Assembly (NCBI GenBank): GCA_030583865.1
Contig: CP129479.1
Location: forward strand, 1,634,819-1,698,818
Length of the DNA: 64,000 nucleotides
Reading direction: 5' to 3'
Source: Thermodesulfobacteriota bacterium
GTDB lineage: Bacteria; Desulfobacterota; GWC2-55-46
The notes under the pieces are model-generated. The model did not search any database. It was given only the letters and a program-made list of their open reading frames with translations, and was not told the origin of the DNA. Every line of letters begins with the position of its first letter. Position 1 is the first letter of the stretch. Below are positions 1 through 64,000 of this stretch, one piece after another. A program made the translations under genes and the position numbers.

Positions 1-1362
1 GGACGGGAAGACGAGGGATTTTATCGCATAGCCCTTGTTAGGCATGAACTCGGCAATAACGGCCGGTGTCGAAACCTTCAGCTCGCTTTCGGAAGACCGG
101 ACCTGCGAGCGCCCTTCAGCGCCCATTGAGGCGCCGTCCACGCGCCCCTCCTCTCCTTCCAGTGCGAGCGCCGGGGACACGGGGTTTCCTCCGTACACCC
201 AGGCAAGGAGCGGGGTCCTGTGCTGGTGGTTTCCGAGGAGCCTTTCCGTCTCCATCTTGAGCCACCCGAGCCTGTTCTGGAACCAGGCGTACTTCTCGTC
301 TATCGTGTTGGTCCTGTAATCGCTCCCCCAGAGGTCGCAGAGCACCTCCTTGAAGTCCTCTATAGGTTCCTTCTCAAGGGCCCCCTGCCTGATGAGGGCC
401 TTCAGGTTATTGTAGACCCTGTGGCATTCGGTATTCACGTGTATGCTGTCCCTGCCCGAGGCGGCCCAGCGGAGCGGGTTGTACTTCTCCTGTTTCTTGC
501 ATACCACCGGGGTCTCGGCCGACTCGAGCCTTATGAGGTTCCCGGCGCCCTTGCTGCCCCTGAGGGATTCGAGCATGCGGCCCGGAGTAGTTAGCCTTAC
601 CCTGGGGTCCTCAGCAGCCTTCCTGAGCAGGCGGGCCATCCTCCCGTGCTCATCCGCTGCCGTCGGCTCGCCACCTGGCCTGTATCCGAAGACCTCGGCG
701 TCGTTACTGTAGGCCGTGAACCCCCTCTCCTCGTCCCCGTCCTTCGGAGCGTGGGAGAAGAGATACTCGAAGTACTCGGCCTCGGGTATCTCGCCGTGCA
801 CGCACCTCTGGAACTTCTGGAAGGCGATGGAATGGCTCCATATGACTTCCACTTCGGTGGAAAGTCCGGCTGCCCTCTGCGGGAGGTACTTGTATTGGAG
901 AGGGTACCTGTTATGCTGGAACGAATTGTTCCAGTCCATGATTATGGCCTCGTACCCGGCTTCCCTGTAAAGGTCCACGATGCCCCTTGAAAAGGTCTGC
1001 TCGTTTACGAGGGCTATTTTCGGCCTCCTGCCGAGGAGGTCGAGATAATATTTGTTCCCCAGCTCCAGGTTCCACCTGTTCACATCCGTCGGCACCAGCG
1101 GGAATATCGACTGCGAATAGCCCGAGCCGATGAACTCGCATCTACCCTCGTCCCAGAGCGAACGGAGCCTCTCGATGAAATACGGGTCTATGGTGTTGAC
1201 CTCCTTGAGAGTCCAGGCCGTCATCTCGACGGCGACAGGTATGCCGCTCTCTGCAAGGCCAAGGAGCGGGGCATAGCACCTCTCGACCACGAGAGGGAAA
1301 TGCTCCCTCGGGATGGAGGAGAAGGCAAGGTTACAGTGGAACATCGTGTACAGGTTAAGCAC
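1..1362 (-). CDS. Glycoside hydrolase family 57-like protein, N-terminal ~450 aa (C-terminus lies beyond the window start)
   Basis: Minus-strand frame open from 1362 to base 1. It is absent from the ORF track because it has no in-window stop. My translation reads (V)LNLYTMFHCNLAFSSIPREHFPLVVERCYAPLLGLAESGIPVAVEMTAWTLKEVN..CEFIGSGYSQSIFPLVP..ALVNEQTFSRGIVDLYREAGYEAIIMDWNN. This has the GH57 N-terminal barrel layout. Start is GTG 1362 (GAGG 8 nt upstream) or ATG 1344. Confidence 0.7.
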   Translation of the reverse strand, partial: MLNLYTMFHCNLAFSSIPREHFPLVVERCYAPLLGLAESGIPVAVEMTAWTLKEVNTIDPYFIERLRSLWDEGRCEFIGSGYSQSIFPLVPTDVNRWNLELGNKYYLDLLGRRPKIALVNEQTFSRGIVDLYREAGYEAIIMDWNNSFQHNRYPLQYKYLPQRAAGLSTEVEVIWSHSIAFQKFQRCVHGEIPEAEYFEYLFSHAPKDGDEERGFTAYSNDAEVFGYRPGGEPTAADEHGRMARLLRKAAEDPRVRLTTPGRMLESLRGSKGAGNLIRLESAETPVVCKKQEKYNPLRWAASGRDSIHVNTECHRVYNNLKALIRQGALEKEPIEDFKEVLCDLWGSDYRTNTIDEKYAWFQNRLGWLKMETERLLGNHQHRTPLLAWVYGGNPVSPALALEGEEGRVDGASMGAEGRSQVRSSESELKVSTPAVIAEFMPNKGYAIKSLVFPS

Positions 1363-1365
1363 GGG

Positions 1366-2136
1366 CTAAGCCTCAAGCCATTTGAATTTCGGGTCCGTAT
1401 TGGGCCTTAATATCCTGTTGTCACCGGCGAGGAACCAGAGGTAGTAAAGTGAATGCCCTGGCATGGCAGATACCGGGTGATAGCCCCAGGGTATTGTTAC
1501 GGCGTCATAGTCTTCTACCATGAAGGAATGGCTTCCCTGTTCGCCATATATGGCCTGGGTGCCGAAGCCGGTTGCCGGGTCGAGCCTGAAAAGATATATC
1601 TCCTCCATCCTGGCCTCCTGGCCGGGGATTTCGGTATCGTGCTTGTGGGGAGGGAAGCTCGACCAGCCCCCGGGAGGGTTGAATGTCTCGCCGAGGACAA
1701 GCCTCGATGCGCCCTCCTCAGGGCCGATTATATCCACGACCTTCCTCTTCCAGGCGTCCCTGCCGACCGTCTTCTCCTTGCCCGAAGGCACGTGGAAAAC
1801 GGCCCTCTTTTCATCCGTCCTGGCCTTGCATAACGCAAGCTCGCTGTATCTTGAGGCCTTGATCGCAGCGCTCGAACCCCTCGGGATGTAAAGGGCGGAG
1901 CCCGGGGTTTTCCAGACGCTCTCCCTTTGAAGACTGTACGCGCCGCCCTCAACTGAAAAGCAGGCATCGCCGGCAAGCGGGACTATGGCCATTTCATACT
2001 CGCCTGTCTCAAGGGTAAAGGAGTCTCCTGTATCGAGCACAAGGAGGTCGAGCGCAAGGCATTCAAGCTCCCTGCCGCCAAAGACCGTGTTCAGCCCCTT
2101 GTCTTTCGCCGCCATTTTCTTTATTGGGCTAAGCAT
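1366..2136 (-). CDS. KduI/IolB-family cupin sugar isomerase (5-deoxy-glucuronate isomerase-like)
   Basis: 256-aa ORF with ..GETFNPPGGWSSFPPHKHD..EEIYLFR..TIPWGYHPVSAMPGHSLYYLWFLAG, typical of IolB/KduI cupins. It overlaps the upstream ATP-grasp gene by 8 nt. Confidence 0.75.
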   Translation of the reverse strand: MLSPIKKMAAKDKGLNTVFGGRELECLALDLLVLDTGDSFTLETGEYEMAIVPLAGDACFSVEGGAYSLQRESVWKTPGSALYIPRGSSAAIKASRYSELALCKARTDEKRAVFHVPSGKEKTVGRDAWKRKVVDIIGPEEGASRLVLGETFNPPGGWSSFPPHKHDTEIPGQEARMEEIYLFRLDPATGFGTQAIYGEQGSHSFMVEDYDAVTIPWGYHPVSAMPGHSLYYLWFLAGDNRILRPNTDPKFKWLEA

Positions 2137-3352
2137 GTTTCCTCGCGGGAACTGTCGTTATCCTCAATGTCCCGGCAGCCGCTTCCCAGTTTTCCAGCGC
2201 TTCGGCCCGGGTGCCGCCTACCGCGATTATGTAACATACCCTGTGGGCGCAGTTCCTGTATGGAAGGACCTCATCACCGGGCTTTACCATCAGGAAGACC
2301 TCCTCGACCCCGGGGCGCCTCCTCACCTCTTCAAGGCCCTCTATCGAGCTTACGATCCCCGGCTCGGGAAAGACCGCCTTGCAGATTGCGGTCCTCTCAA
2401 GGGAGGGAGTGAAATAATCTTCCCTTACCGGAAGCCCTGTTGCGAGGGCTATGGCCATCTTCTGCGGCTCGAGACCTGTCGCGAGCGGCGTCGTGTACTG
2501 CGAATGGAAGCCGCCCGAGAGCCTCGCCGGAAGCTCGAGGACCATCGGCCCCTTTTTCGTCATAATGGTGTCGGCCTTGTACGGGCCGAATTCGATGCCG
2601 AGCGAAATTGCGGCCCTTGTCACGAGCCCGTAAAGGCCCTCCTGGGCCGTAATAGAAAGGGCCGTGGGGTTCGTGTGGCCGGTCTCTATGGGGAAAGGCC
2701 GGAAACCGAAGTGCCTGTCCACGATGCCGAACCTGTAATGCCTGCCGGCGTGCGCGATAAGCTCCACGCTCTGCTCGTCTCCCTCGACGAACTCCTCTAC
2801 GAGAGCGGTCCTGGTGGAAGAATGGTTTTTTGCGTCCTCAAGGGCCTCGGGAAGCTCATCAAGTGAATCTATCCTCCGCGAGCCCCTTGATGCCGCGTTG
2901 TCTATGGCTTTCACCATGCAGGGGAAACCGACCTTGCTTGCCGCCATCCGGGCCTCTGAAAGGCTTACGACCTCTTCGGCGTAAGGAGTCGGGACCCTGT
3001 CCGCCAGCCACCTCTTCTTCATGAGCCACTTGTTATTCGACCTCTCGGCGGCCTCGACTGGTATGCCGGGAAGGCCGAGCGCGCTCGATACCGAAGCCGC
3101 TGTTATGGCTACGTCCGCGCCTGCGACAACGCCGCCCAGATTGAGGCGTTCGCGGTTCTCAAGCGCCCATCTGACGTGCGCTTCGGGGTCTTTTATATCC
3201 AGCACGAGCGCCTGGTCTGCCTCTTTAAAACCCTCAGCCTCCGGGTTCCTGTCAGAGGCGATTGTATAGAGCCCCATGCCCCTGGCTTTCCGTATGAGAG
3301 AGACCTGCATGGGGCCCGCGCCGAGTATCAATATGGATTTCCTTGTCATCAT
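2129..3352 (-). CDS. ATP-grasp domain ligase
   Basis: 407 aa. N-terminal Rossmann-like ILILGAGPMQ, then NKWLMKKRW..GFPCMVKAIDNAASRGSRRI..ALVEEFVEGDEQSVE, the ATP-grasp fold signature. ATGA overlap with the SDR gene stop. Confidence 0.8.
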   Translation of the reverse strand: MMTRKSILILGAGPMQVSLIRKARGMGLYTIASDRNPEAEGFKEADQALVLDIKDPEAHVRWALENRERLNLGGVVAGADVAITAASVSSALGLPGIPVEAAERSNNKWLMKKRWLADRVPTPYAEEVVSLSEARMAASKVGFPCMVKAIDNAASRGSRRIDSLDELPEALEDAKNHSSTRTALVEEFVEGDEQSVELIAHAGRHYRFGIVDRHFGFRPFPIETGHTNPTALSITAQEGLYGLVTRAAISLGIEFGPYKADTIMTKKGPMVLELPARLSGGFHSQYTTPLATGLEPQKMAIALATGLPVREDYFTPSLERTAICKAVFPEPGIVSSIEGLEEVRRRPGVEEVFLMVKPGDEVLPYRNCAHRVCYIIAVGGTRAEALENWEAAAGTLRITTVPARKHA

Positions 3353-4113
3353 ATGCCCCAGGCGAGAAACCCGCCGTCTACCGGGATAACGGCGCCGGTC
3401 ACGAAATCGGACGCCGAGCTCGCGAGATAGACGGCAGTCCCGGCCAGCTCCTCGGCCCTGCCGAGGCGCTTCATCGGGGTGTTCGCCAATATCCTCTCGA
3501 GCCTCTCGCCTACAAGCACCTTCTCGTTCAGCGCGGTCCTGAAGACTCCGGGGGCTATGGCGTTCACCTGTATGTTGTCAGGGGCGAGCTCGACCGCCAG
3601 GTTCATCGTAAGGAGCACAAGACCCGCCTTTGACGACGTGTACGCTGCCGCATCCTTTAGCGCCCTGAAAGAACCGAGCGAGGCGATATTGATTATCTTC
3701 CCGCTGCCCTGCCTCTTCATTATCGTCCCGACGGCCCTGCATACCCTGAACGCGCCCGTGAGGTTGGTGTCGAGTACGCGGCTCCACTCCTCTTCGGTCA
3801 CTTCGAGCGTCGGCTTTTTAAGGTGCACCCCCGCCGAGTTGACGAGTATGTGTATACCCCCGGCCTTTTCCGCGGCCTCCTGGACGGCATGCCTTACCGA
3901 TCCCCCGTCGAGTATGTCCATGCGGACCGGGAATGCCGAGCCGCCGGAGCCCTCAATGAGGCGCACTGTCTCGTCGAGCTTCGATACGTCCCTGCCCGCA
4001 ACCGCAACGGTCGCGCCCGCCCTTGAGAGGCCGACGGCTATGGCCTGACCGAGGCCGCTTCCGCCCCCGGTCACGAGGGCCGTCTTGCCTGTGAGGCTGA
4101 AAAGTCCTGTCAA
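3349..4113 (-). CDS. Short-chain dehydrogenase/reductase (KduD / gluconate 5-dehydrogenase-like)
   Basis: 254 aa with TGGGSGLGQAIA cofactor motif, NSAG, and a YTSSKAG catalytic Tyr-x3-Lys. TTG start inside a TTGA overlap with the upstream stop. Confidence 0.85.
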   Translation of the reverse strand: MTGLFSLTGKTALVTGGGSGLGQAIAVGLSRAGATVAVAGRDVSKLDETVRLIEGSGGSAFPVRMDILDGGSVRHAVQEAAEKAGGIHILVNSAGVHLKKPTLEVTEEEWSRVLDTNLTGAFRVCRAVGTIMKRQGSGKIINIASLGSFRALKDAAAYTSSKAGLVLLTMNLAVELAPDNIQVNAIAPGVFRTALNEKVLVGERLERILANTPMKRLGRAEELAGTAVYLASSASDFVTGAVIPVDGGFLAWGI

Positions 4114-4934
4114 TTGCCCACCTTCCTTGCCCTGAGCGCGATGGTGTCGCCTATGCAGAGGCGCTTCGTTATCGTGTCTATGACCCTTTTATTCAAATCG
4201 GGTATCGAGCCCCTGGGGTTGCAGCTCCCGAACCTTACCCAGCTTACGACCGCGAAGCCCGTCTCCGAAAGGAGCCTGAAGAGCGACTCCTGCGAAAAGA
4301 GATGCAGGTGCTGGACCGGAAGGTAATAGAGCCACCTGTCGCCGAAAAGCTCGGATATCATGCCCGTGCACGGGGTCTGGATGACCACCTCTCCGTTGGC
4401 TGCAAGGACAGACCTTGATTTCTCGAGCATCCGCCTCGGGTCCGGCACGTGCTCTATCACGTCCCAGAAGGTGAGCATGTCATATTCGCCTTCGATATCG
4501 AAGAGGTCCTTTACAACGCAGCTGAGGCCGTTCTTCCTTGCGGCCTCGACCATCTCCGCGGAGATGTCTATGCCGGAGCCGTCCATGCCGAGCCTGTTCG
4601 CGTACTCGATGAACTGTCCGTTCGCGCAGCCCACGTCAAGGAGCTTCCTGCCCCGTAGCGCGGCACGGTCCAGGCGGAGGTCGGCGAAGGTCAGGTCCTT
4701 TTCCGCGAAATAGGTCTCCCTGTACTCCGGCGCGAAATGGAGGTGGTGCCCCAGGTTGTTGAATTCTTTCTCCATGTAGCCTGACTCGTAAAACCTGCTG
4801 CATTCCTCGGCTGAAGGGTACTCCGTCATACGCTCAACGCCGCACCCGGCGCACCGCACGTACTGGTATCCGGCGACCGTCGCCGTTGCCGCGGCTTCGG
4901 CCCCGCCGCATATCCTGCACCTGTCGAGCTTCAT
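4110..4934 (-). CDS. Class I SAM-dependent methyltransferase with N-terminal Cys4 zinc ribbon
   Basis: 274 aa. CRICGG..CAGCG ribbon, then LLDVGCANGQF (SAM motif I) and FWDVIEHVPDP. ATGA overlap with the upstream gene. Confidence 0.85.
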   Translation of the reverse strand: MKLDRCRICGGAEAAATATVAGYQYVRCAGCGVERMTEYPSAEECSRFYESGYMEKEFNNLGHHLHFAPEYRETYFAEKDLTFADLRLDRAALRGRKLLDVGCANGQFIEYANRLGMDGSGIDISAEMVEAARKNGLSCVVKDLFDIEGEYDMLTFWDVIEHVPDPRRMLEKSRSVLAANGEVVIQTPCTGMISELFGDRWLYYLPVQHLHLFSQESLFRLLSETGFAVVSWVRFGSCNPRGSIPDLNKRVIDTITKRLCIGDTIALRARKVGN

Positions 4935-5836
4935 TCCCTCACCCCGTATATGACCATTTCCCGGCCTATGCCGTGCCTGGCCATGAGCTCATACATCTCC
5001 TTTTTGAAACCCGCGAGGCCCGGCTCGTTCAGCAAGAGGTCGAGCCTTTTTCTCCTGGCGTGGCATTCCCTTCCGAGGCTGTCGTTCCCGACGTAGTTGT
5101 CTCCCATGAGGAGGAAAAGGTCGATGGGGAACATTGAAGTCCTCCCGACAACCCTGAACCCCGACCTTTCAAGTAGGGCCGACAGCGATTCGAAGCTGAA
5201 ATAATTTACATGGTGCGGGGGGGCGAGCCAGTACTGGCCGAACCCGAGCCTGTCGGTCAATACCTTCTGGACCGGGCTGAAGTCGTTCGGGACGACACAG
5301 CATATGACGCCGCCCTTTGAAAGGAGCCCTGCCGCTTCCATAAGGAGCGCGTCGGGCTCCGGCACGTGCTCAAGCACCTCCGAGAGGTGGAGCGCGTCGA
5401 ACTTCCTCTTGATGCCTGAGGCCGTCTCCTTATTGAAAAAGCCGTTTATGACTTCGACGCCGAGCGTCATTGCGTGGGCCGAGGCCTGCCTTGACGGCTC
5501 TATTCCCAGGCCGCTCCAGCCACGCTCCATGCCCCTTTTGAGGAAATATCCGGGGCCTGAGCCGATGTCGAGTATCGAGCGCCGCCCGTCCTTGAGCCTC
5601 GATTCGAGAAAATCCAACCTCTCGTCGTAGACAGACCTCCACCAGTCAAGGTCCTCTATGACGCGCTCGATGAATAGAGGCTTTTCGTCCCTGTAATATT
5701 CCTCGGCGTAGACACTCTGAAGCTCGGCGGGCCCTGGCACAGGGTCCATGTGTATGAAGCCGCACTCAATGCAGTCGATTATCCCGTAGCCGTTCGCGTT
5801 CCCGACGACGCTCCCGGCGTGCTTTATCCCGGCCAT
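4931..5836 (-). CDS. Class I SAM-dependent methyltransferase (paralogous architecture to 4110-4934)
   Basis: ILDIGSGPGYF motif I, LSEVLEHVPEPD, and an N-terminal CIECGF ribbon remnant. I prefer ATG 5836 (GGAGGG 4-5 nt upstream) over the track start at 5950, which would overlap pseG by 127 nt. Confidence 0.8.
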   Translation of the reverse strand: MAGIKHAGSVVGNANGYGIIDCIECGFIHMDPVPGPAELQSVYAEEYYRDEKPLFIERVIEDLDWWRSVYDERLDFLESRLKDGRRSILDIGSGPGYFLKRGMERGWSGLGIEPSRQASAHAMTLGVEVINGFFNKETASGIKRKFDALHLSEVLEHVPEPDALLMEAAGLLSKGGVICCVVPNDFSPVQKVLTDRLGFGQYWLAPPHHVNYFSFESLSALLERSGFRVVGRTSMFPIDLFLLMGDNYVGNDSLGRECHARRKRLDLLLNEPGLAGFKKEMYELMARHGIGREMVIYGVRE

Positions 5837-6837
5837 CCGTCCCTCCCCGCTTCCCGGGCCCCATCGAGGAGCGACCTTATAAGCGACGCTATCCGGAAAG
5901 CTCCCTTCCCGTCGGTAAGGCTCATGGCCTTCGCGGACATTTCCTCCCACTCCCGCCTGTTAGTTTTGAAAAAATCGATTGCCCCGGCTATGCTGGACGC
6001 GCTTACTTCCGTCTGGCAGCCTAGGCTCCTGGATATGCCGAGCCTTTCGACTGCGGCGAGGTCCTCCCTGTCGCTCTCGTAATTGCCGATAAGGACCGAG
6101 GGCACGCCCATGTACGCAAGCTCGAATACGGTCGTGCCCATTGCCGTGAAGGCCAAGTGGGTTTCCTTCATAAGCGGGGCCAGGTCCTTGACGTTATGGA
6201 CGAACCTGAACCTACCGCCGCAGCCGGCCATGAATTCCTCGAGGGCGCCTCCGGTCCTGAAGGCCGGCCCTATGACTGCGGTGACCTCTATGTCCCTTAC
6301 ATCGTAGAGGCCCTTGAGCGCGAGCCCGGTCAGGTTGAAAGGGTCCGAGCCGCCCATTGTGACGAGCACCTTCAGCGGCATGGAGTGGCCTGGCCGCTTC
6401 CCGTCCCGCGCCCGCCTGAAGTTCTCGCCGATGATTATGTATTCGTTGCCGGAAACGAGGTTGCCGTTCACCCCTCCCCTGTAAAGCGGCGTCGGCATGA
6501 CTACCGCGTCGGCCTCCCCGGAAGATGAGTTATCTATAAGGACGACCTTCTTGCCCTCGTCCTTGAGTGCGTGCACCTGCTCGCATACGTCCCTTTTGGT
6601 GTCTATCACGACGACGCCGCCTGTCAAGCGGCCAGCGTGCCTGCCCGTAATGGGATAGGTGATATGGAAGAGCGACTCGGAGTTGAGCCGGTCTATGACG
6701 GGCCGTTCGTTGTTCACGAGGAAATGGAGCGGGAGCTCTTCCGACTCGAGCGCGTGGGCGATGTTGATGCACCGCATCACGTGCCCCATCCCGACGGTGG
6801 AGCCGCCCTCGGTCCAGAAAGTCACGCCGTTTTGCAC
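5824..6837 (-). CDS. pseG: PseG-type UDP-sugar hydrolase (UDP-2,4-diacetamido-2,4,6-trideoxy-beta-L-altropyranose hydrolase family)
   Basis: N-terminus VTFWTEGGSTVGMGHVMRCINIAHAL matches the PseG GxGHxxR signature, and the fold is GT-B-like. The track start at 7020 is an Arg-rich extension overlapping the upstream gene. Likely GTG at 6837 or GTG at 6825 (GTGA overlap with the upstream stop). Confidence 0.75.
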   Translation of the reverse strand: MQNGVTFWTEGGSTVGMGHVMRCINIAHALESEELPLHFLVNNERPVIDRLNSESLFHITYPITGRHAGRLTGGVVVIDTKRDVCEQVHALKDEGKKVVLIDNSSSGEADAVVMPTPLYRGGVNGNLVSGNEYIIIGENFRRARDGKRPGHSMPLKVLVTMGGSDPFNLTGLALKGLYDVRDIEVTAVIGPAFRTGGALEEFMAGCGGRFRFVHNVKDLAPLMKETHLAFTAMGTTVFELAYMGVPSVLIGNYESDREDLAAVERLGISRSLGCQTEVSASSIAGAIDFFKTNRREWEEMSAKAMSLTDGKGAFRIASLIRSLLDGAREAGRDGWPG

Positions 6838-7838
6838 CGGGCCTCCCTTCCCTCCAGGAGGTTCCTCGAGCCCTTCACCCTTAGCGCCAGTTCGAGCGTC
6901 GCAATGCCTTCGCGCACGCCGGCGCGCGGGGGAAGCCCCCTCTCTATGCATTCGAGGAAATGCCTCGACTCTGCCAAGTACATCTCGTTTACCTCGAAGC
7001 CTATCCTGCCCTTGTACCACTTTCCAAGCTCAGCCGAATAGGTCTCCACGGTACCGTCAAGCAGGTCGGCCCTTATGGTCCCCCTCGATCCGGCCACGAC
7101 CAGCCTGTGCTGGTTCGCCCTCTGGATGAAATCGGTCTGCCAGTTCACGTACGCCCCGCTTTTAAGCCTCATGACGGCAGTTGCGATGTCCTCGACGTCC
7201 ATCTCGAGCCCGCTCACCCTGTCTACGAAAGCGAAGACCTCGTCGACCTCGCCGAAAAGCCACCTGATGTTGTCGAGCCCGTGTATGCTCGTCAGGACCA
7301 CCCCGCCGCCGAGGTCCTTCCTCGCCGCGTACTCGGTCCTGTAATCGGCCTGAGGGTGCCAGTCGGGGAGATAATGCCCGCCGTAGTAATTGACATGGTG
7401 GACCTTGCCTATGACCTCGGACGCAAGAAGGCTCTCTATCTGGAGGAATACTGGATGGAACCTGTAGCACATGGCCATCATGGCCGTTATGCCCTTCCCG
7501 TCCGCGAGCTTCAGAAGCTCAGTTACCCCGTCCATCTTGTCGGAAAGCGGCTTTTCTATTAGGATGTGCACCCCGCGCCTGGCAAGCTCAAGCGCCATGT
7601 CGAGGTGCATGGAAGACGGAGTGCATATGACAGCCGCGTCGGGCAGCTTCGCCAGCGCATCGTTGAAGCTCGTGGTAAAGACCGGCCTCTCGATGCCCCT
7701 CGCGGCTCTATCGAGCGCGCCCGCATTCGTGTCGCAGAGTATGAAATCCCTTACGCCGAGGGCCGCCAGGTTCTTTATGTGCCGTTTCCCTATCGAGCCG
7801 CAGCCCACCACGAGCGTTTTAAGGCCTTTTCCCATCAA
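6822..7838 (-). CDS. Gfo/Idh/MocA-family NAD(P)-dependent oxidoreductase
   Basis: 338 aa. N-terminal LVVGCGSIGKRHI Rossmann motif and the EKPL motif (ILIEKPLSD). Confidence 0.85.
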   Translation of the reverse strand: MMGKGLKTLVVGCGSIGKRHIKNLAALGVRDFILCDTNAGALDRAARGIERPVFTTSFNDALAKLPDAAVICTPSSMHLDMALELARRGVHILIEKPLSDKMDGVTELLKLADGKGITAMMAMCYRFHPVFLQIESLLASEVIGKVHHVNYYGGHYLPDWHPQADYRTEYAARKDLGGGVVLTSIHGLDNIRWLFGEVDEVFAFVDRVSGLEMDVEDIATAVMRLKSGAYVNWQTDFIQRANQHRLVVAGSRGTIRADLLDGTVETYSAELGKWYKGRIGFEVNEMYLAESRHFLECIERGLPPRAGVREGIATLELALRVKGSRNLLEGREARCKTA

Positions 7839-7881
7839 TCCGATTCTCCTTGCCTTATTGCTTTGAAATGAAAACCCGCGT

Positions 7882-9219
7882 TCAGTTCCTTTGCCTGAAG
7901 ACGACGCCTATCGGCTCGCCTTCCAGAAACCCGGCTGGGTTTCCGCTGTCGACCGCCTTTTTAAGGACCGAGAGCGCCTCCCTTGAAGCCTCTATCGTCT
8001 TTGCTATGTCCTCGTCGGTATGCGAGTAGCTTATGAAGACCGGCCCCCCGTAGAGCACTCCCCTCTTCACGGTCTCCTGGAGGAATACGCTCTTAAGGAG
8101 CAGGTCGTCTTCTCCGGAGGAGTTCCTTGCCGATATGCCTCCCCTCGGCGGCTTCCCGGTTATGCTGAAATCCACGCCTATCTCCCTGGCGAACCCGTTT
8201 ATGCCGTCATGGAGCCTCTTGCCGGCCTCCCATATCCGGTCTATCACGGGCTTCGTCATAAGCTCGTTTATGGTTGCCCTGGCCGCTGAAAGGCCTATCG
8301 CGTCTCCCGAATAGGTCATGGAGAAGAAGACCTCGTTCAATTCCTTCATGAACTCGCGCTTCCCGGCGATAGCCGATATCGGGAACCCGTTCGCCATGCC
8401 CTTCCCGAAGCAGGCGAGGTCCGGGACGACCCCGTAGTATTTCCCCGCGCCCCCGAGCGAATACCTGAAGCCGGTCACTATCTCGTCGAGCACGAAGAGA
8501 GCGCCGTTCCTGTTCGCGGCTTCCTTTGCGAGCTGGAGGAAGTTCTTTCCGGTCTCCGGGTCAACGAGCGGGTCGGTCCCCGGGACCTCCATTATGACGC
8601 AGGCAATCTTCCCGGGGTTTTCGGCGAAGGCCTTCTCAAGGGTCTCTATACGGTTGTATTCGAACTTGTGCATGTAATCGGCGAGAGGGCGCGGGATGCC
8701 CTTGTTGCGGGGCGTTACGACAGCGTACCAGTCCTGGCAGCCGTGGTAGCCGCAGTACGCGATGTGGTCCCTTCCCGTGGAGGCCCTCGCCACCTTTACT
8801 GCGGCGCTCGTGGCGTCCGCGCCGTTCTTGCCGAACCTCACCATCTCGGCGCACGGGATGACCGAGCGCATGAGCTCCGCCACCTCTACCTCGAGCGGGT
8901 GCATGAGCGTGAATGTCGTGCCTTCCCTGACCTGCCTTATGACTGCCTCGCTCACCGGAGCGTAGTCGTAGCCGAGGAGTATGGGCCCGAGGGCCAGGGG
9001 GTAGTCTATGTACTCGTTCCCGTCCAGGTCCCATACGCGGGCGCCCTTGCCGCGGCAAAGGTACTTGGGGGTCACGCCCCTTACGAACTGGTCGGGCCCC
9101 TTGCTCAGCGTCTGCGTGCCTGCGGGTATGACCTCTATTGCGCGTTCCCACATGGCGTCGGATGCGGGGAAAAGACTTTCGTTCGAATGCTTTTTAAGCG
9201 CCTGTTCCATTGCCATCAT
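7882..9219 (-). CDS. Class III PLP aminotransferase (glutamate-1-semialdehyde aminomutase/HemL-like)
   Basis: 445 aa with VWDLDGNEYIDY, VLDEIVTGFR, and FGKGMANGFP (PLP-Lys region). ATG 9210 is an alternative start. Confidence 0.85.
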   Translation of the reverse strand: MMAMEQALKKHSNESLFPASDAMWERAIEVIPAGTQTLSKGPDQFVRGVTPKYLCRGKGARVWDLDGNEYIDYPLALGPILLGYDYAPVSEAVIRQVREGTTFTLMHPLEVEVAELMRSVIPCAEMVRFGKNGADATSAAVKVARASTGRDHIAYCGYHGCQDWYAVVTPRNKGIPRPLADYMHKFEYNRIETLEKAFAENPGKIACVIMEVPGTDPLVDPETGKNFLQLAKEAANRNGALFVLDEIVTGFRYSLGGAGKYYGVVPDLACFGKGMANGFPISAIAGKREFMKELNEVFFSMTYSGDAIGLSAARATINELMTKPVIDRIWEAGKRLHDGINGFAREIGVDFSITGKPPRGGISARNSSGEDDLLLKSVFLQETVKRGVLYGGPVFISYSHTDEDIAKTIEASREALSVLKKAVDSGNPAGFLEGEPIGVVFRQRN

Positions 9220-9339
9220 CCACCTTTCGGAATAATTTTCGCGCAGCCCTCATTTTTCAACAAAGCAATTCTATCGATTGGATTTTTTCCCGCTTTTACC
9301 AAAGGCCGGGATGTTGGAAAAGCTTGGAGTTTTTTACCC

Positions 9340-10128
9340 CTATACCGCCTTGTCCTCACTTAAAGACCTGGCATAGCCCTCGTTCCGCTCAATATCCGCG
9401 TTTATTCCCAGAAGCGCAGGGTGCGCCTCCAGGAATTCAAGTATCTTTTCCATGTGGAAAATCCCGCCGTTCGCGCCGATGCCGTCGTATATGGCGTTTA
9501 CGAGCGTCAGGTCCCTCTCGTCGTCCACGGTCCAGCGCATCTTCGAAAGGTCGGTTTCGCACCGTATCTTGCATATCCTGAAAATCGTGTGGTTTTTCCA
9601 GATATACGGGGTCACATGCTCGCGCTCCGAGGAAAGCGCGGCCCGCATATAGGCCTTCTCAAGCGCCTCGAACGAGAAGACCTCGGCGTCGAGCCCGTCC
9701 GGGAAGCTCGGGTCTATGCTTACGTAATCGAGCCCGCCCTCGCCGAACTTCCTTATGGCCCTGTCCACGAGCGCCGGGTCGAGCAAAGGGCAGTCAGAGG
9801 TTATCCTCACGACCGTCCTGGCCTTGGACGCCAGTGCGGCGTAGAAGTACCTGTCCAGGACGTCGTTTACGCTCCCCCTGTGGCAGCACACGTTGTTCTC
9901 GGCGCACCACTCCGCGATCCTGTCGTCCGATCCTTCCTGGGTCGTGGCTACCACAATCTTTTCGACGAGAGCGGAGGCGGCGAGCCTCGTCACAACGTGC
10001 CACAGCATGGGTTTTCCGCCTATCTCCATCATTACCTTGCCCGGGAGCCTGGTGGAGCCCATGCGGGCCTGCACTATCCCCACTACCGGCCCTATTGCCG
10101 CCTTGACGTCCTTATCCGTTATCTGCAT
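9340..10128 (-). CDS. Acylneuraminate cytidylyltransferase-family enzyme (SpsF/FlmC-like, candidate CMP-nonulosonate synthetase)
   Basis: 262 aa. VQARMGSTRLPGKVM..GKPML N-terminus typical of SpsF-type cytidylyltransferases. Overlaps pseI by 10 nt. Confidence 0.75.
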   Translation of the reverse strand: MQITDKDVKAAIGPVVGIVQARMGSTRLPGKVMMEIGGKPMLWHVVTRLAASALVEKIVVATTQEGSDDRIAEWCAENNVCCHRGSVNDVLDRYFYAALASKARTVVRITSDCPLLDPALVDRAIRKFGEGGLDYVSIDPSFPDGLDAEVFSFEALEKAYMRAALSSEREHVTPYIWKNHTIFRICKIRCETDLSKMRWTVDDERDLTLVNAIYDGIGANGGIFHMEKILEFLEAHPALLGINADIERNEGYARSLSEDKAV

Positions 10129-11162
10129 AGGTCCTCGCTCCTTACCGGCATGTCCTTGCGGAGGTCCCTTGCCGCGACGCTCCCTATGACACGCCCCATC
10201 TCTTTTGGCTCAAGCCCGTATGCGTGTCGAACGAGCTTCAATTTCTCCGACGTGACGACCTCGCCTTTCGGTATGTCGGTCTTCGCGTATATGGACCTCC
10301 TTGCGCCGGTCCTCTCGGCCATCTCGTTAGGCGACGGCTTTTTTATGCCGTCGCCGAGCGCCTTTTCGAGGTCCCTTACCCCGGATATCATTGTCCTGAA
10401 CTCCTCGACCTCCATCGCGTACGGGTGGTCGGGGCCCTTAAGGTTCCTGTCGAGTGTCAGATGCTTTTCTACGATCGACGCCCCGAGCGCCACTGCCCCG
10501 AGGGCCACGGTGCTGCCCGGCGTGTGGTCGGATATCCCGACCGGGCAGGCGAACTCCCTCGCGAGCGCGGCCATTGCCCTGATGTTCACGTCCTCGTATG
10601 AAGGCGGATAGAGCGATGCGCAATGCAGCAGCGCCACCTGGTGGTTCTTCTGCCCTGTTACGAGCTCGACCGCCCTCCTTACCTCTTCCATGTAGGCCGC
10701 GCCGGTGGACAGTATAACTGGCTTCCCGAAGGAGGCGACCTCCTCTATGAACGGCTCGTTCGTAAGCTCGCCTGAGGCGAGCTTGAACGCATCTACCCCT
10801 ATCTCGTTCAAGAGCGCGGCCCTTTTGCTCTCGAACGGCGCGGAAAGGAAGGTTATCCCGACCGAGGCGCAGTGCATCTTCAGGATCTCATGCCATTCCT
10901 CCGGAAGCGTAAGCCTCTCCAATACGGGATACGCCGGGTGCGGCGCCCATTTTCCGCTCTCGTCAGGCCTCAAGGGATTAAGTAGCCCCTCTGCCGTAAA
11001 GGACTGGAACTTTACCGCGTCGGCTCCGGCGTATTTCGCCGCTTCTATCAGTTCCCTGGCCCTGCCGAGGTCGGAGTCGTGGTTCGAGCCTATCTCGGCT
11101 ATCACATAGGCCGGGTATCCCGCGCCTACAGGGCGATTTCCTATACTGATGACGCTTCTCAT
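10119..11162 (-). CDS. pseI: NeuB-family nonulosonic acid synthase (pseudaminic acid synthase candidate)
   Basis: IGNRPVGAGYPAYVIAEIGSNHD, DAVKFQ, and a C-terminal SAF-like domain (IPKGEVVTSEKL). I prefer ATG 11162 to the TTG at 11177. Assignment as PseI rather than LegI/NeuB rests on the pseB/pseC/pseG context. Confidence 0.8.
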   Translation of the reverse strand: MRSVISIGNRPVGAGYPAYVIAEIGSNHDSDLGRARELIEAAKYAGADAVKFQSFTAEGLLNPLRPDESGKWAPHPAYPVLERLTLPEEWHEILKMHCASVGITFLSAPFESKRAALLNEIGVDAFKLASGELTNEPFIEEVASFGKPVILSTGAAYMEEVRRAVELVTGQKNHQVALLHCASLYPPSYEDVNIRAMAALAREFACPVGISDHTPGSTVALGAVALGASIVEKHLTLDRNLKGPDHPYAMEVEEFRTMISGVRDLEKALGDGIKKPSPNEMAERTGARRSIYAKTDIPKGEVVTSEKLKLVRHAYGLEPKEMGRVIGSVAARDLRKDMPVRSEDLCR

Positions 11163-11193
11163 GGTCCCGCCTTTCAACCAGTATTCCGCCCTC

Positions 11194-11373
11194 TCAGGCG
11201 GCTTTCCAGGGGTTTCCGGCAGGTTTGCGCACGCCGGCCTTCCCGATATCCTTTTTCTCCGTAAGCTCGCCTTCGCATTCCGGGCACGAGTGCCTTCCGG
11301 ACCTCATCATGTATTCGGCGCCCCATCCGCAGTATTCTTTTTTGCATTTCCCGCACACGTAAGTCGGCATCAT
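11194..11373 (-). CDS. 59-aa zinc-ribbon micro-protein (two CxxC pairs), function unknown
   Basis: MMPTYVCGKCKKEYCGWGAEYMMRSGRHSCPECEGELTEKK... ATG at 11373 is preceded by AAAAAGGGGGTGCGCG (strong SD) directly after the pseC stop. It fills the pseC-pseI gap exactly. In the track it is hidden inside a longer Arg-rich ORF (11194..11697). Confidence 0.6.
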   Translation of the reverse strand: MMPTYVCGKCKKEYCGWGAEYMMRSGRHSCPECEGELTEKKDIGKAGVRKPAGNPWKAA

Positions 11374-11387
11374 CGCGCACCCCCTTT

Positions 11388-12593
11388 TTAAACCGCGACC
11401 GGTCTCTTTGCCTGGACCGAAAGGCAGGCCAGGGACGAAAGGAGCCCCTCGGCAACCGCCCCGGCCTCCTCGTCCGAAAGGAGCGGGTATATGGGGAGGC
11501 TTACCTCCTCGGCGTAGAACCTGAGCGCCCTCGGGAAATCCCCGGGCTTGAACCCCATTGCCCTGTAATATGGCTGCGTATGGACGGGTATGTAATGGAC
11601 CTGCAGGCCTATGCCTATCTCGGACATGAGCCTGAAGAGGTCTTTCCTTTCGACCCCGAGCTCGGAAAAGGGTATCCTTACCGGATAGAGGTGCCACGCG
11701 CTCCTCGCCCCCTCGGGCGCGGAAGGGGGCCTAACGAACGGGTACTTGGAGAAGAGCCTGTCGTAGAGGGCGGCTATGCCGGCCCTCCTCTCGATGAAGC
11801 GGTCGAGCTTCTTCAATTGGCTTATGCCGAGGGCGCAGTTTATGTCCGGGAGCCTGTAGTTGAAGCCGAGGTCCTGCATCTCGTAATACCAGGGGCCCTC
11901 GGCTTTTGAAAGCCTTGCGGGGTCCTTGACGACGCCGTGGCTCCGTAGCGTCTTGAGCTTCTCATAAAGCGCGGGGTCGTTGGTCGTGACCGCCCCGCCC
12001 TCGCCTGTCGTTATGGATTTGACGGGGTGGAAACTGAATACAGTCATGTCCGAATGGCTGCAAGAGCCGACCTTCCGTACCTTGCCTTTCGAGTCGGTCC
12101 ACCCGGCCCCGAGCGCGTGGCAGGCGTCCTCTATGACGATAAGGCCGTGCTTGATGGCGGCCTCACGTATCTCCTCCATGCGGCACGGGACCCCAGCGAA
12201 ATGGACCGGCACGACCGCCTTTACGGCCCTGTCTTTCGCGGCCTTTCTCCTCAAGCTTTCGGGGTCCAGGTTCATGCCGTCCGCCTCAATGTCGGCGAAG
12301 TCGGGCCTCGCGCCGGCGTATAGCGCGGCGTTCGCCGAGGCGAGAAAGGTTATCGGGGATGTCACGGCCTTGTGCCCCTCGCCGAGCCCGGCGGCCTTCA
12401 TCGCGAGATGGAGCGCTGCGGTCCCGTTCGAGCATACGACCGCGTATCTTGCGCCGGTGTATCCGGCTATCTCCGCCTCGAAGGCCTCGACGAGCGGGCC
12501 CTGGGTAAGCATGCCGTCGAGGGACTTCGCGACCGCCTCTATGTCGGAAAGGTCAATTGTTTGCCGCCCGTAGGATATGGCTGTCTTCGCCAT
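11388..12593 (-). CDS. pseC: DegT/DnrJ/EryC1-family PLP aminotransferase (PseC-type UDP-4-keto-6-deoxy-sugar aminotransferase)
   Basis: ISYGRQTIDLSDIEAV, TQGPLVEAFE, NGTAALHLA, and SFHPVKSITTGEGG (PLP lysine). Confidence 0.88.
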   Translation of the reverse strand: MAKTAISYGRQTIDLSDIEAVAKSLDGMLTQGPLVEAFEAEIAGYTGARYAVVCSNGTAALHLAMKAAGLGEGHKAVTSPITFLASANAALYAGARPDFADIEADGMNLDPESLRRKAAKDRAVKAVVPVHFAGVPCRMEEIREAAIKHGLIVIEDACHALGAGWTDSKGKVRKVGSCSHSDMTVFSFHPVKSITTGEGGAVTTNDPALYEKLKTLRSHGVVKDPARLSKAEGPWYYEMQDLGFNYRLPDINCALGISQLKKLDRFIERRAGIAALYDRLFSKYPFVRPPSAPEGARSAWHLYPVRIPFSELGVERKDLFRLMSEIGIGLQVHYIPVHTQPYYRAMGFKPGDFPRALRFYAEEVSLPIYPLLSDEEAGAVAEGLLSSLACLSVQAKRPVAV

Positions 12594-13566
12594 CGGAGAA
12601 CTCCTGTATTATTTTCCGTATCTCAAGGACGTTCAGCACGCTGTCGTTCCTCTCGCTCGAGTAGACGAAGCCCTCGGTCACCGGCCTTCCGCCGTTCTTC
12701 CTTTCCTCCCCCCACCACTTGAACTGCGGCTGTATGACATAGTAGTCGTCGTATTCGAGGGTGAGCCTGCCGTCGTCCTCGGATATGAGCGTCTCGTGGA
12801 GCTTCTCGCCCGGACGTATGCCCACGACCTCTACCGAGCAATCGGGGGCCACCGCCTTCGCGATCTCCGTTATCGCGGCGCTCGGTATCTTCGGGACGAA
12901 TATCTCCCCGCCCTTCATCCTTTCGAGGGAGGCGAGCACGAACTCGGCGCCCTCGTCGAGGGTAATCCAGAACCTCGTCATCCTGGTGTCGGTTACCGGG
13001 AGCACGCCCTTCTCCTTGAGCTTCAAAAAGAGGGGTATGACGCTTCCGCGGCTCCCGACGACGTTCCCGTAACGGACCACAGAGAACCTCGTGGGCTTGG
13101 AACCTGCATATGAATTGCCCGCTATGAAGAGCTTGTCAGAGCAGAGCTTTGTCGCTCCGTAGAGGTTAATGGGGTTTGCGGCCTTGTCGGTCGAGAGCGC
13201 GACCACCTTTTTGACCCCCAGGTCCACGCATACGTCTATGACGTTCTGAGCGCCGAGGACGTTTGTCTTTATCGCCTCGAACGGGTTGTATTCGGCCGCC
13301 GGGACCTGCTTGAGGGCCGCCGCGTGGACGACGTAGTCGACACCGTCGAAGGCCCTGTAGAGCCTCTCCTTGTCCCTTACGTCGCCTATGAAGAACCTCA
13401 AAGAGGGATCGTTGAACGACTGCATCATCTCCGACTGCTTGAGCTCGTCCCTGCTGAGTATTACGAGCCTTTTGGGCCTGTACCTCGAAAGTATCTTCCT
13501 TGTGAGCTTCTTTCCGAGGGAACCCGTGCCGCCGGTGATGAGTATGGTCCTGCCGTTCAAGTCCAT
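12553..13566 (-). CDS. pseB: UDP-N-acetylglucosamine 4,6-dehydratase (inverting), PseB/FlaA1 type
   Basis: ILITGGTGSLGKKL, RFFIGDVRD, HAAALKQVPAAEYNP, YGATKLCSDKLF, FSVVRYGNVVGSRGSVIP. Near-textbook PseB. Confidence 0.92.
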   Translation of the reverse strand: MDLNGRTILITGGTGSLGKKLTRKILSRYRPKRLVILSRDELKQSEMMQSFNDPSLRFFIGDVRDKERLYRAFDGVDYVVHAAALKQVPAAEYNPFEAIKTNVLGAQNVIDVCVDLGVKKVVALSTDKAANPINLYGATKLCSDKLFIAGNSYAGSKPTRFSVVRYGNVVGSRGSVIPLFLKLKEKGVLPVTDTRMTRFWITLDEGAEFVLASLERMKGGEIFVPKIPSAAITEIAKAVAPDCSVEVVGIRPGEKLHETLISEDDGRLTLEYDDYYVIQPQFKWWGEERKNGGRPVTEGFVYSSERNDSVLNVLEIRKIIQEFSDGEDSHILRAANN

Positions 13567-13620
13567 GAATAAGCTCTCCTTGAGGTTTTAAGGTGCGGGT
13601 TGATCTCGCAATAGGTACTT

Positions 13621-13636
13621 AGCAATATGCGTGCCA
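13621..13636 (-). promoter_or_regulatory. sigma54 (-24/-12) promoter upstream of pseB
   Basis: Minus strand reads TGGCAC-GCATA-TTGCT (GG-N10-GC). The motif ends 55 nt upstream of the pseB ATG, which has an AAGGAGAG SD. Confidence 0.75.
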
Positions 13637-13855
13637 CATTAAAGAGATAATGCCTGCTTTAAATAAAACTAGCAAAAACAGGGCATTAGAATGAGCAGCA
13701 GAAGCTGTGGGCTGGTTTGAGGCAGGTTCGGGACAGTGAAAGTCAAATATCTGACAAGGCCGGTGATGAATAGGGAAAAGATTTCCCGGTCAATAAACCT
13801 CTTTCCGGAAAGGCAGTTGCGCGGGCTGACCGGGAAAAAGGGACTTCTTCCCGGG

Positions 13856-14314
13856 TCAGACCTTGATCGGGAAGTTGGAAGGGTAATCGTCCCTGTCTAT
13901 GACGCACTGGATGGCGTTCATGCTCTCGGCGTTGAAAACGACCGGGCCCTTGAGGTTCAGGCTCAACTCCCTCGCGTCGCGGGCAACGCAGACCATAACA
14001 AGCGTAACAAGCCCTTCGGGGCTTTCCGCCCCAAGCTTCTCCATCTCCCATTTCTTGAGCGGGACCGAGTAGCCGGGCTTGAAGGCGCTCGGGTCGGTAA
14101 GGAGAAAGGCCACTCCCGGGTCGTCGATCGACTGCATCCACCTGAACGTGCCCTGTTCGTCGTGGTCGATGATTATGAACCTCCTGAGCCTTTCGAAACC
14201 AGGCATGGCCTGTACGAACCTGATGACCTTGTTCTCGGGGACCGATATCTCGCCGAAGCGGGAAGTCGAGAAGCTTATCGCGGACGAAGGGGCCTTCACC
14301 GTAGCAGTGATCAT
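13856..14314 (-). CDS. fliW: Flagellar assembly factor FliW
   Basis: 152 aa. [51 protein letters not shown]-type overlap with csrA. Confidence 0.9.
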
Positions 14315-14538
14315 TTTTTCCTGAATCCTTTCAATTTATCAGCCACTTCGCTCGGAAGCCCGGCGGCTTTCACGTTCGTTTCCTGTATCCTCAGGTATAT
14401 CTCCTCGCGGTGCACCGCGCAGCTCTGCGGGGCCTCTATCCCGAGCTTTACATGGTTGTCCTTGACCTCTACCACGACGAGCTTTATGTCGTCGCCGATC
14501 CTTATCCCCTCTCCCGACTTCCTTGTCAGTACCAGCAT
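14311..14538 (-). CDS. csrA: Carbon storage regulator CsrA (FliW-partnered type)
   Basis: [48 protein letters not shown]. Confidence 0.95.
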
Positions 14539-14595
14539 GGCGCCCTCCCTGGCTTACCTTTTTTTTCGGGGACGGTGCCCCGGTTTATCCTATTT

Positions 14596-15024
14596 TCACG
14601 CCGCCGGCCTCAATCTGTCAAGGAGGCTGTAAAGCCCCCGGTCCTCGCGCTCTATCATCTTTGCCATAACGTAGAAAAACATTCTCGTCTCATACATGAA
14701 CCCCACGGGGTTGGCCCGTATCGAGCCCGGGTCGCCCCACTTGAGCCTGTAGGCCGTAAAGGACGCGAGCGTAATCTCCATATCGTCGATGAACCTGCAG
14801 GCGTCGGCCCTGTGCGACTCCCCCATTCTCCGGGAAAGGGCCTCCTTGAGCGAATCGACCTCGGACTCGACGTGCACCGAGAGTTTTCCCGAGAGGCGCG
14901 ACAGCCGTTCTGCAGCCCTTTCTGCTTCGGTCCTGAGAGCCCCGGCGCTAAGGGACTTCACAAGCCCCGCTATCTCCCTCAGGAGTTCATTGTGCTGCCT
15001 TCTCAGGCTTTCCGAGGTTGCCAT
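14596..15024 (-). CDS. Hypothetical helical protein, weakly hemerythrin-like
   Basis: 142 aa with genome-typical codon usage, lying between flgL and csrA. Spaced His/Glu (RRQHNEL, SVHVESE, GESH, IEREDRGLY) recall an HHE cation-binding four-helix bundle, but the last motif is degenerate. Confidence 0.5.
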   Translation of the reverse strand: MATSESLRRQHNELLREIAGLVKSLSAGALRTEAERAAERLSRLSGKLSVHVESEVDSLKEALSRRMGESHRADACRFIDDMEITLASFTAYRLKWGDPGSIRANPVGFMYETRMFFYVMAKMIEREDRGLYSLLDRLRPAA

Positions 15025-15041
15025 GCCCGCCCCCGGCTTAC

Positions 15042-15926
15042 TCAGCGCAGGTAATCGAATATGCTGAGGCTGAAGACCCTTCCGGCGGACGCGAGCGCGG
15101 CCTGCAGGGCCACCTCGCCCGCCTTGAGGTCGGTTATGAGCTCCGCCATGTCCGCGTCCTCAAGCACCGATACGGTCGACTGGAGCTCGAGCTTGTAGAC
15201 CGAGAGGTCCTGCTCGGCGGCGTTGAGCCGTGTGACCCTGCCGCCTATGCCGGATACTCCCTTTGAGAGCTGCGCAAACCCGGCATCGAGGCCGTCGATG
15301 GCCGCGCGCACGCCGTCGCCGTCGTCGGCTGCCAGGGCTGCGGAAAAGGCCGCGACGGTAGCCATTATGTCCGTTCCGCCGCCGCTGCCTCCGAAGACTT
15401 CTCCGCCGTTAATAGCCATGTCGACCGAGGCCGACGAGCCTATCTTTATCGCCTGCACGTTCGAGTCGCCCTGAAAAGCGCCCGAAGGGTCGAACGCCGG
15501 CGAGTCGGACCTGTATCCAGCGAAGATATACCTGTTGTCGAACCTGGTGTTCCCTATGCTTACGAGCTCGTCGAAGAGGTTGTCGACCTCCGCCTTTATC
15601 ATCTCCCTGGTCTCGGAGGTCGCGGTGCCGCTGGCGGCAGTGACCGCAAGCTCCTGGAGCCTTATGACCGCGTCCTTGGCCCTGTCCAGCGCCTGCTCCG
15701 TGATCCCCAGGTGCGAAAGGGCGTAGCCTATGTTCCTCTCGTACTGGCCGAACTGGGATATGAGGGACTTGGAGGTCAGTATCTTGTGCGCGTTCACCGG
15801 GTCGTCGGAAGGGGCGTTGACCTTCCGGCCCGACGAAATCTGCTTGTTTATGTTGTATATCTTCTCCTGGCGAAGGAGGAGGTCGCTTACGTACCTGTCA
15901 TATGAAAGCTTCTGGGTGACCCTCAT
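15042..15926 (-). CDS. flgL: Flagellar hook-associated protein 3 FlgL
   Basis: MRVTQKLSYDRYVSDL..ISSGRKVNAPSDDPV flagellin-N-like start, conserved C-terminal helix. Confidence 0.9.
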   Translation of the reverse strand: MRVTQKLSYDRYVSDLLLRQEKIYNINKQISSGRKVNAPSDDPVNAHKILTSKSLISQFGQYERNIGYALSHLGITEQALDRAKDAVIRLQELAVTAASGTATSETREMIKAEVDNLFDELVSIGNTRFDNRYIFAGYRSDSPAFDPSGAFQGDSNVQAIKIGSSASVDMAINGGEVFGGSGGGTDIMATVAAFSAALAADDGDGVRAAIDGLDAGFAQLSKGVSGIGGRVTRLNAAEQDLSVYKLELQSTVSVLEDADMAELITDLKAGEVALQAALASAGRVFSLSIFDYLR

Positions 15927-15937
15927 CTTACCGCCTC

Positions 15938-17575
15938 CTATCTGATGCTGAGGAGCGTTTCAAGCATCTGGTCCACGGTCGACATGACCTTCGCGGCCGC
16001 TTCGTATGCCCTCTGGAGCTTAACGAGGTTTATGGCCTCCTCCTCTATGGAGACCCCGGAGACCGAGTCCCTGGCCGCCCGGAGCTCGGACATGTATATC
16101 TTCTGGGCCTCGGCCCTGGCCTTCGCGTTTCCGGCGCTGGTCCCGAGGTCCGTTACCACCCTGTTGTAGAAGTTCCCGAACGAGGCGCCGCTTATCGAAG
16201 CCTTGTCCCTCAGCCCGGCAAGCTCCGTGGCGTTCGTGTTGTCGCCGGGGACGCCCGCGGACGTGGAGGAAGCCGCGACCTTGTCAGGGTCCGTTACCGC
16301 CACCGAGAAATTCCTGGCAGCGCTTTCGGTCGCGCTTACCATGAACTTGTCCCCTGCCGCCGGAGGGCGGGCGCCGTCGGTTATGGTGACGCTCAGGCCG
16401 TCGAAGCCAATGGTGGAGCCCGAAGTGTAAGCGCCTGTCGCGACTACGCTATTCTGCCCTGCATTGAATACCGTATACGCGCCGGGCCCGGAAAACCGTA
16501 TCTCGTAGTCGTCGAGCGTAAGCTGGCTTAAGTCGGTGACGGCCCCCGCGGATATGACCGCGCCGCCCTGGTTCGTGCCTGCGGACCGAGTGGACACGGA
16601 AAGTGGTGTAAAGAAATCGACCCCTGTCGAGCCGTCAAGGCCCCATCCGGCCGAGTGCTGCAGGTTGACCTCCTTTACGAGCGATGCCGCGAGGAGGTTT
16701 ATCTTCGAGTGGGCGTCCTTGAAATACGCGTATCCGTCGATATCTCCCTTTATGCTGCCGCTCGATATCCTCGACTCGATCGATGCGCCGTTCAGGTAGA
16801 GCTTGAACGCGTCAATGGAGTCAGGGTCGGTCCCTGCCGTCATCTCCGAGCTCTTTACGCCGGCTACTATGAACGAGCCGCCGAGGAATACGTCTACCTG
16901 GCCCTGGTCGTTCTCCGCTACCGAGACGTCCACGACCTTCGCGAGGCCCTCAAGGAGGACGTCCCTCCTGTCCCTTAGGTCGTTGGCGTCCATGCCTGAA
17001 AGCTCGGTGGCCGATATCTGCTGGTTGAGGCCCGCTATCTCGGAGGCTATCCCGTTTATCTCGCTTACCTTGGCCTCTATCGAGCCCCTTATGTTGGAGA
17101 CGTTGTCCCTTATCGCGCCGTCGATGGAATTTATCGTGTCGGCGAGGACGGTGGCCCTCGCTATCAGGGACGACCTCTCGCCGTAGGACGACGGATTGGC
17201 CGCGAGCTCCTGGAAGGCGTTGAAAAGGGCGTCGAGCCTGGAGCTCAGGCCCGAGCCGTCGAAGTCGTTCAATATCGATTCCAGGGCATACAAGTGGCTG
17301 CCCGCGGTCTCGTAGCTGGAGAAAAGCGACACCGCGCTCCTCAACTGGACCGTCCGGAAGGAATCGTAGACCCGCTCTATGGCCGTGACGCTTACGCCGG
17401 TGCCGTACTGGAGGCCTCCGAAGGTCACGGGGTTGTTCGCCGAAAGCACGGCCCGCTGCCTGGTATACCCGTCGGTGTTGGCGTTCGAGATGTTGTGGGA
17501 TGTGACGTTCAGGGCCTTCTGGCTGGTCATGAGGGCCGATTTGGCTATGTTGAAGACACCGTTCAGGCTCGACAT
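15938..17575 (-). CDS. flgK: Flagellar hook-associated protein 1 FlgK
   Basis: GVFNIAKSALMTSQKALNVTSHNISNANTDGYTRQ and C-terminal VSIEEEAINLVKLQRAYEAAAKV. Confidence 0.93.
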   Translation of the reverse strand: MSSLNGVFNIAKSALMTSQKALNVTSHNISNANTDGYTRQRAVLSANNPVTFGGLQYGTGVSVTAIERVYDSFRTVQLRSAVSLFSSYETAGSHLYALESILNDFDGSGLSSRLDALFNAFQELAANPSSYGERSSLIARATVLADTINSIDGAIRDNVSNIRGSIEAKVSEINGIASEIAGLNQQISATELSGMDANDLRDRRDVLLEGLAKVVDVSVAENDQGQVDVFLGGSFIVAGVKSSEMTAGTDPDSIDAFKLYLNGASIESRISSGSIKGDIDGYAYFKDAHSKINLLAASLVKEVNLQHSAGWGLDGSTGVDFFTPLSVSTRSAGTNQGGAVISAGAVTDLSQLTLDDYEIRFSGPGAYTVFNAGQNSVVATGAYTSGSTIGFDGLSVTITDGARPPAAGDKFMVSATESAARNFSVAVTDPDKVAASSTSAGVPGDNTNATELAGLRDKASISGASFGNFYNRVVTDLGTSAGNAKARAEAQKIYMSELRAARDSVSGVSIEEEAINLVKLQRAYEAAAKVMSTVDQMLETLLSIR

Positions 17576-17577
17576 GC

Positions 17578-18063
17578 TCAGGCCCCCTTGCTCAAGCGCG
17601 AGCCCTTGAAGGCGAGCTCTTCGGCCTTGCCGCCGGGCCTGTACGCGCTCGGCTGAAGGAAGTTGCCCAGGAACCCGAGGGTCTTCTTGACGTTGTCGAG
17701 AGAGCTCCGGATCGCCAGGCTGTTGAGGTCGTTAAGCTCCTTTATGCTCGCCGCGAGCGACGCGAGTGTTTTAAGGCACCCGTCGAGCTCGGCCCCTAAC
17801 TCGCCTCCATGCCTCACTATGCTTTCGAGCGCGGGTCCGTCGTCGCACTGAATGCCGAGAGAAGCGCATGCATCCTCTATGCGCTTTACCCTCGCCGCTA
17901 CGGAGGCGTCGATCTTTCTTACGAGCCCTTCTTTTTCACCCGCTGCCTCATAGAGCGCCTTGTAGTCCCTCGCTACTATGGACTCCGTCTCCCTGTGGAG
18001 AACGGCTATGAGCTCCTTGCAGAGCCCTATCTCTTTTTTGAGGTGTCCTATGAGCCCGTCCAT
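17578..18063 (-). CDS. flgN: FlgN-family flagellar export chaperone
   Basis: 161-aa helical protein immediately between flgM and flgK. LCKELIAVLHRETESIVARDYKAL is FlgN-like. Confidence 0.7.
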   Translation of the reverse strand: MDGLIGHLKKEIGLCKELIAVLHRETESIVARDYKALYEAAGEKEGLVRKIDASVAARVKRIEDACASLGIQCDDGPALESIVRHGGELGAELDGCLKTLASLAASIKELNDLNSLAIRSSLDNVKKTLGFLGNFLQPSAYRPGGKAEELAFKGSRLSKGA

Positions 18064-18069
18064 ATCATC

Positions 18070-18384
18070 CTATTTTTTGGCTTGCAGGGCGTCCCTGACC
18101 GCACGCTCTATCATCTTTTCCGCCACTTTGCCGGCGTCTACCTCGTAGCTCCCCTGGTCCACTTCGTTCTTGAGCTTTACTACTTTTTCGACCCTCATGT
18201 CAGGGACCGTGTCGAGGAGCGACTTGGCCCTCTGGAACTCCCTTGCCCTGGGTGATATGTCTACGCTGTCGCCGGAAGTCGCTCCGCCGCTGCCGCCGCT
18301 TTTCTTTACATTTCCGCCGTCACCGGCCTTTTTAACGTAATTGTCAGTCCCTACTCCGCCTGGCTTTTTGCCGCCGATTTTCAT
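18070..18384 (-). CDS. flgM: Anti-sigma-28 factor FlgM
   Basis: 104 aa. C-terminal MRVEKVVKLKNEVDQGSYEVDAGKVAEKMIE is the FlgM sigma28-binding region. AGGAGG SD. Confidence 0.88.
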   Translation of the reverse strand: MKIGGKKPGGVGTDNYVKKAGDGGNVKKSGGSGGATSGDSVDISPRAREFQRAKSLLDTVPDMRVEKVVKLKNEVDQGSYEVDAGKVAEKMIERAVRDALQAKK

Positions 18385-18423
18385 GAATTCCTCCTAAAGT
18401 GCCATATGAATCAACTTACGTCC

Positions 18424-18452
18424 ATATCGGCGGCGTTTTTCCAAAACTTTAG
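18424..18452 (-). promoter_or_regulatory. sigma28 (FliA) promoter upstream of flgM
   Basis: Minus strand reads CTAAAG-N15-GCCGATAT (consensus TAAA-N15-GCCGATAA), about 40 nt upstream of the flgM ATG. Confidence 0.65.
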
Positions 18453-18505
18453 GAGTGCGGGGCCTTTTGCGTCAATATTCCGGACATGCCGGGGCTTAAT
18501 GCGTT

Positions 18506-19279
18506 TCAGCCGTAAAAAGTGTCAGGGTTCAGGGCAATCCCGTTCATCAGGACCTCGAAATGGAGGTGAGGCCCGGTGGAGCGGCCTGTGGAGCCGACAT
18601 ATGCTATGGGCCTGGAGAAATCGACCCTGTCCCCGGCCTTTACGAGGTTTTCGGCGTTATGCCCGTACCTGGTAACATGGCCGTCATCATGGAGCACCTC
18701 GACAAGGTTCCCGTAACCGCCCTTCCAGCCGCTGAAGACTACCCTGCCCGGAGCGGCCGGGAAAACGGGAGTGCCCTCGGCCGCGGCTATGTCGATCCCG
18801 TGATGGAACCTCTCCTCACGGGTCAGGGGGTCGGTCCTCATCCCGAAACCCGAGCTTACCTTTGCTTCCCCCTTGACCGGGAACATGAACTCCATGCCCC
18901 TTGCCGGTGCCTCAGGCGCAAAGGGCATTCGGACCTCAGGCGCATGTGCATATGCCCTTAAAGGGAGGCCCTTATCGAGCAGAAGGGGATCGGCCCCCGT
19001 GAAATCCCTGAGGAGTATATCCCCGAGCCCGATGCCGCCCGCCCGGGCCATTACCCTCGAAAGCTCGGCGTCGAGAAGAGAGGTATATATCTCCTCGCCG
19101 CTGCCGCCGCTAAACAGGTCGCCTTTATTAACGGTCTCCCTCATGGTCTTCAGCATCTGGTTTATGAACAGGGCCTCGAAATCGGCCACAGCCTTCCTGA
19201 GTTCCGCCTGGGTCCCGTCCCTACCGGCAGATACGCCTTCCCGGGCCCCGCTTATCGTATTTACGACGTCCATGTGCAT
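18506..19279 (-). CDS. flgJ: FlgJ-type rod-binding domain fused to M23 (LytM) peptidase
   Basis: AVADFEALFINQMLKTMRE (rod-binding domain), then GFGMRTDPL..HHGIDIAA..GSTGRSTGPHLHFEV (M23). The real start is ATG 19279 or 19273. The track extension to 19501 is Arg-rich out-of-frame junk. Confidence 0.88.
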   Translation of the reverse strand: MHMDVVNTISGAREGVSAGRDGTQAELRKAVADFEALFINQMLKTMRETVNKGDLFSGGSGEEIYTSLLDAELSRVMARAGGIGLGDILLRDFTGADPLLLDKGLPLRAYAHAPEVRMPFAPEAPARGMEFMFPVKGEAKVSSGFGMRTDPLTREERFHHGIDIAAAEGTPVFPAAPGRVVFSGWKGGYGNLVEVLHDDGHVTRYGHNAENLVKAGDRVDFSRPIAYVGSTGRSTGPHLHFEVLMNGIALNPDTFYG

Positions 19280-19281
19280 TC

Positions 19282-19494
19282 CTAAAGGCCGACCTTTTCG
19301 AGGTCGCCGGCTATGTGGATTATCGCGCCCTCGAGCTCCTTTAGCGCGCCTGGCTCTTCCTGTATCTTCATCGCGAGGCCCATGATGGATACGAGGCCGT
19401 TCCTCACATGGTGTGAGATATAATGCTTGCACTCCTTCGGTATCCTGTGTGAGCTCCTTATAGCAAGTTCTTCGCCGACGACGTCCGCGCCCAT
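19282..19494 (-). CDS. 70-aa stand-alone histidine-kinase DHp (HisKA)-like helical hairpin protein
   Basis: MGADVVGEELAIRSSHRIPKECKHYISHHVRNGLVSIMGLAMKIQEEPGALKELEGAIIHIAGDLEKVGL. ISHHVRNGL..SI.G resembles the H-box of the kinase at 59626-60456 (IAHEIRNPLGSM). Genome-typical codons (ATA, AGG, GC3), GGTGAG SD-like 7 nt upstream. It fills the flgI-flgJ gap. Confidence 0.55.
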   Translation of the reverse strand: MGADVVGEELAIRSSHRIPKECKHYISHHVRNGLVSIMGLAMKIQEEPGALKELEGAIIHIAGDLEKVGL

Positions 19495-19512
19495 TGTGCA
19501 CTCACCCGCCTT

Positions 19513-20625
19513 TCAGATTATTTCAAGAGTTGCCTGCAGCGCTCCCGCCGCCTTTATGGCCTGGAGTATGGCGACAAGGTCGCGCGGGGTCACTCCTATG
19601 AGATTCAAGGCCCTCACCACCTCCCCGAGTGTCACGCTCTCCGGGAGGACTATGAGCCTTGATTTCTGCTCGTCCACCTCGACCTCGTCGTATGGGACTA
19701 CGACCGTTTCACCCTTCGGAGAGAAAGGCCCCGGTTGCGAGATCGCGTACTGCGTCCTTATCTCTATCGAGATGTCCCCGTGGGACACGGCGACCGTCGA
19801 TATCCTGACGTTTTCGCCCATGACGACGGTCCCGGTCCTCTCGTTCACCACTATCCTGGTGACCGCATCGGGGCTCACGTCTATCCTCTCCACCGTGGAG
19901 ATGAAAGCGACCGGGTTGTCGAAACCACCGGGCAGGTTTAGCCTTATGCTCCCGGGGTCTACGGCGGTCGCGACGCCTTCCATGCCGAAATGCTCGTTTA
20001 CCGCGCTTGCAACCCTCTCGGCGGTCGTAAAATCGGGCGACCGGAGCGAAAGGAAGAGCTCCTGCCTGCCGGCAATCGAGAGCGGGACTTCCTTCTCTAT
20101 AATCGCGCCGTCGGGTATCTTGGCCGCTGTCTGGTGGTTCTTGGTTACCCTTGCCGTCTCGGTGCCAGCCGCAAAGCCCGCGAGCGCAAGGGGGCCCTGC
20201 GCCACCGCGTAGACCGCGCCGTCATGCCCCCTTAACGGAGTGGCGATGAGCGTGCCGCCCTGGAGGCTCGTCGCGTCACCGAGCGAGGAGACGACTACGT
20301 CTATGCCGGAGCCGGGCTTCGCAAAGGCCTGGATCTCGGCCGTTACGAGCACCGCGGCGGTGTTCTTGACCTTTATGCTGCTGGGGTCGAACTTGAGCCC
20401 GAGCTTGTTGAGCATGTTCGCGATGGACTGAGTCGTGTAGACCGCGCTCGACTTGTCGCCGGTGCCGTTAAGCCCGACGACCAGGCCGTACCCTATGAGC
20501 TGGTTCGGCCTTACGCCCTCGACATATGCTATGTCCTTTATGCGGGCGGCGCCTGCGTCCTGGACCGCCGCCAGAAGGAACGCGGCGAGCGTTATGAAAA
20601 CCCTAAAAAGGCCAGACATTGTCAA
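19513..20625 (-). CDS. flgI: Flagellar P-ring protein FlgI
   Basis: Signal peptide, then RIKDIAYVEGVRPNQLIGYGLVVGLNGTGD. C-terminal VRALNLIGVTPRDLVAILQAIKAAGAL. Confidence 0.95.
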   Translation of the reverse strand: MTMSGLFRVFITLAAFLLAAVQDAGAARIKDIAYVEGVRPNQLIGYGLVVGLNGTGDKSSAVYTTQSIANMLNKLGLKFDPSSIKVKNTAAVLVTAEIQAFAKPGSGIDVVVSSLGDATSLQGGTLIATPLRGHDGAVYAVAQGPLALAGFAAGTETARVTKNHQTAAKIPDGAIIEKEVPLSIAGRQELFLSLRSPDFTTAERVASAVNEHFGMEGVATAVDPGSIRLNLPGGFDNPVAFISTVERIDVSPDAVTRIVVNERTGTVVMGENVRISTVAVSHGDISIEIRTQYAISQPGPFSPKGETVVVPYDEVEVDEQKSRLIVLPESVTLGEVVRALNLIGVTPRDLVAILQAIKAAGALQATLEII

Positions 20626-21295
20626 GTACCCTCCTGAGCCATCCCGGCGATTGCCCGTCCGCGACCACGCCGCTTCCGGAATACTCTATTTTAGCGTCCG
20701 AAAGGAGTATGGACGGGATCACGTTCTCCTCGTTTATGTCCTCGGGCCGCGCTATGCCGCTTAAAACTATGTACTGCTGCTCGTTATTGACTATCGTGTC
20801 CTTCCTGCCCTCCAGTACCAGGTTCCCGTTCTGGAGGACTTCCACGACCCTTGTCGCTATGACCGCGCTCAATTCGCCGCTCCTGCTGGTCGTGCCGGAG
20901 CCGTCGAATTCGGCGTCGTAGCTCGACTGCACCTCGGGGCTGAACGGCTGCCCCTGGCCGAGGAAGTTCCTCATGCCGAAATTAAGCGGCATGCCGAAGA
21001 ACCTCGATATGCTTATGTCGTTCGATGACGCCCTGGCGGTAGAGGTATTGGCCCCGTTTATGGCGCTCGTCTTCTCGGTTATCCTGACGGTCACTATGTC
21101 GCCGACGTTCTTGGCCCTGAGGTCCTGGAAAAAGGCGTTCCTCGAAGTCTCGCCGGGCCATATGGAGCCTGTGGTCGCCGGAGTATCCCCCCCCTTTACG
21201 GGTATCCGGGTCAGGTCTATCTTCCTGGGCTGCGGCGTTGAGCAGCCCGCGACCAGTGCCAGGATTATTATGAATAGAGCTTTTTTCATGCCCAC
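20603..21295 (-). CDS. flgH: Flagellar L-ring lipoprotein FlgH
   Basis: Lipobox LVAGCS, then DLRAKNVGDIVTVRI..LEGRKDTIVNNEQQYIVLSGIARPEDI. Confidence 0.93.
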   Translation of the reverse strand: MGMKKALFIIILALVAGCSTPQPRKIDLTRIPVKGGDTPATTGSIWPGETSRNAFFQDLRAKNVGDIVTVRITEKTSAINGANTSTARASSNDISISRFFGMPLNFGMRNFLGQGQPFSPEVQSSYDAEFDGSGTTSRSGELSAVIATRVVEVLQNGNLVLEGRKDTIVNNEQQYIVLSGIARPEDINEENVIPSILLSDAKIEYSGSGVVADGQSPGWLRRVLDNVWPF

Positions 21296-21300
21296 CTTCT

Positions 21301-21990
21301 TTAGAATTTTATGACTACCCTGCCCGGCCCGGCCACGGTGCCTAGCACCTCTCTGCCATTCGCGGTCTTTACCGGTATCTTCGAGCCCCTGTGGCCGTCC
21401 CGGGAGGCCACTCCCGTGGACCTCACGGTAATATTCTCGCCCTCGAGCTTCAGAAGGACCCTTTCACCCCTTTTAACGACCACCTCCGGGCCCACATGCG
21501 TCTTTTTTATGACAGAGCCCGCAGGGACCGGCCTTGTCGCAATGAGGCCTGCAAGCTCGCTGGTCGCGGCAAAGGAATCCCTGGCCTCTTCGAGCTCCAC
21601 CCTTGCCACCTTGAGGTCGTCCTCGCTTATCTTCGTGCGCGCCTTCAAGGGCTTAAGGGCCAGGACCGCGTCCCTGAAGACCCTTACCCTGGCGCTGCCC
21701 CAGACCGTCCTCGGTTCCTGCCCTGCCCTTTTCAATTCAAGCTGGTAAGAGACCTTGCCCGGCTGGGATATCCTCCTCGGGAGCACGAGCCTCATGGAAT
21801 CGTATTTCGCAGGCCCGAGCCCGGATATATCTATCTCGTCAATCTCGATTGCCTCCCTCTCCCAGGGAAGCCCCTTCGCGAGCTCGGCCTTTACGAACGA
21901 AATAGCGCCCGCGCTGCTCCCGGCCTCGGCAGTGCAGGCGAGGAAGAGCGGGAGAAACGCGAATATGAACAGTATCCTTGAAATCATCAC
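21301..21990 (-). CDS. flgA: Flagellar P-ring assembly chaperone FlgA
   Basis: Signal peptide, SAF-like domain, C-terminal VRSTGVASRDGHRGSKIPVKTANGREVLGTV. Positioned between flgG and flgH. Confidence 0.85.
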   Translation of the reverse strand: MMISRILFIFAFLPLFLACTAEAGSSAGAISFVKAELAKGLPWEREAIEIDEIDISGLGPAKYDSMRLVLPRRISQPGKVSYQLELKRAGQEPRTVWGSARVRVFRDAVLALKPLKARTKISEDDLKVARVELEEARDSFAATSELAGLIATRPVPAGSVIKKTHVGPEVVVKRGERVLLKLEGENITVRSTGVASRDGHRGSKIPVKTANGREVLGTVAGPGRVVIKF

Positions 21991-22785
21991 TTATCTCTTC
22001 ATTGACGTGGCGGTCTGGAGCATCTCGTCGGTCGTCTGTATGGACTTGGAGTTTATCTCGTATGCCCTCTGCGCGGCTATCATGCTGACCATCTCCTCGA
22101 CCACGCTCACGTTCGACATCTCGAGGAAGCCCTGGGCGAGCGTGCCGAGGCCGTCGGTCCCCGGTGCGCCGACCGTGGCCTGGCCGGACGCCGCGGTCTC
22201 CTGGTAGAGGTTTCTTCCGACCGGCTGCAGGCCGGCGGGGTTTACGAACCTCGCCAGTTCCATGGTGCCCACCTGCGTGGGTATCGCTATGCCGGGCTGT
22301 GTGGCCGATACTATGCCGTCCGCGCTGATGCTCAAGGCTATCGCGTCCGCCGGTATGGTTATCTGCGGCTCGACAAGGTACCCGTCAGAGGTGACGAGGC
22401 GGCCTTCGCTGTCGACCTTGAACTCGCCGGTCCGGGTGTACGCCGTGAGGCCGTCGGGCTTCGCTATCTGGAAGAACCCGTCGCCCTCTATGGCGAGGTC
22501 GAGAGGGTTCCCGCTCTGCTTGAAATTCCCCTGGCTGAAGACCTTCTCGGTCGAGACGGTCCTTACGCCCTGGCCCACCTGTATGCCCGTCGGGACCATT
22601 GTCGACGGCGATGACGAAGAGCCCGCTGATTTCATCTCCTGGTAGAGGAGGTCCTGGTAGTCGGCCCTGCTCCTTTTGAACCCCGTGGTGTTCACGTTCG
22701 CGAGGTTGTGGGCTATTATGTCTATGTTCATCTGCTGGGCTTCCATACCGGTGGAAGCCGTCCAAAGAGCCCTTATCATCGTCAA
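21991..22785 (-). CDS. flgG: Flagellar distal rod protein FlgG
   Basis: [34 protein letters not shown] and C-terminal [24 protein letters not shown]. Confidence 0.95.
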
Positions 22786-22805
22786 ATCCTCCTTTTCATG
22801 CCTTG

Positions 22806-23516
22806 TCAGGACGTCCTGCCTACTTCGTCTATGGCCTTTTTGGTCATCTCGTCCATGCTCTGTATGAGCTTGGTGTTGGTCTCATATGACCTCATTGCCT
22901 CTATCATCGTCGTCATGGCCCTTACGGCGTTCACGTTCGAGCCCTCGAGAAAGCCCTGGTCCACCTGGGTATCGGGGCTTGCGGGCATCTCCCCCGCGCC
23001 CGGGAGCGCCACGAAGTAGTTGCCCTCCCTCCTGAGCTCCAAAGGGTTGGCGAACGAGACGAGCTTTAGCCTGCCGATTGCGGCCTCGTTCACGTGCATG
23101 CCGCCGTCCGGGTCTATAAGCACGTCCGGCCCAGCGAGCGTTATCGGACCGTCCTCGCCCATGACCCTGTGCCCTTCCTTGGTCACGAGCACGCCCGCGG
23201 GGTCGAGCACGAAACTGCCGTCCCTCGTATACCTCGTGCCGGCCTGCGTATCGACCGCGAAAAACCCCTCGCCCCTTACGGCTACGTCGAGCTTCCTGTG
23301 CGTCATCTGCGAAGGCCCCTGGCCTATGTCGGTCACGACGTCGTCGAGCCTCCCGAAGGTCCGGACGCGGAAAGCGTCCGTCATCGAGTCCTCGAAAAGG
23401 GGCCTCTGGGCCTTGAAGCCGGTCGTGTTTACGTTCGCGAGGTTGTCGGTCAGGACCTCCATCCTCCTTTCCTGGAGCACGGCGCCTGAGAGAGCTACGA
23501 AGATCGATTTATCCAT
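22806..23516 (-). CDS. flgF: Flagellar proximal rod protein FlgF
   Basis: Rod N-terminal motif [14 protein letters not shown] and C-terminal [28 protein letters not shown]. Confidence 0.9.
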
Positions 23517-23544
23517 TTACGACTCCTTTGATGCAATTTACCTT

Positions 23545-23560
23545 TGCAACCGCCATGCCA
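23545..23560 (-). promoter_or_regulatory. sigma54 promoter upstream of flgF
   Basis: Minus strand reads TGGCAT-GGCGG-TTGCA. The motif ends 29 nt upstream of the flgF ATG. Confidence 0.75.
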
Positions 23561-23649
23561 AGACGAAGGTCATAAGAAAGTCGAATAAAGAACGCCTTTG
23601 CGGGCCAAGCAGGTGGACTATTTTTCCCGCTGCGGAATTTTTTTCCGCA

Positions 23650-24051
23650 TCAAAGCCGTTTAAGCGAGCATAGAAGCTCGACCTCGCCGTTAAAAAGCCC
23701 CAGCACCCTCGCTATCTCGCTCACAGGTACCCCGGAGCTCTGCATCTTGAGCGCCCTTGAATATACGTCGTCCCGGCCCTCCGGCGCGCCGCTGTATTGG
23801 AGAGCGGGAGGCACAGCGTCGAGCGTGGCTTTTTTACCGGAGAGGCCGGCCTCGGTACGCCGTATCTCAGAGCCGAGCGCCGAGGCGGCCCTACGCATTT
23901 CCGTAAGCTCGGTCCTCAGCTTTTCAAGGTCGTACGTCCCGGCATGAGCGCCAGGCGCGGCCACGGCGCCCCTCCTGCAGAGCAATATGTAGAGTATTCC
24001 GCCCATGAAGGCGACGTTGATCACAAGGAGGACGACTGCCCAGATGAACAT
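23650..24051 (-). CDS. Small membrane-anchored protein with C-terminal HTH-like tail (DUF2802-like, flagellar-cluster associated)
   Basis: One TM segment (FIWAVVLLVINVAFMGGILYILL), a coiled segment, and C-terminal VSEIARVLGLFNGEVELLCSLKR. I prefer ATG 24051 (AGGGG SD). The track start is GTG 24087. The family call is from memory of DUF2802 architecture only. Confidence 0.55.
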   Translation of the reverse strand: MFIWAVVLLVINVAFMGGILYILLCRRGAVAAPGAHAGTYDLEKLRTELTEMRRAASALGSEIRRTEAGLSGKKATLDAVPPALQYSGAPEGRDDVYSRALKMQSSGVPVSEIARVLGLFNGEVELLCSLKRL

Positions 24052-24113
24052 GCTAGACCCCTGTCCGATTATTTTCGGGCCGGACACGGCCCTGTAAGCC
24101 GGTCAAGTAAAAC

Positions 24114-24129
24114 TGCAAAACCCGTGCCC
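24114..24129 (-). promoter_or_regulatory. sigma54 promoter upstream of the DUF2802-like gene
   Basis: Minus strand reads GGGCAC-GGGTT-TTGCA (GG-N10-GC retained). Confidence 0.6.
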
Positions 24130-24178
24130 TTCATCTTTCAATGTGATTGTTTTGACTAAGAGGCCAGGAGCAGAAATG

Positions 24179-24199
24179 AAAAAAGGGGCCCGAGGCCCC
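24179..24199 (-). terminator. Rho-independent terminator after the HDOD gene
   Basis: Minus strand reads GGGGCC-TCG-GGCCCC followed by TTTTTT, 33 nt after the stop at 24232. Confidence 0.75.
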
Positions 24200-24231
24200 A
24201 GGGAGGAAGAAAAAACAATCGATAAAACAGG

Positions 24232-25077
24232 CTAATACAGGTCAGCGCTCTCTGCAAAGGCGAGTTTCACCTTCTCCTCGAGCGCCTCTAACCCCTTTTT
24301 CTCAAGGCCGAGCGACTTTGGCAGTCCGCCGTAGGCTATCTCATCACCGCCAGGTTTCCTCCATCCCATGCCAAACTTTTGGCACATGCTGTCCGCCAGG
24401 GCTATCGTATTGACGAGGTTCCGGATGTTTTCATCCACTGAGGGAGCACCCTTGCCGTCAAAACCGCGTATCAGGTTCTCGAGTGACTCGGGGAAGCCCC
24501 ACTTCCTGACTATATAGGCGCCTACGTCCCTCTGGGAAAAATCAAAGTGCTCCCTTTCCGCTACATCGAACGGGACCATCTCGTTATACACGCTCTGCAA
24601 CATGAGCGCGAACTTCTCGGGGAACTCGTTATTCAAGACCACCTTGCCGACGTCATGCAGAAGGCCCCCTATGAAGGCGTCCTCCGGGTCGGAGCGGCGC
24701 GTGTCCCTGGCTATGATGCTCGCCGCGACAGCGGCCCCGATCATCTGCTCCCATATGAGCTTCTCGGTGAGGCCGAACCTCTTATAGACGTTTTTCATCG
24801 AGGTCGCAACGACTATGTTCCTGACAGAGTTGAGCCCGAGCCTGAGTATCGCCTGTGTCGGGTTCTGGATATTGCGGTAGCTCCCGTAAAAGGCTGAATT
24901 GGCCACCTTCATGATCTTCGTGGTAAGCCCCGGGTCGGTGCTGATTATCTTCTTTATCTTCTCTATCGAGACGTCCGGGTCGGCCATCATCCCGAGCACT
25001 CTCTGGGTCGTGGCCGGCAGGACCGGCAGGTCAAGGGTCCTGTTGATGACCTCTTCAAGATTTCTGGCTGGCTGCAT
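24232..25077 (-). CDS. HDOD domain signalling protein
   Basis: LPVLPATTQRVLGMMADPDVSIEKIKKIISTDPGLTTKIMKVANSAFYG and GGLLHDVGKVVL. AAGGAGAG SD. Confidence 0.88.
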   Translation of the reverse strand: MQPARNLEEVINRTLDLPVLPATTQRVLGMMADPDVSIEKIKKIISTDPGLTTKIMKVANSAFYGSYRNIQNPTQAILRLGLNSVRNIVVATSMKNVYKRFGLTEKLIWEQMIGAAVAASIIARDTRRSDPEDAFIGGLLHDVGKVVLNNEFPEKFALMLQSVYNEMVPFDVAEREHFDFSQRDVGAYIVRKWGFPESLENLIRGFDGKGAPSVDENIRNLVNTIALADSMCQKFGMGWRKPGGDEIAYGGLPKSLGLEKKGLEALEEKVKLAFAESADLY

Positions 25078-25098
25078 GGCGCTCTCCTTTTGTTCCTA

Positions 25099-27150
25099 TT
25101 AGATGGTCCCGGCGGCTTCCAGTCTCTCGCTTGGTGGCAGGAAAACGTCACCATCAAGCGCCTCTCTGCCGCCCGCTGTCCCGGACGAAACCCTGAAATT
25201 CGAGACGAGGTCGCTTAGGTCGCCGGCGAGCCGGGCCATTTCATTGGTCGCCTTGGTAACCTCTTCTATCGCGTACGCGTTGGTCCTTGCGACCTCCGCT
25301 ATCGAGTCCATGTTCCTGGCTATTTCGTCGGCAGTCGAGCTCTGCTCCTCGGCAGACGTGGCTATATGGGCGATGCGGTCAGTGACGTTCTCCACCCCCG
25401 TGACTATCTGCTTGAGGGCGGTCCCGGCGCTGTTCGCGAGCGAAACGCCGTTCTCGACCTTCTTCGAGCCCGCGGACATGGCCGAGACCGCCTTGCCGGT
25501 CTCGCCCTGTATCGCTCCTATCATCCCGCTTATTTCCTTGGTGGCCTTCGTCGTCCTTTCGGCGAGCTTCCTTACCTCGTCAGCGACCACGGCAAAGCCC
25601 CTGCCCTGCTCGCCGGCCCTCGCCGCCTCTATCGCGGCGTTCAGCGCAAGAAGGTTCGTCTGGTCGGCTATGTCGTTTATGACGGAGACTATCGTCCCTA
25701 TCTCCTCCGAGCTCCTGTCGAGGCTTTTTATGGTATCGGAGGTCGCGCTTGTGGCCCGCGCGACCTCCATCATTGCCGAGATTGCGTCGGATACTATGCT
25801 CCCGCCCTCGATAGCTATCTCCTGTGCCGCCTTCGCTGATTCCGAGACCTGCTGGGAATTCCGCGCCACTTCTATGACAGTGGCGTTCATCTCCTCCATC
25901 GCGGTAGCGACCTGTGTAGTCTGCGAGGACTGCCTGCCGGCGCCTTCCGACATCTGGGCCGCCGATACGGAGAGCTCCTCGGATGCCGAGGCCAGGTGGC
26001 TGGAGGTCTCGGCTATCTTGCCGATGAGGGCCGAGATCTGCTCGCCGATCCTGTCGGTGCTCCTGCCGAGCGCCCATATCTCGTCCCTGGCGTCCATTTC
26101 CGTTAAGGCCGCGCCCAGTCCGGTCCTTCTCGTGAGGTCGCCCGCGGCAAAACCCTCGACCGTCCCCGCGATCCTGCCGAGCGGCTCAAGCACGCGCCTG
26201 TTAACCGCCCACATGAGGAAGACCACGCAGGCGACGGAAGCGAGTATCGACGTTGCGACAACGGCCATGCCCTTAAGCGCGCCGTTCCATGCGCCCGGCG
26301 CGGCGCCCCCGGAAAGCCTCTCGCTTGCGTCCGCTACCTTCGGGAGGTGCACGGCCGATATCTCTTTGGCCCTGGATGAAAACTCGTCCTTGCTCTTTAC
26401 GGCCCTGTCGATAAGTTCTTTCCTTTCAGCCCAGAGCGGGTCTATCTGGCCGAATATCCGTTCCAGCTCCCTGCCGGAAGCGGGCTTCATGCCAAGCGGC
26501 GCCGAGCCGTTCCGAATAAGATCGAGCTCTTTATCGAACTCGTCAAGCGTGACGTAAAGCTCTGCTCCAGTGTGCTGCGTGTCGTAGTCGGACCTGGCGT
26601 AGCGCTCGGCGAGGAACGCGAGCCTCGCGTTCTTTTCCATGAGCGAGCCGGCCACCTCGACGTGCCTTGCATATGATGCGTCGCGCAGCAGCGCGCTCCC
26701 CAGCTCCTTAAGCCTCTCGGCGGACGGGCCGGTCCCGTCCTCGATCCCCGCCATCGCCGAGGCCAGCCTCTCGCCGCTCCTCGCGGCATTGTCAAGGGCT
26801 CTGCCCATTGAATGCCATGCGTCGGAAAGGGACGCAATCTCGTCACTTCCTGTCCCGCGGCTTTTCTCTTTAAGCGCGGCGAGGATCTCGCCGAACTCAG
26901 CCTTTTTAGCGTCCAAGAGGCGCTCGATGCCCTCGCCCCCGCTCAAAGTGCGCCTGTTGAGGACCTGTTCCATTTCGACGGCCCTGGCCTTCAGGTCCCC
27001 GGCGATTTCCAGCCGGGCATACTTGCCGCTCAGGCCGTCAACCACGAAGTAGACCACAGGGATCTGAAGAAGGAGCACGAAAAGTATGAAGGCGTAGCTT
27101 CCGAGCAGCCTCGACCTTACGGTCCCGAAGATTTCACGCACACTTCTCAT
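25099..27150 (-). CDS. Methyl-accepting chemotaxis protein (two TM segments, periplasmic helical sensor, HAMP, MA domain)
   Basis: The highly conserved hairpin region [52 protein letters not shown]. Confidence 0.93.
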
Positions 27151-27626
27151 GCAACCGCCGTCAAAGCCTCCTTCTCGTTCCTGGAGAGCACCTTTTCGAC
27201 GTCAAGAAGGATGAGGAGCCTTCCGTCGAGCTTGCCTACCCCTTTGATGTACTCGGACTCGACGCCGGTCACCATCTCCGGGGGCGCCTCGACCCTGTCG
27301 GCCGGAAGCCTCAGGACCTCTGAGACCGCGTCGACCTTGAGCCCCACCGTCTTGTCGTCGACTTCGACGACTATTATCCGTGTTTCATTCGTCATCTCGT
27401 CCGACCCGAGCCCGAACCGTTTCCTGAGGTCAAGTACCGGTATGACCTTGCCCCTGAGGTTTATGACCCCGTCCACGAAATCCGGCGTCTTGGGGACCCT
27501 CGTCAGCTCCATGTGCCGGATTATCTCCTGCACCCGGAGTATGTCGAGAGAGAACTCCTCTTTTCCGAGCCTGAAGGTGACGAGCTGGAGCACCTCCCTT
27601 GCGTCTAGATCCTTTTTCGCTTCCAT
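27147..27626 (-). CDS. cheW: Chemotaxis coupling protein CheW
   Basis: [41 protein letters not shown] prefer ATG 27626 (GGAGG 5 nt upstream) to 27638. ATGA overlap with the MCP start. Confidence 0.92.
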
Positions 27627-27663
27627 TTGAACCTCCATACGTCCGCTTGAGCGCGCACTCTTC

Positions 27664-27691
27664 TATTCGGACGGCGTCCGCGGAAACTTGA
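27664..27691 (-). promoter_or_regulatory. Weak sigma28-like promoter candidate upstream of cheW
   Basis: Minus strand reads TCAAG-N15-TCCGAATA. The spacing matches the flgM promoter, but both boxes are degenerate. Confidence 0.3.
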
Positions 27692-27711
27692 GGCCCCCTG
27701 CGGGGCGCGGT

Positions 27712-28431
27712 TTACATCAGCTGCAGGTCCGGGCTGTGCACCATGATGTCGACCCTCCTGTTTTTCGTCCTGCCGGAGGGCGTGTCGTTCGTGTCTATGG
27801 GCCTGTACTCGCCGAAGCCTATGGCGGATAGCTTCCTCGGGTCGTGGCTGTGGTTGTCGATGAAATACTTGAGTATCCTTATGGACCGGGCGCTGGAGAG
27901 GTCCCAGTTTGAAGGGAATCGCTCGGTGGATATTGGTATGTTGTCGGTATGCCCCTCTATCCTCACGCTGTTGGGCATGTCGACGAGCGCCCTGGCGACC
28001 TCGTCGATTACGGGAAGGCCCTCGTCCAGCAGCTTGTCGCTCCCCGGCTCGAAGAGCATCCCCTCGGAAATCCTGATGGTCACCTTCTGCTCCTCGAATA
28101 TGAGCGTGAGCTTCTGGTTCTCCTGAAGCTCACGGAGGGCGGCCTGGATCTTCTCGTAGTTGTTGGTGTGCATGTCCTTGAACTCGTCCCTGACCTGGGC
28201 GCGCTGCTCCCTTACGAACTTCGGGCCCTCCTGCATGCGGGTCGAGGTGAAAAGCGTCGGGTTGAAGGCTATGGCAAGCGACTCGCTCATTATACGGAAC
28301 TTGCCCTCGTTTACCGAGGAGATGGCGTACATGCTCGTAAAGAACGCGAAGAGGAGCGTTATGAAGTCCGCGTAGGATACGAGCCAGCGCTCGTGGTTCT
28401 CGTGCTCCTCGTGTTTTTTCTTCCTGGCCAT
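27712..28431 (-). CDS. motB: Flagellar stator protein MotB (OmpA-like C-terminus)
   Basis: HERWLVSYADFITLLFAFF plug/TM region and C-terminal NRRVDI peptidoglycan-binding motif. Confidence 0.93.
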   Translation of the reverse strand: MARKKKHEEHENHERWLVSYADFITLLFAFFTSMYAISSVNEGKFRIMSESLAIAFNPTLFTSTRMQEGPKFVREQRAQVRDEFKDMHTNNYEKIQAALRELQENQKLTLIFEEQKVTIRISEGMLFEPGSDKLLDEGLPVIDEVARALVDMPNSVRIEGHTDNIPISTERFPSNWDLSSARSIRILKYFIDNHSHDPRKLSAIGFGEYRPIDTNDTPSGRTKNRRVDIMVHSPDLQLM

Positions 28432-28449
28432 ACTGTCTATTTCCTCTGG

Positions 28450-29205
28450 CTATTTCCTCTGGGACTCCCTCAGGAAGCCGACGAGCTTCTCCTCGACCCT
28501 CCTCGGGTTTTCGCCCTCTGAAAGGGATATGAGCCCCTCCACCGCCATCTCCTGCATTATCACCTGCTCGCGTATCTTCATCTTTATCTTTCCGGCCATA
28601 GGCAGGTAGACGAGGTTGGCGGAGGCGACGCCGTATACCGTGGCGACGAACGCGACCGCTATTCCAGCGCCGAGCTTCGAGGGGTCAGAGAGGTTCTCCA
28701 TTACGTGGATGAGCCCGAGGACCGCGCCTATGATGCCTATGGTCGGGGCGTAGCCGCCCGCCGACTCGTACACCTTGGCTGACGTGAGGTTGTATTCCTC
28801 GGTATGCGCTATGTCTATCTCCAGTATCTCGCGGGTGAGCTTGGGCTCGGCCCCGTCCACCACGAGCTGCAGGCCCTTCCGGAGGAACGGGTCCTGTACC
28901 CTCTTGATGCTCGACTCGAGCGCAAGGAGGCCGTCCTTCCTGGCGGTGGCCGAAAGCTCGGCTATGAGCTTTATGACCGTGTAAGGGTCGCTCGTCTTCT
29001 GGAAAAGCGCGAGCTTCGCGTTCTTGAGCGCCAGGACGAATACGTTAAGCGGGTAATTGACGAGGACCGCGCCGAGGGTCCCGCCGAATACGATGACTGC
29101 CGCAGCCACCTGGGCAATGGACCCGAGGTGCCCGCCTTCGAGCACCATGCCGCCGAGAACGGCCCCGAAGCCGAGTACGAGCCCGAGTATAGTCAATATA
29201 TCCAT
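28450..29205 (-). CDS. motA: Flagellar stator protein MotA
   Basis: 251 aa, 4 TM. MDILTILGLVLGFGAVLGG.., YAPTIGIIGAVLGLI, ATVYGVASANLVYLPMAGK. Confidence 0.93.
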   Translation of the reverse strand: MDILTILGLVLGFGAVLGGMVLEGGHLGSIAQVAAAVIVFGGTLGAVLVNYPLNVFVLALKNAKLALFQKTSDPYTVIKLIAELSATARKDGLLALESSIKRVQDPFLRKGLQLVVDGAEPKLTREILEIDIAHTEEYNLTSAKVYESAGGYAPTIGIIGAVLGLIHVMENLSDPSKLGAGIAVAFVATVYGVASANLVYLPMAGKIKMKIREQVIMQEMAVEGLISLSEGENPRRVEEKLVGFLRESQRK

Positions 29206-29221
29206 TAAGCCGGTACTCCCG

Positions 29222-30274
29222 TCATATCATATTTATTATTTCTGCAGCTATGAGCTCGATCGGAACGACCTTGTCGGCCAGCCCGGCCTCTATGACCGAC
29301 TTCGGCATCCCGTAGACTGTGCAGGTGTGCTCGTCCTGGGCTATGGTCTTTCCGCCCTTCTCCTTTATGAGCCGCATGCCCTCCCTGCCGTCGCTCCCCA
29401 TCCCGGTAAGGATCACGCCGAGCGACCTGCCGGGATAGCTCTCGGCAACGGAAGACATGGATATGTCGATTGAGGGCCTGTACATGGCGTCCCTGGGCTC
29501 GTTGTCGACCTGGAAGAAGAACTCCGTAAGCCCCTTCCTCCTGACCCGCGTCTGAAGGCCGCCTGGAGATACGAACACCTTGCCGAAGCCGACGCTCTCG
29601 CCGTTTTCGGCCTCCTTGACCGGGAGCTTGCAGACCTCGTTCATCCTCTCGGCGAACGCGCCCGTGAACATCCTCGGCATGTGGACCGAGACGAGTATGC
29701 TCGTATCGAGGCCTGCCGGCAGGTTCGCAAGGACGGCCTGGACGGCCCTCGGCCCGCCCGTGGACGCGCCTATTGAAACGAAGGCGACCTTGAGGCTCGC
29801 AAGCCCTCTTTTTACCGCCGGGACCGGGGGCGGCGGGCCGGGTTTCGCGGCCCTGAGCGAGGCGAAATGGTGCTTTTTCCTCGCTATCGCCTTGACCTTT
29901 GTTATGAGCTCGTCCTGTATCTTCATGAGGTCCAGGGCGGAGGTGACGAGGTTTTTGGAGATATAGTCCGCGGCGCCCTTGTCCATCGCCTCGAAGGTCG
30001 CCTTGGCCCCTTCCTTGGTAATCGAGCTCACCATCAGTATGGGGACTGGCATCCTTTCCATGAGCGCCTCTGTCGCCTCGAGGCCGTTCATCTTCGGCAT
30101 CTCGACGTCCATGGTGATAACGTCGGGCTTGAGCTCAAGCGCCATCGAGACGCCCTCGGCCCCGTCCCGCGCGGTCCCGGCGACCTCGATCCCGGGGTCG
30201 GTCTCCAGCATCTGCTTCAAGACGCGCCTCATGAAGGCCGAATCGTCGACTACGAGCACCCTTATCTTGGACAT
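29222..30274 (-). CDS. cheB: Chemotaxis response regulator protein-glutamate methylesterase CheB
   Basis: REC domain (VLVVDDSAFMR..DVEMPKMNG) plus the methylesterase motifs GASTGGPRA and GMGSDG. Confidence 0.95.
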   Translation of the reverse strand: MSKIRVLVVDDSAFMRRVLKQMLETDPGIEVAGTARDGAEGVSMALELKPDVITMDVEMPKMNGLEATEALMERMPVPILMVSSITKEGAKATFEAMDKGAADYISKNLVTSALDLMKIQDELITKVKAIARKKHHFASLRAAKPGPPPPVPAVKRGLASLKVAFVSIGASTGGPRAVQAVLANLPAGLDTSILVSVHMPRMFTGAFAERMNEVCKLPVKEAENGESVGFGKVFVSPGGLQTRVRRKGLTEFFFQVDNEPRDAMYRPSIDISMSSVAESYPGRSLGVILTGMGSDGREGMRLIKEKGGKTIAQDEHTCTVYGMPKSVIEAGLADKVVPIELIAAEIINMI

Positions 30275-30283
30275 TTCACTCCC

Positions 30284-32016
30284 TCAATGGACATAGGCGC
30301 CCTTGGCTGACGTCAGGAGTCCCGCCATGTCGAGTATCAATATTACGTTGCCGTCGCCCGTGATGCATGCCCCGGCGACACCTTCCGTGCCCTTAAGGTA
30401 CTCGCTCATGGACTTCATGACTATCTCTTCCTGGCCGTGGAGCCTGTCTACCAGGACCCCGAAGGACTTCTCGCCTATGCCTATGACAACGATATATTTC
30501 CATTCGGACTTAGACGGAGAGTCCTTGCCGGAGACGAGGGCGCCGAGCCTCACGACCGGGACGACCCTGTCCCTTATGTTTATGGCCTCCCTGCCCTCAA
30601 TCGTCTTTATCTCGTCCGCGGTCACCCGGATGTTCTCTATTACGTTCGAAAGCGGTATGGCGTAGACCTCTCCTCCGGCCTCGACCGTAAGCGCCTGTAT
30701 TATCGCGAGCGTCAGGGGGAGCCTGAACACTATCCTCGTCCCCTTGCCGATTTCCGAATCTATGGATATGGTGCCGTTTATGCGCGATATGTTCGTCTTT
30801 ACCACGTCCATGCCCACGCCGCGCCCGGAGATGCTGCTCACCTCTTTTGCGGTAGAGAAGCCCGGAAGGAAGATCAGTCCCAGCGCGTCGCGCTCGGAGA
30901 GCCTCTCGGCCTCGTCCTCGCTTATTCGGAGAGCCTCTCGGCCTCGTCCTCGCTTATGATGCCCTTCTCGACAGCCGACCTTTTTACCGCCTCGGGGTCT
31001 ATGCCCTTGCCGTCGTCCGAAACCGAGACGATTATGTTCCTCCCCTCCTGGTAGGCAGAAAGGGCGATCGTGCCGGATTGCGGCTTGCCCTTTGCGGCCC
31101 GCTCTTCCGGGAGCTCCATCCCGTGGTCCACGGCGTTCCTTATGAGGTGGACGAGGGGGTCGCCTATCTCTTCGATTACGGTCTTGTCCATCTCGGTCTC
31201 CTCGCCGCTCAGGACAAGCTCCACCTGTTTTCCCGTCTGCCTCGCAAGGTCCCTCACCATCCTCGGGAACTTGTTGAAGACCTTGGCGATGGGCTGCATC
31301 CTTATCTTCATGACGCCGAGCTGGAGGTCGGAGGTCACGAGGTCCAGCTGTGCTATCGCCTCGCTCACCTGGGACTGCAACTCGCCGTCGATGCTGCTTT
31401 CGGACAGCCTCGTCCCGAGCCTCATGAGCCTGTTCCTCGAAAGCACCAGCTCGCCGGCGAGGTTAAGGACGGTATCCAGCCTGTCTATGTCGACCCTTAT
31501 GGCGTGGTCCTTGGCCGATGCTGCGGCGCCCTGGGCCTCGTCGGGCCGCTGCTGTTTCTGCTCCTCGTCCGCCGCGGACTTCTCCGGAATGGTGGGCGCG
31601 CCTGCGTCCTTCCCTGCCGCCTCGCCGTTCAGTATGCCTCCAAGCAGCGCAAGGACCCCGCTCGTGTCCTCTTTTCTCCCGTTCTTTTCGCGTATATTGG
31701 CGAGTATGACCCTGATCATGTCAACCGCGCGCAATATGGCGTCCATCACGGCAGGGGTCACGCTCATCTCGGATTTCCTGAGCTTGTTGAGCACGTCCTC
31801 GGTCACGTGAGTGACCTCGACCATCTGGTCGAAGCCAAGGAAACCTGCCGCGCCCTTGATGGTGTGAATGGACCTGAATATGTCGTTAAGGAGCGGCAGG
31901 TCCCCCGGCTTCTTCTCGAGCTCCACGAATTTCTGGTCGAGGGTCTCCAGCGATTCCGCGGATTCCGCGATGAAATCGTTTATAATGTCGTCCATCTCGT
32001 CCGTGGGGAATGACAC
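30284..32016 (-). pseudogene. cheA: Chemotaxis histidine kinase CheA, frameshifted by a 32-bp tandem duplication
   Basis: Upstream ORF (30922-32016) carries Hpt (HTIKGAAGFLGF), dimerisation, N-box and G1 (DDGKGID), then stops. Downstream ORF (30284-30841, other frame) resumes at G2 (GRGVGMDVV) plus the CheW-like P5 domain. Removing one repeat copy gives one 566-codon ORF reading ..AERLSERDALGLIFLPGFSTAKEVSSISGRGVGMD... Confidence 0.85.
30894..30957. repeat. Perfect 2 x 32-bp tandem duplication inside cheA
   Basis: tcggagagcctctcggcctcgtcctcgcttat at 30894-30925 is repeated exactly at 30926-30957. The flanking bases differ. Confidence 0.95.
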
Positions 32017-32093
32017 GGCTCTTCCTCTCTCTTTAAGAATTCCGTCCAGGCCTTTTCAGGCGCGACAAAAGGCTGAACCGTCTAGATGCGGGG

Positions 32094-32675
32094 CTACGAG
32101 CCTATCTCCTTCAGGAGCCTGTCCACCATGTCCTGGCTCGCAGGCGCCTCCTTCGGCTTCCTGGGCTCGCTCGGCTTCGATGCCGCGCCGCCGTCCTCGA
32201 ACCCGAAGCTCATGGCCACCTCGACTATCTTCTGCTCGACGAACGAGAGCGATTTTATGACTTTCGCGAGCTTCTGGCCGGTCAGGTCCTGGAAGGACAT
32301 GAGGGCGAAGAGCTCGACCATCTCGCCCTTGCTCTTGGCGTTTATCATCTGGAGCTCGCTTATGAGCGACGCGCCCTTCCCGGGGTCGCTCCCCGGCGAA
32401 GCGGCCCACTCCGAGAGCGACTTGAGCGCCGTCCCCGCCTTGTCCTGCTCAGCCATGAGCCCCTCGACTATGTTCATTATCTTGTTTGCGGCGGTCTCGA
32501 GGTCCCCCGTGACCGACGAAAGCTGCGTCGACGCTTCCGGGAACTGCTCGGTTCCCATCTTGACGGTAGTCTCTATGGTGTCTATCCCCTGCCTTGTCTT
32601 GTCAATGAACTTTGCGAGGCCGGTAAGCTCCTCGCGTATCTTGCTCATCACGCCGCTCCATTCCCTCTGTGTCAT
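32094..32675 (-). CDS. cheZ: CheZ-type CheY-P phosphatase
   Basis: Contains the CheZ catalytic motif region LMSFQDLTGQKLAKVI. I prefer ATG 32675 (GGAGGG 5 nt upstream). The track start at 32693 is TTG. Confidence 0.75.
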   Translation of the reverse strand: MTQREWSGVMSKIREELTGLAKFIDKTRQGIDTIETTVKMGTEQFPEASTQLSSVTGDLETAANKIMNIVEGLMAEQDKAGTALKSLSEWAASPGSDPGKGASLISELQMINAKSKGEMVELFALMSFQDLTGQKLAKVIKSLSFVEQKIVEVAMSFGFEDGGAASKPSEPRKPKEAPASQDMVDRLLKEIGS

Positions 32676-32721
32676 CTTTTCCCTCCGTGGCAATTCGTTT
32701 ATGCGCCGACGCGGCGCCTTA

Positions 32722-33111
32722 TTACTGGTTTACCTTCTGCAGGATGAGGTCTATCCTCTCCTTGAGCGCCGCCGCGGTAAAAGGCTTCACTATGTAGTTG
32801 TTCACGCCGGCCTGCACCGCGCTCACGATGTTTTCCTTCGCCGCCTCCGCCGTCACCATCAGGACCGGGGTGTCCTTGAGGGCCCCGTCCGACCTTATCG
32901 CCTTCAAAAGTTCTATCCCTGGCATGTTCGGCATGTTCCAGTCGGTGACGACGAAGTCGAACTTCGACGCCCTGAGCTTCTCGAGCGCGGTAGTCCCGTC
33001 GTCGGCCTCCTCGACGTTGTTGTAGCCTATCTCCCGGAGGATGTTCTTTATTATCCTTCTCATCGTGGAGAAGTCGTCCACTACGAGTATCTTCATGTTC
33101 TGGTCCAGCAT
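32722..33111 (-). CDS. cheY: Chemotaxis response regulator CheY
   Basis: [53 protein letters not shown], the classical CheY. Confidence 0.95.
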
Positions 33112-33151
33112 CTGGCCCCCCTCCTCTTTATATATGGCGAATGGAATCAGT

Positions 33152-33514
33152 TCATATCAGTTTTTCGATCTCGTAAAGAAGCCTTTGCGGCGATATGGGT
33201 TTTGAGAGATAGGTCGTGACGCCCGCCTCCAGGCCCATCCGCCTGTCCGCCTCCCCGGCCTCGGTCGTTATCATTATTATCGGGATCTCCCTGTAGGCGT
33301 CCTGCCCGCGGAGGCTCTTGGAGAGCTCGTATCCGTCCATCTGCGGCATGTTGAGGTCGGTGACTATGAGGTCTATGGGGCTCGTGGCCATCAATTCCAG
33401 CGCCTCTATCCCGTTCGACGCGCTGATTATCTTGTACCCCTTCTCCTTGATGATGTAGGACAGGAGCTTCCTCGTCGTGTCGCAGTCGTCGACCACAAGA
33501 ATTTTCTTCTCCAT
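33152..33514 (-). CDS. Second single-domain CheY-like response regulator
   Basis: 120 aa with [22 protein letters not shown], and SKP. All phospho-acceptor pocket residues are present. Confidence 0.9.
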
Positions 33515-33530
33515 GCTACGGCCCCTTGAA

Positions 33531-34385
33531 TCAGATTTTTTTATAGACTACCGAGCGCTCCACGCTCACCGGCCTGAAAAGCCTGGTTACGCTGTGGAGC
33601 GATTCCGAAAACCCCACCAGCAGGTACCCGCCTTTTTCCATGCTGTCGTAGAGATGACCTATCGCCTTTTTCTTGGACGCGTCGTCGAAGTATATGAGCA
33701 CGTTCCTGCAGAAGACTATGTCCATGCCGCGGACCATCCTCGTCTCGTTGGCGTCTACGAGGTTTATCTTCTTGTAGCGCACGAGCGAGCGGGCCTTGCT
33801 GCTTATGGTGTACGTTTCGCCGTTGCCGGTGAAGTATTTCCTTATATACTCCTCCGGCGTGTTCCGGAGGGAGTACTTGTCGTATACCCCGGCAGCTGCG
33901 GCCCTGAGGACGCCGTCGCTTATGTCGCTTCCGAGTATGTCGACGTTCCAGCCCCTCGCCGGCACCCCCTCCTCGTGGAGCATCATGGAGATGGTGAGCG
34001 GCTCCTCGCCCGTCGAGCACGCGGCGCTCCAGACCCTGATGCTCCTGTTGGAGGCCCTTGACTTCTCCTCGATCACCCTGGAAACCACTCCCTTCCTGAA
34101 AGCCTCCAGCTGGGGGCCGTCCCTGAAAAAGCTCGTCTCGTTCGTGACGACCGAATTGCAGAGGGCCTGGAGCTCGCGCTCCCTCTCCGCGTCGTAGGTG
34201 AGGAAGTAATAGTAGTCCTCGAAGGTCTTCAGGTCCTTCAGCTCAAGCCTCCTCGCGAGCCTCGTCTCCAGGAGATACTTCTTGTTCTCCGGGAAGAAGA
34301 TTCCCGACCGCTTGTAGACGATGTCCCGGAGTAGATAGAAGGTCTCGTCGGACAGCTTGGGCTTATTTATTCCCAGAGTCAGCAT
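33531..34385 (-). CDS. cheR: Chemotaxis protein methyltransferase CheR
   Basis: NETSFFRD, IRVWSAACSTGEEP, and VFCRNVLIYFD. Confidence 0.95.
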   Translation of the reverse strand: MLTLGINKPKLSDETFYLLRDIVYKRSGIFFPENKKYLLETRLARRLELKDLKTFEDYYYFLTYDAERERELQALCNSVVTNETSFFRDGPQLEAFRKGVVSRVIEEKSRASNRSIRVWSAACSTGEEPLTISMMLHEEGVPARGWNVDILGSDISDGVLRAAAAGVYDKYSLRNTPEEYIRKYFTGNGETYTISSKARSLVRYKKINLVDANETRMVRGMDIVFCRNVLIYFDDASKKKAIGHLYDSMEKGGYLLVGFSESLHSVTRLFRPVSVERSVVYKKI

Positions 34386-36304
34386 CTAAGAGTTTCTATG
34401 GCGCTCTCGACCGCCCCCCTGACGCTGGGGTCGGGATGGTTTACGAACTGCTCGAGCGCGCCTATGGCGCCGGTTGCGCCGAGCCTCTCGAGGGCCCTGG
34501 CCGCAGCGGCCTTCACGGGCGCCTCGTCCTTTATGAGCTTTTCTATTATGAGGCCCTCGATATCGTGCTCGCCCAGTTCCCCGAGAAGCAGCACCGAGTG
34601 GTACCTCACCCAGATGTTCCTGTCCTTTAGCGTCCTGAGCAGCGCGGCTTTGATCTTCTCGCCGCACCAGCCGTTGAGGCCTTTCAGGACAGACAGCTTC
34701 ACTTCGTCGCTGTCGTCCGCGAGCCCCTCTATGAGGGCGTCTATCGCGTACGGGAGCCCGAGCCTGGCCATGGACTTGTATGCGGCCTTCCTGACGCCGG
34801 GGCATTTGTCCCGGGCGGCGGCCTTGAGCGCGTCCAGGGCCTTGTCGTCGCCGATGAGCCCCAGGCCCCTTGCCCCCATCTCCCTCATCTGCTCGTTCGG
34901 GTCTTCGAGAAGCGACGTGAAGCCCTTCCTTGCCGAATCCGCGGGGATGAGCGCGAGGCTGTCCGTTATCTCCTCCATTACGTCCCTGTACGACTCTTTC
35001 CGCACCGCGTCGAAAAGCCTTGAGACGGCCGCCGGCCCGGCGAGCGAAGCGAGCGCCCTGGCCGCGATCTTCCGGGTATGCCCGTCCGGCCCCTCGAGGA
35101 AATCATAGAGCACCTCTATGGAGCTGGGCGAACCAATGGCTTCGAGTGCAGCGACCACTTCGCGGAGCTCGTTCTTCCCGACCTTGCTCACGAGTTCCTT
35201 CAGCGCAGGTACCGCGGCCACGGCCTTCATCTCGCCGAGCGCCTTGACCGTCAACTTGAGGCTTTTGCCTCCATTATGGACCTTCTCCTTCAGGGCCGGC
35301 AGGAACCTCCGGCCTGAAACGCTCACTATCGAGTCGACCAGCAGGGCTTCGGTCTCCTCGTCAATGTCGTTCTGGCCCTCTATGTAGCTGAATATGCAGT
35401 CCAGCGACTCGGGCAGCTTGAGGAGCGAAAGCCCCCTTATGGCCTTCAGCTGCCCGGCCCTGTCGGTCTCCTCGCTGAAATTCCTTGTCAGGAAGGCGAA
35501 GTAGGTCTTCCTGAACTCCGGGCCGGGCCTGAAGTCCGACCCTGCCGAGAAGACCTTTTCGAGGAGCTCGACTATCGCCCCGGTGCTGAAGTCCTTACCT
35601 TTCCGCACCATCGGCTCGAGCTTCTGGAGGACTGCGGACGCGTCAACGGCGGAAGCCATCTTCGCGACGGCGTCGATAGCCGCCTCCTTTATGAGCCCCG
35701 AGTCCGTCTCGGTCATCCTCATGAGCGGCTGAAGGGCCCGCCTGTCCTGCATGAGGCCGAGTCCCTCGATTGCGGAAAACTTGACCCATTCCTCGGGGTC
35801 CTCGAGCGCGTTAAGGAGCTCGGGGACCGACTCCTGGTCCCTGAGCTTTCCGAGGCAGACCGCAACCGAGGCCCTGACGTTCGGGTTTTCGTGCCTGATG
35901 AGCGGATAAAGGAGGCTCAGGAACCCGTCGTTCCTGGTATTTGAAATTATGTCGATGGCGAACTTGACAACGTCCTGGTCGCTGTCCTTAAGGAGGGTCG
36001 CGATCGCAGACGAGGCGTCCTGCCCCAGGAGCTCGAGTATCTCTATCCCGATGTTCCTTATGGCCGCGCTCGAATCTCTAAGGAGCGGCACCATTGCGTC
36101 GGCGACCTCCGGGCCCCCGATCGAGGACAGGGCATTAAGGGCAGCTTCCCTCACGCCCGGGTCGGCGTCCCTCAAAGCCTCCGTAAGGGCGGGCACGAAC
36201 TGGCAAAGCCTGCCCTCCTCGATCCTCTCGCAGGCGTCCCTTCTCAGGCAGGGGTCCTGGGAGGCGAGCATTTCCCTCAGGGAATCGATATCGACGTTTT
36301 CCAT
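34379..36304 (-). CDS. ~640-aa HEAT / PBS-lyase-like repeat protein, first gene of the che unit
   Basis: More than 15 reiterations of the (D/E)xxVRxxAaxALgxiG helical repeat. Overlaps the cheR start by 7 nt. I prefer ATG 36304 (AAGGGG SD). The track start is GTG 36310. Confidence 0.8.
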   Translation of the reverse strand: MENVDIDSLREMLASQDPCLRRDACERIEEGRLCQFVPALTEALRDADPGVREAALNALSSIGGPEVADAMVPLLRDSSAAIRNIGIEILELLGQDASSAIATLLKDSDQDVVKFAIDIISNTRNDGFLSLLYPLIRHENPNVRASVAVCLGKLRDQESVPELLNALEDPEEWVKFSAIEGLGLMQDRRALQPLMRMTETDSGLIKEAAIDAVAKMASAVDASAVLQKLEPMVRKGKDFSTGAIVELLEKVFSAGSDFRPGPEFRKTYFAFLTRNFSEETDRAGQLKAIRGLSLLKLPESLDCIFSYIEGQNDIDEETEALLVDSIVSVSGRRFLPALKEKVHNGGKSLKLTVKALGEMKAVAAVPALKELVSKVGKNELREVVAALEAIGSPSSIEVLYDFLEGPDGHTRKIAARALASLAGPAAVSRLFDAVRKESYRDVMEEITDSLALIPADSARKGFTSLLEDPNEQMREMGARGLGLIGDDKALDALKAAARDKCPGVRKAAYKSMARLGLPYAIDALIEGLADDSDEVKLSVLKGLNGWCGEKIKAALLRTLKDRNIWVRYHSVLLLGELGEHDIEGLIIEKLIKDEAPVKAAAARALERLGATGAIGALEQFVNHPDPSVRGAVESAIETLRC

Positions 36305-36319
36305 AACCACCCCTTCATG

Positions 36320-36349
36320 TTATCGGGTAAAAGGCAGTTTTCCTTTAAT
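36320..36349 (-). promoter_or_regulatory. sigma28-type promoter candidate upstream of the HEAT-che unit
   Basis: Minus strand reads TTAAAG-N15-CCCGATAA, the same spacing as the flgM promoter. Caveat: the -10 box ends only 16 nt before the ATG, which implies a very short leader. Confidence 0.4.
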
Positions 36350-36356
36350 TTATTCG

Positions 36357-36377
36357 AAAAAGGCCTGCTTCCGGCCT
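36357..36377 (-). terminator. Weak intrinsic terminator candidate after fliA
   Basis: Minus strand reads AGGCC-GGAAGCA-GGCCT followed by TTTTT. The stem is only 5 bp. Confidence 0.35.
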
Positions 36378-36504
36378 GATGCTTTTTCCATTCCCGGAAA
36401 GCCGGGAATAAAAAAGCGGAGCATATGCGTGAATATGTGAGCTTTTTTATTCGTCTACGCAGAGTCAGGGGAAAATAGCAATTATTCAGACGTGCCCGAG
36501 TGGA

Positions 36505-37227
36505 TTATAGGGTCCTCTTAAGCCTCCCCTTGAGCCTGTGCATGGTCTGGCTGTGGAGCTGGCAGACGCGGGACTCGGTTATGTCCAGGACCTTGCCGAT
36601 TTCCTTCAAGGTAAGCTCGTCGTAATAGTAGAGGGATATTATGAGCTTTTCCTTGTCCGGGAGCGTTTCCACGGCCTCGGCCACCTTCTTCTTTATCTGC
36701 TCGAGCTTGATGAGCTGCATGGGGTCGGTGCCGTCGGGGTCCTTTATGCATTCGAGTATGTTCATCCCCTCGTCATGGCTCATGCCGAGGTCCTCGAGGT
36801 TCAGGACGCTCACCGCGCTCACCTGGCTCAACATGCTGTTAAGCTCGTCGGTCGATATCTCCAGGAACCTGGCCACCTCCTCGGTCTCGGCGGGCCGCCC
36901 GGTCTTCCTCTCTATCTGGTCGTACGCCTTCTCGAGCTGGTTCGACTTGTCCCTCATGGACCTCGTCATCCAGTCCATGCTCCGCAGCTCGTCCATAATC
37001 GCGCCCCTTATCCTGATGGATGCGTAGGTATTGAACTGGACGCCCTTCGCGGAGTCGAACCTGTCGATGGACTCGAGGAGCCCGATGGTCCCGGCGCTTA
37101 TGAGGTCGTTCACGTCGATGTGCGGCGGTAGGTTCACCGCGACCTGGTAGGCTATTATCTTCACCAGGTGTATGTTCTCCTCAAGCAGCCTGTCTCTCTC
37201 AGTCTTCACGTTCTGCATTGTAGTCAT
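36505..37227 (-). CDS. fliA: Flagellar sigma factor FliA (sigma28)
   Basis: Regions 2-4 are recognisable (QFNTYASIRIRGAIMDELR; LSLYYYDELTLKEIGKVLDITESRVCQLH). ATG 37227 follows GAAGGGCAGG. The track extension to 37350 overlaps flhG. Confidence 0.92.
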   Translation of the reverse strand: MTTMQNVKTERDRLLEENIHLVKIIAYQVAVNLPPHIDVNDLISAGTIGLLESIDRFDSAKGVQFNTYASIRIRGAIMDELRSMDWMTRSMRDKSNQLEKAYDQIERKTGRPAETEEVARFLEISTDELNSMLSQVSAVSVLNLEDLGMSHDEGMNILECIKDPDGTDPMQLIKLEQIKKKVAEAVETLPDKEKLIISLYYYDELTLKEIGKVLDITESRVCQLHSQTMHRLKGRLKRTL

Positions 37228-37244
37228 ATGCCTGCCCTTCTTTT

Positions 37245-38102
37245 TCAGATATTCCGGTCCAGGAACTGTCTCCAGAAAAACTGCATCCCGCCCTTGAGGG
37301 CGCCCTCTGCCGGCGCTTCGCTTATCTCCCTCGCTATCTCCTCGTAGCACTGGCAGGCCTTGGACCCCGGAAAGAGCTCCATGACCGCCTTCTGCCTTGC
37401 GACCGACTTCTGGACGTTCTCGTCCAGAAGCACGCAGCCGACATACTCGACCGAGATGCTCAGGAACCTTTCAGCCGCGAGGCTTATCTTCCTGTAGACC
37501 TCGATCCCCTCCTTCCGGTTCCTGGCCTCGTTCACGAGGAGCTTGAACCTCCTCTCGCCGTGCTTGTGGAGGAGGACCTTCATCAGGGCGTAGGCGTCGG
37601 TGATGGAGGTCGGCTCCGGGGTGACCACCACCATTATCTCCTGGGCCGCCATGTTGAAGAAAAGGACGTTATCGGAGATGCCGGCCCCGGTGTCGATTAT
37701 CATGACGTCGAACTCTGACTCGAGTGTTTCCAGGTGCGAGGCGAGCGCGAGACGCTCCTCGGCGGAGAGGCTCGTAAGCTCCTGCACACCGGAGCTCGCC
37801 GGGAGTATCTTTATGCCTCCGGGGCCGTCGGCCAGGACCTCCTTTATGTTCCTTTCGCCGCGAAGGAGGTGCCCGATATTGTACCTGGGCGCAAGCCCCA
37901 GGAGCACGTCGAGGTTGCCGAGCCCGAGGTCCGCGTCAAGGAGGAGCACCCTCTTTCCCATCCGCGTAAACGCTATCGCAAGGTTCACCACCGAATTGGT
38001 CTTGCCGACGCCGCCCTTTCCGCTGCTGACCGAGATGACCCTCGTCTCCCTGGCCGCCGGGTTCGCCTGTGCGTACTTCATTAAAGTAACTGCCTGGTCC
38101 AT
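37245..38102 (-). CDS. flhG: MinD-type ATPase FlhG (flagellar number regulator)
   Basis: Deviant Walker A VSSGKGGVGKTNSVVNLA. Positioned between flhF and fliA. Confidence 0.9.
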   Translation of the reverse strand: MDQAVTLMKYAQANPAARETRVISVSSGKGGVGKTNSVVNLAIAFTRMGKRVLLLDADLGLGNLDVLLGLAPRYNIGHLLRGERNIKEVLADGPGGIKILPASSGVQELTSLSAEERLALASHLETLESEFDVMIIDTGAGISDNVLFFNMAAQEIMVVVTPEPTSITDAYALMKVLLHKHGERRFKLLVNEARNRKEGIEVYRKISLAAERFLSISVEYVGCVLLDENVQKSVARQKAVMELFPGSKACQCYEEIAREISEAPAEGALKGGMQFFWRQFLDRNI

Positions 38103-38115
38103 TCAATCCTTCTCC

Positions 38116-39228
38116 TTAATTCGGCATGATGAACTTCACGAGATTTTCCCTGGAGGCGGGCTCCAGGTCTTCCGGCACCCGCGACCCGGTCGAAAGGTAC
38201 GCGACCGGTTTCCTCGCGAGCATCATCGCATTCAGTATCGGCCCGTGGGCACCGCCCTCGTCGAGGCGCGTAAATGACAGCGAATCTATGGGCAGGGCGG
38301 AGAAGCCCTTCACGGCGTCGTACATGGCCTCGTCCCTGGTCTGGGAATTGAGGACGAGGTTGAACCTTATCGATGGCGAAGCCCCGGCAAGCTCATGGAG
38401 CTCCTTCATGCGGGCCGGGTCCTTCTGGCTCCTCCCGGCGGTATCAACGAGGACCAGGTCCTTGTCCCTGTGCACGCTCAAAAGGGCCTTCAGCTCGCCG
38501 GGGTCCCTCGCGACGTCCACGGGCACGCCCATGAGCTTGCCGTAGACGCGGAGCTGCTCGGCGGCCGCAATCCTGTACGTGTCCATGGTCACGAGGGCCA
38601 TGCTCCTCTTTTTCTTCAGCGCGTTAAGGGCCGCGAGCTTTGCTATAGTGGTGGTCTTCCCGACGCCGGACGGCCCGATGAAGGCGACGACCCCCTTCTC
38701 CGAGAGCGGGTCCGCCACAGCCAGCTTTTCGTACACCTTCTCCCTTATGCACGACTTCAGGTAGGCTATGTCGGACGCCTTGTCCCTGGCAACTCCGCCG
38801 AGGGTATTGAGGAGTATTTTCCTCGCGAGCCTCCTGTCGATTCCGTTCGCGGCAAGGTTCTCCTCGAGCCTCCTGAAGACGCCTGAGACCGGGCTCCCGG
38901 AATTGGAGACTACCGCCATGCAGAGCCTTTTGAGCTCCTTAAGCTCCCCCAGCTCCCTCCTGAGCTCTTCAGCCAGCAGGTCCGGGCGGCCGTCCCGGAC
39001 AAAGTCATTTGCGCCTGACCGGGGCTTCTCCGGGCCTGCGCTCATATCATCCTTTTCCATGTCCAGCGTAACCGGGGCTGAAAGGTCGTAGTCGACCGCG
39101 GCCACTACCTCGTGCCGCCCTGCGCCGAGCCGCTTCGTGGAGAGTATGAGGGCGTTCTCCCCGAACTCATCCTTTACAGCCTTGATCGCCTCCCTGACGG
39201 TTACGCCGTTGAACCTTTTTATCCTCAT
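38116..39228 (-). CDS. flhF: SRP-type GTPase FlhF
   Basis: FIGPSGVGKTTTIAKLA, DTAGR, and TRLDE motifs. Confidence 0.93.
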   Translation of the reverse strand: MRIKRFNGVTVREAIKAVKDEFGENALILSTKRLGAGRHEVVAAVDYDLSAPVTLDMEKDDMSAGPEKPRSGANDFVRDGRPDLLAEELRRELGELKELKRLCMAVVSNSGSPVSGVFRRLEENLAANGIDRRLARKILLNTLGGVARDKASDIAYLKSCIREKVYEKLAVADPLSEKGVVAFIGPSGVGKTTTIAKLAALNALKKKRSMALVTMDTYRIAAAEQLRVYGKLMGVPVDVARDPGELKALLSVHRDKDLVLVDTAGRSQKDPARMKELHELAGASPSIRFNLVLNSQTRDEAMYDAVKGFSALPIDSLSFTRLDEGGAHGPILNAMMLARKPVAYLSTGSRVPEDLEPASRENLVKFIMPN

Positions 39229-39229
39229 G

Positions 39230-41305
39230 CTACAACCTCACCACTTTTAATGTCTGGACCCTTGCGTTTCCGGCAATCTCGTTATGGGAAAGGATGGCTA
39301 TCGCCGGGAAGACCCTCTCGGTAAGCCTCCTTACGAACCTTCTCGTCTGGTGCGATACGAGGAGCACCGGCTGGTGCCCTTTCGACATCGTCTCCTCGAG
39401 CCCCTCCTTGAGCCTCGAAAGTATCCTCTGCGCGAGCCCCGGCTCTATGGTGAGGAACGAGCCCTGCGGCGTCTCATGCACCGACTTCGTTATCGCCTCC
39501 TCGATCTCGTGGCTGAGTGAAATGGCCTGTATGGTCGAATCGCCTGATATGTGGCTTTTGGTAATCTGCCTCGCGAGACCCATCCTCACGTATTCGGTGA
39601 GCAGGTCGGTGTCTTTTGTTATAGGGGCGTAGTCGGCCAGGGTCTCGAGTATGGTCTGGAGGTCCCTTATCGATATCCTCTCCTTCAGGAGGTTCTGGAG
39701 GACCTTCTGCACGGCCCCGAGGCTCAGGAGCCCCGGCACCAGCTCCTCTACTACCTTCGGGTGTGTCTTCGCCACCCTGTCGATGAGGGACTGAACCTCC
39801 TGGCGCCCGAGTATCTCGTTCGCGTAGCTCCTTATGACCTCGGTAACGTGAGTCGCGACTATGGCCGAGTGGTTTACGACGGTATAGCCCATGAGCTGCG
39901 CCCTCTCGACCTGCGCGTCAGGCACCCATATGGAGGGGAGCCCGAAAGCCGGGTCGGTCGTCGCAACGCCTTCAAGGCCGGGCTGTGCGTTACCCGGGTC
40001 TATGGCGAGCGAATGCCCGGCGAGGAGCTCGCCTTTCGCGACCTCAACGCCCTTTACGAGGAACACGTACTCGGAAGGCTTAAGCTGCAGGTTGTCCTTT
40101 ATGTGCACCGGAGGCACCATTATGCCCATGTCCTCGGCGAACTGCCTCCTTATTGCCTTTATCCTCTCCAGGAGCTCGCCTCCCTCGCTCGAATCCACGA
40201 GCGGGATGAGCCTGTAGCCGACTTCGAGGCTCAGGGTGTCTATGAGCGGCACCTCGTCAGTCGCCTCTTTAGCCGCCGGCTTGGCCTCGGCCGCCTTCCT
40301 CTCGGTCTCTTCCGCCATAATCTTCTCCTCCGCCGACCTGTAGACCAGGTAGCCGATAGCGCCGGTTATCGCGGAAAGCGTGAGAAAGGCAAGGTGCGGA
40401 AGGCCCGGGACCAGGCCGAAGACGAAGAGTATGGCGGCTGCTATGAAGAGCGGCTTGGGGCTCAGGAGGAACTGCCTGCCTATGGAGTCGCTCAGGCCGG
40501 ACTCCGAGCTTACGTTAGTTACGACGATACCTGCGGCAGTCGATATGATGAGGGCCGGTATCTGGGTGACCAGGCCGTCTCCGACCGTGAGGAGCGTGTA
40601 GGTCATGGCCGCCTCGCCGACCGGGAGCCCCTGCTGGAGTACCCCGATGACCAGGCCGCCCGCGATATTGATTATGGTGATAAGGATGCCGGCGACCGCG
40701 TCTCCCCTGACGAACTTGCTTGCGCCGTCCATGGCCCCGTAGAAGTCCGACTCCTGGGAGACCTCTTTCCTCCGCCTCCTCGCCTCCTCGTCGCCTATGA
40801 GCCCGGCGTTCAGGTCCGCGTCGATGGCCATCTGCTTGCCTGGCATTGCGTCCAGGGTGAACCTGGCGGCTACCTCGGCTATGCGGCCTGCGCCCTTTGT
40901 GATGACCACGAAGTTTATGATGACGAGTATCGAGAATACTATGAAGCCGACGGCGTAGTTTCCGCCGACGACGAAATTCCCGAATGACATGATCACCTGC
41001 CCCGCAGCTGACGGGCCCTCCGAGCCGTGCAGGAGTATGAGCCTCGTCGACGCAACGTTCAGGGCGAGCCTGAAAAGGGTCGTGACCAGAAGTAGTATCG
41101 GGAATGTCGAGAAATCGAGCGGCTTCTTGACATAGACTGCCACGAGCAGGATGATTATGGCGGCGGTCACGTTGAACGTAAGGAGGAGGTCGAGCGCCAG
41201 CGGCGGCACCGGCAGTATCATTATGAAGATGACCGCCACGATGCCGGCGGGCAGCATCAGGTCCGAACCCTTCTTCCAGGAAGCGATATCCCTCAAACCA
41301 GCCAT
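39230..41305 (-). CDS. flhA: Flagellar export gate protein FlhA
   Basis: 691 aa. FPILLLVTTLFRLALNVASTRLIL, ITKGAGRIAEVAARFTLDAMPGKQMAIDADL. Confidence 0.97.
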   Translation of the reverse strand: MAGLRDIASWKKGSDLMLPAGIVAVIFIMILPVPPLALDLLLTFNVTAAIIILLVAVYVKKPLDFSTFPILLLVTTLFRLALNVASTRLILLHGSEGPSAAGQVIMSFGNFVVGGNYAVGFIVFSILVIINFVVITKGAGRIAEVAARFTLDAMPGKQMAIDADLNAGLIGDEEARRRRKEVSQESDFYGAMDGASKFVRGDAVAGILITIINIAGGLVIGVLQQGLPVGEAAMTYTLLTVGDGLVTQIPALIISTAAGIVVTNVSSESGLSDSIGRQFLLSPKPLFIAAAILFVFGLVPGLPHLAFLTLSAITGAIGYLVYRSAEEKIMAEETERKAAEAKPAAKEATDEVPLIDTLSLEVGYRLIPLVDSSEGGELLERIKAIRRQFAEDMGIMVPPVHIKDNLQLKPSEYVFLVKGVEVAKGELLAGHSLAIDPGNAQPGLEGVATTDPAFGLPSIWVPDAQVERAQLMGYTVVNHSAIVATHVTEVIRSYANEILGRQEVQSLIDRVAKTHPKVVEELVPGLLSLGAVQKVLQNLLKERISIRDLQTILETLADYAPITKDTDLLTEYVRMGLARQITKSHISGDSTIQAISLSHEIEEAITKSVHETPQGSFLTIEPGLAQRILSRLKEGLEETMSKGHQPVLLVSHQTRRFVRRLTERVFPAIAILSHNEIAGNARVQTLKVVRL

Positions 41306-41311
41306 AACCCT

Positions 41312-42382
41312 CTATCTCCCGGCCTTTCCCTTGAGCCTGTAGACGTAGGCCAGCACCTCGGCCACCGCCTTGTACATGTTGACCGGCACCTCGGCGCCTA
41401 TCTTGACCGCCTTGTAGAGGCCCCTTGCGAGGGGCTTGTTCTCAAGCACGGGCACGTTGTGCTTCCGCGCCAGTTCCTTTATCTTTTCGGCTATGAGGCC
41501 GGCGCCCTTTGCGACGACGACCGGCGCGTTCGATTTCGACCTGTCGTACTTCAAGGCGACCGCGATGTGCGTGGGGTTCGTCACCACGACGTCGGCCTTG
41601 GGCACGTCCTGCATCATCCTCTTCCGGGCCATGTCCCTCTGCATGGACTTTATCCTAGCCTTCACGATGGGGTCGCCCTCGGACTCCTTGTGCTCCTCTT
41701 TTATCTGCTGCTTTGTCATCCGGAGGCCCTTCTCGAAATTCCATCTCTGGAAGGCGTAGTCGATAACGGCTATGGCCGCTATCACCCAGACCGTCCTGAG
41801 CATTATTCTGAACGTGACCTGCCCGACGTACAGGACCGAGGCCGCCGAGTCCACGTCTATGAGGAAAGGGAGGTTCTCCCACTCGGCCTTTACGCTTGCG
41901 TAGACGACATACGTGAGAACCGACACCTTGAGGACCGACTTCACCAGCTCGGCAAGCGAGTTCATGGAGAAGAGCCTTCCAAGACCCGCTATCGGGTTTA
42001 TCTTCTTGAAGTCCGGCTCAAGGGGCTTGGTCGAGAGGTTGAAGCCGTTCTGGAGCACGTACGAAATGGCGCCGAAAAGCGGTATCGCGAGCGCCGGGGC
42101 GATGATCACGAGGTATCTCCAGGACAGGTCCTGGAAAATCGTATGCGCGTCCTTTATGGTAAGCTCGCCCCTGAAAAGGCCGAAGTACTTCCTCATTACC
42201 TCTGACATTCCCGAATACATCCAGGCCGAGGAAAAATAAAGGACTACTATCCCGGCGGTTATCATGAAGAGGGTGCTGACCTCGCGGGAGGTCGCAAAGC
42301 TCCCATCCTGCCGGGCCTGCTCGCGCCTTCTGGATGTAGGTTGTTCTGTCCGTTCCTGGTCCTTGTCGTCGTCAGCCATCAC
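41312..42382 (-). CDS. flhB: Flagellar export switch protein FlhB
   Basis: QERTEQPTSRRREQARQDG N-terminus and the NPTH autocleavage site (VVTNPTHIAVAL). Confidence 0.97.
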   Translation of the reverse strand: MMADDDKDQERTEQPTSRRREQARQDGSFATSREVSTLFMITAGIVVLYFSSAWMYSGMSEVMRKYFGLFRGELTIKDAHTIFQDLSWRYLVIIAPALAIPLFGAISYVLQNGFNLSTKPLEPDFKKINPIAGLGRLFSMNSLAELVKSVLKVSVLTYVVYASVKAEWENLPFLIDVDSAASVLYVGQVTFRIMLRTVWVIAAIAVIDYAFQRWNFEKGLRMTKQQIKEEHKESEGDPIVKARIKSMQRDMARKRMMQDVPKADVVVTNPTHIAVALKYDRSKSNAPVVVAKGAGLIAEKIKELARKHNVPVLENKPLARGLYKAVKIGAEVPVNMYKAVAEVLAYVYRLKGKAGR

Positions 42383-43149
42383 ATCGCTCTCATGAGGTTA
42401 AATACGCCGGTCCACATCCGGTCGAAGACCGCCTGTACGGCGGTCCCGAATACCGGGAGGGACATGCTTATCACCAGGAAACCGGATATTATCGTCAGGG
42501 CGAACCCTATTACGAACATGTTTATCTGCGGCACCGTCCTAGCCATTATGCCGAGCGAGACGTTCACGAATATCAGCATCGCAACCACCGGGGCCGAAAA
42601 CTTGAAGGCCAGGACGAATATCTCCCTTGAGAAAGCGACGAAACTCTCCATGAGCCCCGCGGAAAGAGTGAAGCTGAAGGGCGGGATGGAATCGAAGCTT
42701 TTCTGAAGGACCATCAGGACCATCAGGTGGCCGTTGACCGAAAGGAATATGAGGAGCGTCAAAATGCTCAGGAATTTCCCGAGCACCGTCACCTGTGAGC
42801 TGTTAATTGGGTCGTAGGCGGTAGCCATGCCTATGCCCATCTGGAAGCCTGCGACCTGCCCGGCGAACTCTATGCCCGCCAACACGAACCTTATCGCGAG
42901 CCCTATGGCGGCGCCTATGAGGACCTCTCCTGCCAGTGCGACAGTGAGGCCCACGAGGGTCGCCGGCATCGGGACCTGGGGCGTAAGGGGCGTCAGGAGA
43001 AGCGCCACCATGAGCGTAAGCCCCAGCTTCACCTGCATGGGCACGTTCAAGGCCCCGAATATCGGGGCCGCAAGCAGTATCGAGCCCGTCCTCACCATTA
43101 CGAAAAGGAAGGTCGAATAATTTGCGGCTATGTAGTTCGCGAATTCCAT
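42379..43149 (-). CDS. fliR: Flagellar export apparatus protein FliR
   Basis: 256-aa polytopic membrane protein between fliQ and flhB, with an ATGA-type overlap. Confidence 0.9.
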   Translation of the reverse strand: MEFANYIAANYSTFLFVMVRTGSILLAAPIFGALNVPMQVKLGLTLMVALLLTPLTPQVPMPATLVGLTVALAGEVLIGAAIGLAIRFVLAGIEFAGQVAGFQMGIGMATAYDPINSSQVTVLGKFLSILTLLIFLSVNGHLMVLMVLQKSFDSIPPFSFTLSAGLMESFVAFSREIFVLAFKFSAPVVAMLIFVNVSLGIMARTVPQINMFVIGFALTIISGFLVISMSLPVFGTAVQAVFDRMWTGVFNLMRAM

Positions 43150-43419
43150 CTATCTTATATAGTTGGGTATGTTCGTGAATATCTGGCTCGTATATTTCAC
43201 TATCACCTCCATCATCCAGGGCGAGAGCGCAAGGAGGACAAGGAGTACGGTTATTATCTTTGGCACGAACGAGAGCGTCATCTCCTGGATCTGCGTCACC
43301 GCCTGGAAGATGCTTATGACGAGGCCCACCGCCATCCCGGCGAAGAGGACCGGGGCGGATATGAGGAGTATCATCGTTATCGTCTCCTTGCCGATGCCTG
43401 TCACGAATTCCGGCGTCAC
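43150..43419 (-). CDS. fliQ: Flagellar export apparatus protein FliQ
   Basis: 89 aa. ..ISIFQAVTQIQEMTLSFVPKI... Confidence 0.93.
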   Translation of the reverse strand: MTPEFVTGIGKETITMILLISAPVLFAGMAVGLVISIFQAVTQIQEMTLSFVPKIITVLLVLLALSPWMMEVIVKYTSQIFTNIPNYIR

Positions 43420-43429
43420 TCTCTTCCCC

Positions 43430-44200
43430 CTATCCGAAGCTCTGGACGAGCGAGCCGACGAGCAGGTACCAGCCGTCGACCAGCACGAAGAGCATGAGTT
43501 TGAAAGGCATGGAAACCATTACCGGGGGCACCATCATCATGCCCATGGACATGAGGACGCTCGCGACTATCATGTCTATGGCGAGGAACGGCAGGTAGAT
43601 GAGGAACCCGATCTGGAACGCGGTCTTCAATTCGCTCGTGACGAACGCCGGTATGAGGGCGAGCGTCGGGATATCGTCCTTCGTGCGGGGGGCCTCGGAT
43701 TTCGAGAGCCTGAGGAACAGCTCCATGTCCTTTTCCCTGGTGTTCTTCAGCATGAACTCGCGGAGCGGCTCTATTGCGCCAGTGAATGCGGCCTCCTGCG
43801 ATATGGCCCCCTGCATGTACGGCCTGAGCGCGTTCTCGTTTATCTTCATGAAAGCCGGTGACATTATGAAAAAAGTAAGGAAGAGCGCGAGCCCCACGAC
43901 GACCTGGTTGGGCGGGGCCTGCTGGACGCCGAGGGCCTGCCTCAAAAGCGAGAACACGATCACAAGCCTCGTAAACGAGGTCATCATCAATAATATGGCC
44001 GGAGCGACCGTGAGGACCGTAAGGAGAAGGACTATCTGGATTGCGGTGCTCAGCCCCTGCGGCGAGCTCTCCCCGCCTATCGAGAGGTTGACGTTCGGAA
44101 GCCCCAGAGCGTCGGCGGCAAGCGAGGCGCCTGGCGCAAGGAGGACGGGCGCGGCGGCCGATGCGATACAGAACGCTTTTTTAAGGGCCCCTGGCGTCAT
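43430..44200 (-). CDS. fliP: Flagellar export apparatus protein FliP
   Basis: Signal sequence, then FTRLVIVFSLLRQALGVQQAPPNQV and FKLMLFVLVDGW. Confidence 0.96.
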   Translation of the reverse strand: MTPGALKKAFCIASAAAPVLLAPGASLAADALGLPNVNLSIGGESSPQGLSTAIQIVLLLTVLTVAPAILLMMTSFTRLVIVFSLLRQALGVQQAPPNQVVVGLALFLTFFIMSPAFMKINENALRPYMQGAISQEAAFTGAIEPLREFMLKNTREKDMELFLRLSKSEAPRTKDDIPTLALIPAFVTSELKTAFQIGFLIYLPFLAIDMIVASVLMSMGMMMVPPVMVSMPFKLMLFVLVDGWYLLVGSLVQSFG

Positions 44201-44547
44201 ATGCCCCCCTGCAGGAGCCCGAAGAGCGACCTCTGCTTCCCGTCCTTGAGTCTCCTGAGGTCCTCAAGCGCGTCCTTTCCCTCTATCTTGGAAAGGAACG
44301 TTATTGTGGTCGGCGTAAGCCCCAGGACCAGCATCTCCCCCGCGACCTCCACTATGGCTATGTTCCTCTTGGGGCCGAGGAAGGCGGATGCGATGACCTT
44401 CACTGGCTTCATAGCCGCCCTGGAAGAGGGGGCGCCCCCGGAGCGCGCGAAACGCTTGAGCGCGTACATGGCGGCTCCGAAAAGGCCAAGGAGGAAAACG
44501 AGCGTGAGTATGGATTTCACGAGGAGATACATGTACGATTCGGTCAT
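44197..44547 (-). CDS. fliO: Flagellar protein FliO/FliZ
   Basis: 116 aa, single TM, then IAIVEVAGEMLVLGLTPTTITFLSKI. Positioned between fliN and fliP. Confidence 0.8.
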   Translation of the reverse strand: MTESYMYLLVKSILTLVFLLGLFGAAMYALKRFARSGGAPSSRAAMKPVKVIASAFLGPKRNIAIVEVAGEMLVLGLTPTTITFLSKIEGKDALEDLRRLKDGKQRSLFGLLQGGI

Positions 44548-44963
44548 TTCAGCCTGCTTATCCTCTCGCTCGGGCTTACTATGTCGGTGAGCTTCACCCC
44601 GAACTTCTCGTTAACCACGACTGCCTCGCCGCGGGCGATGAGCCTGCCGTTCACGAGTATTTCCATGGGCTCCCCGGCGAGCTTCTCGAGCTCTATGACC
44701 GCGCCCTGGCCGAGCTGAAGGAGGTCCTTCACAAGTAGCCTGGTCCTCCCTATCTCGACGGACACCGTTAGCGGTATGTCGAGGAGCATGTCCATGTTGG
44801 TCACGGCGCCGGAATTCTCCGGCTTCAGGTTCGAGAAGCTTGCCGGCCTTGCCTCGACCTCGTCCTTTTTGGCTGGAGCCTGGGCCTGCCTGGTCTCCTC
44901 GAAGGCCGCGCCCCACTCGTCGTTCAGGGAACCGGACTGGATACCTTCTTCGTTCTCTTTCAT
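44544..44963 (-). CDS. fliN: Flagellar motor switch protein FliN
   Basis: SpoA domain: LLDIPLTVSVEIGRTRLLVKDLLQLGQGAVIELEKLAGEPMEILVNG. Confidence 0.95.
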   Translation of the reverse strand: MKENEEGIQSGSLNDEWGAAFEETRQAQAPAKKDEVEARPASFSNLKPENSGAVTNMDMLLDIPLTVSVEIGRTRLLVKDLLQLGQGAVIELEKLAGEPMEILVNGRLIARGEAVVVNEKFGVKLTDIVSPSERISRLK

Positions 44964-44966
44964 CGC

Positions 44967-45959
44967 CTAACCCCTTTCTCCTTTTGCTGCGTCCACGACC
45001 TTTAGGGCGTAATTGCCGTCCATGACCCCGGGCCTCGCCAGGAGCTTGGTCATGCCTTCCACCTCGACCTCCAAGAGGTCCTTTACCTTCCTGTTGAGCT
45101 GTATGACGTCCCCGGACCGCAGGCTAAGGAGGTCCGAGAGGCTTATCTCCGCCCTGCCCATCTCCCCGGAGACCGCCAGCGGCACGTACCCGAACTGCTC
45201 CCGGAGATTGTCGAACCACCGGGCGTCCACCTCGGAGGTGTCTATCCGCTGGGTGCCGAGGAGCTTGTCCTTTATGGGCTCGATCGTGTTGTAGGGCAGG
45301 CAAAGCGTGAAGTTGCCGGCATTGGACTCGATCTCCATCCTGAAGGCCGAGAGTATGACGTGCTCGGAGACGCCCACAACGTTCACGAACTGGGGGTTCA
45401 TCTCCGTCCTCATGTACTTGAAATCCACTGGATGGACCGCCTTCCATACGGCCGTCATCTCGTGGAATATGATGTCCACGACCTTCTTTATGACCGCCTG
45501 CTCGACGTTCGTGAAGTCCCGCCCCTCGATCCGCGTCTGGAACCTGCCGTCCCCGCCGAAGTAGCTGTCCACTATGAGAAAGACCAGGCTCGGGTCAATG
45601 GCGAGGACCCCCTGCCCCCTGAACGGGACGAACTGGAATACGTTGAGGCTCGAGGGGACCTGAAGGTTCCGGACGAAGTCCTCGTACTTGGCCGTCCTCA
45701 TGCTCTCGGGGCTTATGTCGACCGACTTCCTCATGAGGTTGAAGACCGACGCCCTGAGTGACCTGCTGAACTTCTCGTTTATCATCTCGAGTGTCGGGAG
45801 CTTGCCCCGGACCACCTTCTCCTGGTTGGCGAAATCGTACGGCTGGACGTCGCCGGTATCCGGCCCTTCGGCCCTTTCCTGCTCGGTCTGTATGTCGCCG
45901 TTCGAAAGCCCCCTCAGGAGGGCGTCTACCTCGACCTGTGTAAGTATCTGCTCTGCCAT
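44967..45959 (-). CDS. fliM: Flagellar motor switch protein FliM
   Basis: N-terminal ILTQVEVDALL CheY-P binding motif, plus the central and SpoA-like C-terminal domains. Confidence 0.95.
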   Translation of the reverse strand: MAEQILTQVEVDALLRGLSNGDIQTEQERAEGPDTGDVQPYDFANQEKVVRGKLPTLEMINEKFSRSLRASVFNLMRKSVDISPESMRTAKYEDFVRNLQVPSSLNVFQFVPFRGQGVLAIDPSLVFLIVDSYFGGDGRFQTRIEGRDFTNVEQAVIKKVVDIIFHEMTAVWKAVHPVDFKYMRTEMNPQFVNVVGVSEHVILSAFRMEIESNAGNFTLCLPYNTIEPIKDKLLGTQRIDTSEVDARWFDNLREQFGYVPLAVSGEMGRAEISLSDLLSLRSGDVIQLNRKVKDLLEVEVEGMTKLLARPGVMDGNYALKVVDAAKGERG

Positions 45960-45969
45960 CCGGCGCCCC

Positions 45970-46458
45970 TTACTGGATTACGAACTCGGTGAAATATGCC
46001 GTATTCACCTTGCTTTTGGTCAGGTACTGGTTAACCCTGGCCACTATCTCGTCGCGCATCCTGTACTTGCCCTCGACGGTGCCTATGTCCGAGTAGCTCT
46101 TGCTGCTCAAGAGTATGATGAGGGAGTCGCGTATCTGGGTCGACTGGTTGTTGAGCTCGGTAAGCATGGAGCCCGGAGGAAGCTCGAGGTTCACGGTGAG
46201 CTTGAGGTATCTGGTGCCCGAGTTGTCCTGAAGGTTTACTATGAAGGGCTCCAGGGCGAATATGGTGCCCTTGGCCGGTTCCGCGGACTGGCTCTCGTCG
46301 ACCTGCTTTGCGCTCTCCCCCCCTCCCTTTGAGCTTGAGAGGACGATATACGCCCCGGCCGCGGCGGCAAGGAGCACCACCGCGACTATGCCTATGATGA
46401 GACCGGCCCCTTTTTTCTTTGGAGCTGCCTCTTCCTTTTTATCGACTTCCGCCGCCAT
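45970..46458 (-). CDS. fliL: Flagellar basal-body-associated protein FliL
   Basis: TM segment, then FALEPFIVNLQDNSGTRYLKLTVNLEL..IRDSLIILLSSK. ATG 46458 has AGGAGG 5 nt upstream. The track extension to 46569 contains the promoter. Confidence 0.9.
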   Translation of the reverse strand: MAAEVDKKEEAAPKKKGAGLIIGIVAVVLLAAAAGAYIVLSSSKGGGESAKQVDESQSAEPAKGTIFALEPFIVNLQDNSGTRYLKLTVNLELPPGSMLTELNNQSTQIRDSLIILLSSKSYSDIGTVEGKYRMRDEIVARVNQYLTKSKVNTAYFTEFVIQ

Positions 46459-46524
46459 ACCTGCCTCCTTTAGTTCAAGCGGCCCGGACCGGGCCCTGGC
46501 ATATAAGTGAATGCAGGGTTGTTT

Positions 46525-46540
46525 TGCAATACCTGTGCCA
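46525..46540 (-). promoter_or_regulatory. sigma54 promoter upstream of fliL
   Basis: Minus strand reads TGGCAC-AGGTA-TTGCA, a perfect consensus. The motif ends 67 nt upstream of the fliL ATG. Confidence 0.85.
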
Positions 46541-46692
46541 GCTGCCGGCCAGTAGCCCTGAAATCGCAAGTATGCGGAATATCGGAATAAAAAGTCGTGT
46601 CCAGTTGATGGGTGGGGAGATGGGGAATACGAAGGTCAACCTATTGCAGTTGCGAGCGTCATAAAAATGACTGGGTCGGCCAGGACAGGAAC

Positions 46693-46724
46693 AAAAAAAA
46701 GGGCGGCGGCCTGAGCCGCCGCCC
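46693..46724 (-). terminator. Strong rho-independent terminator after flgE
   Basis: Minus strand reads GGGCGGCGGC-TCAG-GCCGCCGCCC followed by T8, 14 nt after the flgE stop. Confidence 0.9.
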
Positions 46725-46737
46725 TTCATGACCTGTG

Positions 46738-48426
46738 TTAACGCTTGAGGTTCACGAGTTCCATAAGGAGCTCATCGGTCGTCGTTATTATCTTGGAGTT
46801 GGCCTGAAAGCCGCGCTGGGCGGTTATCATGTTCACGAACTCCCTTGCGAGGTCGACGTTCGAAAGCTCAAGGGTCTCGGACTGGACAAGCCCCATCCCC
46901 GAGGTCCCGGGCGTGCCGATAAGGGGCTGGCCCGAGTCGAAGGTCTCGGAGTAGAGGTTCATGCCGGCGCTCGAAAGGGAGGTGGGGCTCGGGAAATCGG
47001 CCAGGAGCACCTGCGCGAGGTTGAGGGCCCTGCCGTTCGTGAATATGCCCTGTATGACGCCGTCCTGGTTGATGGCTATCCTCTGGAGCGTGCCCGAGGA
47101 GTAGCCGTCCTGTATAAGCCTGGATACGCCCGAGGCGGTGGCGTACTGGGTGGTGCCGTTGGTGCCTGTTCCGCCCTCGGTTATGCTGGCTCCGAAGTCG
47201 AAGGCTATGGTCTGCCCGCCGCCTGCCCCGCCGGTAAAGTCGAACCCGGTCGCCGGCGTGCCAGCGGGGTTGCTGACCGAGTAATGGGTATAATCAATGG
47301 GGTCTTCGGAATGGAGCGCGCCGCTCGAATCGAAGGTGACCCTGCCCTGGGCCTGTATCTCGGTTTCGCCGGTCAGAGACTCGCTCCCGTCAACCACCGC
47401 GAACCACTGCCATGTGTTGCCGATGCTCCCGAGCGACTCCTTCCTGAAAAACATGGTGACTGTATGGTCGTTACCGAGGGTGTCGTAGACCGTGAGCGGA
47501 ACGGAAAAGTTGGAGGTGTTACCGGCGTTCGCGAGGTCGAAGGCGCCGCCCGCCGCGTCGGAGGTATAGCTCGAACCGTCGGCTGCAAGGGGCGCGCCGG
47601 GGTTGGCAGTATATCCGAGGAGCGAACCGGCGCTCGACGAGACCATGTCGAAATCGAGGGTGCCGGTATTGCCAGCGTCATTTGCTATGGTGAACATGCC
47701 GGTCTGGTCGTCGTAGGAAACGGTATAGGTATTTCCGCTCGCCGCGCCCTGGAGGACGGCCCTTACCGCGGCGTTTACCTGGTCGGCGGTCGCGGCGGCG
47801 CCGGATATGAGGCCGCCGTCGGTCACGAGGCTCCTGGTATAGGCGGTGCCGCCTATGTCGAAGGTGAGCTCGTCGTTTACGCCGGTAGTGAAAACGAAGC
47901 CGGTTATCGGCGCGTTCGAGTCGAGGTTCGCGTTCAGGAGCGCGCTCGTCGTCGCGCTCGGGGTAATTATCCTGGTCGCAAGCTGTATGTCAGATATCGA
48001 GTTCTGGAAGGTGCCGGCGGCGTTTGCCATGTAGCCCTGAAGGCGCATGCCCTCGGGGTTCACTATGAAGCCCTCCTTGTCGGTCGAGAACTGGCCTGCC
48101 CTGGTATAGTACCTGGTATCCAGCACTGGGTCGTTCACCATGTAAAACCCGTTGCCGCTTATTGCGAGGTCGAGGGCGTTCCCGGTGCTCTCGAAGGCGC
48201 CCTGGGTGAAGACCTTCTGGATGCTGCTCATGACGACTCCGAGGCCTATCTGGTTGGTGCCGCCGCCGCCTGAAAGGGTCTGGCTCAGGACGTCGCCGAA
48301 CGTGACCCTGCTCCCCTTGAAGCCCACGGTGTTGACGTTTGAGATGTTGTTGCCGATTACCGAGAGGTTGGACATGTTCGCGTTCAGGCCGCTTATTCCG
48401 GTATAGAGAGCTGACTGCATATTCAC
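46738..48426 (-). CDS. flgE: Flagellar hook protein FlgE
   Basis: SALYTGISGLNANMSNLSVIGNNISNVNTVGFK and C-terminal SNVDLAREFVNMITAQRGFQANSKIITT. Confidence 0.96.
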   Translation of the reverse strand: MNMQSALYTGISGLNANMSNLSVIGNNISNVNTVGFKGSRVTFGDVLSQTLSGGGGTNQIGLGVVMSSIQKVFTQGAFESTGNALDLAISGNGFYMVNDPVLDTRYYTRAGQFSTDKEGFIVNPEGMRLQGYMANAAGTFQNSISDIQLATRIITPSATTSALLNANLDSNAPITGFVFTTGVNDELTFDIGGTAYTRSLVTDGGLISGAAATADQVNAAVRAVLQGAASGNTYTVSYDDQTGMFTIANDAGNTGTLDFDMVSSSAGSLLGYTANPGAPLAADGSSYTSDAAGGAFDLANAGNTSNFSVPLTVYDTLGNDHTVTMFFRKESLGSIGNTWQWFAVVDGSESLTGETEIQAQGRVTFDSSGALHSEDPIDYTHYSVSNPAGTPATGFDFTGGAGGGQTIAFDFGASITEGGTGTNGTTQYATASGVSRLIQDGYSSGTLQRIAINQDGVIQGIFTNGRALNLAQVLLADFPSPTSLSSAGMNLYSETFDSGQPLIGTPGTSGMGLVQSETLELSNVDLAREFVNMITAQRGFQANSKIITTTDELLMELVNLKR

Positions 48427-48479
48427 TTCCTCCTTTGGTTGCCTTGAGTTTTTCGGCGCCCTTAAGCGCCAGTCAGTTA

Positions 48480-49136
48480 CTAATATATTTCCTTTATGCT
48501 TTCCTTTTTGACTGGTGTACCGTTCACGTAGAGGCTTGAGCCTCCGGCTTCGGAGAGGTTGACTCCGGTAACGAAGCCGAGGAGATATCTCGCGGCCCCG
48601 ATTGCCGAGCCGTTGGAGCCCCTGGCGCCGACCGAGAAGGAGTACTTTCCGGGGGGAAGCTGTGAGCCGCTGCCGTCGGTGCCGTCCCAGACGATCTCGT
48701 GCTCGCCCGCGGGCAGGGGGCCGAGGTCGAAAGTCCTTACCGCCAGGCCGTATTCGTTGCTGATAGTAAGCTGCGTCGAGCTTGACGCGGAGCCGAGCTC
48801 GAAGCCGATGCCGTGCTCCTGTCCGGCAACGCGCTCGAAAACGTCCGCCTCCGCCTTGACCATCCTGCCGATGAGCCCGGCGGAACCCATGTCGCTCAGG
48901 GCGCCAAGGCTCCCGGCCATGCCCGTCATGGTTGAATTCAGGTTCTGTATCCCCTCGAGCGAGCTGAACTGCGCAAGCTGGGCAACAAACTCGGTATTCT
49001 CCATGGGGTTGAGCGGGTCCTGGTTCTGGAGCTGCGTGACAAGGAGCTTAAGGAACGCGTCCTTGCCCATCGCCTCCTCGGCCCTTGTCCTGTTGAGTCC
49101 CGTAGACGAACCGTATACTCCTACATTAGAAACCAT
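48480..49136 (-). CDS. flgD: Hook capping/assembly protein FlgD
   Basis: MGKDAFLKLLVTQLQNQDPLNPMENTEFVAQLAQFSSLE plus a FlgD Ig-like C-terminus. Confidence 0.93.
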   Translation of the reverse strand: MVSNVGVYGSSTGLNRTRAEEAMGKDAFLKLLVTQLQNQDPLNPMENTEFVAQLAQFSSLEGIQNLNSTMTGMAGSLGALSDMGSAGLIGRMVKAEADVFERVAGQEHGIGFELGSASSSTQLTISNEYGLAVRTFDLGPLPAGEHEIVWDGTDGSGSQLPPGKYSFSVGARGSNGSAIGAARYLLGFVTGVNLSEAGGSSLYVNGTPVKKESIKEIY

Positions 49137-49149
49137 TCTCTTTCACCTC

Positions 49150-51012
49150 TCAGGCAAAAAGGTCTATGCCGCCGTAAGCGGGTTGATACTTCCTTTGGCT
49201 GCTCCCGTCGTAGCCGCTCTTCCGTCCGTCCTTCCCTTCGCTGCCGCTCCCGCGGGCCTCCTCCCGGCGCTCCTCGAAGAGGCCTTCCCTCCGTTCCGGC
49301 AGGCCGGCGTCAACCCTGGAACTCACGCTTACCACGCATTCGCGGAGCACAAGCCCCTGCTGCGCCAGCGAGTCTTTTAGCATGGAGGAGTTTGCCTCCA
49401 GGAGCGCCTTGGCCTCGTGGCTCTCGGCGGTTATCTCGGCAGTTACAGCGCCATTGCTTATGCTGAGCCGTATCGAGAGCTCGCCGAGGCTTTCAGGGTT
49501 GAGCTTCATCCTGACCTCGCCCCCGCCGTTCCGGACCGAGATGCGGAGGACCTCATCGAGCTGCTTCCCCATCTCAACCGGGTATGCCTGGGGCTCGGGC
49601 CTGTAAGCCGAGGCCGAATCGACAAGGTTTCTGAAAGCGGCCCCCGGGAGCGCCCCGTGAGCGGGCCTCTGGGCGTCAGGTTCCGCCTCCGGCCGCCCGC
49701 CGTCCCCGTCCTGCGAGAGGTCGAGCTTCAATCCGGTCTCGCCGGCATCCTTCAAGGAAAACTCATTGGCGCCTTCGGCCTGGGGCGCGTCAGCGCCTTC
49801 CTGGCCATTGGAATCGACGTAAGCGTCAGTCCGTGCGGCAGGCACTCCGTTCGCGATGTCTTTTTGCAACCCGTTTTCAACGGCAACAGCGACGGGCCTG
49901 GGAGAACTGCCATGCAGAGGACCCATCCCGGCATGCAGGCTTTCTGTCTTTTGAGAGAGCCTTGGAGCGATATTGTCCGCTGCGTCCGGCTCTTTACCTG
50001 AAACTTCAATCCCCGGCCTTTCCGCGCTGCCCATATCCTCTTCCGGCAAGGGCATCTGTCCCGTCTTGTCAGGTCCGTTCCCGGTGACCCGGCCATCGGC
50101 TGACGGCGTCTCAGGCGGAACTGCCCGCACCCTTTCACCACTTCCGGAGCCCGCGGCTGACTCTGAGCCTTGAGCCGTCCAGGTGCTCCCGGAGACGGCT
50201 GCATCCGCGTGCGTCTCGCCGCGGGCTGCCAATACCGGCTCCTTGATTGCTTGATACGGAGCTCTTTCGAAATGCCCGGCAATCCTTTCGCCTTCTTCTG
50301 AAGCTGCCGGCCTGGCGTCTTCTGCCGGCCCGGCGTCCTCTGAATGAACGGCCCTGTCACGCCCGGCCTGAGCTTCTGAAACAGGCACAGCCGGGCCGGG
50401 CACATTGATATCGGCTTTGGCATTGCCATGACCATACTGACGGACACTCGGCACCGCCGCTTCAGTCGGCGCATCGCTTCCTGCAAGGCCGTTACCCGGC
50501 TGTGTCACCTTTACTTCATTGGCGGCAATCGGACGGGATGCCGGGAAAGCGGCATATTCCAGGCCCTGGGCTTTGAATTCCTTCTGGGAGTCCGCCACAA
50601 AACCTGAGCCTTTGCCTTCCGGATCATTTGAGCCTTCGTAATGCGCGGGCTCAAGGAGCTGTATATTGTTTTTTACCGCCTCGGTCTGAGGCTCGCTGCC
50701 TTTAAAGAACTTAGCGGGAATGTAATTTGCCTGGTGCAGGAGGTCCGCCGGGCCTGCCGAGACATCCTCGGGCCCGGACCCATCGTGAATCTGCCTTCCT
50801 GTATGGAGAGCGCCGGACATGACGGTCTCCTGGGCTTTTGCGGCCTCGGCATGCACGTCGCCGGAGTTGTCCGCGAACACCATCCCATTACGGTACGTTT
50901 CCATGAGGGACATGAATTCTCCGCCGGTGGAAGCCGCCTTTACGCCGGCTGCTGTCTCCGTGCCCGGCTCGGGTAATGCCGGTCCAAATATCGAAAGAAA
51001 CGGTATGTTCAC
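49150..51012 (-). CDS. fliK: Hook-length control protein FliK
   Basis: Pro/Ala/Gly-rich ruler region and a C-terminal FliK domain (GEVRMKLNPESLGELSIRLSISNGAVTAEITAESHEAKALLE). The track start (51096) lies upstream of the sigma54 promoter at 51048-51063. I therefore place the start at GTG 51012 (AAGGTGGAG SD). Confidence 0.8.
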   Translation of the reverse strand: MNIPFLSIFGPALPEPGTETAAGVKAASTGGEFMSLMETYRNGMVFADNSGDVHAEAAKAQETVMSGALHTGRQIHDGSGPEDVSAGPADLLHQANYIPAKFFKGSEPQTEAVKNNIQLLEPAHYEGSNDPEGKGSGFVADSQKEFKAQGLEYAAFPASRPIAANEVKVTQPGNGLAGSDAPTEAAVPSVRQYGHGNAKADINVPGPAVPVSEAQAGRDRAVHSEDAGPAEDARPAASEEGERIAGHFERAPYQAIKEPVLAARGETHADAAVSGSTWTAQGSESAAGSGSGERVRAVPPETPSADGRVTGNGPDKTGQMPLPEEDMGSAERPGIEVSGKEPDAADNIAPRLSQKTESLHAGMGPLHGSSPRPVAVAVENGLQKDIANGVPAARTDAYVDSNGQEGADAPQAEGANEFSLKDAGETGLKLDLSQDGDGGRPEAEPDAQRPAHGALPGAAFRNLVDSASAYRPEPQAYPVEMGKQLDEVLRISVRNGGGEVRMKLNPESLGELSIRLSISNGAVTAEITAESHEAKALLEANSSMLKDSLAQQGLVLRECVVSVSSRVDAGLPERREGLFEERREEARGSGSEGKDGRKSGYDGSSQRKYQPAYGGIDLFA

Positions 51013-51047
51013 CTGCTCCACCTTTCGGTCGTTCACAATAGCGTTAT

Positions 51048-51063
51048 AGCAACCCGCGTGCCA
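51048..51063 (-). promoter_or_regulatory. sigma54 promoter upstream of fliK-flgD-flgE
   Basis: Minus strand reads TGGCAC-GCGGG-TTGCT, downstream of the terminator at 51221-51247. Confidence 0.8.
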
Positions 51064-51220
51064 AACAGAATGGACGTTCAAATGTCCGATTTTCAATATA
51101 AAAAGAAGGAGCGAGACTGGAAGGAGCGGGGAAGTTCATCCTGGGTAGGAATCTTTTTCCCGGCTCGGCGGGCAGCTTTTTCCGCTGGCCGGTTTTTCGC
51201 TGGCCAGATGGGGCCAGCGT

Positions 51221-51247
51221 AAAAAAAAAAGGGCGGCTTAGCCGCCC
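51221..51247 (-). terminator. Strong rho-independent terminator ending the flgB-ylxF unit
   Basis: Minus strand reads GGGCGGC-TAA-GCCGCCC followed by T10. Confidence 0.88.
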
Positions 51248-51274
51248 CGCTCACCGGGGAAAAGATTAATTTTT

Positions 51275-51427
51275 AGCAGCTTGCTGAAAAATTCCGTTTT
51301 TATTCAGGCTGCTCAAAAAGCTCCAGGTGCGAGGCGTCGAGGAGCGAGGAATGAGGCGTACTTTTCGTGTACGCCGCAGTGACGAGCGACGAAGACAACG
51401 ACGCAGATGGACTTTTTCAGCAGCCTG
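51275..51427 (-). repeat. Structured non-coding element: three copies of a GCTGCTSAAAAAG-type motif (two direct, one inverted) around a central hairpin
   Basis: Arms 51305-51329 (caggctgctcaaaaagctccaggtg) and 51404-51427 (reverse complement caggctgctgaaaaagtccatctg) pair over 9+6+3 bp. Central hairpin ggcgtac-ttttcgt-gtacgcc at 51355-51375. A third partial copy lies at 51275-51295. No credible ORF. Confidence 0.6.
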
Positions 51428-51439
51428 TTAGAGGTTGCC

Positions 51440-51979
51440 TTATTTTTTGGCCCTGAACATCCTGCTCAGCTCCACGGCCTTGTCCACGCTTACGAACTCC
51501 AGGAGCTTCGCAGCCTTCTTTTCGTTCATCGAGGAAAGTATCATCACGGCCATGTCATTGTCGAGCCCCTCGAGCCTCGGCGCGGCCTCCTCGGGGTTCA
51601 TCGTCTCGTATATCTTTACGATCCGCCTTATCCTTTCCTCGCGGGCCTCGTTTATCTTCCTGACCATTGCCTCGATGTCCTGATGGACCTTCCTGAGCTC
51701 CGCTGACCTGGCTTCCATGTCGGCCTTTATCGCCTCGAGCCTGGCCTCCTTTGCCCTGAGGGCCTCTTCCCGGGCTTCGAGCTCCTTCTCCTTCCTGTTT
51801 ATCGCGGCTATGAGCGACCTTTCGGGCGCGGTCACGAAAGGCTCCGGCTGCCCGGGGGCCCCGCCCTCCGCTGGCTGGCTCGCGAGCACCGGCGAGGCTA
51901 TGACCCCATACCACCCGAATATAAGGACAAATGCCGTGAATACCCCGGCGAGCATTTGCACACGCACCCTATTTTTCAT
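51440..51979 (-). CDS. MgtE-N/MotE-like flagellar protein (YlxF/FlbB position)
   Basis: N-terminal TM, Glu/Arg/Ala-rich coiled coil, C-terminal IYETMNPEEAAPRLEGLDNDMAVMILSSMNEKKAAKLLE (MgtE intracellular N-domain-like). It sits between fliJ and fliK, as ylxF does in the Bacillus fla/che operon. Confidence 0.7.
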   Translation of the reverse strand: MKNRVRVQMLAGVFTAFVLIFGWYGVIASPVLASQPAEGGAPGQPEPFVTAPERSLIAAINRKEKELEAREEALRAKEARLEAIKADMEARSAELRKVHQDIEAMVRKINEAREERIRRIVKIYETMNPEEAAPRLEGLDNDMAVMILSSMNEKKAAKLLEFVSVDKAVELSRMFRAKK

Positions 51980-52421
51980 CGCCGTTCCTCCCGTACCTCA
52001 ATGTCACGAGCTCGTCGGACTCCCTCTGTTCTCTGCGCCTGGCCTCTTTATTGTACGATTCCAGCGACTTGTCCTTGAAGGCCTCTATGACCTTCCTGTT
52101 TTTGGAAGCCTCGACCAGCTCGCCCCTTTTCCTCTCGGCGAGCAGGTTGACCTCCCTCAATATCCTCTCCTGGTCTGCTATATGCTTTTTAAGCCCGTCG
52201 ACATACGAGTAATGAAGGTCGAGATCTCCCGGGGACTCGCCCTTCTCCTTAAGCGAGTCTATCTCCGCGCTCGACTGCCTGTAGAGCTCCCTAAGGCGCT
52301 CTATCTTCCTTTCCTCTTCCTTTAGGAGGCCGAGGGCCTCCTCGAAACCCTTCCGGCAGAGGTCTTCCAGCCTCTGCCTGTAGTTGAATAGCGGCTCAAG
52401 CGTGAAGGTGAACTTTTTCAT
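51969..52421 (-). CDS. fliJ: Flagellar export chaperone/stalk protein FliJ
   Basis: 150-aa coiled coil. FTLEPLFNYRQRLED.., downstream of fliI. Confidence 0.85.
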   Translation of the reverse strand: MKKFTFTLEPLFNYRQRLEDLCRKGFEEALGLLKEEERKIERLRELYRQSSAEIDSLKEKGESPGDLDLHYSYVDGLKKHIADQERILREVNLLAERKRGELVEASKNRKVIEAFKDKSLESYNKEARRREQRESDELVTLRYGRNGDEK

Positions 52422-52427
52422 GCGCCT

Positions 52428-53753
52428 CTAAGCCGGGAGGGCGAACAGCGCCTGCAGGCTGTTGTCATAGCCCACCCCTTCAGATATGTCCTGCCTGAGG
52501 AAAGCGTTCACCTTGTCTATGACCTCTATTGCATGGTCCACGGCAGGGTCGCTCCCTTTTTTGTACGCGCCTATGCTTATGAGGTCGTACGCCTTTTTGT
52601 AGGTCGAGAGCACTGAGCGCAGCCGCGTGGCCGCCTTCCTGTGCTCGGGGTTCACGATGTCGTTCATTACCCTGCTTATGCTCGAAAGTACGTCTATCGC
52701 GGGGTAATGCGCCTGGTGGGCGAGTTCCCTCGAAAGGACTATGTGGCCGTCGAGCACCGCCCTCGCGGCGTCGGCGACAGGATCGTTCACGTCGTCTCCT
52801 TCGGCGAGTATAGTGTAAAAACCAGTTATGCTCCCCTTCCCCTCGGAGGTGCCGGCCCGCTCAAGGAGCCTCGGCAAATGCGCAAAAACCGAGGGCGGAT
52901 AGCCTTTTGTGGCGGGCGGCTCGCCAATGGCAAGTCCTATCTCCCTCTGGGCCATGCAGAACCGCGATATCGAGTCCATCATGAGGAGGACGTTCTTGCC
53001 CTGGTCCCTGAAATACTCGGCTATGGCAGTCGCCACCATCGGCGCCCTCATCCGGAGGAGAGGCGGCTGGTCGGAGGTCGCGACCACCAGCACGGACCTT
53101 TTAAGGCCCTCCTCGCCGAGGTCCTTCTCTATGAACTCCTTTACCTCCCTGCCCCTCTCGCCTATGAGGCCGATGACGTTCACGTCGGCCTCGGTATTCC
53201 GGGCCATCATGCCCATGAGTACGCTTTTTCCAACGCCGCTTCCGGCGAAGATGCCTATCCTCTGCCCCTTGCCCACGGTAAGGACGCTGTTTATCGCCCT
53301 TATGCCGACGTTGAGCGGCTCCTCTATCCTCTTTCTCGAAAGCGGGTTCGGAGGGGTCGAATAAAGAGGGTATTCGGTTTCGGCCTCGAAGGAGCCGAGC
53401 CCGTCAAGGGGGGAGCCGAGCCCGTCAAGGGTCCTCCCGAGAAGCCCCGGCCCGACCTTGACCGATGCGCTCACCCTTTTCGATACTATCTTGCTGCCCG
53501 GCCCGATGCCCCTTACTTCCCCGAGGGGCATGAGGAGTATCTTGTCATCCGAAAAACCGACGACCTCGCACTGGATGGGCTCGTGCCCGTCCTTCGGGTA
53601 CACGTGGCAGAACTCGCCGACCGAAGACCCGGGACCGAGCCCTTCCATCACGAGTCCGACTACCCTCGTGACCCTGCCGTGCACCCTCACGGGGTTTATC
53701 TCCCCGACGGCATTCCTCTGCCTTCGGAGATATTCAATCGCGCGCGTATGCAT
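52428..53753 (-). CDS. fliI: Flagellum-specific ATPase FliI
   Basis: Walker A GIFAGSGVGKSVLMGMM, Walker B VLLMMDSISRF, and ITGFYTILAEGDD. Confidence 0.97.
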   Translation of the reverse strand: MHTRAIEYLRRQRNAVGEINPVRVHGRVTRVVGLVMEGLGPGSSVGEFCHVYPKDGHEPIQCEVVGFSDDKILLMPLGEVRGIGPGSKIVSKRVSASVKVGPGLLGRTLDGLGSPLDGLGSFEAETEYPLYSTPPNPLSRKRIEEPLNVGIRAINSVLTVGKGQRIGIFAGSGVGKSVLMGMMARNTEADVNVIGLIGERGREVKEFIEKDLGEEGLKRSVLVVATSDQPPLLRMRAPMVATAIAEYFRDQGKNVLLMMDSISRFCMAQREIGLAIGEPPATKGYPPSVFAHLPRLLERAGTSEGKGSITGFYTILAEGDDVNDPVADAARAVLDGHIVLSRELAHQAHYPAIDVLSSISRVMNDIVNPEHRKAATRLRSVLSTYKKAYDLISIGAYKKGSDPAVDHAIEVIDKVNAFLRQDISEGVGYDNSLQALFALPA

Positions 53754-54363
53754 CCTTTAGCTTCGCCTCTATTTCCTCCGAGATGGACGCGATCGTCGCG
53801 TCTATCTCGCCGCAGCTCGTGGACACGAGGCAGCCTCCCCTCTGGACTAGCTCGTCGGGCTCGACGCTCAAACCCCTCAGGCCGCCGCAGAGCCTCATGA
53901 GCTCGGGCCTGAAGTTGTTGACGACTTCGAACTCCTTCGGGTTTACCCTTATCGTGACCTCGCCGCTTGCAGCGACCGCCCTGAGCGCGGACTTGACGCA
54001 TTCGAGGACCCCGTCCGGATTGATTTCAACCTCCCTCTGGACGACTTTCACGGCTATGGCCAGCGCGAGGGCTGTAATCTCCCTTTCGCACTCGGCGTAG
54101 AGCGATTCCCTGAACGATACGAGATCCCTTACAAGCCCCTCGAGGCCGCTGAAATGGACCTCGGCCTTTTTAAGGCCGAATTCGAACCCGGCCTTTTCGC
54201 CGGCGCTGAAGCCCCTCTCGTAGGCCTCTCTCTCCAGGGCCTCCAGGCGGCTGCCGACATCCTCGGTCTTCTCCTCCTGCTGCGTTTCCTGGCCGGAGAC
54301 GAGCGTGAAGGGCTCGGACATTATCCTGACGGCCCTGTTCCTTATGATGTTAGATGAGGACAT
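53734..54363 (-). CDS. fliH: Flagellar export protein FliH
   Basis: 209 aa. EREAYERGFSAGEKAGFEFG.. and C-terminal GGCLVSTSCGEIDATI. Confidence 0.88.
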   Translation of the reverse strand: MSSSNIIRNRAVRIMSEPFTLVSGQETQQEEKTEDVGSRLEALEREAYERGFSAGEKAGFEFGLKKAEVHFSGLEGLVRDLVSFRESLYAECEREITALALAIAVKVVQREVEINPDGVLECVKSALRAVAASGEVTIRVNPKEFEVVNNFRPELMRLCGGLRGLSVEPDELVQRGGCLVSTSCGEIDATIASISEEIEAKLKDAYARD

Positions 54364-55360
54364 CCCCGCTCCTTCCGGACCTTACGAGCTTCCCTTCCTG
54401 CTCGAGCCTCCTCGCTATCTTTATTATCTCCTGCTGGGACTTCTCCACCTCCGAAAGCTTCACGGGGCCCTTGGCCTCCATGTCCTCGAGGAGCATCTCT
54501 GAGGCGCGCTCGGACATGTTGCCGAGGAACTTTTCCCTGATGGCCTCGTCCGCGGCCTTGAGGGCGAGGCAGAGTACGTCGCCGCTGAGTTCCTTTATGA
54601 TGAGCTGCAGGCCCCTGTCGTCGACCTCCATGAGGTCGGCGAAGACGAACATCTTTTCCTGTATGCGCATGGCGAGATCCGGGCTCGCCTTCTCTATCGC
54701 GTCTATTATATCGCCCTCCGCCTTCGAATCCACCTGGTTCAGTATCTCGGCGGCAAGCTTCACGCCTTCGACAGACGCGCCCTGGCTGGACTCGGCAGAG
54801 AGCATCTGCTCGCTTATGAGCGCCTCGAGGTCCCTTACCGCAGCCTGGGGTATCCTCTTCAGGTTCCCAACCCTCAGCATGACCTCGCCCCTGAGCCTCT
54901 CGTTCTGGATGTTAAGGAGCACCATGGCTGCCCTGTCCGCGTCGAGGTGCGCGAGTATCAGGGCTATTATCTGCGGGTGCTCGTCCTTTATTATATTGGC
55001 GACAATCGCGGGGTCCATCCATTTGAGGGACTCTATGCCCCCGCCGCCCATCTCCCTGGTTATCTGGTCGAGTATGTACTGGGCCCTTTCCGGGCCGAGC
55101 GTCTTTACGAGCACGTTCCTCGTGAACTCGATGCCCTCGACGAAGAGCTCCCCCTTGTCGAGTATCTCTATGAACTCGCCCACGACGTGCCTCCCCATCT
55201 GGAGAGAAACGGACTCCTTCCTGACCATCATGCCGCCAAGGAGCTGCATCTCCGAGGGGGTCATGAACTTGAAGACCTCGCTCGCAAGCTCCTCGCCGAT
55301 GTTCATGAGGAGGACGGCGGCCTTCTCCGGCCCCGTAAGCCTCGGCTCCTTGGCCATCAC
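54350..55360 (-). CDS. fliG: Flagellar motor switch protein FliG
   Basis: LTGPEKAAVLLMNIGEELASEVFKFM.. and C-terminal torque helix region MSERASEMLLEDMEAKGPVKLSEVEKSQQEI. Confidence 0.96.
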   Translation of the reverse strand: MMAKEPRLTGPEKAAVLLMNIGEELASEVFKFMTPSEMQLLGGMMVRKESVSLQMGRHVVGEFIEILDKGELFVEGIEFTRNVLVKTLGPERAQYILDQITREMGGGGIESLKWMDPAIVANIIKDEHPQIIALILAHLDADRAAMVLLNIQNERLRGEVMLRVGNLKRIPQAAVRDLEALISEQMLSAESSQGASVEGVKLAAEILNQVDSKAEGDIIDAIEKASPDLAMRIQEKMFVFADLMEVDDRGLQLIIKELSGDVLCLALKAADEAIREKFLGNMSERASEMLLEDMEAKGPVKLSEVEKSQQEIIKIARRLEQEGKLVRSGRSGDVLI

Positions 55361-56943
55361 TTCTCCTTTATCCAGTTCTTGAGGACCATAGCCACCTGCT
55401 GAGGGTTCTCCTTCACTGTCTTCTTGAGCCTGTCGATAGAGTCCCTGTCGGCGCTGACGGCGGATTCGCTCAGCTCGGCGCCGCCCGCTGTAAGTACCTG
55501 CGGCATCCTCCTCTGGATCTCCTCGAGCGCCATGGTTTCCTTCGTGACCCTCTTGATGAGGGGACGCACGACGAAGAGCAGGATGAAAAGGGTTATCAGG
55601 ACCACGGTACCGTACTTGATGAGAACCGGCACGAGGTGGGGCGGTATATAATCATCGGGTCCGCCGGCGGCCTCGAACGCGGCAGCCGCCGCCCCGGCCC
55701 CGGCCTGCTCGAAAGGCGTGCTGACGACGACGACGGTATCGCCCCTCGATTCCTCGTAGCCTACGGCGGCCTTGACCATCTCGGTGAACTTCGAGAGCTC
55801 CTCGTCGGTCCTCGGCGAGTAGGCCGTCGTCTCGTTCCCATCGGCGTCCTTTACCGCCTGGTATGTGCCGTCCACCAGAACCGAGACCGCGAGCCTCTTG
55901 AGCGAACCTACGGGCTCGACCACGCGGCTCGTGACCTTGCTTATTTCATAGTTGATGAGTTCGTCCTGCCTCTGGGTCTGGGCTGGTGTCGCGGCCACCT
56001 GGGGTATCTCGACCGCGGTCTCGGGGAGGTTCGAGAGGACGCCGGGTATGCCGACCGGGGCAGTTCCGCCTATGCTCTTTTCCTTGTTCCTGTGCTCGCT
56101 CCTCACGACCTGGCCGTCGGGGTCGAACCTCTCTTCCGTCCTCTCCACGTGCCGCGTGTCCACCTCGACCGCGACCCTGGCCACGACCCTGTTCGCGCCC
56201 ACCGCCTTCTCGAGCATGCTCTGGAGCCTCTGCTCGAAATGGTTCTCGATGGACCTCTTGTACTCGAGCTGCGTGCCCGAAAGCATCAAGGCGTCATCGT
56301 CGCCGGCCTCCCTCGTCCACATCCTCCCGGAAGTGTCGACCACCGCGACGTCCTCGGGCTTGAGGTTGTCGGTGCTGTTCGCCACGAGGTGAACTATGGA
56401 GCTCACCTGGCCGCGGCTCAATTCCTTGCCGGCCCTGAGCTTCACTATTACCGACGCGCGAGCCTTTTTCTGGTCGTCGAGGAAGACTCCCTTTTCGGGT
56501 AGCGCGAGGTGGACCCGGGCGCTCTCTATTTCCTTTATCTGCGTTACGGTCCTCGCGAGCTCGCCCTGGAGCGCCCGCTTGTAGTTGACCTTCTGCACGA
56601 AATCGGTGATGCCGAAGGACGTCTTGTCGAATATCTCGAAGCCCACGCCGCCGCCCTGGGGAAGCCCCTCTCCGGCAAGCTCCATCCTGGTCTCGTACAC
56701 CTTGTCCGCCGGCACGCTTATCGTACCGCCGTCCACCCTGTAGGGGACCCGCTTCTCCTTCAGCCGCTCGATGACCGAGCCTGCGTCCTCGTCCGAGAGC
56801 TGGGTGTAGAGGGTCTGGTACTCCGGCCCCTGGTTCCATAGTATGAGGACCACCACCGCGGCTATGATTGCCGCTGCAGAGGCGAGCACAATGGCCGGCC
56901 TCTGTCCCACGAACTTCTTCAGGTCCTGGAGGAGCTTTTCCAT
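55357..56943 (-). CDS. fliF: Flagellar MS-ring protein FliF
   Basis: 528 aa. YQTLYTQLSDEDAGSVIERLKEKRVPYRV.. and YKRALQGELARTV. Confidence 0.96.
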   Translation of the reverse strand: MEKLLQDLKKFVGQRPAIVLASAAAIIAAVVVLILWNQGPEYQTLYTQLSDEDAGSVIERLKEKRVPYRVDGGTISVPADKVYETRMELAGEGLPQGGGVGFEIFDKTSFGITDFVQKVNYKRALQGELARTVTQIKEIESARVHLALPEKGVFLDDQKKARASVIVKLRAGKELSRGQVSSIVHLVANSTDNLKPEDVAVVDTSGRMWTREAGDDDALMLSGTQLEYKRSIENHFEQRLQSMLEKAVGANRVVARVAVEVDTRHVERTEERFDPDGQVVRSEHRNKEKSIGGTAPVGIPGVLSNLPETAVEIPQVAATPAQTQRQDELINYEISKVTSRVVEPVGSLKRLAVSVLVDGTYQAVKDADGNETTAYSPRTDEELSKFTEMVKAAVGYEESRGDTVVVVSTPFEQAGAGAAAAAFEAAGGPDDYIPPHLVPVLIKYGTVVLITLFILLFVVRPLIKRVTKETMALEEIQRRMPQVLTAGGAELSESAVSADRDSIDRLKKTVKENPQQVAMVLKNWIKEK

Positions 56944-56946
56944 CCG

Positions 56947-57243
56947 TTACACCTGCGTCCTCATTACTTCCTCATACGCATGGACAAGCTTGTTCCTGAC
57001 CTGGAGCATGAGGTTGAAAGACAGGCTGGCCTTCTCTATGGCTATCATCGTATCGTGTATGTTGTTGACCTGCCCGGAGGCGAGCCCCTGTATGGCCTGG
57101 TCGGCGTCGCTCTGGAGCTTGTTTACGCTCTCGATCGACTGCTTGAGGACGTCTGAAAAACCGGTGCCGGAGGCGGCTTCTGTCGTCGCCTTGCCGAGCG
57201 AGTTCAACTCCGCGCTGAGCGCGCCTTTTATCGAATCGACCAT
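56947..57243 (-). CDS. fliE: Flagellar hook-basal body protein FliE
   Basis: 98 aa. FSDVLKQSIESVNKLQSDAD.., MIAIEKASLSFNLMLQVRNKLVHAYEEVM. Confidence 0.93.
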   Translation of the reverse strand: MVDSIKGALSAELNSLGKATTEAASGTGFSDVLKQSIESVNKLQSDADQAIQGLASGQVNNIHDTMIAIEKASLSFNLMLQVRNKLVHAYEEVMRTQV

Positions 57244-57270
57244 TTCCGTTCTCCTTTTTTGAAGCTTCCG

Positions 57271-57699
57271 TTACTGGCCTATCTCAAGCGCCTTTAAAGC
57301 CATCTCTCTCGTCGCCTTGAAGGCGGTCACGTTAGCCTCGTAGCTCCTCGATGCCGCTATCATGTTTACCATCTCCTCGGCCACGTTGATGTTCGGGAAA
57401 GCGACATACCCGTCCCTTCCGGCGTCCGGATGGGCCGGGTCGTATACGTATTTCAGGGGCCTGGCGTCCTCGATTATCCCCGCCACCTTCACCTTGGTAT
57501 TGTATGCGGAGGAGGCCTCCTTCAGCAGGCTCCCGAAATCATTCCGGTTCTCGGCGGCAAAGACTATGTCCTTCCTCCTGTAGGCACCGCCGTTCGCGGT
57601 CCTGGTGGTCTCGACGTTAGCGAGGTTGCTCGCAATTAGGTTCATCCTGAGCCTCTGGGCCTCCATGCCCGAGGCCGCCACGGAGAATAGATCCGACAT
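57271..57699 (-). CDS. flgC: Flagellar proximal rod protein FlgC
   Basis: FSVAASGMEAQRLRMNLIASNLANVETTR.. and PNINVAEEMVNMIAASRSYEANV. Confidence 0.96.
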   Translation of the reverse strand: MSDLFSVAASGMEAQRLRMNLIASNLANVETTRTANGGAYRRKDIVFAAENRNDFGSLLKEASSAYNTKVKVAGIIEDARPLKYVYDPAHPDAGRDGYVAFPNINVAEEMVNMIAASRSYEANVTAFKATREMALKALEIGQ

Positions 57700-57700
57700 G

Positions 57701-58111
57701 TTATCTGCCTCCTTCCTTTATCGCGTTCATCAGCCCGTTGAACTTGCCCTTGAGGAGCCTTGACGAGACGGTGTACATGAGCGTGTTCTCGGAAAGCCTC
57801 GCCATCTCGGCCTCGATGCCGACCGAGTTCCCGTCAAAGCCGGGCAGGTCTGTCGCCCTGTCGAGCACCCTCGGCGCGGACGAGCCGTAGTAGCCGGTCA
57901 TGTGCCCCCGGCTGGTCCTCGCGAGATCGACGAAAGGGGCGCCGCCCTCCCGCCTTCTCAGTTCGTCCTCGAAGTTGATGTCCACGGCCCTGTAGCCGGG
58001 GGTCTCCTGGTTCGCGATGTTTGATGTCAGGAGCTTGTGCCTTGCGGCCCTCAAGTCCATGGAATTGGTGAGGACCGTTATTGCCTTGCTATCGAATAGG
58101 CCTGTCGGCAT
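57701..58111 (-). CDS. flgB: Flagellar proximal rod protein FlgB
   Basis: LRAARHKLLTSNIANQETPGYRAVD.. and MARLSENTLMY. Confidence 0.95.
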   Translation of the reverse strand: MPTGLFDSKAITVLTNSMDLRAARHKLLTSNIANQETPGYRAVDINFEDELRRREGGAPFVDLARTSRGHMTGYYGSSAPRVLDRATDLPGFDGNSVGIEAEMARLSENTLMYTVSSRLLKGKFNGLMNAIKEGGR

Positions 58112-58167
58112 GTCTTTACCCCTGTCTTATGAAAAAAGGCTGATTTTGGTCAGCGGATTGAACTTGA

Positions 58168-58183
58168 TGGCACCTTAATAGCA
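58168..58183 (+). promoter_or_regulatory. Orphan sigma54-like motif on the plus strand, pointing into the 3' end of flgR
   Basis: Plus strand reads TGGCAC-CTTAA-TAGCA (GG-N10-GC). There is no plus-strand gene downstream. Confidence 0.25.
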
Positions 58184-58190
58184 AAACATT

Positions 58191-58206
58191 TGCAAATGCC
58201 ATACCA
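58191..58206 (-). promoter_or_regulatory. sigma54 promoter upstream of flgB
   Basis: Minus strand reads TGGTAT-GGCAT-TTGCA (GG-N10-GC retained). The motif ends 80 nt upstream of the flgB ATG. Confidence 0.65.
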
Positions 58207-58276
58207 AACACATCCAGCCATCAATCCCCATGATCTCCCCGGGCCCAGGGGAATGAAGGCTTCGGGAAAATTTTTC

Positions 58277-59629
58277 CTACCCCGGCAAAAGCTGCCCATA
58301 TTCCTTGAGTTTATTCCTTAGGGTCCTTACCGAGATGCCGAGTATCCTGGCCGCCTGGGTCCTATTTCCCTCGACCTCGCCGAGCGTGCGGGTTATGAGC
58401 CCCTTTTCCATCTCCCAGAGCGTCATTAAATTGGCGCCGCCGTCATCAGGTTTCCTGTCAACAGGGCAATCCTCCTGGGCCTCACTACGGCAAGATTCAG
58501 GAGACACGAGTATGTGCTCGACCTCGAGCGTCCTGCCCTCAGCAAGGAGGACGGCCCGCTCAAGGGTATTCTCCATCTCCCTTATGTTGCCCCTCCATTC
58601 GCATCTTTTTATATGCTCCATCGCCTCAGGGGACACCCCTTCAAGGCGCCTGCCGTACTTGGCGCTGAACTTTTTTATGAAATGCTCCGCAAGGAATTCT
58701 ACTTCCTCGCCGCGCTCGCGTAGCGGCGGGAGCGTAAGCGGGAAGATATTGAGGCGGTAGTAGAGGTCTTCCCTGAAGCGGCCCTCCCTTACCTCTTTCT
58801 TCATGTCCCTGTTGGTCGTTGCTATTATCCTGATGTCCAGGGGCACGGGCGAGCTCCCGCCCACCCTCTCGACTTCCTTTTCCTGGATGACGCGCAGCAG
58901 CTTGGCCTGCAGCTTTATGTCCATCTCGCTTATCTCGTCAAGGAGTATGGTGCCCTTGTCCGCAAGCTCGAACCTGCCCTGCCGGAGGGCATGGGCCCCC
59001 GTAAACGCCCCTTTCTCATGGCCGAAAAGCTCGCTTTCAAGGAGCCCCTCGGGGATGGACGCGCAGTTTACTGCCACGAAGGGCATCTTCCGCCTCGGGC
59101 TGTTCTCGTGTATGAAGCGGGCTAGCAGCTCTTTCCCCGTTCCGCTCTCGCCGGATATGAGGACGGTCGCGTCGCTCGCAGCGGCGACCATTGCCATTGA
59201 GACCACCTTCTGCATGACCGGGGCCCTTGCGAGCATATTCTTTCCCCTGGTCTCGAATCCGGATATGCCCTCCCTCATCCTGAAGGCCTTCTCGACCGTC
59301 TCTTCGAGCGATTGCAGGCTGAAGGGCTTAAGGATAAAGTCCACCGCTCCTTCCTTTACAGCCTCGACCGCTTTCTGGACCGTTCCGAACGCGGTTATGA
59401 GGAGGACAGGCACATGGGGGGATAACTTCTTCACCTCGCGCAGGAGCTCCATGCCGCCGAGGCCCGGCATGTTCACGTCGCTTATGACCATTCCGTAGCC
59501 CCGGGGGAGTTTCTTAAGCGCCTCCCTGCCATCCTCGGCAAGCTCCACCTCATAGCCCTTCCGGCAGAGCGCCTCGTTTATGGCTATCCTCATTCCCGCT
59601 TCGTCGTCGACCACAAGCACCCTCTTCAT
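58277..59629 (-). CDS. flgR: sigma54-dependent response regulator (REC-AAA+-Fis HTH; FlgR/FlrC/FleR type)
   Basis: VLVVDDEAGMR..ISDVNMPGLGG; [15 protein letters not shown]; the GAFTGA motif (EKGAFTGAH); C-terminal NRTQAARILGISVRTLRNKL. Confidence 0.9.
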   Translation of the reverse strand: MKRVLVVDDEAGMRIAINEALCRKGYEVELAEDGREALKKLPRGYGMVISDVNMPGLGGMELLREVKKLSPHVPVLLITAFGTVQKAVEAVKEGAVDFILKPFSLQSLEETVEKAFRMREGISGFETRGKNMLARAPVMQKVVSMAMVAAASDATVLISGESGTGKELLARFIHENSPRRKMPFVAVNCASIPEGLLESELFGHEKGAFTGAHALRQGRFELADKGTILLDEISEMDIKLQAKLLRVIQEKEVERVGGSSPVPLDIRIIATTNRDMKKEVREGRFREDLYYRLNIFPLTLPPLRERGEEVEFLAEHFIKKFSAKYGRRLEGVSPEAMEHIKRCEWRGNIREMENTLERAVLLAEGRTLEVEHILVSPESCRSEAQEDCPVDRKPDDGGANLMTLWEMEKGLITRTLGEVEGNRTQAARILGISVRTLRNKLKEYGQLLPG

Positions 59630-60456
59630 GACAGATACTCCCTTCCCGCCGGGATCCCGAGCGTGAACGTCGTCCCCTTGCCCGGCTCCGACCGTACGTC
59701 CAGGCGGCCCATGTGCGCGTCAACGACCGCGGAGACTATCGCGAGGCCGAGGCCTGTGCCCCTCTCCTTAGTGGAGAAGAACGGGTCGAATATCCTGTCT
59801 ATCTGTTCGCGCGGGATGCCCCTGCCGTTGTCGCTCACCTTTATTACCACGCTGCCTTCTTCCGTTTCGGTATCGACGCTTATTCCGATACGGCCGTCTT
59901 CCTCGACCGCGTCGAGCGCGTTTATGACGAGGTTAAGGAATAGCTGCCTCAAGAGGTTCGGGTCGGCCATGACGCGCTTCCGGCCCTTGTAGGAGGCCCG
60001 TATCTCCACCCCGGCCTTCCCCCTGTCCCCTGCAAGGAGTATGGCGTCGTCCACTATGTCATTGAGCTCTACCGGCTTGAGCTTCGCCTCGGGCGCGCCG
60101 GCAAAGAGGAGCATGTTCGAAAGTAGGTTGTCGAGGGTCTTTATGCCCTTGCTGATATGCTCCGCGAGCTTCGCCCTGTCAGGCACGTCCGCGAGCTCCC
60201 TTTCAAGGAGGGTCGCGAATATGGCCATCGAGCCGAGCGGGTTCCGTATCTCGTGGGCTATCCTTGCGGCCATCTCGCCCATTGCCGCGAGCCTCCTCGA
60301 CCGCTCTATGGCCCTGTTCTTCTCCGCGAGCTCCGCGTTCAGCTCCTCTATCCTGGTTTCCAGGAGCGAGTACTGCTGCTCGAGTTTTTTGGAAGCGTCC
60401 CTGAAGACGTTGAAAGCGTCGTTCAGGAGCTCGATCGGTACCTGCGTGGTCATCAT
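59626..60456 (-). CDS. flgS: Soluble sensor histidine kinase (coiled coil-HisKA-HATPase; FlgS/FlrB/FleS type)
   Basis: No TM segment. H-box ARIAHEIRNPLGS, N-box LVINALDA, G1 DNGRGI, G2 GTGLGLAI. ATGA-type overlap with the regulator gene. Confidence 0.88.
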   Translation of the reverse strand: MMTTQVPIELLNDAFNVFRDASKKLEQQYSLLETRIEELNAELAEKNRAIERSRRLAAMGEMAARIAHEIRNPLGSMAIFATLLERELADVPDRAKLAEHISKGIKTLDNLLSNMLLFAGAPEAKLKPVELNDIVDDAILLAGDRGKAGVEIRASYKGRKRVMADPNLLRQLFLNLVINALDAVEEDGRIGISVDTETEEGSVVIKVSDNGRGIPREQIDRIFDPFFSTKERGTGLGLAIVSAVVDAHMGRLDVRSEPGKGTTFTLGIPAGREYLS

Positions 60457-60463
60457 GCCTCCT

Positions 60464-62782
60464 TTAAATGCCTGCCGGGTCCATCATTATGGCTTCGGAC
60501 CACGGGGCCAGCTCGCCGCCAAGCGCTTCAAGCTCCCTGAGCGCCGACGCCTTGTCATCGGCGCGGCCTAGCCTTCCGTAGCACTGGGCCATCCTGTAGA
60601 GCGCCCAGGACCTGTCCGCTGTCTCTTTTTCATCCATGTGCCTTATGGCCTGCCTGTACGCCTCGGCAGCCCGCGCGAAGTTACCGGCCTCGAAGAGGGC
60701 GTCGGCGGACTTGATGAACGACCTTGAGGCCTCGCTTTCGTTCCCCTCGGCCTTGAACCCTTTTGCCGCGCTCTCGAAGAGCGGGGCCGACTGGCCCGTC
60801 AGTCCGGCCCGGTAGCTCGATTCGGCTTTCATGAGGACGGCCCCGGGCCTGTCCACGGCCTTTTCGCGCGAGACCTTCCCGTACTCCCCCTTTTCGAATG
60901 CTATGAGCGTTTCAAGCTCCCGTATCTCGGCGGCCCTGCCGTTCGCCGGAAACTTCGCCCTGAAGGCCTTGAGCATCCTTTCCGCCGAGCCAGTGTCCTT
61001 CTGCTCGATATAGACCCGGATGAGCGCCATCATCGCCTCCTCGGTAACCTGTCCGCTCCCGAGCTTGACGGCGTTGTCGAGCATGTTGACGGCTTCGTTC
61101 CTCAGGCCCGCGGCCATGCACGACTTTCCGACCTTCAGGTAGGTCTCTGCCTTTTTGCCGAAAGGCGCGGCGAGAGGGACGTCGAGGAATAGCTTTACCA
61201 CAGCGAGGTGGTCGCCCTTTTTGTAAAGTGAGTCCAGCCATTCGTAAAAAAGGACCGACGAAAGGAGGCCCATGTCCTGCCTGTAGATGCTGAGCGGGTA
61301 TTTGCTGTTGAACGCCTTGAAGGAGGCATAGCCCTCCTCGAATTTTCCGAGCCGTATCCTGGCCGAGAGGAGCTTGAGCGCCGTTATCTCGGAGGCCGCG
61401 AAGCCGCCGGCGGCAACAGTCCCGTAGAGCCTTTCTGCCTCCTCGAGCGGCCCGGCCTCACCTGAAAGGAAGTAGGCGTCAGCGAGCGAGAGCGTTGCCA
61501 TTGCCCACACTTCGCCAGTAAACCTCCCCTTTGCGCCTATGTATAATTGGAGCGCCTCCTTTGCCCTGCCTTCCGCAAGGAGCGTGTCGCCCTCCTTGAG
61601 CAACAGGAATACGCCTATGAACCCGTCCGCCGGATACCCGGCGCTCATCTCGCGATATATCCTCCGGGCCTCGGCGTAATCGCCCCTTGTGAGGTGCATG
61701 TCGCCGAGGCTGAGCCTCGATATGCCGTCAAGAGCGGCAGAAGCGGCGTTTTCCCTGTATAGCGTCCACGCGCTCTCGATCTCTCCTTTAATGAGCGCCG
61801 TGTTCGCAAGCCACAGCCCTGCGCCCTTATAGCCCGCTTCCAGCGAGGCCCTGAAGAGTTCCTTGGCCTCGGCGTATTTCCTTTCGAAAAAGAATATGCG
61901 CGCCTTCCTGAATAGGGCCTCGCCCTTGACGGGATTGTCCTCTCCCTCGGCTGCGCGCGAGAACTTGCCGGCTGCTTCGGGATAAAAGCCTTTCCGCTCA
62001 AAATGGTCGCCCAGCACGAAATAGCCGAGCCGCGAATAGAGAGGGTCGGGGTTGGACCTTAGAGCCATATCGAGCTCGTGGGGGGCCGTCTTTCCGCCGG
62101 CGAAGTCGATTACGGCGTTCAATGCGCCTGCCTTCCCGTGCTCACCCTTCTTCCTGTGCTCCGATGCGGCCTTCACGGCCTCATCGAGGAACCTGTCATT
62201 TCCGGGCTCAAGCCCCAGCACGCCCCTGAACGCCCCGGATACCGGGTCGCCGTATAGCTCGGGCTTGAGCATTTCAACGGCCTTGTTCCTGTAGACCCAC
62301 CTCCATGAATCGTTGAAGGCAACGAGCTTCGAGGAATGGGGCTTGAGGAACTGGGCCTCGACCGTCGTCCTCCGTTCTTCCTGAAAATCTTTTTCCTCGG
62401 GGGCTGACGGCGGGTATACGTCCACCATCAGCCTGAATGGATCGGACTGCATGGAATGACGGACTGTTGCCCCCTCAGTCACCTGCAACTCGAGCATCGC
62501 GAAGACGCCCGAGGGGTCGGAGCCGCGGCTTAAACCGTTCACCTTGAAAAACCCGGTCGAAGGAAAGTTGCTCATTACGCCGGCCCTTATGTCCCTCATG
62601 CGGACGAATAGCTTGTCGCCCTTCCTCGACACGCCGGTATCGACTTTTTCGGAGAAAACGAGGGTAAGCCTGTGGAAGTCGTCCTGCTCGGAAGCGCGGA
62701 TGGCGACTATCTCAGCCGCTTCAACAGACGACCACAGCGGGACAGAAAGGATGGATATCAATATAGCGAAGAATATTCTCAT
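60464..62782 (-). CDS. Secreted AMIN-domain plus multi-TPR repeat protein
   Basis: Signal peptide MRIFFAILISILSVPLWSSVEAAE, an AMIN-like beta domain (FHRLTLVFSEKV..DPFRLMVDVYPP), then ~600 aa of TPR-like helical repeats. The track TTG start (62818) lies inside the sigma54 -12 box, so I use ATG 62782. Confidence 0.8.
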   Translation of the reverse strand: MRIFFAILISILSVPLWSSVEAAEIVAIRASEQDDFHRLTLVFSEKVDTGVSRKGDKLFVRMRDIRAGVMSNFPSTGFFKVNGLSRGSDPSGVFAMLELQVTEGATVRHSMQSDPFRLMVDVYPPSAPEEKDFQEERRTTVEAQFLKPHSSKLVAFNDSWRWVYRNKAVEMLKPELYGDPVSGAFRGVLGLEPGNDRFLDEAVKAASEHRKKGEHGKAGALNAVIDFAGGKTAPHELDMALRSNPDPLYSRLGYFVLGDHFERKGFYPEAAGKFSRAAEGEDNPVKGEALFRKARIFFFERKYAEAKELFRASLEAGYKGAGLWLANTALIKGEIESAWTLYRENAASAALDGISRLSLGDMHLTRGDYAEARRIYREMSAGYPADGFIGVFLLLKEGDTLLAEGRAKEALQLYIGAKGRFTGEVWAMATLSLADAYFLSGEAGPLEEAERLYGTVAAGGFAASEITALKLLSARIRLGKFEEGYASFKAFNSKYPLSIYRQDMGLLSSVLFYEWLDSLYKKGDHLAVVKLFLDVPLAAPFGKKAETYLKVGKSCMAAGLRNEAVNMLDNAVKLGSGQVTEEAMMALIRVYIEQKDTGSAERMLKAFRAKFPANGRAAEIRELETLIAFEKGEYGKVSREKAVDRPGAVLMKAESSYRAGLTGQSAPLFESAAKGFKAEGNESEASRSFIKSADALFEAGNFARAAEAYRQAIRHMDEKETADRSWALYRMAQCYGRLGRADDKASALRELEALGGELAPWSEAIMMDPAGI

Positions 62783-62813
62783 GGCATGGGTGTGGTTACC
62801 GGGTAAGGCTTTT

Positions 62814-62829
62814 TGCAACTACCATGCCA
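62814..62829 (-). promoter_or_regulatory. sigma54 promoter upstream of the AMIN-TPR / flgS / flgR unit
   Basis: Minus strand reads TGGCAT-GGTAG-TTGCA. The motif ends 32 nt upstream of ATG 62782. Confidence 0.75.
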
Positions 62830-62992
62830 GCCAGAGGCAGAGATTGTATGAGGAGATAGGAAGGAGGATTATTTATCTAAATATTTCAGCCGGTTGGGAA
62901 TTTAAGATGAGACGGCCTATCAAGCGATTCCCGCCTTGGTTGGCAGGTCTATGCGGGTGTTTTCAGGTGGCCGGGGCCAATGAACGTCAAAT

Positions 62993-64000
62993 TCATGACC
63001 CGGCGAACTCATTTTCAGCGGCCTCAGCTGAATCGAATTGCTCAAGAAGCCCCTTCCTCTTCATCTTCTCGATGAGGGTGGTCCTGTTGAGGTTCAGGTA
63101 CTCGGCGGCCTTCTTCTTTATGCCGTTCACCCTCTGGAGGGCCGAGATTATGAGCTCCTTCTCGAAGTTGTCGACAGCCACGTTGAAGTCTATGCCCTTG
63201 TCGGAGAGGTTGACTGACCCTGCGCTCAGGGTGAAGCCTTCGAGTTTAGCCTGGCGTATCTTGTCAGGCAGGTCGCGCAGGGTGATGGAGCTGCCGTCCT
63301 CCTTGAGCACCACGAGCCTCTCTATCAGGTTTTCGAGCTCCCGGATGTTCCCCGGCCAGTCGTATGCCGCAAGAAGCCTCATGGTGTCCGTGGCGGTCCC
63401 CCTTATCTTCTTCCTCTTCCGGGTGGATATCTTTTCAATGAAATGGTCTACGAGGACCGGTATGTCCTCATTCCTTTCCCTCAAGGGCGGAAGGTTAACC
63501 GGGATGACGTTCAGCCTGTAGTAGAGGTCGTTCCTGAACTTCTTCTCCGCGACCGCCTTTTCAAGGTCCTGGTTGGTCGCGGCAACGACCCTTACGTCGA
63601 CCTTGATGGTATTCCTGCCGCCGACCCTCTCGAACTCCTTCTCCTGGAGGACCCGTAGTATCTTTACCTGAAGGCCCGGGCTCATGTCCCCTATCTCGTC
63701 GAGGAAAACGGTCCCGTCGTTGGCGGCCTCGAACCTGCCTATCTTCGTGGCTATGGCGCCGGTGAACGCGCCTTTCTCATAGCCGAAGAGCTCGCTTTCA
63801 AGGAGGTCCTCGGGTATGGCCCCGCAGTTTATGGGCACAAAGGGCTTGTTCTTCCTCGAACTTCCGTAATGCAGGGCCCTGGCCACGAGCTCTTTGCCGG
63901 TGCCGCTCTCGCCGAGTATGAGTACCGTCGAGTCCGTGTCGGCTATCCTGTCTATGATGTCCCGTATCCTCTGTATCTCCTGGCTCGTGCCGAGGATCGC
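62993..64000 (-). CDS. sigma54-dependent transcriptional activator, AAA+ and HTH domains (N-terminus outside the window)
   Basis: The frame is open to base 64000. [44 protein letters not shown].., the GAFTGA motif (EKGAFTGAI), and C-terminal [18 protein letters not shown] candidate FlrA/FleQ-like master regulator, by position only. Confidence 0.88.

Follow-up and report, generated by a model that had tools for sequence, protein, structure and literature searches.

Switching by homopolymer frameshift is known from the C-tract of Bordetella pertussis bvgS, from Campylobacter jejuni flgR and flgS and from Helicobacter pylori fliP. Naturally split CheA systems exist as well, for example CheA3/CheA4 of Rhodobacter sphaeroides. 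In Streptococcus pneumoniae, cap3A is turned on and off by tandem duplications (Waite et al. 2001, as cited in PMC11163986), and those in Ralstonia solanacearum phcA give variants that revert (Poussier et al. 2003, as cited in bioRxiv 10.1101/2023.04.27.538605); the same preprint describes a reverting G6/G7 tract in Xanthomonas wxoA. As summarised in these sources, cap3A and phcA share two features with the locus described here, namely a duplication at a site without a pre-existing repeat and a frameshift that turns the gene off, and loss of one copy would restore the gene. They differ in that switching is known for both of them, whereas here there is a single duplication allele and switching is a candidate.

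We describe a cheA gene that is interrupted by a perfect 32-bp tandem duplication in a 64-kb stretch of DNA (hereafter, the window). Short tandem-duplication frameshifts are a well-known class of mutation, of which this event is a member. It shares with ordinary members of this class identical head-to-tail copies, a length that is not a multiple of 3 and an immediate stop, as well as a one-copy ancestor in clonal relatives and the sister species and zero divergence between the copies. Unlike slippage-type duplications, it has no flanking microhomology, and it is found in an uncultured lineage represented by metagenome data alone.

The 32-bp duplication in cheA

The 32-mer TCGGAGAGCCTCTCGGCCTCGTCCTCGCTTAT occurs twice, back to back, at 30894–30957 (Table 1), and the two copies are 100% identical, exactly as the preliminary description of this DNA had placed them. 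With a TRF score of 128 it is the top tandem repeat of the 64-kb window, and the 32-mer has no further occurrence in the window on either strand. By chance alone, 64 kb would be expected to contain ~64000 x 4^-32, or ~3e-15, perfect tandem repeats of 32 nt. The array comprises exactly 2.0 copies and the match stops at its borders (0 nt of extension on both sides), so that microhomology of the slippage type, which is not obligatory for the class, is absent.

Replication slippage less often leaves borders without microhomology (0 nt). The DNA at and near the site has no unusual folding on either strand (z ~0.6), which lends no support to a structural cause. Taken together, the lack of microhomology and the unremarkable folding indicate no specific mutational mechanism. 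An Rfam search of the window found no RNA families.

The insertion of 32 nt (3n+2) shifts the reading frame at codon 364 and leads to a stop one codon later. The resulting 5′ ORF of 364 amino acids ends in ..GIISEDEAERLSE immediately before the TAA, which bears out the frameshift and stop reported earlier, and its residues 1–364 are 100% identical to CheA as restored in silico (see below). In the other frame, a GTG at 30841 is the sole candidate start for the 3′ ORF, which encodes 185 amino acids (..SSISGRGVGMDVVKT). On the coding strand, the junction between the copies reads GGCTCTCCGA / ATAAGCGAGG, also written CTCTCCGA / ATAAGCGA (slashes mark the borders). The signature of a one-copy allele is CTCTCCGA / GCGCGACG, with GGCATC / ATAAGCG before it.

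Table 1. Coordinates of cheA, its interruption and the surrounding operon in the window
Feature	Position	Strand	Remarks
Chemotaxis and motor operon	25099..34385	-	all genes other than cheA intact, full length (Pfam scan)
cheR	33531–34385	-	intact
cheR codon 28	34304	-	GGA (Gly) in window, SRR24881069 and L086
cheY	33152–33514	-	intact
Second cheY	32722–33111	-	intact
cheZ	32094–32675	-	intact; followed by cheA
5′ cheA fragment	30922..32016	-	364 aa; P1 (Hpt), P3 (dimerisation), N-terminal P4 through G1 box
First-transcribed 32-mer copy	30926..30957	-	coding strand ATAAGCGAGGACGAGGCCGAGAGGCTCTCCGA; codons 354–364, ISEDEAERLSE
Second, identical 32-mer copy	30894..30925	-	frame shift +2
Premature TAA stop	30922..30924	-	last base of first-transcribed copy (30926) and first bases of second copy
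3′ cheA remainder, original frame	30284..30925	-	F box, G2 box, rest of P4, P5 (CheW-like)
cheA C5 tract	30715..30719	-	codons ~422–424; C5 in window
cheB	29222–30274	-	intact
motA	28450–29205	-	intact
motB	27712–28431	-	intact
cheW	27147–27626	-	intact
MCP	25099–27150	-	intact

The restored CheA and the position of the break

In-silico removal of one copy gives an ORF of 566 codons that reads ..AERLSERDALGLIFLPGFSTAKEVSSISGRGVGMDVV.. across the site. This restoration had been proposed before, and the ORF proves to have the full CheA architecture: the four Pfam domains Hpt, H-kinase_dim, HATPase_c and CheW are all found above cut-offs, and the alignment with P3–P5 of Thermotoga maritima CheA (PDB 1b3q / 3ja6) is gap-free across the site (E ~1e-108). 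Like this canonical class II CheA, the restored protein has P1, P3, P4 and P5, and its gene lies in a cheY-cheZ-cheA-cheB-motAB-cheW-MCP operon. It differs from the canonical class in that a P2 domain is undetected in the restored ORF and in that the gene of the window is interrupted inside P4. The domain set of a one-polypeptide CheA (P1, P3, P4 and P5) is thus complete in the one-copy ORF and split over two ORFs in the window.

The break separates the conserved boxes of the ATP-binding fold. The 364-residue fragment carries the G1 box (DDGKGID), and the other frame encodes the F box (FLPGFST) and the G2 box (GRGVGMD). Since the window has no contiguous P4 with all three boxes, cheA should be annotated as a disrupted allele; judged from its sequence, the gene is a CheA by descent and not an intact one. 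The break had been described as lying between the G1 and G2 boxes and cutting the ATP lid. Its position, between G1 and F, agrees with the first part of this statement, but the lid proper lies ~10 residues downstream and is not itself cut. A tblastn search found no other cheA-like gene within the 64-kb window, to which extent the claim that this is the only cheA stands. Another cheA elsewhere in the genome could compensate for the loss.

The position of the break also bears on the idea that both ORFs are translated and reassemble as an active CheA. Both fragments are still ORFs and would be co-transcribed, and CheA3/CheA4 of R. sphaeroides provide a precedent for a natural split. Against this, the cut, between the G1 and F boxes, interrupts the P4 fold instead of respecting a domain boundary, and the 3′ fragment has a GTG start only. 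Furthermore, close and distant homologues are all single polypeptides of ~560–620 residues, and this particular split is missing from every other sample of the strain. We agree with the preliminary description that a natural split kinase is implausible, and consider a functional one scarcely credible.

One-copy alleles in the same strain and in relatives

Searched against proteins, the restored CheA has complete homologues of 566 residues at 97% and 90% identity. A further product of 462 residues (P0037) is 100% identical over residues 1–424 and hence spans the site with one copy. A genome-contig search with the same query was saturated by generic CheA motifs and returned only relatives with identities of up to 56%.

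We then compared the window with Logan contigs, which are k=31 de Bruijn assemblies made straight from public sequencing runs and which we located by exact-product look-ups. Unbroken contigs with one copy are present in five runs (SRR24130422, ERR3169470, SRR29109023, SRR30831075 and SRR22383266). These runs are of the same strain, with flanks 100% identical to the window. Two relatives also have one copy, L105 (SRR5266476, 98% nucleotide identity) and L086 (GCA_048500075.1, 94%); in both of them, cheA is intact with 566 residues and the gene order is unchanged.

One copy in five same-strain runs and in two relatives indicates that the duplication is derived, and the zero divergence between the adjacent copies, together with the intact neighbouring genes, indicates that it is recent. 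On this comparison of sequences we take it to be derived, recent and specific to one sample, with one copy as the ancestral state. The same three observations (identical copies, one-copy alleles elsewhere, intact neighbours) support the very recent knockout that was among the explanations first put forward. The exact-product look-up has the 364-residue fragment of the window on record nowhere else. Among JGI metagenome contigs there is no match to the junction between the copies, and none to the conserved flank either, so that this collection lacks the strain altogether.

Break points in the k=31 assembly of SRR24881069

Since k=31 is smaller than the 32-bp period, reads that carry the duplication cannot yield an unbroken Logan contig. 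We simulated the k=31 de Bruijn graph for both alleles. Two-copy or mixed reads give a unitig that ends at 30928 and another that starts at 30923, whereas one-copy reads give a single unbroken unitig. In the simulated graph, the k-mers of the junction form a loop, so that one unitig stops with base 30 of the first copy and the next begins with base 3 of the second.

Run SRR24881069 has exactly these break points. Its contig L106 extends from 32952 to 30928 of the window and its last 31-mer is C+U[1..30] (U being one copy), base 30 of the first-transcribed copy. Contig L117, identical to the window (100%) from 30923 to 25655, opens with the 31-mer U[3..32]+G, starting at base 3 of the second copy. 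The existence of L117 had been predicted beforehand from the product that a contig truncated at this edge would encode (SEDEAERLSERDALG.., 212 residues, window 30922 to 30284); a single contig of the entire collection, L117, matched in the look-up of this product, and it is likewise from SRR24881069. At this contig size, two ends would coincide with the two predicted nucleotides by chance in ~1 in 10^6 cases.

The ends of L106 and L117 on the predicted nucleotides imply that the raw reads of SRR24881069 contain k-mers of the copy–copy junction, and that these were abundant enough to survive Logan error pruning. The evidence for junction-carrying reads is in this case indirect and is provided by contig break points. 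The window also matches SRR24881069 at the other polymorphic sites (G at cheR 34304; C5 in cheA), and its genome probably comes from that sample or a sibling. If the reads of SRR24881069 also underlie the window, the two assemblies differ in software but share their data.

These break points largely refute an assembly artefact, which had been offered as one of three explanations. An artefact of assembly, finishing or library preparation might consist of an untrimmed 32-nt overlap between contigs (e.g., k-1 of k=33) or of a polishing or chimeric-read error, with cheA being intact in the organism. The array has features that one would expect from such an error: exactly 2.0 copies, no microhomology and a length that adjoins a common k-mer size. 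In addition, the duplication is seen in none of the five other runs of the strain (0/5), and neither the look-up of the 364-residue fragment nor the search of JGI contigs for the junction found it elsewhere. However, an artefact of this kind does not account for a read-derived assembly that breaks exactly at 30928 and 30923, since breaks there arise only if reads contain junction k-mers, and pure de Bruijn contigs cannot hold k-mers that are missing from reads. The duplication is not confined to the assembled contig, as a joining error would be, since the predicted branch points appear in the read-derived graph. The site is no natural k=31 break point in the five other runs, and there is thus no reason for contigs to have been joined there. 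Finally, the window has no other indel relative to read-derived contigs over 46.4 kb. We conclude that a contig-joining artefact is very unlikely to be behind the duplication. A library artefact confined to SRR24881069 is conceivable, and we regard artefacts of all these kinds, taken together, as quite remote.

The same reasoning from the break points of a separate k=31 assembly can confirm or refute other short tandem duplications without access to reads, for example in the triage of frameshifts in metagenome-assembled genomes.

Variation in chemotaxis genes of the near-clonal strain

The coverage of the window by Logan contigs amounts to 46,409 nt within 12907–61531, in 36 contigs (L001–L005, L089–L104 and L106–L120) and at least 15 runs. 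Besides SRR24881069, the runs are SRR24130421/22, ERR3169469-74, SRR29109021/23, SRR30831073/75, SRR31916084, SRR22383266/67, DRR779145 and DRR859392/401. Only five sites vary over these 46.4 kb: the 32-bp duplication, a change from C5 to C6 in cheA, CheR G28R and two synonymous single-nucleotide polymorphisms, one in flhF and the other in a flgJ-like gene.

The C6 allele is present in SRR24130422, SRR30831075 and SRR22383266 and shifts the frame at about codon 423. C5 is present in the window, ERR3169470, SRR29109023, SRR24881069 and both relatives. In the C6 allele the P5 domain is split off, leaving the product of 462 residues (P0037) and an ORF of 113 residues. C6 is a second cheA frameshift, independent of the duplication. 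Like the homopolymer switches mentioned above, it is a +1 slip in a short homopolymer of a histidine-kinase gene (three runs), but the tract of cheA has only 5 nt and is conserved in relatives, and the C6 allele is not the one in the window.

Codon 28 of cheR is AGA (Arg) in SRR24130422 and ERR3169470, which changes the N-terminal domain of CheR. G28R is derived, since the sister species has Gly, and it is the sole protein change in 46 kb that is not a frameshift.

All protein-altering differences (3/3) are in che genes, and flagellar and motor genes show no damage over the covered span. Given the first, both of the remaining protein-altering changes would fall by chance in sequence for che signalling proteins (~16% of what is covered) with a probability of ~0.03, a figure subject to ascertainment, as the locus was picked for its duplication and cheA is covered 5.5x compared with an average of 3.0x. 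At least three independent derived changes in a near-clonal lineage suggest that loss of chemotaxis signalling is tolerated or favoured in the habitat. Five differences in 46 kb, with the protein-altering ones all in che genes, give a hint, open to testing, of either switching or parallel selection against chemotaxis.

Loss of function and the possibility of reversion

We consider it probable that the duplication is a genuine, recent loss-of-function mutation in cheA, likely to be under relaxed or positive selection. It would be a spontaneous mutation that is present at appreciable frequency in the population of one sample, SRR24881069. The 5′ product would comprise P1, P3 and the N-terminal half of the kinase domain, as far as the G1 box. 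What remains of P4, including the F and G2 boxes (ATP lid), would be stranded on the fragment with the GTG start, together with P5, which couples the kinase to receptors and CheW. From what is known of CheA, neither fragment should be able to bind ATP and phosphorylate P1, and P5 would be uncoupled from the kinase. With P4 split and both the lid and P5 on the other fragment, the kinase is expected to be inactive, and phosphorylation of CheY and CheB from this cluster would consequently be lost. Since the flagellar and motor genes are intact, the cells would be motile but non-chemotactic, having lost run bias. What the sequences and contigs show is the duplication with its frameshift, the support from reads, the one-copy alleles of other samples and the second frameshift allele; the inactive kinase, the phenotype and selection are inferred. 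In annotation, this ordinary knockout is best treated as a pseudogene allele of cheA rather than as two genes.

Loss of one copy would undo a perfect tandem duplication exactly. The duplication and the C5/C6 tract might toggle cheA between off and on through slipped-strand gain and precise loss, giving mixed populations. The k=31 graph of SRR24881069 fits a mixture of one- and two-copy alleles as well as it fits pure two-copy reads, and thus speaks neither for nor against such a mixed population, the third of the explanations first put forward. There are two different slippage-type frameshifts in one gene of one clone. As the other chemotaxis and flagellar genes are undamaged, full function would be expected of a revertant to the on state. 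There are also the precedents of cap3A, as given in PMC11163986, and of phcA and wxoA, as given in bioRxiv 10.1101/2023.04.27.538605.

On the other hand, the on allele has neither a pre-existing repeat at the site nor microhomology, which argues that the off event is not programmed or site-specific. Away from the site, the only tract involved is C5, which falls short of the usual length of phase-variable tracts and is shared by relatives. The duplication is found in one run only, and the missense change CheR G28R found elsewhere in the strain is of a non-reversible type and fits plain loss better. We therefore regard a reversible switch as unlikely. The broader proposal that cheA is a natural contingency gene, by which chemotaxis is repeatedly turned off and potentially back on as a hedge that keeps some cells motile and non-chemotactic, seems improbable to us. 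In descending order of probability, we rank loss of function before a reversible switch, an artefact and a functional split kinase.

The operon and its neighbourhood

The intactness of the other che genes, which had been noted earlier, is confirmed by the Pfam scan (Table 1), and the genes of the operon have the same lengths as in the relative GCA_048500075.1.

The fliI gene contains a near-perfect, in-frame 21-bp tandem repeat at 53391–53431 (minus strand), which encodes LDGLGSP-LDGLGS in the N-terminal region of FliI. Logan contigs span the repeat in five runs and agree on its sequence in all of them (5/5), with the natural motif LDGLGSPLDGLGS, and so give no sign of error-prone assembly. 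The repeat is a fixed natural feature, neither a recent duplication nor an assembly error.

Logan contigs from all runs have common end points at 25613–25654 and 32932–32952. The former corresponds to the highly conserved tip of the MCP signalling hairpin, which is presumably common to paralogues at k=31; the latter is inside the second cheY. A gene on the minus strand at 34379–36319, between fliA and cheR, overlaps the start of cheR. It encodes a protein of 641–646 residues that consists almost wholly of HEAT repeats, and it is kept in the sister species.
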